Of a stretch of 64,000 bases of DNA, positions 1-64,000 are shown piece by piece. This DNA comes from an uncultured Steroidobacter sp. GTDB lineage: Bacteria; Pseudomonadota; Gammaproteobacteria; Steroidobacterales; Steroidobacteraceae. The stretch lies in NCBI GenBank assembly GCA_938008435.1, contig CALLKK010000016.1, positions 11,887 through 75,886 on the forward strand. Direction: 5' to 3'. The position numbers and the translations under genes were made by a program. Below the pieces are notes generated by a model, which searched no databases, had not been told where the DNA came from, and saw only the letters and a list, made by a program, of their open reading frames with translations. The stretch's first letter is position 1, and every line of letters starts with the position of its first letter.

Positions 1-291
1 CGCGCGCACTTCGTCGATCCGCGCGACGAGCTCATCGAGCAGCTGCGTGTCGAGCTCGAGCGCACGTTGCACGCCGGCGGCAGGCTTGAGGTAGACGTTG
101 GCGTCGACCTTGCCTCGGCGCAGCGATCCGCCGATCAATTGCCGCAGCTCGTGCTCGAGCGTGCGCAGCTCTTCGGGCAGACGCAGGGCGATTTCAAGAT
201 AGCGGTGATTGACCGTGCGAAGCTCGCACGACAAGGTCCCCCAGGGACCCTGGCGTTCGCGGCGAGCAAAACCCGTCATGCTGCGAATCAT
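1..291 (-). CDS. yicC: YicC/YloC family endoribonuclease, 5' part (truncated at window start)
   Basis: Manual translation of the minus strand from ATG at 291 gives MIRSMTGFARRERQGPWGTLSCELRTVNHRYLEIALRLPEE, the typical YicC N-terminus (SMTG...ELRxVNHRYL). It is not in the ORF track because it runs off the edge. Confidence 0.88.
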   Translation of the reverse strand, partial: MIRSMTGFARRERQGPWGTLSCELRTVNHRYLEIALRLPEELRTLEHELRQLIGGSLRRGKVDANVYLKPAAGVQRALELDTQLLDELVARIDEVRA

Positions 292-620
292 GTGACTTGA
301 GCGTTCTCTCGGCAGCTTATGTGCAAGAAACTCGTCGAGCGCAAAACTGCGGCCTGCGTCGCAACCGTACGATTCGGGCCGCCCGCGGCGCCAGGACAAT
401 GAAGACTTAAGGCAAAAGCCGTCTTAACTGCGACCGCGCGCCAGTGTTATAAAGCGCCGCTACGATAATCTGATCTGCTGCCAGTTTGCCGTTGATCCTG
501 GGGATTTGTACCGTCAGATGTCGATTAGGGAAGCGATGAAGGTCCCGATGCCGGCAGGGTGCCTCAACGCCTTCCTCTTAGAGTGTAACAGTTGATCGCC
601 CTTGCGGCCGGAGCCCGCGC

Positions 621-1367
621 TTGCGGATCGAGTACGCTGACCTGAGTCTGATCGGGGACCGGGAAGACAACCAAGACCGAGTCGCCGTCGCCACGAACGA
701 CGAGGCAGCTCTGCTCATCGTGATCGACGGCATGGGTGGCCATTCCGACGGCAGCCGTGCAGCCGACACGGCGCTGAAGAGCCTGTTGGACTCGTTCCAC
801 CGGACCGCTTCGCCCATCTTCGATCCGCTCGGTTTTCTCCACCTGTCCCTCAGCCGCGCCCATGACGAGGTGGCAAGCCTCGGCAACGCGCAACGGCTCG
901 ATACGCGGCCGCGCGCCACGATTGCGGTCTGTCTCGTGCAGGAAGGTGCCGCCTATTGGGCCCACATCGGCGACAGCCGCGTCTATCACTTGCGGCGCGG
1001 CCAGGTGCTCGAGCGCACGCGCGATCACAGCCACGTGGAGCTGCTGCTACGCGAAGGCAAGATCACGGAAGAAGAGATCGCCAACCATCCGATGCGCAAT
1101 TTCGTGGAGTGCTGCTTGGGCGGCGACCCGGCCATTCCCGAGATGACCATCAGCACCCGGCGTGTGCTTCAACCGGGCGATGTCCTGCTTTTGTGCACGG
1201 ACGGGATCTGGGCGAATCTACGTGACTCGGACATCGCGGCGTTCTTCCGCGACGACTCGCAGCAATTGCGTGCCTGGCTGGAAGCGCTCGGTCGACGAGC
1301 GGTTCAGGCCTCTGCCCCATTCAGCGACAATAGCTCTGCCGCGGTGCTGCGCTGGCTCGGCGACTGA
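621..1367 (+). CDS. PP2C/PPM family Ser/Thr protein phosphatase
   Basis: PPM motifs: REDNQD, VIDGMGGH, AHIGDSRVY, LLLCTDGIW, DNSS. TTG start with GGAG upstream. Directly upstream of rph. Confidence 0.9.
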   Translation: MRIEYADLSLIGDREDNQDRVAVATNDEAALLIVIDGMGGHSDGSRAADTALKSLLDSFHRTASPIFDPLGFLHLSLSRAHDEVASLGNAQRLDTRPRATIAVCLVQEGAAYWAHIGDSRVYHLRRGQVLERTRDHSHVELLLREGKITEEEIANHPMRNFVECCLGGDPAIPEMTISTRRVLQPGDVLLLCTDGIWANLRDSDIAAFFRDDSQQLRAWLEALGRRAVQASAPFSDNSSAAVLRWLGD

Positions 1368-1444
1368 GTCGCACCACGCTGCCCGCGCGTTGAGTCCTTG
1401 TCGCGCCCCCTCGACATCGGGGCGCTTTCCGAAGCGAGACGACC

Positions 1445-2170
1445 ATGAAGCAACGACCGAGCGGCCGCGCACCTGACGAGTTGCGCCCGATCAAGATCAC
1501 TCGCCATTTCACCCGCCATGCCGAAGGTTCGGTTCTGATCGAGTTCGGCGACACGCGCGTGCTGTGCACGGCCAGCGTCGAAGAGACGATCCCGCAGTTC
1601 CTGCGCAACACGGGACGTGGCTGGGTGACGGCCGAGTACGGCATGCTGCCGCGCGCGACCCATACGCGCACCAAGCGCGAAGCGGCGAGCGGCAAGCAGG
1701 GCGGACGCACGCTCGAAATCCAGCGCCTCATCGGTCGCGCGTTGCGCGCGGTCGTCGATTTGAGTGCGCTCGGCGAGCGCACCATCACGCTCGATTGTGA
1801 CGTGTTGCAGGCCGACGGCGGCACGCGCACCGCGGCCATCACGGGCAGTTACGTCGCGCTGTGCGATGCGGTGAACACGCTTATCCGTCGCGGTGTGCTG
1901 CGCGAGAATCCGATTCACGGTCAGGTAGCCGCCGTTTCGGTCGGCATTTGGGCGGGGATACCCGTGCTCGATCTCGACTATGCCGAGGACTCGGAAGCCG
2001 AGACCGACATGAATGTCGTGATGAACAACGGCGGCGCTTTCATCGAGCTGCAAGGCACGGCCGAAGGGCATGCGTTCCGTCGCGAAGAGCTCGATGAGCT
2101 GCTCAACTTGGCCGCGAACGGCATTCGCCTGCTGCAGGCCAAGCAGCTCGAAGCGCTCGCGCAGGATTGA
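1445..2170 (+). CDS. rph: Ribonuclease PH
   Basis: [61 protein letters not shown]. Confidence 0.97.
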
Positions 2171-2176
2171 GCGCCG

Positions 2177-2797
2177 ATGCGCATCGTGCTCGCCACCAAC
2201 AACGCCGGAAAGTTGCGGGAGCTGCGCGAGCTGCTCGCACCCTTTGCGGTGGAGCTCTTGCCGCAATCGCGGTTCACGCGCGAGTCGGCCGAAGAGAACG
2301 GATTGTCGTTCGTCGAGAACGCGATTTTGAAAGCGCGCCATGCAGCGCGCGTCTCGGGGCTGCCGTCGATTGCCGACGATTCGGGCATCGAAGTCGATGC
2401 GCTCAAGGGCGCGCCCGGCATTTTCTCGGCGCGTTATGCCGGCGAAGGCGCGAGCGATGAAGCCAACAACCGCAAGCTCCTCGAAGCTTTGCGCGGCGTA
2501 CCGCTCGCAGCGCGGCAGGCGCGTTATCGCTGCGCGCTCGTGTTCATGCGCTGGGACACCGATCCGTTTCCGCTCGTGTGTCAGGCAAGTTGGGAGGGGC
2601 GCATCATCGACGTGCCGCGCGGCAACGGCGGTTTCGGCTACGACCCGATCTTCGAGCTGCCGGAGCGCGGCCTGACGGCAGCGGAGATTTCCGCCGAAGA
2701 GAAGAATTCGATCAGCCATCGTGGCAAAGCGTTGCGCGAGCTGGTCGAGCAGCTGCAACGCGCTGGAATCGTTCGATCGAGCGACGTCGCACGATGA
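2177..2797 (+). CDS. rdgB: dITP/XTP pyrophosphatase (HAM1 family)
   Basis: LATNNAGKLRE, ENAILKA, ADDSG, GFGYDPIF, SHRGKAL. Confidence 0.96.
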   Translation: MRIVLATNNAGKLRELRELLAPFAVELLPQSRFTRESAEENGLSFVENAILKARHAARVSGLPSIADDSGIEVDALKGAPGIFSARYAGEGASDEANNRKLLEALRGVPLAARQARYRCALVFMRWDTDPFPLVCQASWEGRIIDVPRGNGGFGYDPIFELPERGLTAAEISAEEKNSISHRGKALRELVEQLQRAGIVRSSDVAR

Positions 2798-3990
2798 GCG
2801 TGCCAACACGCGAGCAGGAGCGCAGCACGGCGCCGCTTGCGGCGCCGCGGCTGGTCGCGCCGCCACTCGCGTTGTACGTGCACATGCCCTGGTGCGTGCG
2901 CAAATGTCCTTACTGCGATTTCAATTCGCACGCCGCCCCTGCCCGCTTACCGCAGCGAGAATACGTCGATGCCCTCATCGACGATCTGATGCGCGATCTG
3001 CCGCTTGCCGAGGAGCGCCCGCTGATTTCGATCTTCTTCGGCGGCGGCACGCCGAGTCTGTTTGCGCCCGCTGAGATCGCGCGCTTCCTCGAGCGCGTGC
3101 GGGCGTCGATCCCTGTCGATGCGCTCGCCGAGATCACGCTCGAAGCGAACCCCGGCACCATCGAGCGCGGCATGTTCGCCGACTATCGTGCCGCCGGCAT
3201 CAATCGCGTGTCGCTCGGCGCGCAGAGCTTCAATGCGCGGCATCTGCATGCATTGGGCCGGATTCACGAGCCGCATGACATCGCACGCGCCGTCGACGAG
3301 CTCGTGCGTTGCGGGCTCGATAATTTCAATCTCGACCTGATGTATGCGCTGCCGGGGCAGTCCGTGGATGAGGCGCTGGCCGACATCGAGGCCGCGCTCG
3401 CGCTCGCGCCGAGCCACGTCTCGCACTATCAGCTCACGCTCGAGCCGGGCACCGTGTTCTATCACCGCCCGCCGCCGCTGCCTGATGCGGACACGGCGTG
3501 GGAAATGCAGCTGCGCTGTCAGGAGCGCCTCGCGCAGGCTGGCTACGAGCAATACGAAGTATCTGCGTACGCCCGCGGCGGGCGACGCAGCGTGCACAAC
3601 CTCAATTATTGGCGATTCGGCGACTACCTCGGCCTCGGCGCGGGCGCGCACGGCAAGCTGACGCGCGTGGCCGAGCGCACCGTGCTCCGGACCTCGCGCA
3701 CGAAACAGCCGCGGACTTATCTCGAAAGCGCGCCGGATCGCCGCGACGAGCGGCATGTCGTGCCGCCTGGCGAGGTGCCGTTCGAGTTCATGCTGAACGT
3801 CCTGCGCCTGCGGGAGGGGTTCGACGCAGCACAGTTCGAATCCCGCACCGGGCAACCGTTCGCGACCGTGCTCCCGGCGCTCGAACAGGCGCGCGGGCGA
3901 GGGCTGCTCGAGCGGGACGCTGCGGGGGCGTGGCGGCCGACCGAGCTCGGCTATCGCTTTCTGAACGACCTGCAGGCGCTCTTTCTCTAG
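2794..3990 (+). CDS. hemW: Radical SAM heme chaperone HemW (HemN-like)
   Basis: LYVHMPWCVRKCPYCDFNS (CxxxCxxC), IFFGGGTPS, EANP, YEVSAY, HNLNYW. ATG at 2794 overlaps the rdgB stop (ATGA). Conserved rph-rdgB-hemW order. Confidence 0.93.
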   Translation: MSVPTREQERSTAPLAAPRLVAPPLALYVHMPWCVRKCPYCDFNSHAAPARLPQREYVDALIDDLMRDLPLAEERPLISIFFGGGTPSLFAPAEIARFLERVRASIPVDALAEITLEANPGTIERGMFADYRAAGINRVSLGAQSFNARHLHALGRIHEPHDIARAVDELVRCGLDNFNLDLMYALPGQSVDEALADIEAALALAPSHVSHYQLTLEPGTVFYHRPPPLPDADTAWEMQLRCQERLAQAGYEQYEVSAYARGGRRSVHNLNYWRFGDYLGLGAGAHGKLTRVAERTVLRTSRTKQPRTYLESAPDRRDERHVVPPGEVPFEFMLNVLRLREGFDAAQFESRTGQPFATVLPALEQARGRGLLERDAAGAWRPTELGYRFLNDLQALFL

Positions 3991-4082
3991 CCACTGACCG
4001 GCGTCGCGGCGCGGGCTTTTTGTGAACGAGCGCACAAAACCTTGTGGGCACGAAGGCTTGCGTGTGTTCCGCTCCGCGCGGG

Positions 4083-4294
4083 TTATGCACATCGCGGAAC
4101 TCTTTTCACGCCGACGCCTAGTTGATGACAAAATCACAAGAGGCGCTTCAGGAGGCCTCTGTAACTTATTGATTGAAAAGGTAGAAATGGCCTGGTGAAA
4201 ATTTGACCAATCTGACGATCTCGCGGCATTACAGCATTTCAGGGCCGATTTGCCGCAAGTCATCCACACAGTTATCCACAGCTTTTGTGGATAA
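4083..4294. promoter_or_regulatory. DnaA-box cluster with IHF site (oriC- or DARS/datA-like candidate)
   Basis: TTATGCACA 4083-4091; TCATCCACA 4260-4268; TTATCCACA 4272-4280; TGTGGATAA 4286-4294 (reverse). TAACTTATTGATT 4162-4174 reads AATCAATAAGTTA on the minus strand, a perfect WATCAANNNNTTR IHF consensus. Lies in a locally AT-rich, gene-free interval. Confidence 0.72.
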
Positions 4295-4349
4295 CCCCTA
4301 CATCCTCGTGATCCTCCAACGTGGCCCCGCGTAGGGCTTCGTCCATGCC

Positions 4350-4378
4350 TTGCGGGCGGCGCAATCGGCGGCTACACT
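4350..4378 (+). promoter_or_regulatory. sigma70 promoter of rpmE
   Basis: TTGCGG (4350-4355), 17 nt, TACACT (4373-4378), followed by a GC-rich discriminator (GCGCGCC) as in stringently controlled r-protein promoters. Confidence 0.6.
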
Positions 4379-4425
4379 GCGCGCCTTTTTCCGGAAGGGG
4401 CGCTCCGGCGCTCGGATGCATCATC

Positions 4426-4626
4426 ATGAAAGCCGGCATTCATCCCGAATACAAAGAGATCACGGTGACCTGCAGCTGCGGGAACACCTTCACGACCCGT
4501 TCGACCCTCGGTCACGACCTGCAGATCGAAGTCTGCTCGAACTGCCACCCGTTCTACACGGGCAAGCAGAAGATCGTGGACACCGGCGGACGCGTCGACA
4601 AGTTCCGCAAGAAGTACGCTCGCTAA
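4426..4626 (+). CDS. rpmE: 50S ribosomal protein L31, zinc-binding type A
   Basis: [22 protein letters not shown]...[26 protein letters not shown], with two CxC/CxxC pairs. Confidence 0.98.
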
Positions 4627-4654
4627 CTCGAGCGTCACGCGACGACTTGCAACG

Positions 4655-4682
4655 AAGGCGCCCACTGGGCGCCTTTGTTTTT
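4655..4682 (+). terminator. Rho-independent terminator after rpmE
   Basis: Stem AAGGCGCCC / loop ACT / GGGCGCCTT followed by TGTTTTT. Confidence 0.75.
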
Positions 4683-4857
4683 GCGCGCAGCATTCCTTGC
4701 GACACGCGCGCAAGGCGCGTTCCGCAGCAGTTCATCCTGCCTCTGGTCCAATCCTTCGCCATGCGCGGGCCGCGCGAAATTGCACGTGCACCCACGTGCA
4801 GGCACCATTCCGCGGTGTGCCAAGGGATCGGAGGCCTTCTGCGAACGGGTCGCTGCC

Positions 4858-6336
4858 ATGATTCCGAGACTACGACTCCGCCACGCTCTCGCCATCGCCG
4901 CCGCCTGCGTCGGGTTGTCGAGCTGCGCGATGAACCCGGTAACCGGTCGGCCCGACCTTGTCCTGCAATCCGAGACGGGTGAGATCAATCGCGCCAAAGA
5001 AGTGCATCCGCTGCTGCTCCGGGAGTACGGCGGTCCCTATCAGGACATGCGCCTGCAGCAGTACGTGAACGAGGTGGGTCAGCGCGTCGCGAAGCTGAGC
5101 CATCGCCCCGAGCTGCAATACACCTTCACGGTGCTCGACAGTCAGGACATCAACGCCTTCACGACGGGCGGCGGTTATGTCTACATCACGCGCGGCATCC
5201 TGGCGTTTCTGAACTCCGAGGCGGAGCTCATGGCAGTGCTCGGCCACGAGATCGGCCATGTGACCGCGCGCCATCCGGTTCGCCAGCAGAGCCAATCGAC
5301 GCTCGCCAATATCGGCGCTGCCGCGGTGGGCGTGTTCACGGGCAGCGGCGATCTCGCGGGGCTCGCGAGCTACGCAGGAGCGGCGCTCATCCGCGGCTAC
5401 GGCCGCGAACAGGAGCTCGAAGCCGATCGGCTCGGCGCCGAATACCTCGCGCGCGTCGGTTTGAGCCCCGATCACATGATCGACGTGGTGCGGCTGCTCA
5501 AGAATCAGGAGCTTTTCGAGATCCAGCGCGCACGTGTCGAAAAGCGCGAGCCACGGGTCTATCACGGCGTCTTCTCGACACACCCGGACAACGATCAGCG
5601 TCTGCGCGAAGTCGTCAGAGCCGCCGAAAAGCTGCGCGCCGGCGATCGGCAAGAGGACCCGGGGCGCGAGCGCTTCCTGCAGGCGATCCAAGGGCTACCG
5701 TTCGGTACGAGCCGCGCGCAGGGCGTGCTGAGGGGCAACCGCTTCTATCACGCCGATCTCGGCATCACGCTCGCCTTCCCCACCGGCTGGACGATCGAAA
5801 ACCTCGCCGATCGACTCGTGGCGGTCTCGCCGCAGAAGGACAGCATTCTGCAGATGCAGACGATGGCACCGCCGCCGAATACCGCGCCGCGCGAGCTCTT
5901 GTCGCGGCTGCTCGTCGGCAGCGGCACGGCCAGTCAATCCCAGGCGATCGAGGTGAATGGCTTGCAGGGTCACACCGCGGTCGTGCGGGCCGCCAAGACG
6001 CCCTTCGGTGTGGCGCCGGCGCGCTACACGGTCATTTACCACAATAATCTTGCTTATATTTTTGCCGGAGCAAGCAAGGCTTCGAGCAGCGTTCCTGCAG
6101 CAGATCCGCTGTTTACGTCGACGATCAATACGTTCCGCCGGCTGCGGCAGAACGAGTTCGCGCTCGCCGAGCCGTATAAAATCCGGGTCATCCGCGCGAC
6201 CGAAAACACGCGGATCGCGGATCTCGCGAAGTCCTCGCCGATCAAGGAATATCCGGTCGAGACGCTCCGCTTGCTCAATGACCTCTATCCCGACAAGGAG
6301 CCGAAGCCAGGGCAGCTCATCAAGATCATCGAGTGA
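4858..6336 (+). CDS. M48 family zinc metalloprotease lipoprotein with C-terminal extension (LysM-like tail)
   Basis: Lipobox LSSC; NAFTTGGGYVYITRG; VLGHEIGH (HExxH); REQELEADRLG; STHP. Start placed at ATG 4858 (MIPRLRLR), downstream of the ORF-track start. Confidence 0.85.
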   Translation: MIPRLRLRHALAIAAACVGLSSCAMNPVTGRPDLVLQSETGEINRAKEVHPLLLREYGGPYQDMRLQQYVNEVGQRVAKLSHRPELQYTFTVLDSQDINAFTTGGGYVYITRGILAFLNSEAELMAVLGHEIGHVTARHPVRQQSQSTLANIGAAAVGVFTGSGDLAGLASYAGAALIRGYGREQELEADRLGAEYLARVGLSPDHMIDVVRLLKNQELFEIQRARVEKREPRVYHGVFSTHPDNDQRLREVVRAAEKLRAGDRQEDPGRERFLQAIQGLPFGTSRAQGVLRGNRFYHADLGITLAFPTGWTIENLADRLVAVSPQKDSILQMQTMAPPPNTAPRELLSRLLVGSGTASQSQAIEVNGLQGHTAVVRAAKTPFGVAPARYTVIYHNNLAYIFAGASKASSSVPAADPLFTSTINTFRRLRQNEFALAEPYKIRVIRATENTRIADLAKSSPIKEYPVETLRLLNDLYPDKEPKPGQLIKIIE

Positions 6337-6604
6337 CTCACCTTCGCGCGCTTGATTCGTTAGGCTCATCGTGTAAGTCTGCGCCTCCACCTCGCGGGGG
6401 CGCGTTGGAGGGCAGCTCCGCGGTTTCGGGCGCGGCTCGCTTGCGAGCCGACAGCCTGCTCGGCGGCAGCGCATCGCGCGCTTCGTCGTATCGCGGACCT
6501 CTCTCGCTGCCGGCGAGCCGCACCGAGCGATAGCTTCGAGATCGTGGCTGAGCCGCGGCGACGAGCCAGCGCTGCTTCGCATCACTTTTGGCTGGAACAC
6601 ACGC

Positions 6605-7903
<1,299 letters not shown>

Positions 7904-7933
7904 TGCCGCGCGCGCGTCCGAACGCCGAGCGCT

Positions 7934-8563
7934 TCAGTAGAGCCGCTCGTGCGTTTCGGAGGCGAGCAAGGACTCGAGCTCTGCGGCGTTCGCCCGCCGC
8001 ATCGGTCGGCCGTCGACGGGACTCGACGGCGACTGGCGAATTCCATCGAGCGGAAAGACGATCGCATCGATGGGCGTCTCCCCCGCAACGAACTGCACGA
8101 CCGGATAGGTCACTTGCCGATCCGGTTCGTAGCGCATCCGCCGCTCGCCGATGCGATGCGGGATCCCGAACTCCATGAGATGGAGCGCAACCGACTCCGC
8201 CCCATCGGCGAACAAGTGCAGGGTGACTTCCGAATGTGCCGAAGCGGTGCCACTCAACACCGGCCCGACGAGCCGAGGTTGAAAGCGCTCGAGCAGCCGC
8301 ATCGCCTGTAGCGCCGTCTCGCGCAGCGTGGTGAGCGTCGAGGAGTGCTTGTCGGCTTCGAAGAGCCGATGATGCGCAGCGAGCGCCTCTTCGATCTCCG
8401 TGTTCTTGGGCAATACGGCAATGTCGGTCGCGCCGAGCCGCTCGGCCGCCTTGCGCTTGGCGAGACCGAAATCGTCGATCCCCTGCTCCGACATGATGCG
8501 CGCCGCTTCCTGTGCAAGTGCGCGCCGCAGCTGTTCTGCGCGCGGGTTCATTCGCTTGCTCAT
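7934..8563 (-). CDS. Conserved hypothetical protein with degenerate nucleotidyltransferase-like motif
   Basis: MSKRMNPRAEQLRRALAQEAARIM...AKRKAAERLG; LVGPVLSGTASAHSEVTLHLF resembles the Pol-beta NTase G-x-S-D-h-D-h motif. Start placed at ATG 8563. Confidence 0.7.
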   Translation of the reverse strand: MSKRMNPRAEQLRRALAQEAARIMSEQGIDDFGLAKRKAAERLGATDIAVLPKNTEIEEALAAHHRLFEADKHSSTLTTLRETALQAMRLLERFQPRLVGPVLSGTASAHSEVTLHLFADGAESVALHLMEFGIPHRIGERRMRYEPDRQVTYPVVQFVAGETPIDAIVFPLDGIRQSPSSPVDGRPMRRANAAELESLLASETHERLY

Positions 8564-8633
8564 ACGGGCACTCCCCTGTCGAAGCTCGCTGCAGAGTAAC
8601 GCGGTTGCCGACCGGCCGTACACGCAGGCGCGC

Positions 8634-11114
8634 TCAGAAGAGCGACTCGTCGCTCTGCGATTGTCCCGCGTCCATATCGAACGGCGCGGCGAGCGAACCG
8701 TCGGAGGGCGCTTCCGGCGGCAGATGGCCGGCCATGAAGGTCTCGAAGATCGCGTTGGGATCGCCGGGACGGGCGGCCAAACCCGTCTCCGCCGAGATCC
8801 GCATCGAGACCAGTCCCGGCGGCTGCGGTACGCGGCTTTCCGGCACATTGGCCAGCGCCGCGCGCATGAAATAGATCCACATCGGCAAGGCGGTGCGGCT
8901 GCCTTCTTCGCCGGGACCGAGCGAACGCTCTTGATCGAAACCGACCCACGCCGCGCCGACGAGCTGCGAATTGAAGCCGCAGAACCACGCGTCTCGGCGA
9001 TCGTTGGTAGTGCCCGTCTTGCCGGCTAGATCGCCGCGGTTCAATTGCCGTGCACGCACGGCCGTACCGCGAGCGATCACGTCCTTCATCATGTCGCGCA
9101 TCAGATAGCTGTTCTGCGGCGAGATCGCCTGCGGCGCGAGCCGCTGCGGATCGAGATATGTCAGGCCGCCCCAACGCGCTTCGTCGGTTGGCTCGGTCAC
9201 GATCGGCGTCTCGAACGGCCCTTCGCTCGTATCGGATGAATTCGTTCCCGGTTCCAAGCACTCCGCGCACACGAACAGCGGCTCGGCTTCGAAGACCGTG
9301 GTGCCGTCGGGGCCGATCACGCGTTCGAGAAAGTACGGCTCGACCAGAAAGCCGCCGTTGGCGAACACCGCGTAGCCGCGCGCCATCTCGAGCGGCGAGA
9401 CCTGCGCGGTGCCGAGCGCCAAAGACAAGTTGCGCGGCAGCGATTCTTCCGCGAAGCCGAACTTCGAGATGAACTGCGTGACATACGCAGGCCCGAGCGC
9501 GTGCATGACGCGAATCGAGACCAGGTTGCGCGAGCGGACGAGCGCTTCACGCAGACGCATCGGACCGCGAAATTCGCGCGTGTTGTTCTGCGGCCGCCAG
9601 CTCGACTCGAGCGAGGCGTCTTCGATGACGAGCGGTGCGTCGTTGATGATGCTCGCGGGCGTATAACCGCGATCGAGCGCCGCCGAGTACAAGAAGGGCT
9701 TGAACGCCGAGCCCGGCTGGCGTCGTGCCTGCACCGCACGGTTGTAGTTGCTCGAGTAATAGTCAAAGCCGCCGATGAGCGCAGCGACCGCGCCATCCTG
9801 CGGATCGAGCGCCACGAACGCGCCCTGCGCTTCGGGAATCTGCACCATGCGCCACGCGCCGCTGCGTTCCTGTGCGATATAGATGACGTCGCCGACATTG
9901 AGTACATCGCCTGCGCGTTGCAGCGCCGGGCCGACGCTGCCATCGGGGCGCGGCTCGCGCGCCCAGCTGATGGCTTCCCAACGCAGCGCGATGCGCCCGT
10001 GCGTGCGCGAATAAGCGAGCGCGTCTTTGTCGTTGACCTTCACCACAAGTGCCGGTTCGAGGCCGGCGCGCGAGGTGAATTCTTGGAGCGCTTCGCTCCA
10101 TTGCTTTTCGCCTGCATTGTCGCTGAGCGGTACGCGCGCGACGGGTCCGCGATAGCCGTGGCGTTGATCGTAGTCGAGCAAGGCGGCGCGCAGGGCCATG
10201 ACGGCGGCCTGCTGCAAGCGGCTGTCGATCGTCGTAATTGCTTCGTAGCCTGCGGTATAGGCATCGGTGCCGTACTTCTCGAGCAAGGCCGCGCGCACCA
10301 TTTCGGCGACGTACGGCGCATCGACTTCGACAGCCGGGCCGTGCAGCTTCGACTCGACTGGTGCGGTGAGCGCCGTCTCGTACTCTTCCTGCGTGATATA
10401 GCGTTGCTCGCGCATGCGCCGGAGCACATAAGCGCGCCGCTGTCTTGCAAGATCGGGATTGGCCACTGGGTTGTCGCGCGAGGGCAGGCGGAACGTGCCT
10501 GCAATCAACGCGGCTTCGGGCAGAGTCAGCTGATCGACCGTCTTGCCGAAATACACCTCGGCGGCTGCGCCGACCCCGTAAGCGCGTTGCCCGAGAAACA
10601 TCTTGTTCATGTAGAGAGCAAGGATCTCTTGCTTGGTCAACTCGCGCTCGATGCGCAGCGCCAGGAAGATCTCCTGCAGCTTGCGGCGATAGGTCTTATC
10701 GGGGCTCAAGAAGATGCCGCGTGCGAGTTGCATCGTGATCGTGCCGCCGCCTTCGCTGCGTTCGCCTGACATGAGGTGACGAACCGTCGCGCGCAGCAGG
10801 CCCGCATAGTCGATGCCGCTGTGCTCGAAGAAGCGGTCGTCTTCGGCAGCGAGCACGGCATTGACGAGCTGGCTCGGCAGGGCGTCGAAAGGCAGCGGAA
10901 TGCGCCGTTGCTCGCCGAATTGCGCGATCAGCTTGCCGTCACGGCTATAGACACGCAGCGGCACCTGCAGCCGGATGTCGCGGATCGTCGAGACGTCCGG
11001 CAGGGCCGGGCGCAAGTATTGGTAGGCACCGAGCAGGGCAAGGGTCAGGGTGCCCGCGACGAGGATGAGGGCCGCGAGCATGAGCCGCGCTGCAGATGGC
11101 AGATGAGAACGCAT
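8634..11114 (-). CDS. mrcA: Penicillin-binding protein 1A
   Basis: N-terminal TM; transglycosylase EDDRFFEH, GGGTITMQL, RKLQE; transpeptidase SAFK, SRN, KTGT. Divergent from pilM. Confidence 0.95.
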   Translation of the reverse strand: MRSHLPSAARLMLAALILVAGTLTLALLGAYQYLRPALPDVSTIRDIRLQVPLRVYSRDGKLIAQFGEQRRIPLPFDALPSQLVNAVLAAEDDRFFEHSGIDYAGLLRATVRHLMSGERSEGGGTITMQLARGIFLSPDKTYRRKLQEIFLALRIERELTKQEILALYMNKMFLGQRAYGVGAAAEVYFGKTVDQLTLPEAALIAGTFRLPSRDNPVANPDLARQRRAYVLRRMREQRYITQEEYETALTAPVESKLHGPAVEVDAPYVAEMVRAALLEKYGTDAYTAGYEAITTIDSRLQQAAVMALRAALLDYDQRHGYRGPVARVPLSDNAGEKQWSEALQEFTSRAGLEPALVVKVNDKDALAYSRTHGRIALRWEAISWAREPRPDGSVGPALQRAGDVLNVGDVIYIAQERSGAWRMVQIPEAQGAFVALDPQDGAVAALIGGFDYYSSNYNRAVQARRQPGSAFKPFLYSAALDRGYTPASIINDAPLVIEDASLESSWRPQNNTREFRGPMRLREALVRSRNLVSIRVMHALGPAYVTQFISKFGFAEESLPRNLSLALGTAQVSPLEMARGYAVFANGGFLVEPYFLERVIGPDGTTVFEAEPLFVCAECLEPGTNSSDTSEGPFETPIVTEPTDEARWGGLTYLDPQRLAPQAISPQNSYLMRDMMKDVIARGTAVRARQLNRGDLAGKTGTTNDRRDAWFCGFNSQLVGAAWVGFDQERSLGPGEEGSRTALPMWIYFMRAALANVPESRVPQPPGLVSMRISAETGLAARPGDPNAIFETFMAGHLPPEAPSDGSLAAPFDMDAGQSQSDESLF

Positions 11115-11438
11115 GATAGAAAAACAGCCTAAGTCCTTGCCTCGTAAAAATACCTTGTGCAATAGTAGCCTACGTTCCGAGTGTCTCCTCGAAAACGGAA
11201 GGTGCGTCCGCGCAAGCTTGCGTCGGGCACCTTACAAGAACGAGCGCGGGCGGATGATACGAGCATTGGTCACTCGGCCCTGACAGTCGTTCCGCGATTA
11301 CGACATAAACGAGCTACGGCCGGCCATGCAGCGTAGCGCAAGGCTCTGAAAGACAAGCTCGTTGTGCTGCGGCGGGAATGGGGAATGTGCAGTTCGACGG
11401 GAAAAAAGGCCTTTTCTGCGGGGAATACCGCGATGGTA

Positions 11439-11485
11439 TTTCGTGAGGCTGCTCACATTCAACTTAACTCACCGCTGTATATAGT
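11439..11485 (+). promoter_or_regulatory. CRP/Vfr/Clp-like site plus -10 element upstream of pilM
   Basis: CGTGA-GGCTGC-TCACA (11442-11457) matches TGTGA-N6-TCACA with one mismatch and has AT-rich flanks. TATAGT at 11480-11485 puts the site centre near -41/-42. Confidence 0.6.
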
Positions 11486-11552
11486 TGCCGCTCGTGTTTC
11501 GTGCCCGATCTCTGATCGTGACCTAAGTGTCTGATCCAGAAGAGGAACTAGC

Positions 11553-12614
11553 GTGCTGTTTACCGCCAAATCCCGACCGCTGATCGGTTTGGACATCACC
11601 ACGTCGTCGGTGAAGCTGATCGAGCTCAGCATGAGCGGCGGTCAATATCGCGTCGAGGCGTACGCAGCCGAGCCGACCCCGCCGAACTCGATCAACGAGA
11701 AGGCGATCGTCGACGCCAGCGCGGTCGGCGAGGCCATCAAGCGCGCAGTAAAGCGCTCGGGCGCTCGCGCCAAGGACGCAGCCGTTGCCATCAGCGGCGA
11801 TGCCGCAATCACCAAGATCATCCAGATGCCGCGCACCTTGAGCGAAAACGAGCTCGAGGGGCAGGTGGAATTGCAGGCCGATCAGTACATCCCCTTCCCG
11901 ATGGAAGAGGTGAGCTACGACTTCGAAGTGATCGGCCCGTCCGAGAAGGACCCCGACATGCTCGATGTGCTCCTGGTCGCGACGCGCTCGGAGAACGTCG
12001 AGCAGCGCGTCGCCGCCTGCGCAGCCGCCGGGCTCACGGCGCGCATCGTCGACGTCGAAGCGTTCGCCCTCGAGAACGCCTGTCGTCTGTTGACGCATCA
12101 AATGCCCGATGGCGGCCTCGGTCGCGTCATCGCGGTCGTCGACTTCGGCGCGAGCAGCACGACCTTCAGTGTGCTGCGCGACCTGAAGGTCATTTACACG
12201 CGCGACTTCGCGTTCGGCGGCCAGCAGCTGACCGAAGAAATCATGCGCACGTACGGCCTCAGCATGGAGGAAGCGGGCCGTGCGAAGAAGGAAGGCGGGC
12301 TGCCCGGTAACTACGAATCCGAGGTGCTCGGCCCCTTCATCGACGACATGTGCCAGCAGGTGAGCCGCTCGCTGCAGTTCTTCCTCGCCTCGGGCGCCGG
12401 TCGCGAGCAGCCCGAGCAGATTCTCGTCTGCGGCGGCTGCGCCAACATCCCGGGCGCAGCGGAAATGATCCAGAGTCGCGTGGGCATCGAGGCGGTGCGC
12501 GGCGATCCGCTGGGGCAGATGAAGATCAGCCAAAAGGCGAAGGCTCAGGCCGTGAAGAAGGACGCCACCGCGTTGTTGACTGCCTGCGGTCTGGCACTGA
12601 GGAGCTTCGACTGA
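11553..12614 (+). CDS. pilM: Type IV pilus assembly ATPase-like protein PilM
   Basis: IGLDITTSSVKLIEL, YIPFPMEEVSYDF, VDFGASST; first gene of pilMNOPQ. Confidence 0.96.
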   Translation: MLFTAKSRPLIGLDITTSSVKLIELSMSGGQYRVEAYAAEPTPPNSINEKAIVDASAVGEAIKRAVKRSGARAKDAAVAISGDAAITKIIQMPRTLSENELEGQVELQADQYIPFPMEEVSYDFEVIGPSEKDPDMLDVLLVATRSENVEQRVAACAAAGLTARIVDVEAFALENACRLLTHQMPDGGLGRVIAVVDFGASSTTFSVLRDLKVIYTRDFAFGGQQLTEEIMRTYGLSMEEAGRAKKEGGLPGNYESEVLGPFIDDMCQQVSRSLQFFLASGAGREQPEQILVCGGCANIPGAAEMIQSRVGIEAVRGDPLGQMKISQKAKAQAVKKDATALLTACGLALRSFD

Positions 12615-12615
12615 C

Positions 12616-13218
12616 ATGCCAAGAATCAACCTACTTCCCTGGCGAGAAGCCGAGCGTAAGCGTCGCCGGCAGGAATTCGGTCTCGGCGTGGTCGCAGCCC
12701 TCGTGTTGGCGGGCATCATCGCTTTTGGCGTCAACCTGCAGATGCAGAACGCCATCGACAATCAGAACGAGCGCAACAACTATCTGAAGACCGAGATCGC
12801 CAATCTCGACAAGCAGATCACCGAGATCCTCGATCTCGAGCAGAAGAAGCAGCGCCTGCTGGCACGCATGCAGGTCATCGAGCAGCTCGAGCGCAGCCGC
12901 CCCGAGATCGTGCATGTCTTCGATCAGCTCGTGCGTACGCTGCCCGACGGCGTGTACCTGACCGAAATCAAGCAGACCGATCGCAAGATCCAGATCAAGG
13001 GCGTCGCCCAGTCGAGCACGCGCGTCGCATCTTATATGCGCAACCTCGATGCCTCCGAGTGGTTCGCCGATCCGGCGCTCACCATCCTCGAGACGAAGGG
13101 TGCGAGCGACGCCGGTTCCGAGTTCACGTTGACGGTCGTTCAAGAGAACGCGCTGCTGCCGAAGAACGACGAAGAGACGGATACGGTGGCCAGGGCAGCC
13201 AGGCCTCAACAGAGGTAA
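12616..13218 (+). CDS. pilN: Type IV pilus assembly protein PilN
   Basis: MPRINLLPWRE motif, single TM, coiled coil, LPDGVYL. Confidence 0.95.
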   Translation: MPRINLLPWREAERKRRRQEFGLGVVAALVLAGIIAFGVNLQMQNAIDNQNERNNYLKTEIANLDKQITEILDLEQKKQRLLARMQVIEQLERSRPEIVHVFDQLVRTLPDGVYLTEIKQTDRKIQIKGVAQSSTRVASYMRNLDASEWFADPALTILETKGASDAGSEFTLTVVQENALLPKNDEETDTVARAARPQQR

Positions 13219-13224
13219 GTCGCG

Positions 13225-13833
13225 ATGAGCAGCATTCTCGAACAGCTCAAAGACATCGACCCGAACGATCCGGGACGATGGCCGCTGCCGATTCGCTTCG
13301 GCGCCATCGGTTTGATTTTCCTGATTGCCGCCATCGTGCTGACGACTTTCCTGGCCTGGAAGCCGAAAAAGCCCGATCTCGATGCGGCGCGCGCGCAAGA
13401 GGAGCAGCTCCTCGCAACGCTCGAGCAGAAGGCAAAGAAGGCCGCGAACCTGGATGCTTACAAGGCGCAGCTCGCCGAAATGGAGCAGTCCTTCGGCGCG
13501 ATGCTGCGTAAGTTGCCGAATCAGACCGAAGTGCCGAGCCTGCTCACCGACATCTCGCAGCAGGGCGCGGGCGCTGGGCTCGATCAGAAGCTGTTTCAGC
13601 CGAACCAGCAGATCAACAAGGATTTCTATGCCGAACTGCCCATCAAGATGCGGCTGACCGGCACGTACCATGCGATCGGTGCGTTCGTGAGCGGCATCGC
13701 GGCGTTGCCGCGCATCGTCACGTTGCACGATGTCGAGATCAAACCCGTCGGCAAGACGAGCGGTATCGATGAGCTGCAGATCGATGTGACCGCGAAGACA
13801 TACCGCTACTTGGACGAGGAAGAGCAAACCTGA
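13225..13833 (+). CDS. pilO: Type IV pilus assembly protein PilO
   Basis: DPGRWPLP, TM, LPNQTEVPSLL, FYAELPI, LPRIVTL. Confidence 0.95.
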   Translation: MSSILEQLKDIDPNDPGRWPLPIRFGAIGLIFLIAAIVLTTFLAWKPKKPDLDAARAQEEQLLATLEQKAKKAANLDAYKAQLAEMEQSFGAMLRKLPNQTEVPSLLTDISQQGAGAGLDQKLFQPNQQINKDFYAELPIKMRLTGTYHAIGAFVSGIAALPRIVTLHDVEIKPVGKTSGIDELQIDVTAKTYRYLDEEEQT

Positions 13834-13873
13834 CGCACGCTGCTCTTGGCGCTAAGCACGAAACCGAACAGCC

Positions 13874-14383
13874 ATGCAAACCATCAGATCGACTCCGCTC
13901 CTCATCGCAGCGCTGCTTCTAGTCGGCGGCTGCGCGAGCGACATGGACGAGCTGCGGCAGAAGGTCGCGGACATCAAGAACCGGCCCGGCGAGCGCATCG
14001 AACCGCTCCCGGAGATCAAGCCGTACGAGGCCTTCACCTATCAGGCGAGCTCGCTGCGCTCGCCGTTCGTGCCGAGTGCGCCCGTGCGCGGCGATGGACC
14101 GAACGCCGTGCGTCCGGATGCCAAGCGGCCGCGCGAGTTCCTCGAGCAATTCCCGCTCGATACGATGCGCATGGTCGGCACGCTGCAGCTGCAGGGCCGC
14201 AACTACGGCCTAGTGCAGGGGAAGGACGGTCTCGTCCACCGCGTGCTGCCGGGTAACTACATCGGACAGAACGACGGCCGCATCGTCAGCATCACGAGCA
14301 ACCGAATTTCCATTATCGAGATCGTGCCCGATGGTCTCGGCGGCTACATCGAGCGACCAGCTGCGCTGGCGCTGACCGAGTGA
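13874..14383 (+). CDS. pilP: Type IV pilus assembly lipoprotein PilP
   Basis: Lipobox VGGC; RSPF; EFLEQFPLDTMRMVGTL; GNYIGQNDGRI. Confidence 0.95.
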   Translation: MQTIRSTPLLIAALLLVGGCASDMDELRQKVADIKNRPGERIEPLPEIKPYEAFTYQASSLRSPFVPSAPVRGDGPNAVRPDAKRPREFLEQFPLDTMRMVGTLQLQGRNYGLVQGKDGLVHRVLPGNYIGQNDGRIVSITSNRISIIEIVPDGLGGYIERPAALALTE

Positions 14384-14402
14384 TTCCAGGGAGTAATCAA
14401 GA

Positions 14403-16580
14403 ATGTCGTGCTCAATCCTCACGAAGCCTCTGACACTGCTGCGCAGCGGGCGTTCGCACCCGATTCAAGGAATCACGCTATTTCTTGCCGCGCTCTTCCT
14501 TGGAGCGCAGGTGCATGCGCAGACCAACCGGCTTGAAGGCATCGAGACCACGCCGCTCACCGGCAACAACGTGCAGCTGACCTTGCGCTTGAGCGACGAG
14601 GCGCCCACGCCGCTGTCCTTCACCGTGGATAACCCGGCGCGCATTGCGCTCGATTTGCCGAATACCTCAGTCGCGATGTCCTCGCGCCGCATCGACGTCA
14701 AGCAAGGCGTCGTCGACACCGTGAACGTCGCCGAAGCCAACGGCCGCACGCGCGTCGTGCTCAACGTCGATACGCTGGTGCCCTACGAAACCGAAGTGCG
14801 CGGCAACACGATCGTCGTGCGCGTCGGCGGCGCCGCGGGTGCTGCTGCACCGACGACGGCAGTCGCTGCCGCTGCGCAACCGGCACAGCGCGCTACGCGC
14901 GCCGTCGGCGGCGTCAACGTGGTCGAGAACATCGATTTCCGTCGTGGCGGCGATGGCTCCGGACGCGTGATCGTCGAGCTGTCGAATCCGCGCACGCCTG
15001 CCGATCTGCGCCAGGAAGGCGGGCGCATCATCGTCAATTTCGCGAAGACCTCGCTCCCCGAATCGTTGCAGCAGCGGCTCGACGTGACCGACTTTGCGAC
15101 GCCGGTCAATACGATCGACGTCATGCGCGTGGCCGATGGCGCGCGGCTGGTGATCGCCGCCACGGGCGACTATGAGCAGCTCGCCTATCAGTCGGACAAC
15201 GTCTACACGATCGAGGTCAAGCCGGTCGTCAAGCTCCCGCCCGAGCTGCAGGATGAGCGCGAGTACACCGGCGAGCGCCTGACGCTCAACTTCCAGGACA
15301 TCGAAACGCGCGCCGTGCTGCAGCTGCTTGCGGACACGAGCGGCCAGAACATGGTCATCAGCGACTCGGTGAGCGGCAACGTGACGCTGCGTCTGCAGAA
15401 CGTGCCGTGGGATCAGGCGCTCGACATCGTCATGCGCACGAAGGGTCTCGACATGCGCCGCGAGGGCAACGTCATGTACGTCGCGCCGGCGGCGGAGATC
15501 GCGGCTCGCGAGCGCGAGCTGCTCGAAGCGCGCGCGCAGGTGCAGGAACTTGCGCCGCTGCGTACCGAGTACCTGCAGGTCAATTACGCCAAGGCGAGCG
15601 ACTTGGCTCGTCTCATTAAGTCGGGTTCTGCAAACTCGTTGCTGTCCGAGCGCGGCAGCGTGGCGATCGACGAGCGTACAAATACGCTGCTGCTCCAGGA
15701 CACCCCGGAGCGTCTGGCGGACATCCGCCGCCTGGTGTCGACCCTCGACATCCCGGTGCGGCAGGTCATGATCGAGGCGCGCATCGTCATCGTGAACGAC
15801 GACTTCAGCCGCGAGCTCGGCGTGCGCTTCGGCACCACCGCGGCGTTCGACCACGGCGGCAGCGATGGCGGCGGCATCATCGGCGGCAGCCCGTACGTGA
15901 CCGAGGATGATGAATACGTCCTCACGCGTGCGCGTCCTGACCTGCGCGGCACGCCTGGCTTCATCCAGGGCGATCCGGATACGCGCTACATGGTCAATCT
16001 GCCGGTTCAGAACCCGGCGGGCCGCCTCGCCCTCACGCTGCTCGACTCCGATTACATCGTCGACTTGGAGCTGTCGGCCGCGCAGGCCGAGGGTCGCGGT
16101 GAGATCATCTCTTCGCCGCGCCTGATCACGGCGAACGCGCGCGAGGCGACGATCGAGCAGGGTGTCGAGATTCCGTATCAGGAGTCCGCGTCGAGCGGCG
16201 CCACGGCGACGCAGTTCAAGAAGGCGGTGCTGAGCCTGAAGGTGACGCCGCAGATCACGCCGGACAACCGCGTGATTCTCGACCTCACCATCTCGAAGGA
16301 CAGTGTCGGTCAGATGGTGCCGAGCGCCACCGGCGGCTTCGTGCCGAGCATCGACACCCGCGAGATCGTCACGCAAGTGCTCGTGAACGACGGTCAGACC
16401 GTCGTGCTCGGCGGCATCCTCGAGACGGAGCGTCGCGAGGCCGTGAACAAGGTGCCGGTGCTGGGCGACGTGCCGGTGCTCGGTCGGCTGTTCAAGCAGA
16501 CGAGTCGCACCGACAACAAGGACGAGCTCCTGATCTTCGTGACCCCGCGCATTCTGCGCGAGGGCGCCAACCTGTACTAA
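14403..16580 (+). CDS. pilQ: Type IV pilus secretin PilQ
   Basis: Two AMIN-like domains, YTGERLTLNFQDI, VPWDQALD, QVMIEARIV, VPVLGDVPVLGRLFK, ELLIFVTP. Confidence 0.96.
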   Translation: MSCSILTKPLTLLRSGRSHPIQGITLFLAALFLGAQVHAQTNRLEGIETTPLTGNNVQLTLRLSDEAPTPLSFTVDNPARIALDLPNTSVAMSSRRIDVKQGVVDTVNVAEANGRTRVVLNVDTLVPYETEVRGNTIVVRVGGAAGAAAPTTAVAAAAQPAQRATRAVGGVNVVENIDFRRGGDGSGRVIVELSNPRTPADLRQEGGRIIVNFAKTSLPESLQQRLDVTDFATPVNTIDVMRVADGARLVIAATGDYEQLAYQSDNVYTIEVKPVVKLPPELQDEREYTGERLTLNFQDIETRAVLQLLADTSGQNMVISDSVSGNVTLRLQNVPWDQALDIVMRTKGLDMRREGNVMYVAPAAEIAARERELLEARAQVQELAPLRTEYLQVNYAKASDLARLIKSGSANSLLSERGSVAIDERTNTLLLQDTPERLADIRRLVSTLDIPVRQVMIEARIVIVNDDFSRELGVRFGTTAAFDHGGSDGGGIIGGSPYVTEDDEYVLTRARPDLRGTPGFIQGDPDTRYMVNLPVQNPAGRLALTLLDSDYIVDLELSAAQAEGRGEIISSPRLITANAREATIEQGVEIPYQESASSGATATQFKKAVLSLKVTPQITPDNRVILDLTISKDSVGQMVPSATGGFVPSIDTREIVTQVLVNDGQTVVLGGILETERREAVNKVPVLGDVPVLGRLFKQTSRTDNKDELLIFVTPRILREGANLY

Positions 16581-16602
16581 CCCTCGGTCGGTATAAGATC
16601 GG

Positions 16603-16638
16603 AAACGAGCGGCCGCCTCCGGGCGGCCGCTTTCGTTT
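16603..16638 (+). terminator. Rho-independent terminator after pilQ
   Basis: GCGGCCGCC-TCCG-GGCGGCCGC then TTTCGTTT, with an A-rich 5' flank. Confidence 0.7.
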
Positions 16639-16655
16639 ATAGTGCCGCCAAGCTC

Positions 16656-17186
16656 ATGCACTCGGTCGATCACACCCTCAACGTCTTCCTCATCGGACCC
16701 ATGGGGTCTGGGAAAACCGCCGTCGGGAAGCTGCTCGCACGGCTGCTCCGGCTCGATTTCTACGACAGCGATACCGAGATCGAGCGAGCCACCGGCGTCG
16801 ACATCCCCTACATTTTCGAGAAGGAGGGCGAGAGCGGTTTTCGCGAGCGCGAGCGCGATACCATCGACTCCCTGACGCGCATGTCGGGCATCGTGCTCGC
16901 GACGGGCGGCGGCGCCGTGCTCCTGCCCGAGAATCGCGAGCGTCTCGCCGCGCGCGGGCGCGTGGTCTTTCTCGATACGAGCGTCGAACAGCAGCTCGAG
17001 CGCACGCGCCACAGCCGGCAGCGCCCGCTGCTCTTCACCGCGGATCCGGCGGCGAAGCTGCGCGAGCTCATGGAGTTGCGTCTACCGCTCTATCGATCGA
17101 TTGCGCACATCACCGTGCCCACCGACGGCCGGCAAGTGCGTGCGGTGGCGGACGAGATCGTTCAGAAACTCAAGGAGCTATCGTGA
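16656..17186 (+). CDS. aroK: Shikimate kinase
   Basis: LIGPMGSGKT, DSD, FEKEGESGFRERE, ATGGG, RPLL. Confidence 0.96.
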   Translation: MHSVDHTLNVFLIGPMGSGKTAVGKLLARLLRLDFYDSDTEIERATGVDIPYIFEKEGESGFRERERDTIDSLTRMSGIVLATGGGAVLLPENRERLAARGRVVFLDTSVEQQLERTRHSRQRPLLFTADPAAKLRELMELRLPLYRSIAHITVPTDGRQVRAVADEIVQKLKELS

Positions 17187-18283
17187 CGACGAGCGCTTCC
17201 AGCGCGCGTGAACGCATCGACATTGCGCTCGGCGAGCGCAGCTATCCGATCATCATCGGCTCGAACCTCATCGAGGACGCTGCGCTCCTCGACGCGCATG
17301 TGCGTGCGCGCACCGTGCTCATCGTTTCCAACGCCACGGTGGCGCCGCTTTACGCCGAAGCGCTCAAACGTTCGCTCGGCTCGCGACGCGTGCACGAAGT
17401 TATCCTGCCCGATGGCGAAGAGCACAAGACCCTCGCCACGGTCTCGTGCATCTTCGATGCGGCCATCGCAGGTCGTCTGAATCGCGATGCGGCGATGATC
17501 GCGCTCGGCGGCGGCGTGGTGGGCGACATGACCGGCTTTGCGGCCGCGTGTTATCAGCGCGGCATCGATTACATCCAGGTGCCGACCACGCTGCTCGCAC
17601 AAGTGGACTCGTCGGTGGGCGGCAAAACCGGCGTCAATCATCCGCAAGGCAAGAATATGATCGGCGCCTTTCATCAGCCGCGTTGCGTAATTGCCGATAT
17701 CGCCACGCTGCGCACGCTGCCCGATCGCGAATACCGCGCGGGGCTCGCGGAAGTCGTCAAGTACGGTTTCATCTACGACGCTGCGTTCCTCGATTGGCTG
17801 GAGCGCGAAGCCGACGCGCTGGCTGCGCGGCACGAGCCGGCCATCGTTCAGGCCGTGCGCCGCTCGTGCGAGATCAAGGCCGAAGTTGTCGCGGCGGACG
17901 AACGCGAGAGCGGCTTGCGCGCCATACTCAATCTCGGCCACACCTTCGGGCATGCAATCGAAGCCGCTGCCGGTTATGGATCCTGGCTTCACGGCGAAGC
18001 CGTCGCCGCTGGCATGGCGGTGGCTGCGGACATGTCCGCGCGCCTGGGCTGGATCTCGCAGGCCGACCGCGACCGTGCAGTGCGCTTGATCACCCGTTTC
18101 GGTTTGCCGACCGAGCCGCCGCGCATCGGCGCAGCCAAGGCACGCGAGCTCATGGGCATGGACAAGAAGGTGCTCGACGGGCGCGTGCGGCTCGTGCTGC
18201 TGCGTGCGCTCGGGCGCGCCGACGTCGTCGGCGACTATCCAAGCGAAACGTTAGCGGCTACGCTCGCAGAGCATTTCGACTGA
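17183..18283 (+). CDS. aroB: 3-dehydroquinate synthase
   Basis: [55 protein letters not shown]. Confidence 0.97.
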
Positions 18284-18305
18284 AACGGCCGGCGAATTCG
18301 ATGCC

Positions 18306-19466
18306 ATGACCGCAGCTGCTTCTCTTGCGCCTTACGCCGCTCACGATGCGGCGACGCGCGGCCGCCGCTATCCGGAACCGCCGCCTGGGCTGCGCAGCGA
18401 GTTCCAGCGCGACCGCGACCGCATCATTCATTCCAACGCCTTCCGCCGGCTCGTCTACAAAACTCAGGTCTTCGTCAATCACGAGGGCGACCTCTACCGC
18501 ACGCGGCTCACGCACAGCATCGAGGTCGCGCAGATTGCCAGAACGATCGCACGGGCGCTGCAGTTGAACGAAACGCTCGTCGAGGCAATTTGTCTCGCGC
18601 ACGATCTCGGCCACACGCCGTTCGGTCATGCAGGACAGGACGCGCTCAACGAGTGCATGCGCGCGTACGGCGGCTTCGAGCACAACCTGCAATCCTTGCG
18701 CGTGGTCGATGAGCTCGAAGAGCGCTACGCGGAGTTTCCGGGGCTCAATCTCACGTTCGAGACCCGCGAGGGCATCCTCAAGCACTGCTCGCTCGCGAAC
18801 GCGCGCCAGCTCGGCGAGCTTGGCGAGCGCTTCATCAAACGGCGGCAACCCTCGCTCGAGGCGCAGATCGCCAACGTTGCCGACGAGATCGCCTACAACA
18901 ACCACGATGTCGACGATGGCTTGCGCGCGGGCTTGATCGAGCTGAAGGATCTCGTCGATGTGCCGCTCTTCGCGCGGCAGCATCGCGCCGTGACGAGCGC
19001 TCATCCCAGTTTGGAAGGACGCCGGTTGATCCACGAGATCGTGCGGCGCATGATCAACCATGTCGTCTTGGACTTGGTCGAGACGACCGCGCGTCGCATC
19101 CGCGACGCCGCTCCCGCCGACATCGAAGCGGTCAGAGCGTTACCGACACCGCTGGTCGCTTTCAGCGACGCAGTGGCCGCAGAGCACTTGGAGCTCAAGC
19201 GCTTCCTGCGCGAGCATCTCTATCGTCACTACCGCGTGCTGCGAATGACGAACAAGGCCCAGCAAGTGATCCGCGGCCTGTTCGATGCGTTCTTCACGCG
19301 TCCCGAGCTCTTGCCGCCCGAACATCACGCCGCTGCGCGGCAGCTGGAAGGCCAACTTGGCGAGGCCGGCCGTGCACGTGCCGTCGCCGACTACATCGCC
19401 GGCATGACCGACCGCTACGCCATCGGCGAATACGAGCGCCTATTCGATCCCGCCAAGCGCAGTTGA
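18306..19466 (+). CDS. dgt: Deoxyguanosinetriphosphate triphosphohydrolase-like HD protein
   Basis: [69 protein letters not shown]. Confidence 0.92.
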
Positions 19467-19524
19467 GACGACGGCGGCGGCAAGTGCGACAATGTCGCCG
19501 CGACAGCTCGCGAGAGGAGTTCCT

Positions 19525-20595
19525 TTGTCCCAGCTCAAGAACGATCTGCTGCTGCGCGCTCTGTTGCGCCAGCCGGTTGAACGGACGCCCGTTTGGATGA
19601 TGCGACAGGCGGGCCGCTATCTGCCCGAGTACCGCGCGACGCGTGCGCGCGCCGGCAGCTTCCTCAAGCTCTGCATGACGCCGGAGCTGGCCTGCGAGGT
19701 CACGCTTCAGCCGATCGAGCGCTATCCGCTCGATGCCGCGATCCTATTTTCCGACATCCTGACTATTCCGCATGCGCTCGGACTTGGCCTCGAATTCGAA
19801 ACTGGCGAGGGGCCGCGTATCGCTCGCCCGGTGCGCACTCGCGCCGACGTCGAGCGTTTGGGCGTTCCCGATCCCGAAGTCGAGCTGCGCTACGTCATGG
19901 ATGCCGTCCGGCTCATTCGCCGCGAGCTCGGCGGGCGCGTGCCGTTGATCGGCTTTGCCGGCAGTCCGTGGACGGTGGCGACATACGTGGTCGAAGGCGG
20001 CAGCTCGCGCGAATTCTCGATCATCAAGCGCATGATGTACGACGAGCCGGCGACGCTGCATGCGCTGCTGGCGCTCCTCACTCAGGCGACGTGCGACTAT
20101 CTCAACGCGCAGATCGCCGCCGGTGCGCAAGCGATCATGGTGTTCGACACGTGGGGCGGCGTGCTGACGCCGGCGCAATACCGCGCCTTCTCGCTCGAGT
20201 ACATGCAGCGCATCGTTGCGGGCCTGACGCGCGAGCACGAGGGCAGACGCGTGCCGATCATTCTGTTCACGAAAGGCGGCGGCGCGTGGCTCAAGGCGAT
20301 GAGCGAGACAGGCTGCGATGCGCTCGGCGTCGATTGGACGACGGATCTGGGCGATGCGCGCCGCGCGGTGGCCGATCGCGTTGCGCTACAAGGCAATCTC
20401 GATCCGAACTGCCTGTACGCTTCGCCGGAACGCATTCGCGAGGAAGTAGCGCGCGTGCTCGCGAGCTACGGCCACGGTCACGGGCACGTGTTCAATTTGG
20501 GGCACGGCATCCATCCTGCCGTGCCGCCCGAACACGCCGGCGCGATGATCGCCGCAGTTCACGAGCTCAGCCCGCAGTATCACCGCGGCGTCTGA
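19525..20595 (+). CDS. hemE: Uroporphyrinogen decarboxylase
   Basis: [39 protein letters not shown] start chosen because GAGGAG lies just upstream. Confidence 0.96.
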
Positions 20596-20600
20596 GTCGC

Positions 20601-22280
20601 TCAGGCCGCTGCGGTTTGCTTGCGCAGCTCTTCGCGTAGCGCGCGCCGCAGAATCTTGCCGACGTTCGTCTTCGGCAGCTCGTTTCTGAAGTACACGCGC
20701 TTCGGCACTTTGTAGCCCGTGAGCTCCTTGCGGCAGTGATCGATGATCTGCTGCTCGGTGACGTTCGGATCCTTTTTCACGACGAACAGCACGACCACTT
20801 CGCCCGAATGCTCGTCGGGCTGAGCGACCGCGGCGACTTCGAGCACGCCGGGATGCGTCGCGGCGACGGCTTCGACTTCGTTCGGATACACGTTGAAGCC
20901 GGAGACGAGGATCATGTCCTTCTTACGATCCTCGATGTACACGAAACCTTCCTCGTCCATGCGACCGATGTCGCCGGTACGCAGCCAATCGCCGAACATC
21001 ACCTTCGCCGTCTCGTCGGGACGGTTCCAGTAGCCGCGCATGACTTGCGGGCCGCGTACGCAGATTTCGCCGATCTCGCCGAGCGGCAGTTCGTTGCCGG
21101 CATCGTCGCGGATGCTGATCTCCGTCGACGGGATCGGCAGGCCGATCGAGCCGTTGTAGTCGTGCGAGAACGGATTGATGCAGGCGGCAGGCGATGTTTC
21201 CGTCAGGCCCCACGCCTGCGTGAGCACGTTGCCCGTCACCTTCTTCCACTGTTCCGCGACGGAGCGCTGCACGGCCATGCCGCCGCCGAGCGTGATGCGC
21301 AGCTCGCTGAAGTCGAGCTCGGCGAAACCTGGCGTGTTGAGCAACGCATTGAAGAGGGTGTTGACGCCGCTGATGTAGCTGAACTTGTACTTCTTGAGCT
21401 CTTTGACGAAGGCCGGAAAGTCGCGCGGATTGGCGATCAAGATATTGTGCGCCCCGAACTTGATGTACACGCTCCAGTTCGCGGTGAGCGCGAAGATGTG
21501 ATAAAGCGGCAGCGCAGTGATGATGGTTTCGCGTCCGGGCCGCGAGCTCGTGCCGATCCACGAGGCCGACTGCAGCACGTTGGCGACCATGTTCCGATGC
21601 GTGAGCATCGCGCCCTTGGCCACGCCGGTCGTCCCACCGGTGTACTGCAGGAACGCCAGATCCTCGTGCCCGAGCGGCACCGGATCGAACTTGAGATAAC
21701 GGCCTTCGGTCAGTGCGTCCTTGAAGGAAATCGCCTGCGGCAGCGACCAAGGCTTGACTTGCTTGCGAACGTGGCGCACGACGAGATTGACGAGCGTCGA
21801 CTTCGGCCACTCGAGCAAGTCGCCGACGGCCGTCACCAGCACGTGCTCGAGCTCGGTGTGCGCGATCACTTGCTCGAGCACGTGCGCAAAGTTCTCGAGA
21901 ATGATGATCGCCTTGGCGCCCGAGTCCTTGAGCTGATGCTCGAGCTCGCGCGCGGTGTAGAGCGGATTGGTATTGACGACGGTGAGCCCGGCACGCAGCG
22001 CGCCGAGCAGCGCGATCGGATACTGCAGCACGTTGGGCAGCATGATCGCGATGCGATCGCCCTTCTTGAGACGCGCGCTCTTTTGCAGCCAGGCGGCAAA
22101 GTCGCGCGCGAGTCGGTCGTACTCGGCATAGGAGATCGTCGTATCCATGCTCGTGTACGCCGGGCAGTCGGCGAAGCGCCGGCAGCTCTCATCCAGCATC
22201 TCCACCAACGAGTTGTACTCGTTGGGATTGATCTCGGCCGGCACGCCGGGCGGATAGTTCTTGAGCCAGATTTTCTCCAC
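20601..22280 (-). CDS. fadD: Long-chain fatty acid-CoA ligase
   Basis: WLKNYPPGVP, LQYTGGTTGVAKG, GLTETSP, LRTGD, DRKKDMILVSGFNVYPNEVE, GKILRR. GTG start at 22280. Confidence 0.93.
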   Translation of the reverse strand: MEKIWLKNYPPGVPAEINPNEYNSLVEMLDESCRRFADCPAYTSMDTTISYAEYDRLARDFAAWLQKSARLKKGDRIAIMLPNVLQYPIALLGALRAGLTVVNTNPLYTARELEHQLKDSGAKAIIILENFAHVLEQVIAHTELEHVLVTAVGDLLEWPKSTLVNLVVRHVRKQVKPWSLPQAISFKDALTEGRYLKFDPVPLGHEDLAFLQYTGGTTGVAKGAMLTHRNMVANVLQSASWIGTSSRPGRETIITALPLYHIFALTANWSVYIKFGAHNILIANPRDFPAFVKELKKYKFSYISGVNTLFNALLNTPGFAELDFSELRITLGGGMAVQRSVAEQWKKVTGNVLTQAWGLTETSPAACINPFSHDYNGSIGLPIPSTEISIRDDAGNELPLGEIGEICVRGPQVMRGYWNRPDETAKVMFGDWLRTGDIGRMDEEGFVYIEDRKKDMILVSGFNVYPNEVEAVAATHPGVLEVAAVAQPDEHSGEVVVLFVVKKDPNVTEQQIIDHCRKELTGYKVPKRVYFRNELPKTNVGKILRRALREELRKQTAAA

Positions 22281-22302
22281 GAGCTCCCCCTGACGAAGTC
22301 GC

Positions 22303-22950
22303 CTATTTATCGAGTGCGGCGCGCAATGCGGGCCACGCATTATCCAACAGCTTGCGTTGCGCGGCAGCGGACGGATGAATGCCGTCGTCCTGCATCAACG
22401 ATTCGTCTTGCGCCACGCCTTCCAAGAAGAAGTCCACGAGCTCGACGCCATGCTTCTCGGCCAGCGTACGATAAAGCGCGTGAAAGCGCTCCGCATACGC
22501 AGCGCCGTAGTTCGGCGGAATGCGCATGCCGAGCAGCACCACTTTCGCGCCGGCCGCCCGCGAGTGCTCGATGAGCTCGTTCAGATTCGCCTCGATCTGG
22601 CCGAGCGGCAGGCCGCGCAGACCGTCGTTGCCGCCAAGCTCCAAGACCACCACGCTCGGGCGATGCACTTCCAAGGCGCGCGGCAGGCGTGCCCTCGCCC
22701 CGCCGGTCGTCTCGCCGCTCGCGCTGGCGTTCACGACTCGGTACTCGTACCCTTCCTCTGCCAGCCTGCGTTCGAGCAATGCAACCCACGTCGCTTTCGC
22801 ATCGACGCCGTAACCGGCGCTCAGGCTGTCGCCGAGGATCAAAATGGTAGGCTCATTGGCTGCGGCTCGGGCATGAACGAGCGCGTTCAGGAACAGTCCG
22901 AGCAACAGGAGCCCGATGATCGCGATTCGCCCTCGCGGGAACGTCAGCAT
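22303..22950 (-). CDS. tesA: Periplasmic GDSL arylesterase/thioesterase I
   Basis: Signal peptide; LGDSLSAGYG, NASASGETT, ELGGNDGLRG, DGIHP. Confidence 0.9.
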   Translation of the reverse strand: MLTFPRGRIAIIGLLLLGLFLNALVHARAAANEPTILILGDSLSAGYGVDAKATWVALLERRLAEEGYEYRVVNASASGETTGGARARLPRALEVHRPSVVVLELGGNDGLRGLPLGQIEANLNELIEHSRAAGAKVVLLGMRIPPNYGAAYAERFHALYRTLAEKHGVELVDFFLEGVAQDESLMQDDGIHPSAAAQRKLLDNAWPALRAALDK

Positions 22951-22954
22951 CGAC

Positions 22955-23632
22955 ATGCACATCGCAGAACCGGTACTCAGAGCCGAAAAAGTCACCAAAG
23001 AGGTTAGCAGTCCCGAGGGAACACTGACCATAGTGGCCGGTGTCGACCTGAGCGTCGCGCCGGGCGAAAGCGTCGCCATCATCGGCGCATCCGGTGCGGG
23101 CAAGTCGACGTTGCTCGCATTGCTCGCCGGGCTCGACGAGCCGACGAGCGGACGCGTGTGGCTCAATGGCAGCGAGCTCACGGCACTCGACGAGGATGGT
23201 CGTGCGCAAGTGCGCGCGAACCACGTGGGCTTCGTCTTCCAGAGCTTTCATCTGGTGCCGGCGCTCACGGCGATCGAGAACGTGATGTTGCCGCTCGAGC
23301 TCGCCGGCAAGCCGAATGCGCGCGAAGCGGCGGCCGAAGCGCTCGAGGCCGTCAATCTCTCGGCGCGACGTCATCACTATCCGCGTCAGCTCTCGGGCGG
23401 CGAGCAGCAGCGCGTCGCGATCGCGCGCGCATTCGTCACGCGCCCGGCCGTGCTGTTCGCCGATGAGCCGACCGGTAATCTCGATGCCGCTACGGGCGAG
23501 CGGATCATCGAGCTCTTGTTCGATCTGAACGCCGCCTCGCGCACGACGCTCGTCGTCGTCACGCACGATCCGGCGGTCGCGCGGCGTTGCGAGCGCACGA
23601 TTCGCATCGAAGCCGGACGACTGGTCGCATGA
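22955..23632 (+). CDS. ybbA: ABC transporter ATP-binding protein (YbbA/LolD-like)
   Basis: GASGAGKST, GFVFQSFHL, LSGGEQQRVAIARA, FADEPTGNLD; head-to-head with tesA. Confidence 0.88.
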   Translation: MHIAEPVLRAEKVTKEVSSPEGTLTIVAGVDLSVAPGESVAIIGASGAGKSTLLALLAGLDEPTSGRVWLNGSELTALDEDGRAQVRANHVGFVFQSFHLVPALTAIENVMLPLELAGKPNAREAAAEALEAVNLSARRHHYPRQLSGGEQQRVAIARAFVTRPAVLFADEPTGNLDAATGERIIELLFDLNAASRTTLVVVTHDPAVARRCERTIRIEAGRLVA

Positions 23633-26118
23633 AAGCGCTGCGCCTTGCCCTGCTTGCGCTCGTTCGCGACGGCAAATCGGGCGAGCTGCGCGTGCTCATG
23701 CTGGCGCTCGTGGTGGCCGTCGCTGCATTGACGGCGGTGGGTTTCTTCACGAGCCGCGTGCAACAAGCCGTCGATCGGCAGGCAGGCGAAGTGCTGGCGG
23801 CGGATCTGCGTTTGCAATCGCGCTCGCCGCTTGCGGACGATTACTTGCGCCTTGCGCAAGAAGCGGGGCTCGAGAGCGCGCAGCTCGCCACCTTCCCGAG
23901 CGTCGTCATGCACGGCGATGCGACGGCATTGAGCGCGATCACCGCCGTGTCGGATGGCTATCCGCTGCGCGGTCAGGTGCGAGTGGCGCCGACCCTGCTT
24001 GCGCCGGCGCAGGCGGCCGAAGGCATTCCCGGTCCGGGCGAAGCCTGGCTCGCCGCGCGCCTGTTCGCGCAGCTCGACATCGACATCGGCGCGCGCATTC
24101 AGGTCGGCAATGCCGAGCTCGTGGCCACGCGCGTGCTCGACTATCGGCCCGATCAAGGCTCGCAATTCGTCGATCTCGCGCCGACGCTGCTCATGCGCTT
24201 GGACGATGTGGCCGCCACAGGTCTCATCCAAGAAGGCAGCCGCGTTTCCTACGTGCAGCTCTTTGCCGGCGATCGTGCCGCGGTCGGCGCTTTCAAGGAG
24301 CTGCTCACAAGCCGCAAGAAACCGACCGAACGGCTGGCCGACATCAACGATGCGAGTCCGCAGATTCGTTCCGCCGTCGAGCGTGCTGGAAGATTCCTCA
24401 ATCTCGCTGCGCTCGTGACATTGCTGTTGGCTGCGATTGCCGTCGCCATTGCTGCCCGGCGCTACGTAGCGCGGCATCTCGACACCGCCGCGCTGATGAA
24501 GAGCATCGGCGCTTCGCAGAATCTCGTGCTGGCGATCACTGTGCTCGAGCTTGCGATGATCGCGATCGCAGCCAGCATCGTCGGCGCAGCGCTCGGCTTC
24601 GGCGCGCAACACGGCATCGCCTATCTGCTCAAGGATCTCGTGCGCAGCGAATTACCGCCGCCGTCGTTGAGCGCCGCCGGCCTGGGGCTCGTCACCGCGC
24701 TCGCGATTCTCGTCGGCTTTGCTTTGCCGCCGCTCTTGCAGCTGCGCTTCGTCCCGCCCGCGCGCGTGCTGCGTCGTAATCTCGAGCCGCCGCCGCTGCG
24801 CTATGTCACCGTCTACGGCACTGCGATTGCGGCACTGGTGGCGTTGCTCGGCTGGCTCGTGCGCGACCTCGCGCTGCTCAGCGTCGTTCTGGTCGGCACG
24901 CTCGTTACGTTCGCCGCGTTGATCGGCGCCGGTGCGCTGCTCGTGCTGGCGCTCGGACGATTGCGTGGCAGCGTCGGCGTCGCGTGGCGCTACGGTATCG
25001 CGAACATCGCAAGGCGCGGTCGCGACAGCGTCATTCAAGTCGTGGCATTCGGCTTGGGGCTCATGGTGCTGCTGTTGCTTGCGGTCGTGCGCAGCGATCT
25101 CATGCAGGAGTGGCGCGCGAGCTTGCCTGCCGACGCGCCGAATCAGTTCATGATCAATATCCGTCCGGAGCAGGCGTCCGACGTGCGCGACTTCTTCGCC
25201 GAGCGCGGCTTTGCGCCGCCCGAGCTCGTTCCGATGGTGCGCGCGCGCCTCGTCGAGATCAACGAGCGGCCCGTCGGCGAGATCGAGTTGCCGACGGATC
25301 GCGGCCGCGAATTCATCGAGCGCGAGGCGAATCTCACCTGGGCGCAGCACATACAAGTCGACAACACGCTCGTGGCGGGCACGTGGTGGACGCCCGACGA
25401 CGGTGGCGGTCCGCGTGTTTCCGTCGAGATCGAAATGGCCCGCGCGCTCGGGCTCGAGCTCGGCGACGTATTGACGTACGACGTGGCGGGCGAGCGCGTG
25501 AGCGCGCGCGTCACGAGCTTTCGCAAAGTGCAATGGGACACGTTCCGGCCGAACTTCTTCATGGTGTTCTCGCCGGGCACGCTCGACGATCAAACGGGCA
25601 CGTACATCACGAGCATTCACGTGCCGCGCGAGCGCAAACGCGACTTGCTCGATTTCATGCGACGCTTTCCCGAAGTGACGGTGATCGACATCGAGGCGAT
25701 TCTCGCGCAGGTGCGCGGTGTCATGGACAAGGCGGCGCTCGCAGTGCAGTACGTGTTCGGATTCACGTTGCTCGCCGGGGTCGCAGTGCTGCTCGCGGCG
25801 ATTCAAGCGACGCGCGATGAGCGTCGTTACGAGAGTGCGATGCTGCGCACGCTCGGTGCGCGCCGTCGCGTCGTGCTGCAAGGCGTGGCCGCGGAGTTCA
25901 CCACGCTCGGGCTGCTGGCGGGCACGCTCGCAGCATTCGGTGCGAGCGCGGCGGGTTATGTCCTGGCGCGGCGTGTCTTCAATCTCGATTACAGCGTCGA
26001 TCCGACGGTCTGGATCGTCGGCTTGCTTGCGGGTGCGTTGCTCGTCGGCGTGACAGGCACGCTGGCAACTCGCTCGGTCGTCGATCATCCGCCGATCGAG
26101 ACACTGCGCAAGGGATAA
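23629..26118 (+). CDS. ybbP: ABC transporter permease (YbbP/FtsX-MacB family)
   Basis: GELRVLMLALVVAV, two FtsX-like TM blocks, PNQFMINI, FRPNFF, RTLGA. ATGA overlap with ybbA. Confidence 0.88.
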   Translation: MKALRLALLALVRDGKSGELRVLMLALVVAVAALTAVGFFTSRVQQAVDRQAGEVLAADLRLQSRSPLADDYLRLAQEAGLESAQLATFPSVVMHGDATALSAITAVSDGYPLRGQVRVAPTLLAPAQAAEGIPGPGEAWLAARLFAQLDIDIGARIQVGNAELVATRVLDYRPDQGSQFVDLAPTLLMRLDDVAATGLIQEGSRVSYVQLFAGDRAAVGAFKELLTSRKKPTERLADINDASPQIRSAVERAGRFLNLAALVTLLLAAIAVAIAARRYVARHLDTAALMKSIGASQNLVLAITVLELAMIAIAASIVGAALGFGAQHGIAYLLKDLVRSELPPPSLSAAGLGLVTALAILVGFALPPLLQLRFVPPARVLRRNLEPPPLRYVTVYGTAIAALVALLGWLVRDLALLSVVLVGTLVTFAALIGAGALLVLALGRLRGSVGVAWRYGIANIARRGRDSVIQVVAFGLGLMVLLLLAVVRSDLMQEWRASLPADAPNQFMINIRPEQASDVRDFFAERGFAPPELVPMVRARLVEINERPVGEIELPTDRGREFIEREANLTWAQHIQVDNTLVAGTWWTPDDGGGPRVSVEIEMARALGLELGDVLTYDVAGERVSARVTSFRKVQWDTFRPNFFMVFSPGTLDDQTGTYITSIHVPRERKRDLLDFMRRFPEVTVIDIEAILAQVRGVMDKAALAVQYVFGFTLLAGVAVLLAAIQATRDERRYESAMLRTLGARRRVVLQGVAAEFTTLGLLAGTLAAFGASAAGYVLARRVFNLDYSVDPTVWIVGLLAGALLVGVTGTLATRSVVDHPPIETLRKG

Positions 26119-26129
26119 AGCGCTTTCGG

Positions 26130-26903
26130 CTACTGAAGCGCGAGGCGGATCCAGCCGTACTCTTCGGTGCGACCGCGCCAGTCGTAGGCATCGAGGCGCA
26201 ACAGATATTCGCCGGGACCGAACGCCGATGAGTTGAGCGCCAGGCGCAGCTCGCGATTGGAATCGCGCGTCAGCCGGCGGATCTGCAGCAGGCGTCCTTC
26301 GGTGACATTGTCGATCGTGATCTGAAATTGCGTCGCCCTGCCTTCCGAGACGTCGATGTGCAGCTCGAGCAATTGCGGCGGGGTGAGCCAGCCGAGGTGA
26401 AGTGTCGGCTCGGCCGGACGTCCACGTACCGGACGCAGGCGGTACGTTTGTACGCTGGCCGGCGCCTGCATCCGCTGCGACTCGGCGCGTCGCTCGGCGG
26501 TCCTGAGCTGCTGCTCGAGCTCGTTCGCACGCAGCGCATACATGACCAGGCCCGCGAGCGCGGCCAGCAGTGCGATGACAACGGCGAAAAAGAAGCCACG
26601 GTGCACGCCGCCCGCGCCGTGCGAACGTGCCGGCACATCGTCGTCATCCTCCAGATCGTCGTCGTCAGCCTCGACCGCGGCGCGCGTGGTGCTCGATGGA
26701 ATCGTTTGAAAGATGCCGGTTTCGCTGTCGTCGGCCGGACGTCGCGACAACCGCGCCTTGAGCCGCACCGGAATCGGCAGCTCGTTGAGCAGCTCGGGAT
26801 GCTCCAGACAGTATTTCTCGAACTCGCGCGCCTCGCGCACGGTCAGCTCACCGGCGAGATAACGCTCGACGATGCGCTCGCTTTCGATGTACTTACGATC
26901 CAT
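26130..26903 (-). CDS. Putative anti-sigma factor-like membrane protein
   Basis: N-terminal IVERYLAGELTVREAREFEKYCLEHP resembles an anti-sigma/zf-HC2-like domain. It is followed by an acidic linker, one TM, a coiled coil and a beta-rich C-terminal domain. Confidence 0.55.
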   Translation of the reverse strand: MDRKYIESERIVERYLAGELTVREAREFEKYCLEHPELLNELPIPVRLKARLSRRPADDSETGIFQTIPSSTTRAAVEADDDDLEDDDDVPARSHGAGGVHRGFFFAVVIALLAALAGLVMYALRANELEQQLRTAERRAESQRMQAPASVQTYRLRPVRGRPAEPTLHLGWLTPPQLLELHIDVSEGRATQFQITIDNVTEGRLLQIRRLTRDSNRELRLALNSSAFGPGEYLLRLDAYDWRGRTEEYGWIRLALQ

Positions 26904-26932
26904 TCGTATCCGGCACGTGCTTTAGGCCCGAA

Positions 26933-27469
26933 TCACGATTCAGGCGCCTCCGCTTCGCGTTTGCACAGTTCGCATTGCGGCCAATAGGGCTTCGCGATGC
27001 GATCGAGCCGATCGCGTGTCTGCCGTTCGAAGAACGCACGCGCGGCTTGCGATCCGGGGCTGTCCGTGTAGCCCAGCCCGACAACGCGAACGTGCGTCAT
27101 ATCTTGGCCGGACGGCGTGAAATAGATCACGGTCCAGAGCCCTTGCATGGCATCTTTGTCGGGAAACCCGGCCGGCGGTTGAGTCAGGCGCAGGGCGAGC
27201 ATGCGTTGCGGTTCGTAGGCGAGGATCTCGTAGGCTTCGAGGTCGACGCGGCCGTTCCGCGCAGCGTGCTTGAGCCGAATCGCTCCGCCGAGACGCAGCT
27301 CGACGTCCGCCCGCACGGCGCCCGTCTGCACCAGGCCGTCGGCCGTCGTGAAGAGCCGCCAAACGTCCGCGAGCGGCGCGTTGATGAAGCCTTCGGTGAC
27401 GAGCGGCTCGGCAGCGAGCGCGCCAGGAAAGGGCAGGAGCGTACAGATAATAAGGAGAAGGCGTTTCAT
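26933..27469 (-). CDS. Exported SRPBCC/AHSA1-like domain protein
   Basis: Signal peptide; FINAPLADVWRLFTT, ELRLGG, ILAYEPQRML, WTVIYF. Confidence 0.75.
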   Translation of the reverse strand: MKRLLLIICTLLPFPGALAAEPLVTEGFINAPLADVWRLFTTADGLVQTGAVRADVELRLGGAIRLKHAARNGRVDLEAYEILAYEPQRMLALRLTQPPAGFPDKDAMQGLWTVIYFTPSGQDMTHVRVVGLGYTDSPGSQAARAFFERQTRDRLDRIAKPYWPQCELCKREAEAPES

Positions 27470-27939
27470 GGACCGTGCGAAACCAAAGCGCTTGAGAAAT
27501 GCCGTCTGTCAGTCACCGCAGCGCCCGCCCGCGCAAAAAGGGTTCTTGCGCACCTTCGGCCGATGCTGCGAAGCTTGCGGCCATTGTATGAATGGCTTGG
27601 AGCAGCCTTGCCTGCGCAGCTGCCGGCCATCGATCAGCGGGCGTCGACCAATAATGAGCCACACGTTGGCACGATCGGGCGAATGAAGCCATGACCCTCA
27701 CCCTGCAAGCCGCTCGCATCCAAGACGTGCAAGAGCGCAGGGCGCCCAAGCCGTTCGCGATCGTGGCGGATCGAGGATCCGGCCGGCGCGGGTCGGCCGA
27801 TCCTGCGGAGGATCGACCGCGCGGGCACGCTGCGATCGCAGCGACTGTCGGCGGAGACACTACCACAGCAGCCAGGCCGTGTTCGCTTTTGGTGAGCGTT
27901 GCCGGCCGGCGCGCGCGGCCCTGATTTGCGATCGGCGCC

Positions 27940-28659
27940 ATGACGAAGCAGACCCAGCAAGGAGCCGCATTCGAACGGGTCTCGTCTGGGCGCACGCATG
28001 TCGGCAAAGTGCGGCCCACCAATCAAGACGCAATCCTCGCGCTCGATGCGTCCGGTCTGTGGGTCGTCGCGGACGGCATGGGCGGCTATCGCGACGGCGA
28101 TGTCGCGAGCCGCATGGTGTGCGAAGCGCTGGCGGATCTGAGTGCGGGCGCAACGCTCGATGAATCCATCGCCGCTGTGCGGACACGGCTGCAGGCCGTC
28201 AATCTCAAGCTGTACAAGGCGGCCACCCGGGTGTTCGATCCGGTCGTGAGCGGCAGCACCGTGGCGGTGCTTGCCATGCACGACGATCAATGCGCTGCCA
28301 TTTGGGCCGGCGACAGCCGTGTCTACCGCTTGCGGGCCCGCCAGCTCGACCGGTTGACGACCGATCACACGATCGCCGCACAGCTCAATCTCCAGAGCGA
28401 CGAAGCGGCGCATCACGCCATCACCCGCGCGGTCGGTGGCGACGGGCGGCTCGTGCTGGATGTGCACCGCGACCGCATCGAGCGCGGCGATCGCTACTTG
28501 CTGTGTACGGACGGGCTGACGCACGAGGTCGGCGATACCCGCATCGCCGAGCTGCTGGCCGAGGGCGATCCAGCCACCTGCGCCGACGCGCTCATCGAGT
28601 CGGCGCTAGCCGAAGGCGGGCGGGACAACGTCAGCGTCATCGTCGTCGACGTGCGCTAA
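27940..28659 (+). CDS. Second PP2C family phosphatase (PppA/Stp1-like)
   Basis: RTHVGKVRPTNQD, VVADGMGG, SGSTV, WAGDSRVY, LLCTDGL, GGRDNVS. Confidence 0.9.
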   Translation: MTKQTQQGAAFERVSSGRTHVGKVRPTNQDAILALDASGLWVVADGMGGYRDGDVASRMVCEALADLSAGATLDESIAAVRTRLQAVNLKLYKAATRVFDPVVSGSTVAVLAMHDDQCAAIWAGDSRVYRLRARQLDRLTTDHTIAAQLNLQSDEAAHHAITRAVGGDGRLVLDVHRDRIERGDRYLLCTDGLTHEVGDTRIAELLAEGDPATCADALIESALAEGGRDNVSVIVVDVR

Positions 28660-28782
28660 CGGCGGCCTGCGGTCGCCGGCTCGAGCCACACGCAGCGTTC
28701 GCCGCCCGGACCGGCAGGCGAACGGACCTGAAATCTGGTGTAATTCGCTTCCTTTTTCCCCTTTGACCCCCGATTGACGAGA

Positions 28783-30312
28783 ATGAGCACCACGCCGAGG
28801 ACTGCCATCAGCCCGACCCGGGAAGAGAACTACGCCGAGTGGTACCAACAGGTCATTCGCGCGGCGGATCTTGCCGAAAATTCGCCCGTACGCGGTTGCA
28901 TGGTCATCAAGCCGTGGGGCTACGCGTTGTGGGAGAACATGCAGCGCGTGCTCGACGACATGTTCAAGGCGACGGGCCATCAAAACGCCTACTTCCCGGT
29001 GTTCATTCCGCTCTCCTTCCTGCAGAAGGAAGCACAGCACGTCGAAGGATTCGCGAAGGAATGCGCCGTCGTCACGCATCATCGCTTGCAGGTAAACGCA
29101 GAGGGCAAGCTCGTGCCGGCCGGCGAGCTCGATGAGCCGCTTGTCGTGCGTCCGACGTCGGAGACGATCATCGGCGATGCGTTCGCACGCTGGGTGCAGA
29201 GCTATCGCGATCTGCCGCTGCTCATCAATCAATGGGCGAATGTCGTGCGCTGGGAGATGCGCACGCGCATGTTCCTCAGAACCGCCGAGTTTCTCTGGCA
29301 AGAAGGCCATACCGCGCATGCGACGCGCGAAGAAGCGCTCGAAGAGACGATGCGCATGCTCGATGTGTATGCCAAGTTCGCCGAAGAGTGGATGGCGATG
29401 CCCGTGATCAAGGGCGAGAAGACGGCGGGCGAGCGCTTCCCGGGCGCCGATCGCACCTATTGCATCGAGGCGATGATGCAGGATCGCAAAGCCCTGCAGG
29501 CCGGCACCAGCCACTTCCTCGGACAGAACTTCGCGCGCGCGAGCGAAATCCAGTTCCTCGACCAGAACGGCGTGCATCAATATGCCTGGACGACGAGCTG
29601 GGGATGCTCGACGCGCCTGATCGGCGGGCTGTTGATGACCCATTCCGACGACGATGGCCTCGTGCTGCCGCCGCGGCTTGCGCCGACGCACATCGTGATC
29701 CTGCCCATCTATCGCTCCGAGCAGGATCGTGGTCGCGTGCTCGAGTACTGCAACTCGCTTGCGGCAGAGCTGCGCGCCAAGCGCTATGCGGAACGTCCGC
29801 TCAGCGTCACCGTCGACGACCGCGACGAGCGCGGCGGCGAGAAGGTCTGGGGCTGGATCAAGAAGGGCGTGCCGGTGCGCCTCGAGATCGGACCGCGCGA
29901 TATCGAGAAGGATGCCGTCTTCATGGGTCGGCGCGACCGCGCCCCGAAGGAAAAGCAGAGCATCCCGCGCAGCGAGTTCGTGGCGACGGTGACCGAGCTC
30001 TTGCAGTCGATCCAGGATAGCTTGCTGGCGCGCGCGCGAGCCTTCCGCGAACAACATACGCACACGATCGACAGCAAAGAGGATTTCTACGACTTCTTCA
30101 CCGCCCCGCCCGCGCCGGAAAATGCGCCGACGCCGATTCACGGCGGCTTTGCGCTCACGCACTTCAGCGGCGAGGTCGCGCTCGAAGAGCGCATCAAGGA
30201 AGATCTCGGCGTGACCGTGCGCTGCATTCCGCTCGAGAAGGGCGAGCCCGGTATCTGTCCGTTCACCGGCAAGCCGAGCGCACAGCGCGTCGTCTGGGCG
30301 AAGTCGTACTGA
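28783..30312 (+). CDS. proS: Proline--tRNA ligase, archaeal/eukaryote-like (no insertion editing domain)
   Basis: WYQQVIRAADLAE, SPVRGCMVIKPWG, RPTSET, QWANVVRWE, FLRTAEFLWQEGHT, ALQAGTSHFLGQNF, TSWGCSTR, C-terminal KSY. Confidence 0.95.
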   Translation: MSTTPRTAISPTREENYAEWYQQVIRAADLAENSPVRGCMVIKPWGYALWENMQRVLDDMFKATGHQNAYFPVFIPLSFLQKEAQHVEGFAKECAVVTHHRLQVNAEGKLVPAGELDEPLVVRPTSETIIGDAFARWVQSYRDLPLLINQWANVVRWEMRTRMFLRTAEFLWQEGHTAHATREEALEETMRMLDVYAKFAEEWMAMPVIKGEKTAGERFPGADRTYCIEAMMQDRKALQAGTSHFLGQNFARASEIQFLDQNGVHQYAWTTSWGCSTRLIGGLLMTHSDDDGLVLPPRLAPTHIVILPIYRSEQDRGRVLEYCNSLAAELRAKRYAERPLSVTVDDRDERGGEKVWGWIKKGVPVRLEIGPRDIEKDAVFMGRRDRAPKEKQSIPRSEFVATVTELLQSIQDSLLARARAFREQHTHTIDSKEDFYDFFTAPPAPENAPTPIHGGFALTHFSGEVALEERIKEDLGVTVRCIPLEKGEPGICPFTGKPSAQRVVWAKSY

Positions 30313-30471
30313 TGCATCGGCGAGGCGACCGCGCGGCTGCGAGACCGAGCCGATGACGGCCACGGTCGCCGGCGCCTGATCCATCGGGCCGCTCGCCTCA
30401 GCGTGGCGGGCTCGTCCGGTTGCATCGCCCCCTCGCCTGCGCCTCGTCAAACCATCGGGTCGACCCTGACC

Positions 30472-31443
30472 ATGGATGCTGCTCGTCGTCGTGCGCTCCT
30501 GCAGATCCACTTCTGCGTGCTCTTGTGGGGATTCACGGCGATCCTCGGCAAGTTGATCTCGCTCGCTGCGCTGCCGCTCGTGTGGTGGCGCATGCTCGTC
30601 GTGTGCGGATCGCTGCTGCTCGTGAAGGCCTTCTGGCGGGGGCTGCGGGAGATGACCCGCAAGCTGATCTTCATCTTCTGCGGCATCGGCTGCATCGTCG
30701 CGTTGCACTGGCTGACGTTCTATGCGTCGATCAAGCTGTCGAACGCCTCGGTGGCGGCGACCTGCATGGCCCTTGCGCCCGTGTTCATCGCGTTCGTCGA
30801 ACCGCTCGTCGTGCGACGCCGCTTCGACATGACCGAGCTGCTCTTCGGACTGTCCGTGATTCCGGGCGTTGCCTTGGTAGTGGGCGGTACGCCGAGCGGC
30901 ATGCGGCTCGGTATTGCGGTCGGCGTGCTCTCGGCGTTCTTCGTCGCCGTCTTCAGCTCCTTGAACAAGCGCTACATCGCAAGCTCCTCCGTGTTGACGA
31001 TCACCGGCATCGAGATGGGCGCCGGCGCCCTCTTTCTCACCGCGGCGAGCGGCTTGTTTCCAGGAACGCCGCTCTTCGTCGTGCCCGAATGGCGCGATGC
31101 GTTGCTGCTGCTCGTGCTTTCGTTCGGCTGTACGTCGCTGCCGTTTGCCTTGTCGTTGGTCGCGCTGAAACAGCTCAGTGCATTCTCGACGGCGCTCGCC
31201 GTGAACTTGGAGCCGATCTATTCGATCGTGCTCGCGATCCTGCTGTTCGGTGAACAGCGCGAGCTTGGGGTGAGTTTCTACGTCGGCGTCGCGATCCTGC
31301 TCCTCGTCGTGTTCACTCACCCGCTTTGGGCCGAACGCGCAGCGACGCGGCGCGCAACCGCGGCGACATCGCCTGCGGCGCGCGACGCTAACGCCGCTGC
31401 AGCAGCTGATCGACCCGATCGCGGTACGAACGGCTCAGCTTGA
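30472..31443 (+). CDS. DMT/EamA family transporter
   Basis: About 10 hydrophobic helices; LWGFTAILGKLI, HWLTFYASIK, NLEPIYSI. Confidence 0.88.
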   Translation: MDAARRRALLQIHFCVLLWGFTAILGKLISLAALPLVWWRMLVVCGSLLLVKAFWRGLREMTRKLIFIFCGIGCIVALHWLTFYASIKLSNASVAATCMALAPVFIAFVEPLVVRRRFDMTELLFGLSVIPGVALVVGGTPSGMRLGIAVGVLSAFFVAVFSSLNKRYIASSSVLTITGIEMGAGALFLTAASGLFPGTPLFVVPEWRDALLLLVLSFGCTSLPFALSLVALKQLSAFSTALAVNLEPIYSIVLAILLFGEQRELGVSFYVGVAILLLVVFTHPLWAERAATRRATAATSPAARDANAAAAADRPDRGTNGSA

Positions 31444-32215
31444 TTTCCTGGCCGTTGTCGAGGGAGAGGAAGTACTCGCCGTTGGTGTGAGGACGCAAGC
31501 GGCGCACGCGATTGACGTTGACGATCGTCGAGCGGTGCACGCGCTGGAACATCTCCGGATCGAGAATGGCTTCGAGGGACTTCATCGTCTCGCGCAGCAC
31601 GTAGGTGCGCCCGTCGGCGTGCACGCACATGTAGTCGCCGGCCGCATCGATCCAGTCGATCGAACGCACGTCGAGCCGCACCGTGCCCGACTCATCGCGG
31701 ATCGGCAGCACCTGCGGATAGCGCTTGACGGCGACCGTCGCGCCGAGCTGCTCCTTGAGCACGTTGGGATCGAGCGCACCGCTTCCTTGAGTGGCCGCGA
31801 TGAGCTGCATGAGCTTCTCGCGCTGCGCGAGCGCCGTGCGCTGCTCCCAGTGCGCGCGGATCCGATCGAGCGCCTGCAGGAAGCGCGCATCGTTGATCGG
31901 CTTGAGCAAATAGTCGAGCGCCTGCGCTTCGAAAGCATCGAGCGCGTAACGATCGTACGCGGTCACGAACACCGTCATCGGCAGCAGCTCGTGCGGCACG
32001 CGCGCGAGCACGTCGAATCCCGACAGTCCCGGCATCTGGATGTCGAGGAACATGAGGTCCGGTTTTTCCTTGGTGATCGTGGCGATCGCCTCGCGGCCGT
32101 TGCCGCATTCGGCAACGACGGCGATGTCGGCATGTTTCTGCAGCCGCAGGCGGATGCCGCGCCGTGCGAGCTCCTCATCGTCCACGAGTATCGCGCGAAT
32201 CGGTGTGTCAGCCAT
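31388..32215 (-). CDS. LytTR family response regulator
   Basis: REC: VDDEELAR, FLDIQMP, FVTAY, DYLLKP. LytTR: WIDAAGDYM, FQRVHRSTIVN, LSRSYR. Confidence 0.93.
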   Translation of the reverse strand: MADTPIRAILVDDEELARRGIRLRLQKHADIAVVAECGNGREAIATITKEKPDLMFLDIQMPGLSGFDVLARVPHELLPMTVFVTAYDRYALDAFEAQALDYLLKPINDARFLQALDRIRAHWEQRTALAQREKLMQLIAATQGSGALDPNVLKEQLGATVAVKRYPQVLPIRDESGTVRLDVRSIDWIDAAGDYMCVHADGRTYVLRETMKSLEAILDPEMFQRVHRSTIVNVNRVRRLRPHTNGEYFLSLDNGQEIKLSRSYRDRVDQLLQRR

Positions 32216-32246
32216 GATCCATACCTCGATTCGTCGCCGCGTCGCT

Positions 32247-33401
32247 TCAAGATCGCTGGCTCAGCTCCATCGTGCGTGCGGCGAGCTCCTTGCGGGACAA
32301 CGTTTCGAATGGATTGCGCTCGGGGGTCGCAGGCGCGCTGCCGCGCGCGGCCCGCTCGACGGGGAACGTAAGCGCGACGCGCAAGCCCGGCTCGGTGTTG
32401 GTCACGCTCACCTGACCGCGCTCGGCGTAGAGCACGCGTAACCGCTCGCAAGTGTTGCGGATACCGACGCCGCGGCCGTTTTGAATGCGCGAAGTGTCTT
32501 TGAGGCCGGGCCCGTCGTCCGCGACTTCGAGCTGCAGCATGCCGCCCGTTACGTGCGCGCCGATGCGAATGCGTCCGCCTTCCTCGCGCGGCGAGACGGC
32601 GTACTTGATCGCGTTCTCGATGAGCGGCTGCAAGAGCAGGCTCGGCATCAGCACGTCGGTCGCCGAGTCCTCGATGGCGAATTCGATGGTCAGCCGTTCG
32701 CCGAAGCGCATTTTCTCGATGTTGAGATACAAGTCGAGCGCTTCGATCTCCTGCGCGACGGTCACCTTCTTCATCGGATCCTGATCGAGCGTATAGCGCA
32801 GGAACTCCGACAGGCCGGTGACGGCTGCATTCGCCGTCGAATTGCGATTGTCGAGAATGAGCGTCGAGATGGCGTTGAGCGTGTTGAACAGAAAGTGCGG
32901 GTTGAGCTGGTAGCGCAGCATCTTGAGCTGCGCCTCTTGCGCGAGCGCCGAGGCACGCAGCGCCGCTTCACGTTCGTGCTGCATCGATTCGTAGTAGCGC
33001 ACCCCGAAGTACAGGCCCATCCAGCACGCGATGAGATAGGTCGATTGAATGCCGCCGCTGAAGAGCTCGGTCCAGTAATCGATCTGCTTCGAGGGGTCGT
33101 ACCGCTGATACGCCCAATTGACGCCGACTCGCCAGACGAGCGCATCGATGTAGGCGACCGCGAGCGCAACCGGCACCATGACCTTGAGGGACCGTCCCCA
33201 CAGCCAACGGCAGATGTAGCGCAGCGGCGCGCTCACGATGAGGCCCCACACCGTCGTGATCAGAATGACCTGGGTGTAGGCGATCGGCTTGCCGTAGAGC
33301 AGCGCGCCGAGGTACTGCGAAAAGGCGTAACCCGTCCAGCCGACGGCATGCAACGACCAGAACAAGAGGTCGCGATTCTTCTTGAGATCGGGCAGGGTCA
33401 T
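32247..33401 (-). CDS. LytS/YehU-type membrane sensor histidine kinase
   Basis: About 4 TM; LRYQLNPHFLFNTLNAI, LQPLIENAIKY, VADDGPG, GVGIRN. Confidence 0.92.
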   Translation of the reverse strand: MTLPDLKKNRDLLFWSLHAVGWTGYAFSQYLGALLYGKPIAYTQVILITTVWGLIVSAPLRYICRWLWGRSLKVMVPVALAVAYIDALVWRVGVNWAYQRYDPSKQIDYWTELFSGGIQSTYLIACWMGLYFGVRYYESMQHEREAALRASALAQEAQLKMLRYQLNPHFLFNTLNAISTLILDNRNSTANAAVTGLSEFLRYTLDQDPMKKVTVAQEIEALDLYLNIEKMRFGERLTIEFAIEDSATDVLMPSLLLQPLIENAIKYAVSPREEGGRIRIGAHVTGGMLQLEVADDGPGLKDTSRIQNGRGVGIRNTCERLRVLYAERGQVSVTNTEPGLRVALTFPVERAARGSAPATPERNPFETLSRKELAARTMELSQRS

Positions 33402-33545
33402 GCGCTGTGCTCGGCTCGGCCGCTTCGGGCAAGAAGCTCCTGAGTACCACACTGTAAGCGTCGGCGTACGGAATAGGTTTCCGTCCGCCGTTTCGGGCGC
33501 ACGCCTCGTCGCAAAGCGTCCGTTACGGCCCGGGCGCCGCCCGGG

Positions 33546-34235
33546 TTACCGGGGGCCGGCCAGCCGCTGCTCGAGCCACGCGGCGATATCCGCGATCTCC
33601 TGCATGCATACCTGGTGCTCCATCGCGTAGCTCTTCCATTCGACCGGGTAGCCCATGCCGCTCAGCAGATCGTGCGAGAGCCGGCCCGCGAGCGGCGGGA
33701 CGATCGGATCGAAGTTGCCGTGGCACATCAGGATCGGGGTGTGCCGGTTGGCTTCGGCAGCCTGCTGCGCCAACGTGTCGCGCAGGGGCAGGTACGTCGA
33801 CAGCGCGAGAATGCCCGCAAGCGTCTGACCGTATCGCAGGCCCGTGTGCAGCGCGATCGCGCCGCCTTGGGAGAAACCCGCGAGCACGATGGCGCTCGCC
33901 GGCACGCCGCGCGCCAGCTCGCGCTCGATGAAGCGGTGCACCGTACGCTCCGATTCACGAATGCCGGCGTCGTCTTCCAGGCGCGTGATCTCGAAGCTGC
34001 GAATGTCGTACCAGGCGCGCATGACATAGCCATTGTTGATCGTGACCGGGCGCTGCGGCGCATGCGGGAAGACGAAGCGTGCCGCCACTGCGCTAGAAAG
34101 CTTGAGTTCCTCCACGATGGGCACGAAGTCGTAGCCATCCGCGCCGAGACCGTGCAACCAGATGACCGCGGAGGTGGCAGGCGCGGCGGGTTCGAGGACG
34201 ACGGCTTCTTCCGATTCGTGGGACGTATAGGGCAT
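33546..34235 (-). CDS. Phospholipase/carboxylesterase (alpha/beta hydrolase)
   Basis: IWLHGLGADG, FPHAP, RAWYDI, GFSQGG, HGNFDPIV, MEHQV. Confidence 0.92.
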   Translation of the reverse strand: MPYTSHESEEAVVLEPAAPATSAVIWLHGLGADGYDFVPIVEELKLSSAVAARFVFPHAPQRPVTINNGYVMRAWYDIRSFEITRLEDDAGIRESERTVHRFIERELARGVPASAIVLAGFSQGGAIALHTGLRYGQTLAGILALSTYLPLRDTLAQQAAEANRHTPILMCHGNFDPIVPPLAGRLSHDLLSGMGYPVEWKSYAMEHQVCMQEIADIAAWLEQRLAGPR

Positions 34236-34332
34236 GGTGCTGAGTTCGAACGACGCGTGGCGCACGCGGCGTGACCGCAGCGTGCGGCGAATGAAACGAG
34301 CGGCAATGCTACCGCAGCGGCGGGACGCGCGC

Positions 34333-36375
34333 TCAGGCGACTTGCTTGATCAGCAGCTCCTTCATGGCCGCTTGCAGCTCCGCCATATCGAAGGGCTTGC
34401 GCAATTGCGGCGCGTCGCCGACCGCGGCACGCAGCGCGTTGCTGTCGGCGTAGCCCGAGACGATGAGAATGCGCAGCTCAGGCTGCAGATCGCGGGCGAT
34501 GCGCGCGACTTCCGCGCCGTTGATGCCGGGCATCGCGAAGTCCACGATGAGCACATCGAAGGCTTGCCGGTGCAGCAGCTCGACTGCGGCGTTGCCTTCC
34601 GATGCCTCCGTGACTTGATAGCCGAGCGTGCGCAACGACTCGGTCATGAAGCGGCGGACGAGCCGATCGTCGTCGACGACGAGCACGCGCACGCTTGCCT
34701 CCTCCCCGGAGGCAGCCGGCGATTCGTGTGCGTGCGGTCGCGTGGACGGCACCCAAGTGCTCTCGCACGCGCGCGGCAGCGTCAGACGCACCGTCGTGCC
34801 TTTTCCTACGGCGCTGTCGATCGCGAGCGTGCCGCCGCTCTCGCGCACGACGCCGTAGACCTGCGAGAGACCGAGCCCCGTACCTTGGCCGATCGGCTTC
34901 GTGGTGAAGAAAGGCTCGATGGCGCGCAAGCGCACTTCTTCGGGCATGCCGCAACCGGTGTCGCGCACCTCGATATCGACGTAATCGCCCGGTGCCAGCC
35001 CCCGTTGTTCGCCCGATACCGGGCGGGCGGTGATGGTGAGCGTGCCCGCGCCGTTCATGGCATCGCGCGCGTTGACGGCCAGATTGAGCAGCGCAAGCTC
35101 GAGCTGATTGGCGTCGCTCACGACGGAAGTGGCGTCGGGGTCGATTGCGATCTCGATCTTGATGGCAGGTCCGACGGACTGCGCGAGCAACCCGCTCATG
35201 CCGTTCAATAGCCGCTGTAGATCGATCCGGCGAATCGCCATGCGCTGTTCACGAGAGAACGCGAGCAGCTGCGCAGCCAGCTTGGCCCCGCGACGAGCGC
35301 CTTCGAGCGCATTGGCCGCGAGCCGCTGCAGACGTTCGTCGCCGGCGGCACGCGCGTGGATCATGTCGAGGTTGCCGATGATCGCGGTCAGCAGATTGTT
35401 GAAGTCGTGGGCAATGCCGCCGGTGAGCTGACCGACGGCTTCCATCTTCTGCGATTGCTTCAAGACCTCTTCGGCGCGGCGCCGCTCGGCCATGATGCGC
35501 AGGATGAGCACCACGAGAATGCCGCCGAGCACGGTGGCGCCGAGCCCGGCCAGGGCCGCCACCATGATGGACCACGTGATCGGCCCATCGATGAGCGCCG
35601 ACGGCACGGCGACGTGAGTGGACCACTGCGTGCGCGCGGAGGTGTCATGCGCGCTATAGCTCTTGTGCCCGCCCTCGGTTTCGCCCAGATAAGACCCGCG
35701 CGGCCGCTGCGCGAGCGCCTCCCGGATGACGCCAGGTGCAGGCGTGCCGACCGTGTCGGCTTGTTCGTCGCTGCGCGCAACGATGAAGCCGCGGCGATCC
35801 ACCAGCACCGCCGTCGCTTCGCTCGGCACGATCGAGCGCAGAATCGCGTGAAAGACTTCGGCACGGATCGCTGCGCCGAGCACGTATGGAATATGTCCGT
35901 CATCGTGGACGGGGACGTAGAGCCAGACGACGGGTTCCCCGTTGCGCTCGACGTCTCCGACCCAGTCTCCCTGTGCGGCAAGCACGTGTCCGACGGCATC
36001 CACGTGGAGCGGCGCAAGCGGAGCGCCGCTTGCTTTTTCGAAGCTCTCCAGCCGCTCGAGCTGCACCGGATCGAGCAACTGCACCGTCACCCAATCCACG
36101 TTGCCGGCGAGCAGACTATTCGCATGCGCGCGAAAGGCGTTCCAATCTTCTTCCTTGAGGGCGGACGATTCGGCGAGCACGTGCAGCACGGCAAGGTCGC
36201 GCTCGATGCGCGCATCCACGAGCGCCATCGCATGTTCGGCGCGGGTGAGATTCGTCCGTTCGAACCGCTCCCGTTCGCTGCGATGCAGGTAGAACACCCC
36301 GAGCGCCGCAACGACCACCGTCGGGAGGATTGCGGCCGCGCCGAGCGCGACGAGCGAGCGCCGAAATACCTTCAT
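34333..36375 (-). CDS. Hybrid sensor histidine kinase/response regulator with periplasmic Cache-like sensor
   Basis: Two TMs; GGIAHDFNNLL, QLELALLNLAVNARDAM, DTGCGM, FFTTK, GTGLGL; REC VDDD, IVDFAMP, KPF. Confidence 0.92.
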   Translation of the reverse strand: MKVFRRSLVALGAAAILPTVVVAALGVFYLHRSERERFERTNLTRAEHAMALVDARIERDLAVLHVLAESSALKEEDWNAFRAHANSLLAGNVDWVTVQLLDPVQLERLESFEKASGAPLAPLHVDAVGHVLAAQGDWVGDVERNGEPVVWLYVPVHDDGHIPYVLGAAIRAEVFHAILRSIVPSEATAVLVDRRGFIVARSDEQADTVGTPAPGVIREALAQRPRGSYLGETEGGHKSYSAHDTSARTQWSTHVAVPSALIDGPITWSIMVAALAGLGATVLGGILVVLILRIMAERRRAEEVLKQSQKMEAVGQLTGGIAHDFNNLLTAIIGNLDMIHARAAGDERLQRLAANALEGARRGAKLAAQLLAFSREQRMAIRRIDLQRLLNGMSGLLAQSVGPAIKIEIAIDPDATSVVSDANQLELALLNLAVNARDAMNGAGTLTITARPVSGEQRGLAPGDYVDIEVRDTGCGMPEEVRLRAIEPFFTTKPIGQGTGLGLSQVYGVVRESGGTLAIDSAVGKGTTVRLTLPRACESTWVPSTRPHAHESPAASGEEASVRVLVVDDDRLVRRFMTESLRTLGYQVTEASEGNAAVELLHRQAFDVLIVDFAMPGINGAEVARIARDLQPELRILIVSGYADSNALRAAVGDAPQLRKPFDMAELQAAMKELLIKQVA

Positions 36376-36588
36376 TGGTTGTTCTCTTCCCTAGAGCCGC
36401 CGCCGTGGTGCAGCGAGTCCAACTCGTCCACAGCGCGCAAGTGTATACGACGAAGTCGCGCTTAGCGCGGGGCGTCAGTGGATGGGATGGCCTAAGAGGA
36501 CTACAGACGATTCGGCAGCAGGCTGCTAGCATCGCTGCCAAATCACCAGGGAGAAGGCACGCGCAGCCAGCAGCCGCGCCGAAGAATC

Positions 36589-36981
36589 ATGCGCTCACGA
36601 CTCATGCATGCCTGCGCGGCCTGCGCGACGTTCTGCGTCGTGGCGGCAGCATATGGGCTGACGACCGGCGTGCCGGTCGAGCGCTTTCATGTTGCGCTCT
36701 GGAGCGCGGCAGGCGTCGCCTCTTATATCGCGCTTTCTTACTTGTTCGGTTTCGACCCGTATCGCTCGCGCGTGGCCAGTGGCACGCGTCTTTGGGTACG
36801 TTACGTCGATCGCTGGGAGCTGCGTTCGGGACAAGCGACGCTGGCGATGCTCGGCTTGATGGTGGTGTGCGCACGACTCTTCGATCCGTCGCGCTTCGTC
36901 GCTGCGGTCGTCAGCAGCACATTGTCTGCCTGGACCTATTTCACTTGGCGGCTCTACGCCGGGGGATACGACATCAAATAA
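36589..36981 (+). CDS. Hypothetical small membrane protein (about 4 TM)
   Basis: Four hydrophobic segments in an otherwise gene-free gap. Many A/T-ending codons, unlike neighbouring genes. Confidence 0.45.
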   Translation: MRSRLMHACAACATFCVVAAAYGLTTGVPVERFHVALWSAAGVASYIALSYLFGFDPYRSRVASGTRLWVRYVDRWELRSGQATLAMLGLMVVCARLFDPSRFVAAVVSSTLSAWTYFTWRLYAGGYDIK

Positions 36982-37088
36982 CACACGCTGCGCCAGGTAG
37001 AGGCCGCCGAGCATCAGAGGAGCGGCCGGCTTTCGGCAACGCGTCGCCTGTGATATTCCACCCGAGCGTGATTGTCACGAGAGAAGAA

Positions 37089-37168
37089 GTCACTCCGGGA
37101 AGTGCATCCTGCAGCGCCTGAGGTCGTGAGGGGGCTCATGGAGACTCGACGGCGCATCCCGGAGTGAC
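37089..37168. repeat. Long inverted repeat / branched hairpin
   Basis: GTCACTCCGGGA (37089-37100) pairs perfectly with TCCCGGAGTGAC (37157-37168). Internal TGAG-GGGG-CTCA hairpin. Confidence 0.7.
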
Positions 37169-37192
37169 AACCGATCGCAGCATGCGGTGCGC

Positions 37193-37516
37193 TCAGTGAG
37201 CGGCCGCTGCCATCTGCGGCAAGGCGCCCTTGAGCATCACGCTCTTGCCATCGCTGCTGACGATGCAAGTCGCGGCTGCAAACGTCTTACCCGAACGAGC
37301 GCCTTTCGCTTCGAGCGTGATGCGTTGCGCACGCACGCCGGTGAACGGGCTCGTCGCATCGATCTTGCGAATGCGCACCGTGCGATCCTTCGGCACGTGC
37401 TGCGCGACGAAGGCATCGATGCATGCATTCATCACGTCGTCTGCGCGCGCAGCAGGCGTGCCGAGCGCGAGCGCAACCGCCGTCGTCGATACCAAACTCA
37501 AGACTCGCTTGTTCAT
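37193..37516 (-). CDS. Small secreted hypothetical protein with two Cys
   Basis: Sec signal MNKRVLSLVSTTAVALALGTPAARA; NACIDAFV and ATCIVS; GGAGG SD upstream. Confidence 0.75.
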   Translation of the reverse strand: MNKRVLSLVSTTAVALALGTPAARADDVMNACIDAFVAQHVPKDRTVRIRKIDATSPFTGVRAQRITLEAKGARSGKTFAAATCIVSSDGKSVMLKGALPQMAAAAH

Positions 37517-37548
37517 CGTCGTGACCTCCAATAGTGGGCGACGATGTC

Positions 37549-37577
37549 AATCTATGAATGCTGCTCGCATCTCACAA
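37549..37577 (-). promoter_or_regulatory. sigma70-like promoter with palindromic operator for the small secreted protein
   Basis: Minus strand TTGTGA-17 nt-TAGATT. The spacer carries the near-palindrome TGAATGC-TGCTC-GCATCTCA. Confidence 0.45.
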
Positions 37578-37609
37578 ACGATCATTCTTGAGGCTTGCAT
37601 CGAAGAAAT

Positions 37610-38491
37610 TCATGCGGCGGCTCCGAACTCTTGCACGATCCAATCGGTCAATGCCTGGATGTCGGCGCGCTCGGCATCCTGGGTACGCAGGATCAAGTAA
37701 TAGCTCTCGCCGGTGTGCAGCTCGGTGTCGAACACCTTGGTGAGCGTGCCTTGCGCGAAGCGTTCATTCGCAAGACGCGTCGAGACGAGCGCGATGCCGG
37801 CGCCGTGCTCGGCTGCTTCGGCGGCCGCGTACATGGTGTCGAAACGCAGAATCTTCTTGGGGCGCAGGGTCACGCCGAGCGCTTCGCTCCATTGCTGCCA
37901 GCCGTTGCGGCGTGCCTCGTGCACGATGAGCGAATGCTCGTTCAGATCTTCGACGCGCTTGACCGGAAGCCGCTCGAGCAGCGCGGGCGCAGCCGCCGGC
38001 ACGAACGACTGCGAGAACAATCTGTGCGCGGCATAGCCAAGCTCGGGTGCAGTGCCGACGATGATGGAAAGATCGGCATCGGCCGGATGCGACTGCTGCG
38101 GCGCGAGCACCGTGTTGATGTGAATGTCGGTATCCGGTTGGCGATCGAGAAAGCGCTGCAGCCGCGGCAGCAGCATCTCGGTCGCGAAGAACGGCGGCAC
38201 GTGCAGGCGCACGACGCCGCGGCCGTGACTGATGCGCAGTTGCTCCGTAACCGTTTCGAGCCGCGCGAACACCTCTTCGACGTGACGCAGGTAATTCTTA
38301 CCGGCTTCGGTCAACGTGATCGATTGCGGGCCGCGTTCGAACAGCGTAATGCCAAGCTGCGTCTCGAGCGTCTTGATCTGATGGCTGACGGCGGAAGGCG
38401 TGATGAACAGCTCTTCCGCAGCCGCTTTGAAACTGAGCCGCGTGGCGGCCACCTGGAAGGTCTTCAGGAACTTGAGCGAAGGCAGGCGCAT
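37610..38491 (-). CDS. LysR family regulator (GcvA-like)
   Basis: LPSLKFLKTFQVAATRLSFKAAAEELFITPSAVSHQIKTLE HTH plus substrate-binding domain. Confidence 0.93.
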   Translation of the reverse strand: MRLPSLKFLKTFQVAATRLSFKAAAEELFITPSAVSHQIKTLETQLGITLFERGPQSITLTEAGKNYLRHVEEVFARLETVTEQLRISHGRGVVRLHVPPFFATEMLLPRLQRFLDRQPDTDIHINTVLAPQQSHPADADLSIIVGTAPELGYAAHRLFSQSFVPAAAPALLERLPVKRVEDLNEHSLIVHEARRNGWQQWSEALGVTLRPKKILRFDTMYAAAEAAEHGAGIALVSTRLANERFAQGTLTKVFDTELHTGESYYLILRTQDAERADIQALTDWIVQEFGAAA

Positions 38492-38716
38492 ACGATGCAC
38501 CTCCGAGAATGAGAGCGATTAGAGCCGGACGGATCCCGAGATCAGCACATGCCCGACAGGCGCGGGTCGGCGGAACAGAACTTCGCGACAACAAAGCTCA
38601 TGCAGTCCATGGCTCGAATGGAACGATGATCGATACCCGAGAGCGAGCAAATTGCATGCCGAGACCGGCGTGAAGAGCAGGACAAGCGGCAGTCCGCTGA
38701 AACGCTCGCTCAGTAG

Positions 38717-38771
38717 CGCATCTGCGCCGTCATGGCGCGGCAAATGAACGCATCTGCGCCGTGACGGTGCG
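38717..38771. repeat. Two-copy direct repeat, 32-bp period, each copy with a hairpin
   Basis: CGCATCTGCGCCGTCATGGCGCG (38717) and CGCATCTGCGCCGTGACGGTGCG (38749). Confidence 0.6.
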
Positions 38772-38845
38772 CGCGCAGCGCAGCGCGCGAACGAAAAGTA
38801 CCCATCCGGACAAGCGGATGCCGTCGCGCGGTGCGCAATATTGCG

Positions 38846-39664
38846 TCAGGCGACGCTGTCGTTGCCGTAAACGAGCGGTACCGCGGCTTCGGGCGTCAGC
38901 ACACGAAACGTGAAGCTCTCTTGGAGATAGAGCAGCACGGACGTGCTCGTGTGATCGAGATAGCCGATCGAAAAATCCTGTCCGACGGTGAGCTCGAAAT
39001 CGCCGCCGCGCAGGCTCAGCACGACGGCGCCGTCCGCGGCAGGCGCCCAGACGATGGGGCCGTCGAGCAGCTCGCGCACGTGATTGATGATCGGATAACC
39101 GCGCGTCGTGCTGCGCGTAAGGCCCGTGTAACAGCGCGGCCCCAGGGCGATGCCGTACGGGCCTTCCACGCCTTCGCTGCGCAGGCGATGCGTGGCTTCG
39201 GCCACGATGTCGGGATAGTGCTCATAGCTTTCCGGGATCGTCAGCGCCCGCTGCCGCGCAGCCGGGAAGATGCCTTCGATTCCCGCTGCCCGATAGCCCT
39301 GGAAGATGGCGCGATCCTCGGCGATGGCGGCCGCGCGGGCGGCGTTGCGCACAGGATCCAAGTCGGCATCGCGTGCGCCGCGGCCGATGGCGTCGATTTC
39401 ATCGCGCGAGAGCTCGAACGGAATGCGGATCTCGATCAGCGGTTGCGACAGCCGCATCCGAGTGACCACGCCGTCTTGCAGCGCTTCGGTGAGCTTTTCC
39501 GTTCGCCCCGTCGGAATGGCCGCTGCGTCCCAACCGAGCGGCCCGACGAAGTCGACGAAGCGGCGCGCTGCAAGCAGGAGCTTGAGCGTGCGCTTCGCTT
39601 CGGCATCGATCTCCGCCCAAGCCGCATCGTGAATCGGCGCTTGTTCGCGCAACAGCGGATTCAT
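38846..39664 (-). CDS. Family 1 encapsulin shell protein (Linocin M18-like)
   Basis: MNPLLREQAPI...W.EID.EA, AARRFVDFVGPLG, AAIAEDRAIF, GPYGIALG, VLSLRGGDFELTVGQDFSIGY, ESFTFRV. Confidence 0.95.
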   Translation of the reverse strand: MNPLLREQAPIHDAAWAEIDAEAKRTLKLLLAARRFVDFVGPLGWDAAAIPTGRTEKLTEALQDGVVTRMRLSQPLIEIRIPFELSRDEIDAIGRGARDADLDPVRNAARAAAIAEDRAIFQGYRAAGIEGIFPAARQRALTIPESYEHYPDIVAEATHRLRSEGVEGPYGIALGPRCYTGLTRSTTRGYPIINHVRELLDGPIVWAPAADGAVVLSLRGGDFELTVGQDFSIGYLDHTSTSVLLYLQESFTFRVLTPEAAVPLVYGNDSVA

Positions 39665-40053
39665 GGCCCAACCCTCGTCGTGCGCAGGCTGCCGATTCCG
39701 AGCGAGCCGTCGTTGCTGCTGCGCGCGTCGCCGTTGGCCGCAGCCTGATCGCCGGCCTCTTCGATCTCGAGCACCGGTCGGTCGGTGAAGAGATACGTGC
39801 GCAGATGCTCATCGAACGCAGGATCGTGACGCCGCAGCCATTCGAGCGTCATGGCTGCGTGTTCCTTTTCTTCGTCGCGATTGTGTCTGAGGATGGCCTT
39901 GAGCTCTGCGTCCCGTGCCGCTTCGAGGCGCTGGTCGTACCAGTCGATCGCTTCGAGCTCTTCCATGATCGAGACGATCGCACGGTGTCTGTCGATCGTC
40001 GCGGCGCTGAGTTGTTCGGGATTTTCGTGAAGCGTCGCGCTACTGCCGGCCAT
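39661..40053 (-). CDS. Encapsulated ferritin-like cargo (Flp/EncFtn) with targeting peptide
   Basis: DRHRAIVSIMEELEAIDWYDQR and HNRDEEKEH ferroxidase-centre motifs; C-terminal cargo-loading peptide DGSLGIGSLR. ATGA overlap with the encapsulin start. Confidence 0.95.
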   Translation of the reverse strand: MAGSSATLHENPEQLSAATIDRHRAIVSIMEELEAIDWYDQRLEAARDAELKAILRHNRDEEKEHAAMTLEWLRRHDPAFDEHLRTYLFTDRPVLEIEEAGDQAAANGDARSSNDGSLGIGSLRTTRVGP

Positions 40054-40316
40054 AGAGCTCGATCCTCCGCTAATCGACGACGATTCGACGTCGCGGCGAG
40101 TGCCCGCGGCGTCGGCTGATTGCTTGCAGCTCATTACGCGCGAGCGGCCGTAGTGTTCCGGGCGGGCTGCCGGTAGGTATTTTCCGTGTGGCCGAGTCAC
40201 GCAACGGTCACGCCGCGGCAGCGGGTCGAGGACGTCGAGCGGCGTGCGCGGCGATCCAGCTTTCTTTGCGCCTTCCGCGCTTGCGTCGCCACGCTCCGAT
40301 CCTCTATTAGTGAGCC

Positions 40317-42572
40317 GTGTTCGAGCTGCTCTTCACTCATCCGCTCTGGGCGTATCGAACCGGCACTTTCGCGTTTGCGAATGCGTGGCCGCTTTGGATG
40401 CTCGCAGCCCTGATCGTGCTCGGCTGGGCCGTCATCGCCCTGTCGCTCATGCGCCGTCGGGCGCTCGGTTGGCGGATGTTGGTGCCGATCGGCATCTTGC
40501 AGGGCTTGTTCGTCGCGGCCCTGGCGGTGCTGCTCTGGCGGCCGGTCCTCAATGTCGAGCGGGTGCGCGATCGCGAGAACGTCTTGGCGATCGCTATCGA
40601 TGCTTCCGCGAGCATGGCTTTGCCCGACGAGGCGATGGGCGATGCGCCGCGCTCCAGATTGCAGCGTGCGGTGGCTGCGCTCGAGCAAGAAGCCTGGGAA
40701 CCGCTTGCGCGCACGTTCGAGCTGCGCCTGTTCAGCTTTGCCGATCGACTGACGCCGCTGTCATCGCTCGAAGCGGTGCCGCCGCCTGCACCGCAAACGC
40801 GCATCGGCGATGCAATCGAGGGGATCGTGCAGCATGCCGCCAGTCTGCCGCTGGCCGGCATCGTGCTCGTGACCGACGGAGCCGAGAACGGAGGCAGCTT
40901 GACGGAAGAACGCTTGGCCGAGCTCGCCTCGTACGGCGTGCCGATCCATACGGTCGGCGTCGGACCTGAAATCGTGCGCAACGACCTCGAGCTCGTGCGC
41001 GTCGATGCACCGCGGACTGCGCCCCCCGGCACCCTCGTCGGCGCGACAGTGGCGATCAAGCACGAGGGCATCGAGCAGACGCGTCTGCGCGTCTACGATC
41101 GCGATGCGCTCATCGCCACGCGCGAGATCAAGCTGGCCCCGGAAACCGACACGACGCTAGTCGAGCTCGACCTGCCCGCCGGTTCGCCAGGCACGCGCGA
41201 GCTGCGCTTCGTGCTCGACGATGCGCCCGGCGAGACCAACCTCGTCAACAATCGCCGCTTGCACGTCATCGACGTGCCGGCCGAGCGTCGCAGCATTCTC
41301 TACGTCGAAGGCGAGCCGCGTTGGGAATTCAAATTCATTCGGCGAGCGGCCACCGCCGATCGCGCGTTGCGGCTCGCGTCGCTCGTGCGTACCACGCCGA
41401 ACAAGCACTATCGACAAGGCGTGCGTTCGCCCGATGAGCTGCGCGATGGCTTTCCGGCGCGGGCCGAGGATCTGTTCGTCTACGACGCCATCATCATCGG
41501 CAGCTACGAAGCAAGCCAGTTGAGCGCCGAGCAGCATCAACTGCTCACGGAGTTCGTCGATCGGCGCGGCGGCTCGGTGCTCATGTTGGCAGGACGCTTC
41601 GGCCTGTCCGCAGGCGGTTGGCAGAACAGCCCGCTCGCACAGACGTTGCCCGTGCGGCTGCCTGACACGGCGCAGAACGCATTCGTGCAACGCGCCGCAC
41701 GCGTGGCGCTGACCTCGTACGGGGCCGAAGCGCCGATCGCGCGTCTCGCACCGGATAGCCGCCGTAACGCCGAGCGCTGGCAGTCGTTGCCGCCGCTTGC
41801 CGATTATCAGGATCTCGGCCGTTTGAAACCGGGCGCAACCGTGCTGCTCGAGGCCGTGACGCCGAAGGGACGCGCGCCGCTACTTGTCTGGCAGCGTTAC
41901 GGCCGCGGCGCCACGGCGGTGCTCGGCACAGCAAGCACGTTGCGCTGGCAGATGCATTTGCCGCCCGAAGATCAAAGCCACGAGACGTTCTGGCGTCAGT
42001 TGTTGCATGCGCTCGTGATGCAAACGCCCACGCGCATCTCGCTCGCGAGCGAGCAGCCGACCTACGATGATGAGCGACGGATCAAGCTCGAAGCGCAGCT
42101 GCGCGATGCGCGCTTCGAACCGATCAATGACGCGCAGGTCGAGCTAACGATCGCGCCGGAGCAAGGCGCGCCCTTCAGCGAGAGCATGCAGCCCTCCGGA
42201 CTCGGCGACGGTCGTTACCTCGCTACCATCGACGCGGCGACGCCCGGCGTGTATCGCGCATCCATCGTCGCGCGCCGCGACGAGGAAGAGCTGGGCCGCG
42301 CGTTCACGCATGTCGTGCGTACCGAAGGCGTGGCAGAGCGCTTCGCGACGCATCAACATCGTGCCGTGCTCGAGCGCATCGCAGCGGTGACGGGCGGACG
42401 GTATTGGCGGCTCGACGAGCTCGACGGATTGGCCGCTGCCATTCCTTATTCGAAAGCGGGCGTAGTCGAGCGCATGACGCTCGATCTGTGGAATCTGCCC
42501 GTGGTGTTCCTGATGCTGCTCGCGCTCAAGCTCGCGGAGTGGGTGCTCCGGCTCAAGTGGGGGAGGTTGTGA
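40317..42572 (+). CDS. Membrane-anchored vWA / Ig-like / GATase-like (DUF1355-type) protein
   Basis: Two N-terminal TMs; vWA MIDAS DASAS...T...TDG; Ig-like NDLEL...GETNLVNN; ILYVEGEPRWEFKF; C-terminal TM LAEWVLR. Confidence 0.8.
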   Translation: MFELLFTHPLWAYRTGTFAFANAWPLWMLAALIVLGWAVIALSLMRRRALGWRMLVPIGILQGLFVAALAVLLWRPVLNVERVRDRENVLAIAIDASASMALPDEAMGDAPRSRLQRAVAALEQEAWEPLARTFELRLFSFADRLTPLSSLEAVPPPAPQTRIGDAIEGIVQHAASLPLAGIVLVTDGAENGGSLTEERLAELASYGVPIHTVGVGPEIVRNDLELVRVDAPRTAPPGTLVGATVAIKHEGIEQTRLRVYDRDALIATREIKLAPETDTTLVELDLPAGSPGTRELRFVLDDAPGETNLVNNRRLHVIDVPAERRSILYVEGEPRWEFKFIRRAATADRALRLASLVRTTPNKHYRQGVRSPDELRDGFPARAEDLFVYDAIIIGSYEASQLSAEQHQLLTEFVDRRGGSVLMLAGRFGLSAGGWQNSPLAQTLPVRLPDTAQNAFVQRAARVALTSYGAEAPIARLAPDSRRNAERWQSLPPLADYQDLGRLKPGATVLLEAVTPKGRAPLLVWQRYGRGATAVLGTASTLRWQMHLPPEDQSHETFWRQLLHALVMQTPTRISLASEQPTYDDERRIKLEAQLRDARFEPINDAQVELTIAPEQGAPFSESMQPSGLGDGRYLATIDAATPGVYRASIVARRDEEELGRAFTHVVRTEGVAERFATHQHRAVLERIAAVTGGRYWRLDELDGLAAAIPYSKAGVVERMTLDLWNLPVVFLMLLALKLAEWVLRLKWGRL

Positions 42573-43543
42573 GCCACGCGGTTTCACGCAATCGGTACGC
42601 CACGCTGCTTCAGCGCAGCGCGCGCCGCTGTGCGATGGCCGCGCTCGTCGTCGGGCTCGGTGCGATGCAGCCGATCGCACAGGCCGCGACGTACACGTTC
42701 ATCGTCGCGGGGCTCGGCGGCGAGCCGCAGTACGAAACGCGGTTTCGCGCTCAGGCCGAGGAGCTCGCGCGCATCGCTCAGGCGCACGCCGATGCGCCCG
42801 AGCACGTCGTGACGCTCACCGGTCCCGATGCGACGCGCGAAGCGATCCGCCGTGAGCTGGCGGCGCTTGCACAACGTACGCGGCAAGACGATGTAGCGGT
42901 GATCGTGCTGATCGGTCACGGCAGCTACGACGGTGAGGAGTATCGCTTCAACATTCCGGGGCCCGACATCACCGGCAGCGAGCTGCGTGCGCTCATCGAT
43001 GCATTGCCGGCGCGCCGTCAGCTGATCGTCAACACGACGAGCGCGAGCGGCGCCGTCGCCGAGCAATGGGCGCGGCCGCAGCGCGTCGTGATCACCGCGA
43101 CCAAGAGCGGCGGGGAACGCACGGCCACGCGCTTTGCGCAGTATTGGGTGGCGGCGCTCTCGGAGCCGGCCGCGGACAGCAACAAGGACGAGCTCATCAG
43201 CGCGCGCGAGGCGTACGAGTACGCAAGCCGGCAAGTCGCCGCCGCGTTCAAGGCAGACGTCGCGCTCGCGACAGAGCATTCGCGTATCGAAGGCGCCGAG
43301 CTTGCGGCAGAGCTGCCTGTCGCGCGCTTGAGCGAGGTGGCGCTGCTCGCTGCCGATCCGGAGGTGCGGCAGCTGCTCATGCAGCGCGCGACGCTCGAAG
43401 AAGAGCTCGCCGCCGTCAAGGCCCGCAAGGACAGTCTGACGAGCGATGCGTATTACGACGAGCTCGAAGCCGTGCTCGTGAAGTTTGCGCTGCTGCAGCG
43501 GCAGATCGATGCGCGCCAAGGGCGCACGCAGGTGAGCCCATGA
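42569..43543 (+). CDS. Exported caspase/legumain-fold protein with Cys replaced by Ser
   Basis: Signal peptide; VIVLIGHGS (His-Gly); IVNTTSASG in place of DACxSG; VVITATKS; DSNKDELIS. GTGA overlap with the upstream gene. Confidence 0.65.
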   Translation: MSHAVSRNRYATLLQRSARRCAMAALVVGLGAMQPIAQAATYTFIVAGLGGEPQYETRFRAQAEELARIAQAHADAPEHVVTLTGPDATREAIRRELAALAQRTRQDDVAVIVLIGHGSYDGEEYRFNIPGPDITGSELRALIDALPARRQLIVNTTSASGAVAEQWARPQRVVITATKSGGERTATRFAQYWVAALSEPAADSNKDELISAREAYEYASRQVAAAFKADVALATEHSRIEGAELAAELPVARLSEVALLAADPEVRQLLMQRATLEEELAAVKARKDSLTSDAYYDELEAVLVKFALLQRQIDARQGRTQVSP

Positions 43544-45808
43544 GACCCGTGCTGCATTCGCTCGCCTGGCTGGCCACGCTGTTGGCGGCGGGCGCTGCGT
43601 TCGGCTTCGAGATCGATTACGACACGAGACGGCCGGCAGCGCTGGTCGAATGCGACGATGCGCTCTATCGCGGCCAGCGCGAGCGAGCCATTGCCTGCTA
43701 CACGCAGCGCCTCGCGCGCACGCCCGATCGGCACGTTCAAGCAGAAGCGGCCTGGCGCATCAACGATCTGCGCCGCGCGAACGACTTGTTCCGTGCGCTC
43801 GTCAATGTCTCGCCGCAAGCCGTCTACGAACGCGTCCGCTGGGGTTATCTCTTCCTGCAGACGCATCAGCACGCGCAAGCCGTCGAGCTGTTTCGCGAAG
43901 CGCTCGACATCGATCCGAACGATGTGTCCGCCAAGCTCGGGCTCGCACGCGTGCTGGCCGAGCGCTTCGAAGGCGGTGCGCGCGGCCTGGTGGAAGAGGT
44001 GCTGGCGCGCGATCAGGATCAGATCGGTGCGCATCTGCTCGCGGCGCGCATGTCACTCGAAGAGGGCAAGTACGACGATGCCAAGACGGCGCTCGATCGC
44101 GCAGCACGCATCGTGCGGCAGCGCAAGCTCCCGCCCCTCGAAGTCGATTCGCTCCGAGCCGCGCTCGAGCTCGTGCGCAATCGCGATCCTGAGCGCTGGC
44201 TGAAGAGCATCCGCAGCTACAACCCGCATTACGGCGGGGTCTACGAGCAGCTAGCGCACTTCGAGATCATGCGCAGGCGCTACCGAGAAGCGACGGCGTT
44301 CCTGCGTCAAGCCGTCGCCGCCGAGCCCGATCTGTGGTCCGCGCATGCCGAGCTCGGCCTGAATCTGCTGCGGCTCGGCGACATCGAGCAGGCGCGCGGG
44401 CATCTCACGACGGCGTACTCGGGCGATCCGTATAGCCCGGTAATCGTCAACTCGCTGCGCTTGCTCGATCGCATGAACGAATTCGAGCTCGCGACGACGA
44501 CGCTCGATGTGGGCGGCACACCTGTCGAGGTGCGTGCTCGCCTGCATCGGCGTGAAGCGCCGGCATTGCAGCCGTACGTCACGGAGCTCGCGCGTGCAGG
44601 CATCGAGGCCTTCTCGCGCCGCTACGATTTTCAGCTTGCCGAACCGGTCACGCTCGAGCTCTATCCCGATCATGACGATTTCGCCGTGCGCGTCGCGGCA
44701 TTGCCGGGCATCGGCTTGCTCGGCGTGACCTTCGGCTATGTCGTCGCGATGGACAGCCCTTCCGGACGGCCGCGCGGCGAGTTCCACTGGGGCAGCACGC
44801 TCTGGCACGAGCTCGCGCATGTCTTTACGCTCGAAGCGACCGACCATCGCGTGCCGCGTTGGTTGAGCGAAGGCATCTCCGTGTTCGAGGAGTGGCGCAC
44901 GGGCCCGACGCCGGGCGTGTCGATTCCGCCCGAGTTCATGTCCGCGCTCCACGAGGACAAGCTCCTGCCGATCGAGGATCTCGATTCGGGGTTCATCCGG
45001 CCGAGCTATCCGACGCAGATCCAAGTCTCGTACGTGCAAGCCGGCCTTGTGTGCTTGTTCATCGAAGAGCGCTGGGGGTTCGAGCGACTTGCGGCGCTGC
45101 TCAAGGCATTCGCGCGCGAAGTGACGACCGCCCAGGCAGTCGAGGCGGTGCTCAAGACGCCGCCGAGTGCGTTCGATCGCGAGTTCAAAGCCTACTTGCG
45201 CGCTCGCTTTGCGCGCACGCTCGACAATCTCGCGGAGTTCGAACGCGCCTATCAGAACGCGCAAGCGGCTCTAGAGCGCGAACAGTGGAGCGCGGCTGCC
45301 GAGGCCGCACGCCGCGCCGTGGCGCTTTATCCCGAGCATGTCGGTCCGGGCAGTCCGGCGCTGCTGCTTGCGCATGCGCTGGAGCGCGCGGGACAGCGTG
45401 CCGAAGCGCTCGCCGCGCTCGAGGCCTATCGCGCAGCAGGCGGTTGGGATCCCGGTGCGCTACGCGAGCTGGCCCGCTGGCTCGATGAAGTAGGACGGTC
45501 TCAGGAAGCGACCGAAGTGCTCGCAAGTCTCAACTATGTCGATCCGCTCGCGCCCGAGCTGCACGCGGAGCTCGGCGAGCGCTGGCTTGCAGCGGGCCGG
45601 GCCGAGCAGGCATTGCGCGAGTTCCGCGTGCTGCAATCGTTCTCCGACGCCGATCGCGCCGCCGCACATTTCGGCGCAGCGCGCGCGTTGCGCGCGCTCG
45701 GCGAGGCCGAGCAGAGCCGCCGCGAGCTGCTCGATGCGCTCGCCGCCGCACCCTATTTCCGACCCGCTCAAGCCCTGTTACTCCAGATGATCGAGGAGCG
45801 AACGCGCC

Positions 45809-45816
<8 letters not shown>
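43540..45816 (+). CDS. Exported TPR-repeat protein with MA-clan (gluzincin) peptidase domain
   Basis: Signal peptide; TPR-like helical repeats on both sides of WHELAHVF...WLSEGISVFEE. ATGA overlap with the upstream gene. Confidence 0.8.
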
Positions 45817-46816
<1,000 letters not shown>

Positions 46817-46824
46817 GAGCCCAC

Positions 46825-47724
46825 ATGACGACCGCCGCTCGCACGCGCCTGTTGCCGCCCGAGACGCTCGCGGGTCTCGCGAATCTCGAGCTCATCGCGC
46901 GCACGGCGGTCGAGGGTTTTCTCGTCGGCTTGCATCGCTCGCCGCACTACGGCTTCAGCCAGGAGTTCAAGGAGTATCGCGCCTATGTCGAAGGCGACGA
47001 TCCGCGTTTCGTCGACTGGAACGTGTACGCACGCACCGAGCGCACCTACGTGCGCCGCTACGAAGGCGAAACCAATACGCGACTGACCATCGTGCTCGAT
47101 GCGAGCGCGTCGATGGGCTATGGCTCGCGCGGACTCGTGAAGCTGCAGTACGCAAAGTTCCTGGCGGCCGCGCTCGCCTATCTCGCTGCGCGGCAGCACG
47201 ATCCGGTGGGCTTGATCGTCTTCGACGAGACCGTGCGTCAGTACCGGCCGCCGACCGCACGCACCGGCAGCCTCGCCGGGCTGATTCATGCGATCGATGC
47301 GATAGAGCCGGGCCGCGGCACGGATCTCGCGGGCTGCTTCGAGCGCTTTCGTGAGCACCTGCTCCGTCGCGGTCTGGTGGTCGTCATCTCGGACCTCTAT
47401 TGCGATCCGCAAGGGATGAGCCGAGCCGTGCAGCCGCTTGCGTACCGCGGTCACGACATCGTGCTCTTTCAGCTGCTCGATCCGCAGGAGCTAAAGCCCG
47501 AGTGGCGCGATGCGGTGGTGCTCGAAGATCTCGAGTCGCGTCGCACGATCAGCGTCTCGCCCGAGTATCTGGCGCAAGAGTACGGCGAGCGCATGGCCGC
47601 ACATCTTGCCTCGCTGCGTCACGCTGCCGCCAGAGCCGGTGCAGAGCAGGTGTTGATTTCGACCGACGAGCCGCTCGATCGCGCATTGCGGCGTTATCTT
47701 CTTTTCCGTCAGCGTAAAGCGTAG
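46825..47724 (+). CDS. DUF58 vWA domain protein (MoxR partner)
   Basis: G.HRS...G.SQEFKEYRAYVEGDD, VDWNVYART, LDASASM, VISDL. Confidence 0.9.
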   Translation: MTTAARTRLLPPETLAGLANLELIARTAVEGFLVGLHRSPHYGFSQEFKEYRAYVEGDDPRFVDWNVYARTERTYVRRYEGETNTRLTIVLDASASMGYGSRGLVKLQYAKFLAAALAYLAARQHDPVGLIVFDETVRQYRPPTARTGSLAGLIHAIDAIEPGRGTDLAGCFERFREHLLRRGLVVVISDLYCDPQGMSRAVQPLAYRGHDIVLFQLLDPQELKPEWRDAVVLEDLESRRTISVSPEYLAQEYGERMAAHLASLRHAAARAGAEQVLISTDEPLDRALRRYLLFRQRKA

Positions 47725-47742
47725 CCAGCGGTCCGCGCCGTC

Positions 47743-49827
47743 ATGTTCCTCGCGCCCTTCTTCTTGCTCGGCCTGATCGCGATCGGCGTGCCGCTCTGGC
47801 TGCATCGCGTCGCACGGGCCGATCCGACGCGTCATCCGTTTCCGTCGCTCATGCTGCTCGAGGAACGCGAGACGCAGCGCACCGCCAAACGCACGTTGCG
47901 CTATTGGCTGCTCCTGTTGCTGCGCGTGCTGCTCATTGCGGCGCTCGCGTTGGCGTTTGCCGGGCCGATGTGGCGCGACGAGGCAGGAAGCGCCTATTCC
48001 GCCAACACGCGGCTGCACGCGATCGTGCTGGATGCGTCGCTGTCGATGCAGCATGGCGAGCGCTGGCAGCGAGCGCTCGATGCCGTCGACTCGATCCTCC
48101 AGAGCCTGCGTGCCTCGGATAAGGTGATGCTGGTGCGCGCGGGCGGACGTAGCGCCGAGATCGTGCAGGAACCCGTGCCGGCGCGCGAAGTCGGCACGCT
48201 ACGTACGCGGCTTGCCGCGCTGGCGCCTGGTCGCGAACGCCTCGACTTCGGCGTGGCGATGAGCGCCGCGGAACAATGGCTGCGCACACCGCGCCCGCCG
48301 GTGCTGCTGCACTTCGTGTCCGACTTTCAACGAAGCGGCGCGCCGTTGCGCTTTGCCGATCTCGAGCCGCCGGCGGACACGCAAGTGCTGATGCACGACG
48401 TGCATGACGATCCTGGCGAGAATGTCTTCATCGACAAGGTCAGCCTCGGCGCCGGCGAAACGCGTTCGCTCGAAGTCGACGTCAAGAGCACGTATGCCGC
48501 CGCGCAATCGCGCGAGCTCATCGTAGCGATCGACGGGCAAGAGTTCGCGCGCCGGCGCATCGAGCTCGCTCCGGCGCAGCGCGTCGATGCGGCCGCGCGC
48601 ATCGTGCGCGGCGAGGGCGGCGGGCGTGCGATCGCAAGCGACGAGTCGGTGCCGGTTGAGCCGCAGGCAGAACCCGCGCAGCAACGGATCGTGTTCGAGG
48701 ATCTTGCGTTGACGGCCGGCACACATCGAATCGAGGTGCGGCTCGAGCCGAGCGACGGGCTGGCGGACGACGATCGCTACTATGCCGTGCTCGAGCACGC
48801 CGCGCCGCGTGCGTTGCTCCTCACGCAGGACAAGGATGCGGACGAAGCGGCGTATTTCGCAGCAGCCATCGGTGCTTTGAGTGCGCCGCGCGTGCAGGTG
48901 ACGCAGGAATCCGCGGGTCGTTTCGAGAATACGCGGCTTGGCGAGCACGCCATGGTGGTCGTGCCCGATGCATTCGCGCTGTCGAGCGCGATGGCCGCGC
49001 AACTCGATGGCTACGTCAAAGGCGGCGGTGCGCTCTTGACGACGCTCGGGACCGGCATGGAAGCCGCACAGCATCCATTGTTCGAAGACTGGCGCATCGG
49101 TAAGGCGCGTCCGCGGCTCGGACGCATCGGGCAAATCGACACGAGCCATCCGATTCTGCGCGATGCGCCCGCCTGGCATCGCGTGAGATTGTTCCGACAG
49201 CGCGATGTCGCAGTGGGTACGCACGATCGCGTGCTGATTGCCGACACGAACGGTACGCCGCTGCTCGTCGAGCGCGCGCTCGGTGCCGGCCGCATGCTGG
49301 TGCTGACGGTTCCGATCGAGCGGCAATGGAACGATCTCGCGATTCATCCCGCATTCGTGGAATTCGTGGCCGAGGCCACGCGATATCTCATCGGCGGCGA
49401 CAGCTCGCTCGCGAGCGTGACGGTCGGCGCCCCTGTGATCACCGGATTGACCGCAAGCGCAGGCGGGCAGATATTCGATCCGTCCGGTAAGCGGGTATTG
49501 GGTTTGGCCAGCACCGATGTCGAGCGGCTGATTCCGACCGAAGTCGGTTTCTATGAGATCCGCCACCCGCAGGGCGTGCGCTGGCTGGCGGTGAACACGG
49601 ATCGCCGCGAGTCCGACTTGCGGCAGCTTGCGCCGGACTATCTTGCGCGCTGGCAGGCGCTACGCCAGCGGCCGGCACGCAACGAACCGCAGGAGATCAC
49701 GGCGGTCGAAGTAGAAAAGCGACGCTCGCTCGGTCCGTACCTGCTCTGGATTGCGGCGGCGTTGCTGCTCGTGGAGTTGCTCATGGCGAACCGCTACTTG
49801 TCGGTTCGACGCGAGGTGGCACGATGA
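47743..49827 (+). CDS. BatA-domain membrane protein with vWA, Ig-like and GATase-like domains
   Basis: BatA hairpin MFLAPFFLLGL...PLWLH...FPSL...LLLLLRVL; LDASLSM, SDFQ; WNDLAIHPAF; VNTDRRESDL; C-terminal TM LVELLM. Confidence 0.85.
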   Translation: MFLAPFFLLGLIAIGVPLWLHRVARADPTRHPFPSLMLLEERETQRTAKRTLRYWLLLLLRVLLIAALALAFAGPMWRDEAGSAYSANTRLHAIVLDASLSMQHGERWQRALDAVDSILQSLRASDKVMLVRAGGRSAEIVQEPVPAREVGTLRTRLAALAPGRERLDFGVAMSAAEQWLRTPRPPVLLHFVSDFQRSGAPLRFADLEPPADTQVLMHDVHDDPGENVFIDKVSLGAGETRSLEVDVKSTYAAAQSRELIVAIDGQEFARRRIELAPAQRVDAAARIVRGEGGGRAIASDESVPVEPQAEPAQQRIVFEDLALTAGTHRIEVRLEPSDGLADDDRYYAVLEHAAPRALLLTQDKDADEAAYFAAAIGALSAPRVQVTQESAGRFENTRLGEHAMVVVPDAFALSSAMAAQLDGYVKGGGALLTTLGTGMEAAQHPLFEDWRIGKARPRLGRIGQIDTSHPILRDAPAWHRVRLFRQRDVAVGTHDRVLIADTNGTPLLVERALGAGRMLVLTVPIERQWNDLAIHPAFVEFVAEATRYLIGGDSSLASVTVGAPVITGLTASAGGQIFDPSGKRVLGLASTDVERLIPTEVGFYEIRHPQGVRWLAVNTDRRESDLRQLAPDYLARWQALRQRPARNEPQEITAVEVEKRRSLGPYLLWIAAALLLVELLMANRYLSVRREVAR

Positions 49828-52800
49828 ATGCGCTTCAGCGCCTCGATGCGTACATCGACGCCCTACGGCGGCGGCTCGCAGCGCATATATATGTGCGCGG
49901 CGCATCGTGGGCAGCGGCAGCGGTCTTCGTCATCGTCGTCGCCTTTGCGTGGTGGCTCGCCCGCAGTGCCTTTGCATCCTCGCTCGTGCTCGCTGCGCGT
50001 GTGGCGCTCATCGTTGCTGTTGCGTGTATCGCGATCCTCGGCGTGTGGCTGCCGTTGCGCGCGCTGCGTCGCGACGACGGCGCACGGCTGTTCGAGCAGC
50101 GCCTGCCGGAGCAGCGAGGCCGCCTTGCCACCTATCTCGAAATGCGTCGAGCCGGCGAAGCTTCGCCGCTGCTCGCACTGCTCGCCGAGGACAGCGAACG
50201 CATCGCACGCGCAACGCCGCCTGAGGCCGTCATACCGGCGCGCACGCTTCGAAGCTACGCTGCCGCCACGATCGTGCTGCTCGGCGCACTCGCCGCGCTG
50301 TTGGCTGTGGGGCCAGACCCCTGGCGCGTTGCGAGCCGTCACGTATTGCTCGGTGTCGAGTTGCCGCAAGAGATCGTGCCGGTGCGCACGATTTCGGTCA
50401 GTCCCGGCGATGTGACCGTTCGGCGCAATAGCGATTTGGCGCTTCGGGCCTTCGTCGCAGGATTCGATCCAGAGCAGGTCACCGTCTTCGTGCGCTTCGA
50501 AGATGCCGCGACGTGGGAACGCGCCCCCATGCAGCGCGTCGAATCGAACACTTACGCGTTCAAGCTCTACGCACTGCGCAATCCGCTGCATTACTACGTC
50601 GAGGCCGACGGCACCCGCAGCAGCGAGCATCGCGTGACCCTGGCCGATCCGCCGAAGATCGAGCGCGTGCGTCTGACGTATCACTACCCGCAATGGACGG
50701 GGTTGCCGGAGGAGACCGACGAATCCTCGCGCGACATTCGCGCGGTGGCCGGCACGAAGGTAACGATCGAAATCGAAAGCGACGCACCGCTCGAAGAGCC
50801 GGTCATCGTGAGCGATGCCGGCACGCACGCGCTCGGTGCGCGCGAGGGCCGTAACGTCGGCACGCTCGCGGTCGAGAAACCCGGCCGGTATCACATCGCC
50901 GCCACCGTCGGCGGCGAACGCGTCGCGCTCACCGACGACTACGCGATCGAAATCGTGCCGGACCAGAAACCGGTCGTGCAGATCGAGCGCCCTGGTCGCG
51001 ACTGGCGCGCGACCAATATCGAAGAAGTGCCGGTGCGAGTGCGGGCGCACGATGACTTCCGTCTGCAAAGCGTCGAGCTGCATTACTCGATCAACGGCGG
51101 CGAGTGGCGCACCTTGCCGCTCGATGGCCGTGTCAAGGAGACCCGCAAGCAAACGCTGCTCGATCTCGAACGGCTCGGTGCGGAGCAGAACAAGGGCGAA
51201 TCGTCGCTGCTCGCACCCGGTGACCTCGTCACTTATTACGCGGTAGCGCGCGATCACAAACACACCGTGCGCACCGATCTGTTCATGGTTCAGGTGCAGC
51301 CGTTCGAGCGCAAGTTCATGCAGCAGAACGCCGGCGGCGGTGGCGGCGGCATGGCCGACGAGCAGGGCGCGATCTCGGAACGTCAACGCGAGATTCTGCT
51401 TGCGACCTGGAATCTGCAACGCTCGCAAGCGACCGATCGCCGGGCGCGCGAACAGCTCGAGGACAACGCACGCATGCTGGCCGAGATGCAGACCACGCTT
51501 GCGCAGCAGGCACGCACGCTGGCGATGCGCACGCGTGCCCGCGCGCCGGTCGAAAGCGACGAGCGCGTGCGGAATTTCGTGGAAAGCTTGGAGCGCGCGG
51601 CGCAGGCGATGGATCCCGCCGCCATGCATCTTGCTGCCTTTGCGCTGGAAAAGGCGGTGCCGGTCGAGCAGCAGGCGCTGCAGCAGTTGTTGCGCGCCGA
51701 AGCGGCGTTCCGCGAAGTGCAGATTTCGATGCAACGCGAAGGCGGCGGACGAGGTGCACAAGCGGCGCGTGATTTCGGCGAGATGTTCGAGCTCGAGATG
51801 GATCTCGAAAAGAGCCAGTACGAGAGCGAATCGCAGCTCGCCGAGAACCAGACGAGCAAGGAGATGGAGGAGGCGCTGCGCAAGCTCAAGGCGCTTGCCG
51901 AGCGTCAGGAGCAACTCGCGCAGGAAGCGCGCCGCAACCCGCAGCTGACGCCGGAGCAGCGCTGGCGGCAAGAACAGTTGCGTCGCGAAGCGGAAGACTT
52001 GCGACGCCGCTTGGCAGCGTTGCAGCGAGAGGAACAGTCGCGTGCCGACGAATCGCAGCAGGTGGACGATCGCAGCGGCGCGCAAGGCGGAGCACAGGGT
52101 TCGCGCGCGCAATCAGGCTCGCAACGAGAGGATGCACGCGGCCGTCCACGTAGCGCGCTCGACTCCGTCGACGAAGCATTGGCGCGCATGCAAGCGGCGA
52201 GCACCGCGCAAGAGACAACGGGCGACGAGCCGGGGAGCTCCGCACAGGCGGCAGCGAGCAAGCTGCGCGAAGCGTTGCAACGGCTCGATCGGCCGCAGCC
52301 ATCCGCGTTGCAAGAGACGCTCGAGCAGCTCGCCGGGCGTGCCAGCGAGCTTGCAGACGAGCAACGCAGCATCGAGGCGGATCTCTACAACGCGCTCAAT
52401 ACGGCGTTCGGCGACAGCAATCAGCCGCGCGTGTTGCGGGGCCGTCGCCCGCTCGATCCAGAACGCACGCAGGACTTGGTTGACCGCAAGCAGGCATTGG
52501 CCGAAAGGCTGAGCGAGTTGCAGCGCGAGCTGCGCGAGAGCGTGCATCGACATCGCGATGCCAGTGCGGATGCCAAGCGCGAGCTCGCGCGCATCGTCAA
52601 CGATGTCGAGTCGTCCGATCTTATGTATCGCATGCGCCGCAGCGCCGCGGAGATTTATTACGGACGCGTCCGCGATGCGGCGGCACGCGAAGGCATCATC
52701 ACCGAGTCGCTCGAGCTGCTGGAGAAGGAGCTGCGGCAAGCGGCCGTGCGCGCAGCACAGGACGGCACGCAGTCGCCGCGCGATGCGGTCGATGCCGAGC

Positions 52801-53384
52801 AGCTCCTTGCCGAAGTGGCCGAGCTGCGTCGTCGTGTCGAACAAAGCGAGCGGCTGGCCGGCGCGCGCGGCGAAGAAGGACGCAGCGACTCGGCACAGGA
52901 TGCGGCGTCCGGTACGGCGACATCGTCGGAGTCGCCAGGCAGCGAGTCCGGCCAAGCGAGCGAGCGCACGAACGGGCGTGCGCCGGGCGGCGCGGAGCGA
53001 ACATTGTCTGCGTGGGATCCGGTGCTGCCGAACATGCGCTTGCCGCAGGTCAGCGACGGACGCGATTCGTTTGCCCGGCAGACAGCATCGATCGCCGAGC
53101 GCGCGCGACAGCTGCGCGAGCGTGCCGGTCAACGCGAGCTGAGCGCACAGGAGCTGGCCGCCTTGCGCGACATGGCACGCGAGCTGCGCCGGCTCGCCGG
53201 CGATCCGCTCGCCGCACAGAGCGCGGCCATGAAGGGCGCGGTCGAACAATTGGAGCTCGCGATGCTGATGGCCGTCACCGGCGCGCGCCTCGGCGAGGCG
53301 GCCCATGCGGTCGTGCCGAGCGGCGATACGCCGCAGTATCGCGAGACGGTCGCGGAGTACTATCGCCGGCTCGGCGGGAGCTGA
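49824..53384 (+). CDS. DUF4175-like membrane protein with Ig-like repeats and very long coiled coil
   Basis: Three TMs; YPQWTGL, VPDQKPVV, HDDFRL, GDLVTYY; QQNAGGGGGGM; long Q/E/R-rich heptads; C-terminal PQYRETVAEYYRRL. ATGA overlap. Confidence 0.75.
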   Translation: MNALQRLDAYIDALRRRLAAHIYVRGASWAAAAVFVIVVAFAWWLARSAFASSLVLAARVALIVAVACIAILGVWLPLRALRRDDGARLFEQRLPEQRGRLATYLEMRRAGEASPLLALLAEDSERIARATPPEAVIPARTLRSYAAATIVLLGALAALLAVGPDPWRVASRHVLLGVELPQEIVPVRTISVSPGDVTVRRNSDLALRAFVAGFDPEQVTVFVRFEDAATWERAPMQRVESNTYAFKLYALRNPLHYYVEADGTRSSEHRVTLADPPKIERVRLTYHYPQWTGLPEETDESSRDIRAVAGTKVTIEIESDAPLEEPVIVSDAGTHALGAREGRNVGTLAVEKPGRYHIAATVGGERVALTDDYAIEIVPDQKPVVQIERPGRDWRATNIEEVPVRVRAHDDFRLQSVELHYSINGGEWRTLPLDGRVKETRKQTLLDLERLGAEQNKGESSLLAPGDLVTYYAVARDHKHTVRTDLFMVQVQPFERKFMQQNAGGGGGGMADEQGAISERQREILLATWNLQRSQATDRRAREQLEDNARMLAEMQTTLAQQARTLAMRTRARAPVESDERVRNFVESLERAAQAMDPAAMHLAAFALEKAVPVEQQALQQLLRAEAAFREVQISMQREGGGRGAQAARDFGEMFELEMDLEKSQYESESQLAENQTSKEMEEALRKLKALAERQEQLAQEARRNPQLTPEQRWRQEQLRREAEDLRRRLAALQREEQSRADESQQVDDRSGAQGGAQGSRAQSGSQREDARGRPRSALDSVDEALARMQAASTAQETTGDEPGSSAQAAASKLREALQRLDRPQPSALQETLEQLAGRASELADEQRSIEADLYNALNTAFGDSNQPRVLRGRRPLDPERTQDLVDRKQALAERLSELQRELRESVHRHRDASADAKRELARIVNDVESSDLMYRMRRSAAEIYYGRVRDAAAREGIITESLELLEKELRQAAVRAAQDGTQSPRDAVDAEQLLAEVAELRRRVEQSERLAGARGEEGRSDSAQDAASGTATSSESPGSESGQASERTNGRAPGGAERTLSAWDPVLPNMRLPQVSDGRDSFARQTASIAERARQLRERAGQRELSAQELAALRDMARELRRLAGDPLAAQSAAMKGAVEQLELAMLMAVTGARLGEAAHAVVPSGDTPQYRETVAEYYRRLGGS

Positions 53385-53394
53385 GGCAGCAGCC

Positions 53395-54210
53395 GTGCTC
53401 AGAGGCATCGCGGCATTGGTCATTGCGGCGCTGAGCCCGGGTTCGTCCAATCTCATCACCGGCGACGGCGGACGTGCCGGCGAGCCCGCCGAGCTGTCCA
53501 AGCTCAATTTCGTACGCGTCATCTACGACAGCGAAGGCGGCATGGGCGAAGCGTACTACGCCTACGATGGGCGCCTCTGGGCGCGTTGGGAAACCGATTT
53601 CCCGGAAGGCGACGACAATTTCGTGCACCGCTTGGCGCAGCTCACGCGCATCGACGTCAACCCGCGCGCCGCAAGCCGCATGCTCACGGCGTCCGACTTG
53701 GGCGACTTCCCGATGCTCTACATGTCCGACGTCGGCTACATGGTGCTCTCGGGCGAAGAGCGAGCCGCCTTGCGGCGCTATCTGCTCAACGGCGGATTCG
53801 TCTGGGTCGATGACTTCTGGGGCGATGCGGAATGGCAGCAGTTCGCCCGCGTGATGCGCGAAGTGTTGCCGGAACGCGAGTGGCAGGTGCTCACGCCGCC
53901 CAATCCGATCTTCGATACGGTGTTCCAGCTCGACGCTTTACCGCAGATCCCGGCATTGCCGTTTGCGAGTCCGACGGGCAGCACGGCGGAACCGCCCGGC
54001 GCCCACAAGCTACCGACCGGCTCGATGGAAGAAGCGCAAGCGCGTGCTTGGCTCGACGACAACGGCCGCATCATGGTGCTCGCCACGCACAACACGGACG
54101 TCGGCGACGGCTGGGAGCGCGAAGCGTACGGCGAGTGGTATTTCGAGACGTTCTCGACCAAGTCGTACATGGTCGGCACGAACGTGGTCGTGTACGCACT
54201 GCTGCACTAA
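53395..54210 (+). CDS. DUF4159 domain protein (exported)
   Basis: Signal-like N-terminus; WETDFP, FPMLYM, LRRYLLNGGFVWVDDFWG, NTDVGDGWE, GTNVVVYAL. Confidence 0.82.
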   Translation: MLRGIAALVIAALSPGSSNLITGDGGRAGEPAELSKLNFVRVIYDSEGGMGEAYYAYDGRLWARWETDFPEGDDNFVHRLAQLTRIDVNPRAASRMLTASDLGDFPMLYMSDVGYMVLSGEERAALRRYLLNGGFVWVDDFWGDAEWQQFARVMREVLPEREWQVLTPPNPIFDTVFQLDALPQIPALPFASPTGSTAEPPGAHKLPTGSMEEAQARAWLDDNGRIMVLATHNTDVGDGWEREAYGEWYFETFSTKSYMVGTNVVVYALLH

Positions 54211-54581
54211 TCGAGCGGCGCGCACTGCACGTTCGTGAGCTCGTAGCGCGCATTCGTGCGCTCGTGCAGCAACGCGCACTTGGCGCCGCGTTTGACCAGC
54301 CGAAAGATCTCGGGCCGCTCGTATTCGCGCCCGGAAATGAGCTGACCGGAAGCATCGCGCGCCGGCTTGCGTTCGATGGCGAGCACGCTGCTCTTGGTGA
54401 GTGCGTCCGCTGCGAGCGTCACGTCTGCGCCGTTCAAGGCCTCGCTCACGACGCGCTTAAGTTCGCTGCGGCTGTGCGCGTCGGGCTCGACGATGCGTGC
54501 CGGCACGTCCTGCTCAGCGACCGATGCACAGGCACTCAAAGAGGCGAGTAGCGTAGCGGCGATGACGAGCGAGGCGCGCAT
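54207..54581 (-). CDS. Hypothetical lipoprotein coupled to S41 protease
   Basis: Lipobox LSAC; two C-terminal Cys (KCAL, VQCAP); starts 3 nt after the S41 stop. Confidence 0.72.
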   Translation of the reverse strand: MRASLVIAATLLASLSACASVAEQDVPARIVEPDAHSRSELKRVVSEALNGADVTLAADALTKSSVLAIERKPARDASGQLISGREYERPEIFRLVKRGAKCALLHERTNARYELTNVQCAPLD

Positions 54582-54584
54582 CGG

Positions 54585-56162
54585 CTACATGTCCTGCAAG
54601 ATGCGCATTTCGCGCAATGGCGAGCGAATCAACTCGCCGTCGCGAGGTGCGCTCGGTTCGCCAGGCTTGTAGAGCGGCGAGCTGTTCCTGGCGGGACATT
54701 GCAGGTGACCGCTGGCGCGGAAGGACAGCGCGGCGGCGAGCCTTGCCTCGCGCGGATCGCCGAGGTCGTACCTGAAGTCATCGCCGACCTCGCAGCCCGG
54801 CACGGCGACATCGCCGGTGCGCGCGGCATTGCTCGGTACGAAGCCGTCGCCGTAGTCGCCGAAGTCCTTGGCGTTCTTGCCTTGGAACTGAATCGAGAAG
54901 TACGTGGTGCCGCAATTGTCGCGCGCGTAATAACCGTAAGGCTTACCGCAAGTGCGCGTGCCGATTTGATAGACCTCGACGCCGACGCCACGCAGCCCGT
55001 TGATGATCGCTTCGGATGCCGAGCAGGTGCTGTTGCTCGTGAGCACGTAGACGCGGTCGAGATTCAACGTCGGCAATGGCTCGCCAACTCGTGGATGCGA
55101 GAAGCCGAGCGTCGTCGAGTAGAACGGCGTGGGCTCGAGCGGCTCCCCGGTCACGGGATTGGTGGTCGTGTGCTTGTCGTTGAAGACCATCCGCTCGAAC
55201 ACTTGGCCGTCGGTGAGCGCAGGACCGGCGATCATGTACGCGAGCTGCGAGGCGATCGCGAGATAGCCGCCGCCGTTGTAGCGCAGGTCGAGCACCAGAT
55301 CGTTGACGCCCGCATCGCGCAGCGTCGCGAACGCAGCGACGAGCAGGCTTTCGGCGGTTGCGAAGTGATCGTTGAACAGGATGTAGCCGACCGGATCGGT
55401 ATCGGGATCGATGACCGACACGTTCTGCACCGGCACCGACTCGGTCTCATCCGGCGTGAGCGTGACCGAATACGTCTCGCCCGTGCGCTTGCGCATGATG
55501 AACGTATGCGCGCGCTGCACTGTGGGATAGAGACCTTCGACGATCGCCTCCACGTCCGCGCGCGCACCGCCGTAGACCACATCGACGCCGTCGATGTAGA
55601 TCACCTCGTCGCCGCGCGATAACCCGGCGTCGGCTGCAGGCGTGTCGGGATCGGTATAAGCGACGAGAATGCGGCGCGGGGGCGTGCCGTTTAGAACCAT
55701 CCATTGCGCGCCGTAGCCGAACACGACACCGGCTTGCGAAAGCTGATACCACTCGTACGAGTCGTAAGTGAAATGAAAACGGTCCTTCGGTGCGCCGGAC
55801 GGCGTCGTCGCCGTGGTCTTGAGCAGATCGAAGTAATCGAGCGTCTCGTAATTGCGCGGATCGAGATCCGGTACTTCGCGGTACCAGAGATAAAGCTCGT
55901 TCGTCCAGGAACGCAGGAAATTGTTCTCGTCCGTGCGAGTGCCGCGCACGTCGGGGAAGGGCCTGCCTGTCGCAGGGTTCGTGCCGCTGCGCGGCGCCAC
56001 GCAACGATTCGCGAAGGTGGAAGACGGTAGATAAACGCCCGGGGTGTAGTCGTTGCCGGAAGGGCTCGAAGGCGTTCCGTCGTCGCCCCCGCCGCCGCCA
56101 CCGCCGCAGGCGGCGAGATACCCCATCATCCACACGACAACGCCCACGCGCGCTGCGTTCAT
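54585..56162 (-). CDS. S41 family (CtpA/tail-specific-like) PDZ serine protease lipoprotein
   Basis: Lipobox LAAC, Gly linker; YLWY; PDZ (AGLSRGDEV); VLDLRYNGGG; TCSASE (Ser) and TCGK (Lys). Confidence 0.9.
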   Translation of the reverse strand: MNAARVGVVVWMMGYLAACGGGGGGGDDGTPSSPSGNDYTPGVYLPSSTFANRCVAPRSGTNPATGRPFPDVRGTRTDENNFLRSWTNELYLWYREVPDLDPRNYETLDYFDLLKTTATTPSGAPKDRFHFTYDSYEWYQLSQAGVVFGYGAQWMVLNGTPPRRILVAYTDPDTPAADAGLSRGDEVIYIDGVDVVYGGARADVEAIVEGLYPTVQRAHTFIMRKRTGETYSVTLTPDETESVPVQNVSVIDPDTDPVGYILFNDHFATAESLLVAAFATLRDAGVNDLVLDLRYNGGGYLAIASQLAYMIAGPALTDGQVFERMVFNDKHTTTNPVTGEPLEPTPFYSTTLGFSHPRVGEPLPTLNLDRVYVLTSNSTCSASEAIINGLRGVGVEVYQIGTRTCGKPYGYYARDNCGTTYFSIQFQGKNAKDFGDYGDGFVPSNAARTGDVAVPGCEVGDDFRYDLGDPREARLAAALSFRASGHLQCPARNSSPLYKPGEPSAPRDGELIRSPLREMRILQDM

Positions 56163-56281
56163 ACGGCCTCCGTCGACCCGTCCCTCGTCGGGTCTTCTTG
56201 TACTACAACGTCTGATATCGCGCTACGGCCGGTGTCGATCCGGCGCGTCACCGCGCAACGCATGCGAACGTTCAGCCTTGG

Positions 56282-57511
56282 TTAATCAACAGCCGGCGCC
56301 TTGGTGCGCCATGCTGCTGCGATACGCGCTGAGATCGGATGGCGATCGAGCGTGAGCACGAGGGCCAGGCAGCCGATCACCGCCAAAGCCGTGCCTACCC
56401 CAAACGAAATCACATAACCGAAGTGATCGGCGATGACGGCAGCGACTACGTTGGCCGCGCTGCCGACCAGGACGACGATGCTCGCGAGCAGGGTGTAGTC
56501 GGTGCCGGCATGCTCCGGGTCGGAGGCATCCATCATGAAGGTAAACAACGCCACGGTCGCCATCGTCCCGATCACGCCTTCGAGAATCGTGGCCCACCAC
56601 AGCATGCCGATGCCGCCGATCTTGGCCGCCGCGAGGATGAACAACACGAAGCATGCTGCCTGCCCGAGCCCGCTCACGAGCAGCGCATAGCGCCGCCCGA
56701 CGCGGTAGGCAAACCAGCCGCCGACGAAGGCGCCGATAAGGCTCGTGAAGGAGCCGACCGTGCCTTTCATGAGCGCGATGGTTTCCTTGTTCAAACCGTA
56801 GTCGGAGAGAAACGGGCCCCAGAGCGTCGAGATCATTTGATCGCCGAAGCGATAACAGAACACGAGCGCCGCGAGGGCCAGCACGCCGGGCACGAGCAGC
56901 CGCTGCAGCCAGCCGACAAGCAAGTACGGCGCGCTCGCCGCTGGGGGCGCAGGAATTTGACGGTCGTCGAAGAGCAGCACGGGCACGATGCATGCGGCGA
57001 GCAGCACGGCCATCGCGATAAATGTGATCGACCAGTGCGTGCGCGCGAAGAGCCAGAGCAGCAAACCGCCGCCCAGGATCATGCCGAGCCGATAGGCGCC
57101 GACCTGTATACCGTTGCCGAGCCCTCGCTCCTGGGTATCGAGCATGCGCACGGCAAGGCCGTCGGTGACGATGTCCTGCGTGGCAGCGATGAGGCTGAAG
57201 ATGAACGCAGCGCCGAGCACGATCGGCAGATGGTCTCTGATGTCGATGCAAGCGAGCAGCGCGGCCGCCGCCACGCCCGCAAGCTGCAACGCCAGCAGCC
57301 AGGTCTTGCGCCGGCCGACGCGATCGACGAGCGGCGCCCAGAGAAACTTGAGCGCCCACGGCAGGTACAACAGACTGAGCGCACTGATCGCCGTGAGGGA
57401 ATAACCCGCCTCGCGCAACACGACCGGCAGCGCAATGGTGAAGAAGCCGAAAGGCAGCCCCTGCGCCAGGTACAGGGCGACGAGAAGCGCGATCTTGAGC
57501 GCGCGGCTCAC
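56282..57511 (-). CDS. MFS transporter, AmpG/RhtX-FptX family
   Basis: LYLAQGLPFGF, LPWALKFLWAPLVD, ATQDIVTDG, about 12 TM. Confidence 0.88.
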   Translation of the reverse strand: MSRALKIALLVALYLAQGLPFGFFTIALPVVLREAGYSLTAISALSLLYLPWALKFLWAPLVDRVGRRKTWLLALQLAGVAAAALLACIDIRDHLPIVLGAAFIFSLIAATQDIVTDGLAVRMLDTQERGLGNGIQVGAYRLGMILGGGLLLWLFARTHWSITFIAMAVLLAACIVPVLLFDDRQIPAPPAASAPYLLVGWLQRLLVPGVLALAALVFCYRFGDQMISTLWGPFLSDYGLNKETIALMKGTVGSFTSLIGAFVGGWFAYRVGRRYALLVSGLGQAACFVLFILAAAKIGGIGMLWWATILEGVIGTMATVALFTFMMDASDPEHAGTDYTLLASIVVLVGSAANVVAAVIADHFGYVISFGVGTALAVIGCLALVLTLDRHPISARIAAAWRTKAPAVD

Positions 57512-57610
57512 GGCACGCTCCAGCGCTTGTTCGACGCGCGATCGCCCCGATGTCGCAGCACGGCGCATTCGGCTACGCTCGCATGATCGGCGCTGCGCGC
57601 GGGGTTCGGC

Positions 57611-58276
57611 ATGAGCTGGCTGGTCGAAGGCTTCATGTATGTCGTCAGCACGGTCGGTGCATTGTTGCCGATCGTCAATCCGCTCTCGGCCGTCGGCCTC
57701 GTCGTGAGCATTACGGCCAATCTAACCGAGGCCGAGCGCACGCAGCAGATCCGGCGCGCCTGTATCTACATGTTCTTCATCCTGACGGCATTCCTGGTTG
57801 CGGGCGGGCTCATCATGAGGTTCTTCGGCATCTCGATTCCAGGGCTGCGCATCGCCGGCGGGCTCATCGTAAGCTATCTCGGCTTTCGCATGCTCTTCCC
57901 CGATCACGCGCCGATTTCCCCGCAAGAACGCGACGAAGCCGCGCTCAAGCCGGACGTGTCCTTCACGCCGCTGGCGATGCCGAGCCTGAGTGGCCCGGGC
58001 TCGATTGCGGTGGTGGTGGGTATCTCCTCGACGGCGCAACAAACCGAGCTCGTGATCGTGAACCATTTGTTGGTCGCGATCGGCATCGCGATCACGGCTG
58101 CGATTTCCTATGCCGTGCTGCGGGCCGCGGTGCGGCTCGACAAGGTCCTCGGCGCCACGGGCATGAATGCAATTGCCCGCATCATGGGCTTCATGCTCGT
58201 CTGCATCGGCGTGCAGTTCGTCATCAACGGCATCATCGAGATCTCTGCCATCTTGGGGCAGCAGCGCGCTACTTGA
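57611..58276 (+). CDS. MarC family integral membrane protein
   Basis: IVNPLSAV, FGISIPGLRIAGG, PLAMPSLSGPGSI, ARIMGFML. Confidence 0.92.
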   Translation: MSWLVEGFMYVVSTVGALLPIVNPLSAVGLVVSITANLTEAERTQQIRRACIYMFFILTAFLVAGGLIMRFFGISIPGLRIAGGLIVSYLGFRMLFPDHAPISPQERDEAALKPDVSFTPLAMPSLSGPGSIAVVVGISSTAQQTELVIVNHLLVAIGIAITAAISYAVLRAAVRLDKVLGATGMNAIARIMGFMLVCIGVQFVINGIIEISAILGQQRAT

Positions 58277-58709
58277 GCACGGGCGGTTCGATCGCAATGA
58301 CTTTGCGATCGCGCAGCGTCACGCTGCCGCTCAAAAATCCTGACGAGCCGATCTCGAGCGCATAGAGCAGGATGCGCCGCTCGCCCTGCGTATCTTCCTC
58401 GACGCGCATCGACGTCGGCGGCCCCAGGGTTTCGATCACGGTCATCTCGTCCGTGCCGAGACGCAGCGTGTGCCATTTCTTGGCGTCGATCCACTTGTCC
58501 GAAGGCGGATCGAGCGGTCTGCGCACACTGTCGATTGGTGCGGGTGACGCTCCGGCGTGCCGCTTGAGCTCCGCGAGCTCCCGCGCGAGCGTGCTGACCT
58601 CGCGTTCCAGTCGGCGCACATCCTGCTCGAGGCTGATGATCCAGCCGTAGTCGTCGCCGGCCGCGCTTGCGGCGACGAATAGCGCCACCCACGCCAGCAA
58701 TGCTTTCAT
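58269..58709 (-). CDS. Secreted hypothetical protein: coiled coil plus SmpA/BamE-like C-terminal domain
   Basis: Signal MKALLAWVALFVAASA; heptads LEQDVRRLEREVSTLARELAEL; WHTLRLGTDEMTVIETLGPP. Confidence 0.65.
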   Translation of the reverse strand: MKALLAWVALFVAASAAGDDYGWIISLEQDVRRLEREVSTLARELAELKRHAGASPAPIDSVRRPLDPPSDKWIDAKKWHTLRLGTDEMTVIETLGPPTSMRVEEDTQGERRILLYALEIGSSGFLSGSVTLRDRKVIAIEPPVLK

Positions 58710-58834
58710 ACAGCGGCCCTCGCCCATGCCCTCATCGGGCGGTCGAGGATGCAACGCGCGATTGCGCGGTTTCTTTCCCAGCATGGACGGGCTCCGTCGA
58801 TGTCTGCAGAATCGCCGTCGGTTCAGTGCGGGAC

Positions 58835-61015
58835 ATGCGCTCGATGAAAGGCCGTTACGCGATTCTCTTTGCGTTTGCGCTCCTGGTGTCGGCACCTGCC
58901 GTCGCCGAGAAGGTCACGATCGTCTACGACGCCGAGCGGCCGCCGATTGCATATGCAGCGCGCAAGCTCACGAGCGCCCTGCGCGAGCGTGGCCATGAAG
59001 TAAGCGACCAACGCACCGGCTACGATCGCCTGATCAGTCTCGCCGTGCATGGCGCGCGCTTGCCCGCCGAGGCATTCGCCGTCCTGCCGGAAGGCAAGGT
59101 TATCACCGTCTATGGCGGCGATGAGCGCGGTCTGGTCTACGGCGCGCTGAGCCTCATCGAAGCATTGCGCAACGGCACGCCGCTCGCGGGCATCCAGGCG
59201 CACGAAGAACGGCCGCATCTCGAATTCCGCGGCATCAAGTTCAATCTTCCGTGGGACACCTACCGGCCGAGCTCGGCGCTCGATCAGCACTACGAGACCG
59301 TGCGCGACCTCAAGTTCTGGGAAGCGTTCCTCGACATGATGGTCGAGAACCGCTTCAATGCGATCAGCTTGTGGAATCTCCACCCGTACACGTACATGGT
59401 GCTGCCGAAGAACTTTCCCGAGGCGAGCCCCTGGTCGAAGAAGGAGCTCGCCGCGTGGCAGCGCCTGTATCGCGAGATCTTCCGCATGGCGAAGGAGCGC
59501 GCGCTCGACACTTACATCGTGCACTGGAACATCTTCGTCAGCCGCGAGCTCGCCCAGGCGCACGATGTCGCGAAGGTGAACTTCTATCCGCACTACTACG
59601 TGCCGGGCGATACGTCCGAGCTCGTGCGTCGTTACTTGCGCGAGAGCGTCACACAAGTGCTCGAGGAGTACCCAGACCTCGACGGCATCGGTATCTCGCA
59701 CGGCGAAGGCATGGCGGAGATGACGCCGCTCGAACGGCAACGCTGGGTCGACGACGTGCTCATCGCCGGCATGCTCGCAGCCAAACGGCCGGTGAAGCTG
59801 ATTCACCGAGTGCCCTTCTCATCCGGCACCTCTTCGGAGCCGGGCGTGAGCCGCGATGTCGAGCAGATCACTCGCGAGGCCATGGAGGCCTTGGGCGATC
59901 GCTTCGACGGCCCGATCTGGGTCGAGATGAAATTCAACTGGTCGCACGCCCACTCGACGCCGGAGCTCGTCAAAGTGCACGGCGGGCCGCTCGGCGATAC
60001 GTACTTCGTGCCGCCGCCGAAGAACTACAAGATCACATGGCAGGCGCGTAATGAGGACTTCTTCGCGCTGCGCTGGGGCGTGCCGAGCTTCATTCGCGAG
60101 CACATTGCGCGCAACGGCGCGCCCGACTACGTAGGCGGCTATTTCGTCGGCTCGGAAACGTACATTCCGGCGCTCGATTACTTCACCGCGATCGAAGCGC
60201 CCGTGGCATGGCGGTGGGCATTCGAGCGTCAATGGCTGTTCTACAAGCTTTGGGGCCGCCTCCTGTACAACCCGGCCACGCCCGATGCCGTGTTCGAGGC
60301 GGAATTCGTCCGCCGCTACGGCCAGAAGGCGCGATCGCTGCTGCAGGCCTATTCGCTTGCGTCCGCGACGCAGCTTCGTCTGGCATCGCTCTATGACTCA
60401 CGCTGGGACTTCACGCTCTACGGCGAAGGATTCCTCGCATTGCAGGATGAGCACACGCGCTACATCTCCGTCGATCGGCTCATCGAGCAACCGCCGCTCG
60501 ATCCGGATTACGTCTCGGTGCGCGAGTACGTGGAGACGCTCGCTGCGGGCGGCGCTTTCGGCGCGGATCGCATGACGCCGCCGAAGCTCATCGACTTGCT
60601 GGAGCGCGACGATCGCGAAGCCTTGCGTCTTGTCGCGGCGATCGACCCGGCGGGGGATGCTTCGCTCCTCTACGAGGTGGCCGATGTGAAGGTCTGGGCC
60701 AATCTCGGACTGCACCTTGCGGAGAAGCTGAAAGGGGCGCTCGCCTTGCAGCGCTATCGACTGATGGGCGACGAAGCGGACCGAGAGTCCGCCATCGCGC
60801 ACCTCACGCAGGCGCTTGCCTATTGGGATGAAGTCGTGGCGATCACGCGGCCGCTCTATCGCGACATGCCGCTCACGCACTACAACCACAACGAGTTCGT
60901 CGCGAACGACGACAACTTGTTTCATTGGGCGCGCGTGCGCAATGAAGTGGCCGAGGATGTCGAGATCGCGCGTCGTGCGCGGCCTGTGACCGAGACAGCG
61001 AGCGCACGGCGCTGA
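58835..61015 (+). CDS. Secreted glycoside hydrolase-like protein (GH67/GH20-type N-domain plus TIM barrel)
   Basis: Signal peptide; ITVYGGDERGLVYG, PHLEFRGIKFN, MVENRFNAISLWN, LDGIGISHGE. Family not assignable by eye. Confidence 0.6.
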   Translation: MRSMKGRYAILFAFALLVSAPAVAEKVTIVYDAERPPIAYAARKLTSALRERGHEVSDQRTGYDRLISLAVHGARLPAEAFAVLPEGKVITVYGGDERGLVYGALSLIEALRNGTPLAGIQAHEERPHLEFRGIKFNLPWDTYRPSSALDQHYETVRDLKFWEAFLDMMVENRFNAISLWNLHPYTYMVLPKNFPEASPWSKKELAAWQRLYREIFRMAKERALDTYIVHWNIFVSRELAQAHDVAKVNFYPHYYVPGDTSELVRRYLRESVTQVLEEYPDLDGIGISHGEGMAEMTPLERQRWVDDVLIAGMLAAKRPVKLIHRVPFSSGTSSEPGVSRDVEQITREAMEALGDRFDGPIWVEMKFNWSHAHSTPELVKVHGGPLGDTYFVPPPKNYKITWQARNEDFFALRWGVPSFIREHIARNGAPDYVGGYFVGSETYIPALDYFTAIEAPVAWRWAFERQWLFYKLWGRLLYNPATPDAVFEAEFVRRYGQKARSLLQAYSLASATQLRLASLYDSRWDFTLYGEGFLALQDEHTRYISVDRLIEQPPLDPDYVSVREYVETLAAGGAFGADRMTPPKLIDLLERDDREALRLVAAIDPAGDASLLYEVADVKVWANLGLHLAEKLKGALALQRYRLMGDEADRESAIAHLTQALAYWDEVVAITRPLYRDMPLTHYNHNEFVANDDNLFHWARVRNEVAEDVEIARRARPVTETASARR

Positions 61016-61025
61016 AGGAGCAACG

Positions 61026-61400
61026 ATGGATCGGCGCGAATTCATCGTCGGACTTGCCGCATTTTCGCTCGCCGGTTGCCGACAGACGCAGGATGGAGGA
61101 ACGAGCATGTACGGACTCATTGGCAAGATCACCGCGACGCCCGGCCAGCGCGATACGCTGATCGGCCTGCTGCTCGAGGGCAGCAAGGACATGCCCGGGT
61201 GCTTGAGCTACATCGTCGCGAGGGATCCGAGCGATGCCGACGCTGTGTGGGTTACCGAGGTGTGGGACAGCGAGACAAGTCACAAGGCTTCGCTTCAGCT
61301 GCCGCAGGTGCGCGCCGCGATCGCGCAAGCAAAGCCGCTGATCGGAGCTTTCGGTCCGAGCTACGTCACCGAACCCGTGGGCGGTCACGGCCTCGGCTAA
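61026..61400 (+). CDS. Antibiotic-biosynthesis-monooxygenase (ABM) domain protein with Tat lipoprotein signal
   Basis: MDRREFI Tat motif, LAGC lipobox; ABM core PGCLSY, VWVTEVWDS...H..SL. Second in-frame ATG at 61107. Confidence 0.85.
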   Translation: MDRREFIVGLAAFSLAGCRQTQDGGTSMYGLIGKITATPGQRDTLIGLLLEGSKDMPGCLSYIVARDPSDADAVWVTEVWDSETSHKASLQLPQVRAAIAQAKPLIGAFGPSYVTEPVGGHGLG

Positions 61401-61412
61401 AGCCGTGACTGG

Positions 61413-62474
61413 CTAGCGGCGTACGCGGGCGAGCAGTGCCTTGAGCTGCGGCCACTCGATGGGACGCAGCAGCTGCGCGTCGATCTCTGGATGGACTGGA
61501 GCGTTGCTGCTCGAGACGACAGCGAAGAACACTTGAGCTCCGAGCGTACGTTTCGCCGCGCGTACGACGTCGAGAAGATTCACGTTGCCGAGGGCCGCAT
61601 CGACGAGCACGACATCGGGTGCGAAGCCAGCAAGCGTTCCGGCCAGCTGTTTGCCGTCGTAGAGCACCTGCGTTTCCAAGCCTTCCAGCTTGAGGATCAT
61701 CGCGAGACTGTCCGCTGCGTCGCGATTGCGATCGGCGATGAGCACGCGCATCGGACCGCCGCGCGAAACAGCGGATGAGGCTGCATCCGCAGCTTGTGCA
61801 GGAGAGGGTAGCTCGAGCGTCACGCTCGTTTGTTCGCCATCCTGCGCCACGTGCAGCTCGCCTTGTTCGTCTTGAAGCAGCGGCTCCAGGAGCTCAAGCA
61901 GCGGCCGATCGGCTGTTGCGTCAAGAACGCCGGCGCGCACCTCGAGCAGCGCTCGCGCCTTCGGTTCTTCTCCGATGCGTCGGACGCGAACTTCGATCTT
62001 GGCGTCCGGCGTCGAGTGATCGATTGCATCGAGCAGCAATGCCAGCACGAACGTGCGGACATTGGCGCGCCGCGCCTCGACGCTTACGGCCGGCTCGATG
62101 CTCGTAACGGCTGTTGCAACGGCATGCTCGTGACGCAGCAGCGTCAATGCTTCATTGAGCAACGCAGAGAAATCGAAGCGTTCGGGCGCGCCCGGAGGTT
62201 GTCCGAGCTGTTGCAGGATGCGATCGAGCGTCTCGCGCAGCGTACGCAACTGCTGTTGCAGCAGAGCAAGACAGTCTTGTGCGGAGATTCGGGCGTTTGC
62301 GGGCGAGGCGACGCTCTTGCTCAATAATTCGAGGCCCGAGTGCATGCTTTGCACGACGTTGTTGATGTCGTGCTTCAGTGTCCGATGGCAGCGCTCCAGC
62401 ACTTGGCTGCGCAAGGCACTCGCGCGCAGCTCCTGCTCAGCGAGTCGGAATCCGCCGCTGTTCGTGGACGTCAT
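61413..62474 (-). CDS. Degenerate histidine kinase-receiver hybrid (pseudokinase)
   Basis: H-box KHDINN retained; N/G1/F/G2 boxes lost; REC VLIADRN, VLVD, LLRP. Confidence 0.7.
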   Translation of the reverse strand: MTSTNSGGFRLAEQELRASALRSQVLERCHRTLKHDINNVVQSMHSGLELLSKSVASPANARISAQDCLALLQQQLRTLRETLDRILQQLGQPPGAPERFDFSALLNEALTLLRHEHAVATAVTSIEPAVSVEARRANVRTFVLALLLDAIDHSTPDAKIEVRVRRIGEEPKARALLEVRAGVLDATADRPLLELLEPLLQDEQGELHVAQDGEQTSVTLELPSPAQAADAASSAVSRGGPMRVLIADRNRDAADSLAMILKLEGLETQVLYDGKQLAGTLAGFAPDVVLVDAALGNVNLLDVVRAAKRTLGAQVFFAVVSSSNAPVHPEIDAQLLRPIEWPQLKALLARVRR

Positions 62475-62570
62475 AATCCCTGTGCACACCGCCAACGCTG
62501 CGCGACACGTTACTCGCGCTCGTATGCGGGGGCAAGCACGGTGCGCCGGCGAGCCGCGGCGCGTGCCAGG

Positions 62571-63359
62571 TCAGCCGAACACGGCCACCAATTGGCGGCT
62601 GAGCGCGACCGGCGTGCCCTCTGGGTCGTAGAGAATGCCGCTCTCGTGCGTGTAACCGTCCTTGCCTGCGTCCATATCGTGCTCCAAGCGCCACCACGCG
62701 TCGGGCGGAAAGTCGAAACGATGGCTGACGAACTCGAGTGTCCACACGAGCGAGCTCGCCGGCGCCGGCGGCGCGCACATCGACATGGCGACGGGCGGCA
62801 GGCAATCCGTCAACGCGACGATGTGCGACTCGGTGGTCGGAGCCGGATCGCGATGACGTAGAAATGCTTTGCCGGGCGTGCGCACGCCGCTGAAGAGGCC
62901 GGGATCTTCGATCCAGCGCACCGCGAAATGTTGGATGAAGCGCGGCAGGTGCGCTCCTGCCGTCGGCATGTCGACCAGCTCATCGACCTTGCGCGCAGGC
63001 GGCTCGCCGCGCAACGGCACATCGATGCGCGATGGCCGCGCATTGCCGTAGACGCCCACGATCGTCGCAACCGCCTCGCCGTCGGCCGTGATCGCACATT
63101 GCGTGGTCGTGACGGCGCGACCCACGCGCAGCACTTGCGTAACGATGCGCCAAGAGCCCGCCGGGGCAGGGCCGACGAAGGTGACATTGAGCGAGCGCAG
63201 CACGCGATCGCGCGGCACGACGCGCCGCATAGCTTCGTTGCCGACCGCGGCCACCAGACCGCCGAAGATCGCGCGGCCCTGACCCCAATCCTCGCTCACA
63301 TCGACGAGGCACTCGGTGCCTTCGCCACGCAAGGTTTCGATGATCTCTGAAAAGAGCAT
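62571..63359 (-). CDS. Acyl-CoA thioesterase-like double hot-dog protein (TesB family)
   Basis: WGQGRAIFGGL, LRSLNVTFVGP, LRVGRAV, DCLPP, SSLVWT, SRQLVAVF. Confidence 0.85.
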   Translation of the reverse strand: MLFSEIIETLRGEGTECLVDVSEDWGQGRAIFGGLVAAVGNEAMRRVVPRDRVLRSLNVTFVGPAPAGSWRIVTQVLRVGRAVTTTQCAITADGEAVATIVGVYGNARPSRIDVPLRGEPPARKVDELVDMPTAGAHLPRFIQHFAVRWIEDPGLFSGVRTPGKAFLRHRDPAPTTESHIVALTDCLPPVAMSMCAPPAPASSLVWTLEFVSHRFDFPPDAWWRLEHDMDAGKDGYTHESGILYDPEGTPVALSRQLVAVFG

Positions 63360-63444
63360 AGGTCAATGACAGTGCTTTGAGTGATCGCAAGGCGCATGGC
63401 CGACGATCCGGCGCGGATGCTATCGCGTCGGCACCGTCGATGCG

Positions 63445-63783
63445 CTAGATCAACTTCGCTCCGTTCGGCACGGACCGCTCGGGCACCGCGAGCACGATGC
63501 GGCCTTCGCTATCCGCAAAGCCGGTGACGAGCACTTGCGATTCGAACGGCCCGATGCGTTTCGGCGGAAAGTTCACGACGGCAATGACCTGCCGTCCAAC
63601 CAAGTCCTCCTTCGCATAAAGCGCGGTGATCTGCGCGCTCGAAACGCGCTCGCCAATCTCTGGACCGAAATCGATGCGCAGCTTCCAGGCCGGTTTGCGC
63701 GCCTCGGGAAAGTCCATTACCTCGACAATGGTACCGACGCGCAACTCGACTTTGCTGAAGTCTTCCCAATTGATTTGCTGCAT
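63445..63783 (-). CDS. csaA: tRNA-binding / secretion chaperone CsaA (Trbp111 family)
   Basis: [47 protein letters not shown]. Confidence 0.92.
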
Positions 63784-63908
63784 GTCGGTCATGCAATGAA
63801 GCGACGAAAAGATCAGCCAAGTATCGCTCTGCGGCGCCCGTGCGCAAACCACGGCGGGCGACGCGCGCACTCTCAGCTACGTCCGGGCGCGTCGAGCGCC
63901 TTGAAGCG

Positions 63909-64000
63909 TCAGGTCAGAACCGCTGCTTCGTAGATGACGTAACGATTCTTGCCCGAAGACTTGGCGCGATAGAGCGCCTCGTCCGCCTGACGATACATCG
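63909..64000 (-). CDS. Diguanylate cyclase (GGDEF) 3' end, truncated at window end
   Basis: Manual minus-strand translation MYRQADEALYRAKSSGKNRYVIYEAAVLT*, the classic GGDEF terminal motif AD.ALY.AK..GKN. Confidence 0.85.
   Translation of the reverse strand, partial: MYRQADEALYRAKSSGKNRYVIYEAAVLT

Follow-up and report, generated by a model that had tools for sequence, protein, structure and literature searches.

What is known of how chromosomal DNA sites (DARS1, DARS2 and datA) control the ATP/ADP cycle of DnaA comes almost entirely from E. coli. In DARS elements boxes I and II are arranged head-to-head, 5 bp apart, and in DARS1 box II matches the consensus perfectly (PMC6868365). The DARS1 core of E. 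coli K-12 (NC_000913.3), situated between bioD and uvrB, reads TTATCCACT-ATTCC-TGTGGATAA-CCA-TGTGTATTA or, when turned round, TAATACACA-3-TTATCCACA-5-AGTGGATAA, with box III placed head-to-tail outside box II behind a 3-bp spacer, and such spacings are expected to be kept among homologous or candidate elements. DARS2, located in the promoter region of mutH, depends on IHF and Fis and carries paired IHF sites about 195-225 bp beyond box I, as identified from the E. coli sequence.

The third site, datA, lies downstream of glyVXY in an origin-proximal position, is composed of box 7, box 2, an IHF site and box 3 with an IHF-induced loop, has all its essential boxes head-to-tail, the low-affinity box 7 being next to box 2, and acts on ATP-DnaA via head-to-tail contacts (PMC5742627). 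Its sequence reads box 2 (plus), 65 bp, IHF site TAACCTATTGATA (plus), 97 bp, box 3 (plus), 3 bp and an inverted box 4. On the protein side, Gln208 of DnaA is needed for DARS action in E. coli and is used together with Leu290 in the DARS reaction, and Arg285, Arg281, Arg334 and Leu290 are all used in the hydrolysis of ATP by DnaA oligomers (DDAH). To our knowledge, the head-to-head DARS complex is the only known function of a core in which two boxes of the same direction, 3 bp apart, are followed after 5 bp by an inverted box (->3->5<-).

In the literature on DARS-like sequences outside E. coli we found only predictions for the uvrB and mutH loci of Vibrio cholerae (PMC6090056) and a mention of unspecified "various bacterial species". 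We have not found a description of the rpmE-linked copy reported here, of its fixed partner sites at -177, -98 and -66, of a datA-like scaffold around a DARS core or of the class-wide prevalence of such a module. A literature search combining DARS with priA, rpmE, Pseudomonas and ChIP-seq returned no such loci; the candidate list of Fujimitsu 2009, which reportedly contains predicted DARS candidates in other species, lay outside its reach.

The element studied here occupies the gap between a hemW-like gene and rpmE, for which an earlier note on the same DNA had weighed oriC against a DARS- or datA-like function. It is very probably a conserved control locus bound by DnaA and IHF rather than oriC. 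Its core copies the E. coli DARS geometry, so that a site controlling replication timing, not an origin, is its most likely identity, and we tentatively read it as a single-copy, DARS-type DnaA-reactivating locus built on a datA-like scaffold.

A box triad in the hemW-rpmE gap

The window, i.e. the whole stretch of 64,000 nucleotides that was analysed, corresponds to C16:11887-75886, C16 being the contig with the triad in an assembly of 3.6 Mb, 64% GC and 33 contigs. The gene-free gap measures 435 bp from the stop of the hemW-like gene (3990) to the ATG of rpmE (4426), in agreement with the earlier note, and each motif that the note had listed was recovered at its coordinates upon direct reading of the sequence. 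The features of the gap and its neighbours are:

2578-3990, plus strand: hemW-like radical SAM gene, upstream neighbour (Pfam Radical_SAM and HemN_C)
4083-4091, plus strand: distal DnaA box TTATGCACA, read from the sequence, 177 bp upstream of box III
4122-4129, plus strand: TTGATGAC block, kept among close relatives only (alignment)
4162-4174, plus strand: IHF consensus TAACTTATTGATT (YAAnnnnTTGATW on the plus strand), 98 bp upstream of box III
4194-4208, no strand assigned: Fis-like motif GGTGAAAATTTGACC (pattern GNNNAWWWWWTNNNC), 66 bp upstream of box III
4260-4268, plus strand: DnaA box TCATCCACA, equivalent of DARS box III, head-to-tail with box II
4272-4280, plus strand: perfect DnaA box TTATCCACA, equivalent of DARS box II
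4286-4294, minus strand: perfect inverted DnaA box TGTGGATAA, equivalent of DARS box I, head-to-head with box II
4350-4378, plus strand: likely rpmE promoter, TTGCGG (4350-4355), 17 nt and TACACT (4373-4378), outside the module and given for context only
4426-4626, plus strand: rpmE (ribosomal protein L31), downstream neighbour (Pfam Ribosomal_L31, E = 1.5e-35)

The three clustered boxes are separated by CAG (3 bp, between boxes III and II) and GCTTT (5 bp, between box II and inverted box I), so that the triad TCATCCACA-3-TTATCCACA-5-TGTGGATAA equals the DARS1 core in order, orientation and spacings. The earlier statement that DARS cores consist of three boxes of which one is inverted is thus correct and can be sharpened to III-3 bp-II-5 bp-inverted I. 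When the triad was compared by blastn with 5426 E. coli genomes, the best match was the DARS2 core between rppH and mutH (29 nt, 93%), a match that is weak on its own (E-value 0.9). The IHF site at 4162-4174 is, in reverse complement (AATCAATAAGTTA), a perfect WATCAANNNNTTR.

Like DARS1, the triad has a perfect box II, lies in a non-coding, promoter-proximal gap, occurs in one or two copies per genome and resides in a host that encodes Hda. It differs from DARS1 in several respects: the locus is not that of uvrB, all three boxes are near-perfect, and the downstream gene is found on the side of box I, whereas in DARS1 it is on the side of box III. Moreover, DARS1 needs no IHF, Fis-like or distal-box partners, while the triad locus has conserved ones. 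With DARS2 it shares the combination of a DARS core, an IHF site and a Fis-type site as well as the position of IHF about midway between two binding partners (PMC11724364). In DARS2, however, the partner across the bend is Fis rather than a DnaA box, and the element occupies a different locus. Unlike DARS2, the triad locus has a single IHF site upstream of box III, with the Fis-like site between IHF and the core. The predicted IHF and Fis sites are conserved and the corresponding genes are present, but the positions differ from those inferred in E. coli.

The box cluster of the gap far exceeds what is expected by chance. The whole 3.6-Mb genome contains 8 perfect TTATCCACA boxes and 122 boxes with one mismatch, and clusters of at least three boxes within 400 bp occur only twice, at the triad locus and in the dnaA-dnaN gap (C21:78834-79043). 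The ->3->5<- geometry is found nowhere else in the genome, even if four mismatches in total are allowed, and the ->5<- box pair of the triad is also the only one. Genome-wide there are 28 perfect matches to the IHF consensus and 38 to GNNNAWWWWWTNNNC; the gap contains one of each, 20 bp apart.

Conservation, flanking sites and distance from dnaA

In a comparison with 40 relatives selected by kinship, nothing in the gap except the triad aligned in other families (84-94% identity over about 35 nt). The pattern ATCCACA-N3-TTATCCACA-N5-TGTGGATAA is exact in 21 of 31 loci (30 relatives and the copy of the window), with diverged flanks. An oriented alignment of 22 loci, comprising the window and 21 close relatives, reveals islands of conservation in otherwise scrambled DNA, namely the distal box, the TTGATGAC block, the IHF site, a block starting with TGG..AAAAnTTGAnC and the triad. 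The distal box is kept in 21 of these 22 loci, the remaining one being N-masked there, and varies only at the degenerate fifth base (G, A or T). The earlier note had proposed the conservation of the hemW-rpmE interval in relatives as a check, and the triad, the distal box and the IHF site come through it.

A stringent triad pattern with 22 specified bases was then counted in wider samples with the reversed pattern as a control. Exact matches are present in 107 of 201 high-quality genomes of the order and in 63 of 151 sampled families of the class, the control giving 0 in both samples, and usually amount to one or two copies per genome. A scan of one genome per species returned at least 120 stretches; among the matches listed, nearly all belong to the Gammaproteobacteria in the broad sense, including Lysobacterales, Pseudomonas, Legionella, Nitrosomonas, Rhodocyclaceae, Woeseiaceae and Steroidobacteraceae. 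The DARS- or datA-like option of the earlier note therefore gains support from the exact geometry, the single-copy status and the wide conservation of the element.

The triad is found in several gene contexts. Among the matches listed, rpmE-linked copies occur in Steroidobacteraceae, Woeseiaceae and unclassified relatives, and other copies lie upstream of priA (23 loci), beside xseA (7) or after sbcB (4). As the same module accompanies unrelated genes, it is independent of its neighbours. Its orientation toward the downstream gene is nevertheless constant in the rpmE and priA settings: among the matches listed, rpmE begins on the plus strand 82-253 bp after box I (52 loci), and 22 of the 23 priA copies are on the plus strand, in most cases some 60-150 bp beyond box I. 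In E. coli, rpmE and priA lie side by side and diverge from one another, but the gap between them contains no triad, so no relic of the element exists there.

Several observations on the copies themselves may be recorded here. Triads of DARS geometry adjoin replication or repair genes in many lineages (priA, xseA and sbcB, and in E. coli uvrB and mutH). Many genomes of the class sample (e.g., G254, G360, G362, G374 and G278) carry two exact triads far apart, which can be compared with DARS1 and DARS2 of E. coli, and one genome carries four. A symmetric four-box version, III->II-><-I<-III', was recognized by overlapping forward and reverse pattern matches at G222:C105:11657-11693, G210:C45:124317-124353, G309:C17:18805-18841 and G327:C20:2909-2945. 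Finally, a contig labelled 'Candidatus Planktophila lacus', an actinobacterium (L047, CALQLF020000015.1), shows the gammaproteobacterial arrangement hemW-triad-rpmE and is probably mis-binned.

When loci are oriented III->II-><-I, the partner sites recur at constant distances, counted from the first base of box III. Offsets were tallied, among the matches listed, in close relatives (n=22), other rpmE-linked loci (n=30) and other gene contexts (n=92), the motif background amounting to a few dozen in total over 390 positions; the counts below are given in this order and apply to the matches listed.

About -177, same-direction DnaA box: 21/22, 24/30 and 19/92
-96 to -99, IHF consensus core (AANNNNTTGA): 18/22, 17/30 and 24/92
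-66 exactly, Fis-like motif: 17/22, 16/30 and 17/92

The distal box ranges from -175 to -182 in the 24 of 30 rpmE-context loci outside the genus and from -177 to -180 in the 19 of 92 loci in other contexts, again among the matches listed. The offsets of -177, -98 and -66 recur in priA-context, xseA-context and other loci, with the IHF site at -97 to -99 in priA-context and other loci, and all three are kept across orders.

Read from the distal box, the triad locus consists of a box (plus), 79 bp, the IHF site TAACTTATTGATT (plus), 98 bp and box III (plus). As in datA, same-direction high-affinity boxes (here at -177, 0 and +12) thus lie on either side of a single IHF site of the same orientation (-98), the spacing from IHF to the next box is nearly the same (97 bp in datA, 98 bp here), and an inverted box closes the cluster. 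Differences from datA concern the distance of the upstream box from the IHF site (65 bp in datA versus 79 bp) and the core, which in datA is ->3<- (box 3-box 4) versus ->3->5<- here. None of the essential datA boxes (PMC5742627) corresponds to the conserved box I, which is inverted and 5 bp away from box II, and the triad locus yielded no counterpart of the low-affinity box 7 of datA. Since the scaffold and the IHF site with its orientation resemble datA rather than DARS2, the triad locus can be described as a DARS-type core on a datA-like scaffold.

Since dnaA and the triad are on separate contigs of the assembly (C21 and C16), distances between them were taken from relatives only. They amount to 40-48 kb in three close relatives and, in all 22 genomes of the order that were sampled, to 56-212 kb with a median of about 86 kb. 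In the complete chromosomes of Pseudomonas antarctica, a Nitrosomonas genome and an unclassified gammaproteobacterium, the triad and dnaA are 34-36% of the chromosome apart, and origin proximity is therefore not a fixed property of the element.

Possible roles of the locus

The trans-acting factors known from E. coli are encoded in the genome. Hda was identified at C11:62210-62884 (TIGR03420, 236.9 bits with a cut-off of 194.8), so that ADP-DnaA should be produced and the inactivation arm (Hda/RIDA) expected alongside a DARS is present. Fis is 60% identical to the E. coli protein over 72 residues, and IhfA and IhfB are 82% and 73% identical to theirs. DnaA is 69% identical to E. coli DnaA and keeps Leu290, Arg281, Arg285, Arg334 and the DNA-binding residues. 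The presence of these factors and residues speaks for a DARS-type locus, as do a core identical in arrangement to that of DARS1, its occurrence as the sole genomic site of this geometry, its wide conservation and the fixed offsets of its partners.

On this basis the following sequence of events can be envisaged. DnaA would first bind the perfect box II, and further protomers would then be recruited to boxes I and III, those on boxes I and II meeting head-to-head. IHF, whose site is about halfway from the distal box to the core, would fold the DNA and so bring DnaA on the distal box into the core complex; the arm in between may be occupied by Fis. Once assembled, the complex would alter the nucleotide state of DnaA, which by analogy with DARS would most likely mean release of ADP, and this release would regenerate ATP-DnaA after Hda-dependent inactivation. 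The invariant ->3->5<- core tips us, with some hesitation, toward ADP release and regeneration of ATP-DnaA, a direction of effect that we infer from the DARS analogy.

Several points weigh against the DARS-type reading. The residue corresponding to E. coli Gln208 is Gly in the DnaA of this genome (SERFVGDMV), in contrast to the host of DARS1, and a defining feature of the E. coli DARS mechanism is therefore absent. In five other triad-bearing lineages this position is Ala in two (including Pseudomonas antarctica), Gly in two and Gln in one, so that most of the other lineages checked carry Ala or Gly. The flank differs from that of DARS2, where the IHF sites lie about 200 bp off on the side of box I, and follows the box-IHF-box plan of datA. 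The distance of 40-212 kb from dnaA within the order is more in keeping with a site that, like datA, inactivates or titrates DnaA than with a reactivating one. Furthermore, of 52 box pairs with a similar arrangement in E. coli, only two turned out to be active DARS (PMC5835720).

Several of these points sustain the alternative of a datA-like negative control, in which ATP-DnaA oligomers formed across the IHF bend would hydrolyse ATP (DDAH), or DnaA would be titrated, soon after duplication of this origin-proximal region. The box-IHF-box spacings resemble those of datA, the triad is origin-proximal in all sampled genomes of the order and in the three close relatives, as datA is in E. coli (PMC5742627), and the residues Arg285, Arg281, Arg334 and Leu290 used in DDAH are kept. 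The scaffold, the position within the order and the lack of Gln208 thus keep inactivation or titration in play. We nonetheless consider it rather unlikely: the core carries the DARS signature and not the ->3<- of datA, and a box 7 counterpart was not identified. In addition, the Nitrosomonas genome, which has all three flanking sites (-168, -97 and -66), carries the element 34-36% of the chromosome from dnaA, and so do Pseudomonas and another gammaproteobacterium with the exact triad.

Reactivation, datA-like control, operator function and origin function need not exclude one another. One could even speculate, although we hold this to be doubtful, that the module of about 215 bp is an ancient, Gammaproteobacteria-wide switch of the DnaA nucleotide state which unites a datA scaffold with a DARS core and whose direction would be set by the occupancy of IHF and Fis and not by the locus. 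If so, the module may be the ancestral form from which datA and the DARS of E. coli were later specialised.

Less probable still is a DnaA-dependent transcriptional operator that would bring the gene behind it (rpmE here, priA elsewhere) into step with the replication cycle, IHF acting as an architectural co-factor. The constant orientation of the module toward rpmE (52 loci) and priA (22 of 23), among the matches listed, would fit such a role, and DARS1 and DARS2 likewise sit in the promoter regions of uvrB and mutH in E. coli (PMC5835720). However, the module stands at distances from rpmE that differ by a factor of about three and thus lacks a fixed phasing with the promoter. It is also shared by unrelated genes (rpmE, priA, xseA and sbcB), and neither an invariant ->3->5<- geometry nor a box 177 bp away is needed for an operator. 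Moreover, the predicted transcription start lies about 95 bp downstream of the centre of box I. With the -35 element at 4350-4355, the earlier placement of the triad 55-90 bp upstream of it is borne out, but the coupling of L31 expression to replication by DnaA that was suggested with it is not needed, the module being present upstream of unrelated genes and at 82-253 bp from rpmE.

As regards the origin, dnaA (C21:79055-80482, minus strand) and dnaN (C21:77736-78833, minus strand), both identified by Pfam, are located on another contig, where rpmH (L34) is readable just upstream of dnaA. The gap between them (C21:78834-79054) comprises 221 bp with 42.5% GC, includes a 40-bp stretch of 25% GC and four DnaA boxes within one mismatch of TTATNCACA, and is the canonical oriC candidate. 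The hemW-rpmE gap resembles an oriC of the Xanthomonas type, which occupies the dnaA-dnaN gap, in having DnaA boxes and an IHF-like site in fairly AT-rich DNA, but an element of that type exists separately in the genome, at C21:78834-79054. The lowest-GC 40-mer of the hemW-rpmE gap has 32.5% GC and coincides with the conserved IHF and Fis-like sites, and the gap does not show the combination of a box cluster with a strongly AT-rich unwinding element beside dnaA, dnaN or gidA that marks an oriC.

The absence of dnaA, dnaN and gidA from the window, as described earlier, holds, yet for gidA only narrowly: mnmG/gidA is found at C16:6266-7435, 8.7 kb upstream of the triad and 4.4 kb before the start of the window on the same contig. 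No DnaA box is present anywhere in C16:1-15968, which includes mnmG. The GC-skew analysis that had been proposed was run on C16 and C21 and, in windows of 2 kb and 5 kb, gave no sign change at the triad (about 16 kb on C16) and no clean change at dnaA; the first 16 kb of C16 likewise have no skew of opposite sign. Individual windows of 2-5 kb show |skew| values of no more than about 0.05, too weak to locate an origin or to decide the matter; as a clean change is missing even at dnaA, the skew counts as weak evidence only. The strand bias of long ORFs is unreliable for this purpose at 64% GC, where spurious antisense frames arise.

That the hemW-rpmE gap is the chromosomal replication origin, or a second one, is thus barely credible: it does unite DnaA boxes, an IHF site and a tract of 43% GC, 8.7 kb from mnmG/gidA and near the origin in relatives, but the canonical candidate with its four boxes and 25% GC stretch is the dnaA-dnaN gap, the least GC-rich part of the hemW-rpmE gap is taken up by IHF and Fis-like sites, the skew, weak as it is, does not change sign at the triad, and the distance from dnaA ranges from 40-212 kb within the order to about 35% of the chromosome in other lineages, with the same exact triad in three complete genomes. 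For origin-prediction tools this is a warning: DnaA boxes that cluster near dnaA in AT-rich DNA, together with an IHF site, need not be oriC.

Returning to the reading as a DARS-type locus, the triad module offers a sharply defined candidate for study, with a fixed internal geometry, usually a single copy and several gene contexts. It was found in roughly half of the genomes sampled from the order and in some 40% of the gammaproteobacterial families sampled. It opens the question of how DnaA is recharged or discharged in bacteria outside the enterics.

Minor features of the surrounding sequence

The hemW-like gene probably starts near 2870, since in tblastn the relatives match from about residue 100 of the open frame onward. 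A simple promoter scan made no call at 4350-4378, where the likely rpmE promoter is kept in relatives as CTTGCG...GCTACACTGCG. This sigma-70 scan gave one weak promoter-like match (4173-4202) inside the IHF/Fis-like block, which was judged not meaningful.

In the 5' leader of rpmE (4385-4425 in the window), the stretch CGCCTTTTTYCG is kept in relatives and could form a hairpin; it may represent an L31 autoregulatory leader, and an Rfam search of the gap, including the leader, matched no RNA family. A match to sraL at 4531-4681 was rejected as sub-threshold (26.9 bits against a gathering score of 39). It spans the 3' end of rpmE and a GC-rich hairpin followed by a run of T (about 4653-4682), which looks like an rpmE terminator and received no call from a simple terminator scan. 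Between rpmE and the citrate synthase gene, two ORFs on the minus strand (4870-5691 and 5695-6783) have no Pfam match and may be spurious in a genome of 64% GC.

Between the Fis-like site and the triad, the relatives L013, L017, L021 and L022 carry a 19-bp palindrome, AATGTGAC-N3-GTCACATT, at about -52 to -32 from box III. It corresponds to 4208-4228 in the window, where its right half is degenerate, and looks like a site for a dimeric regulator.
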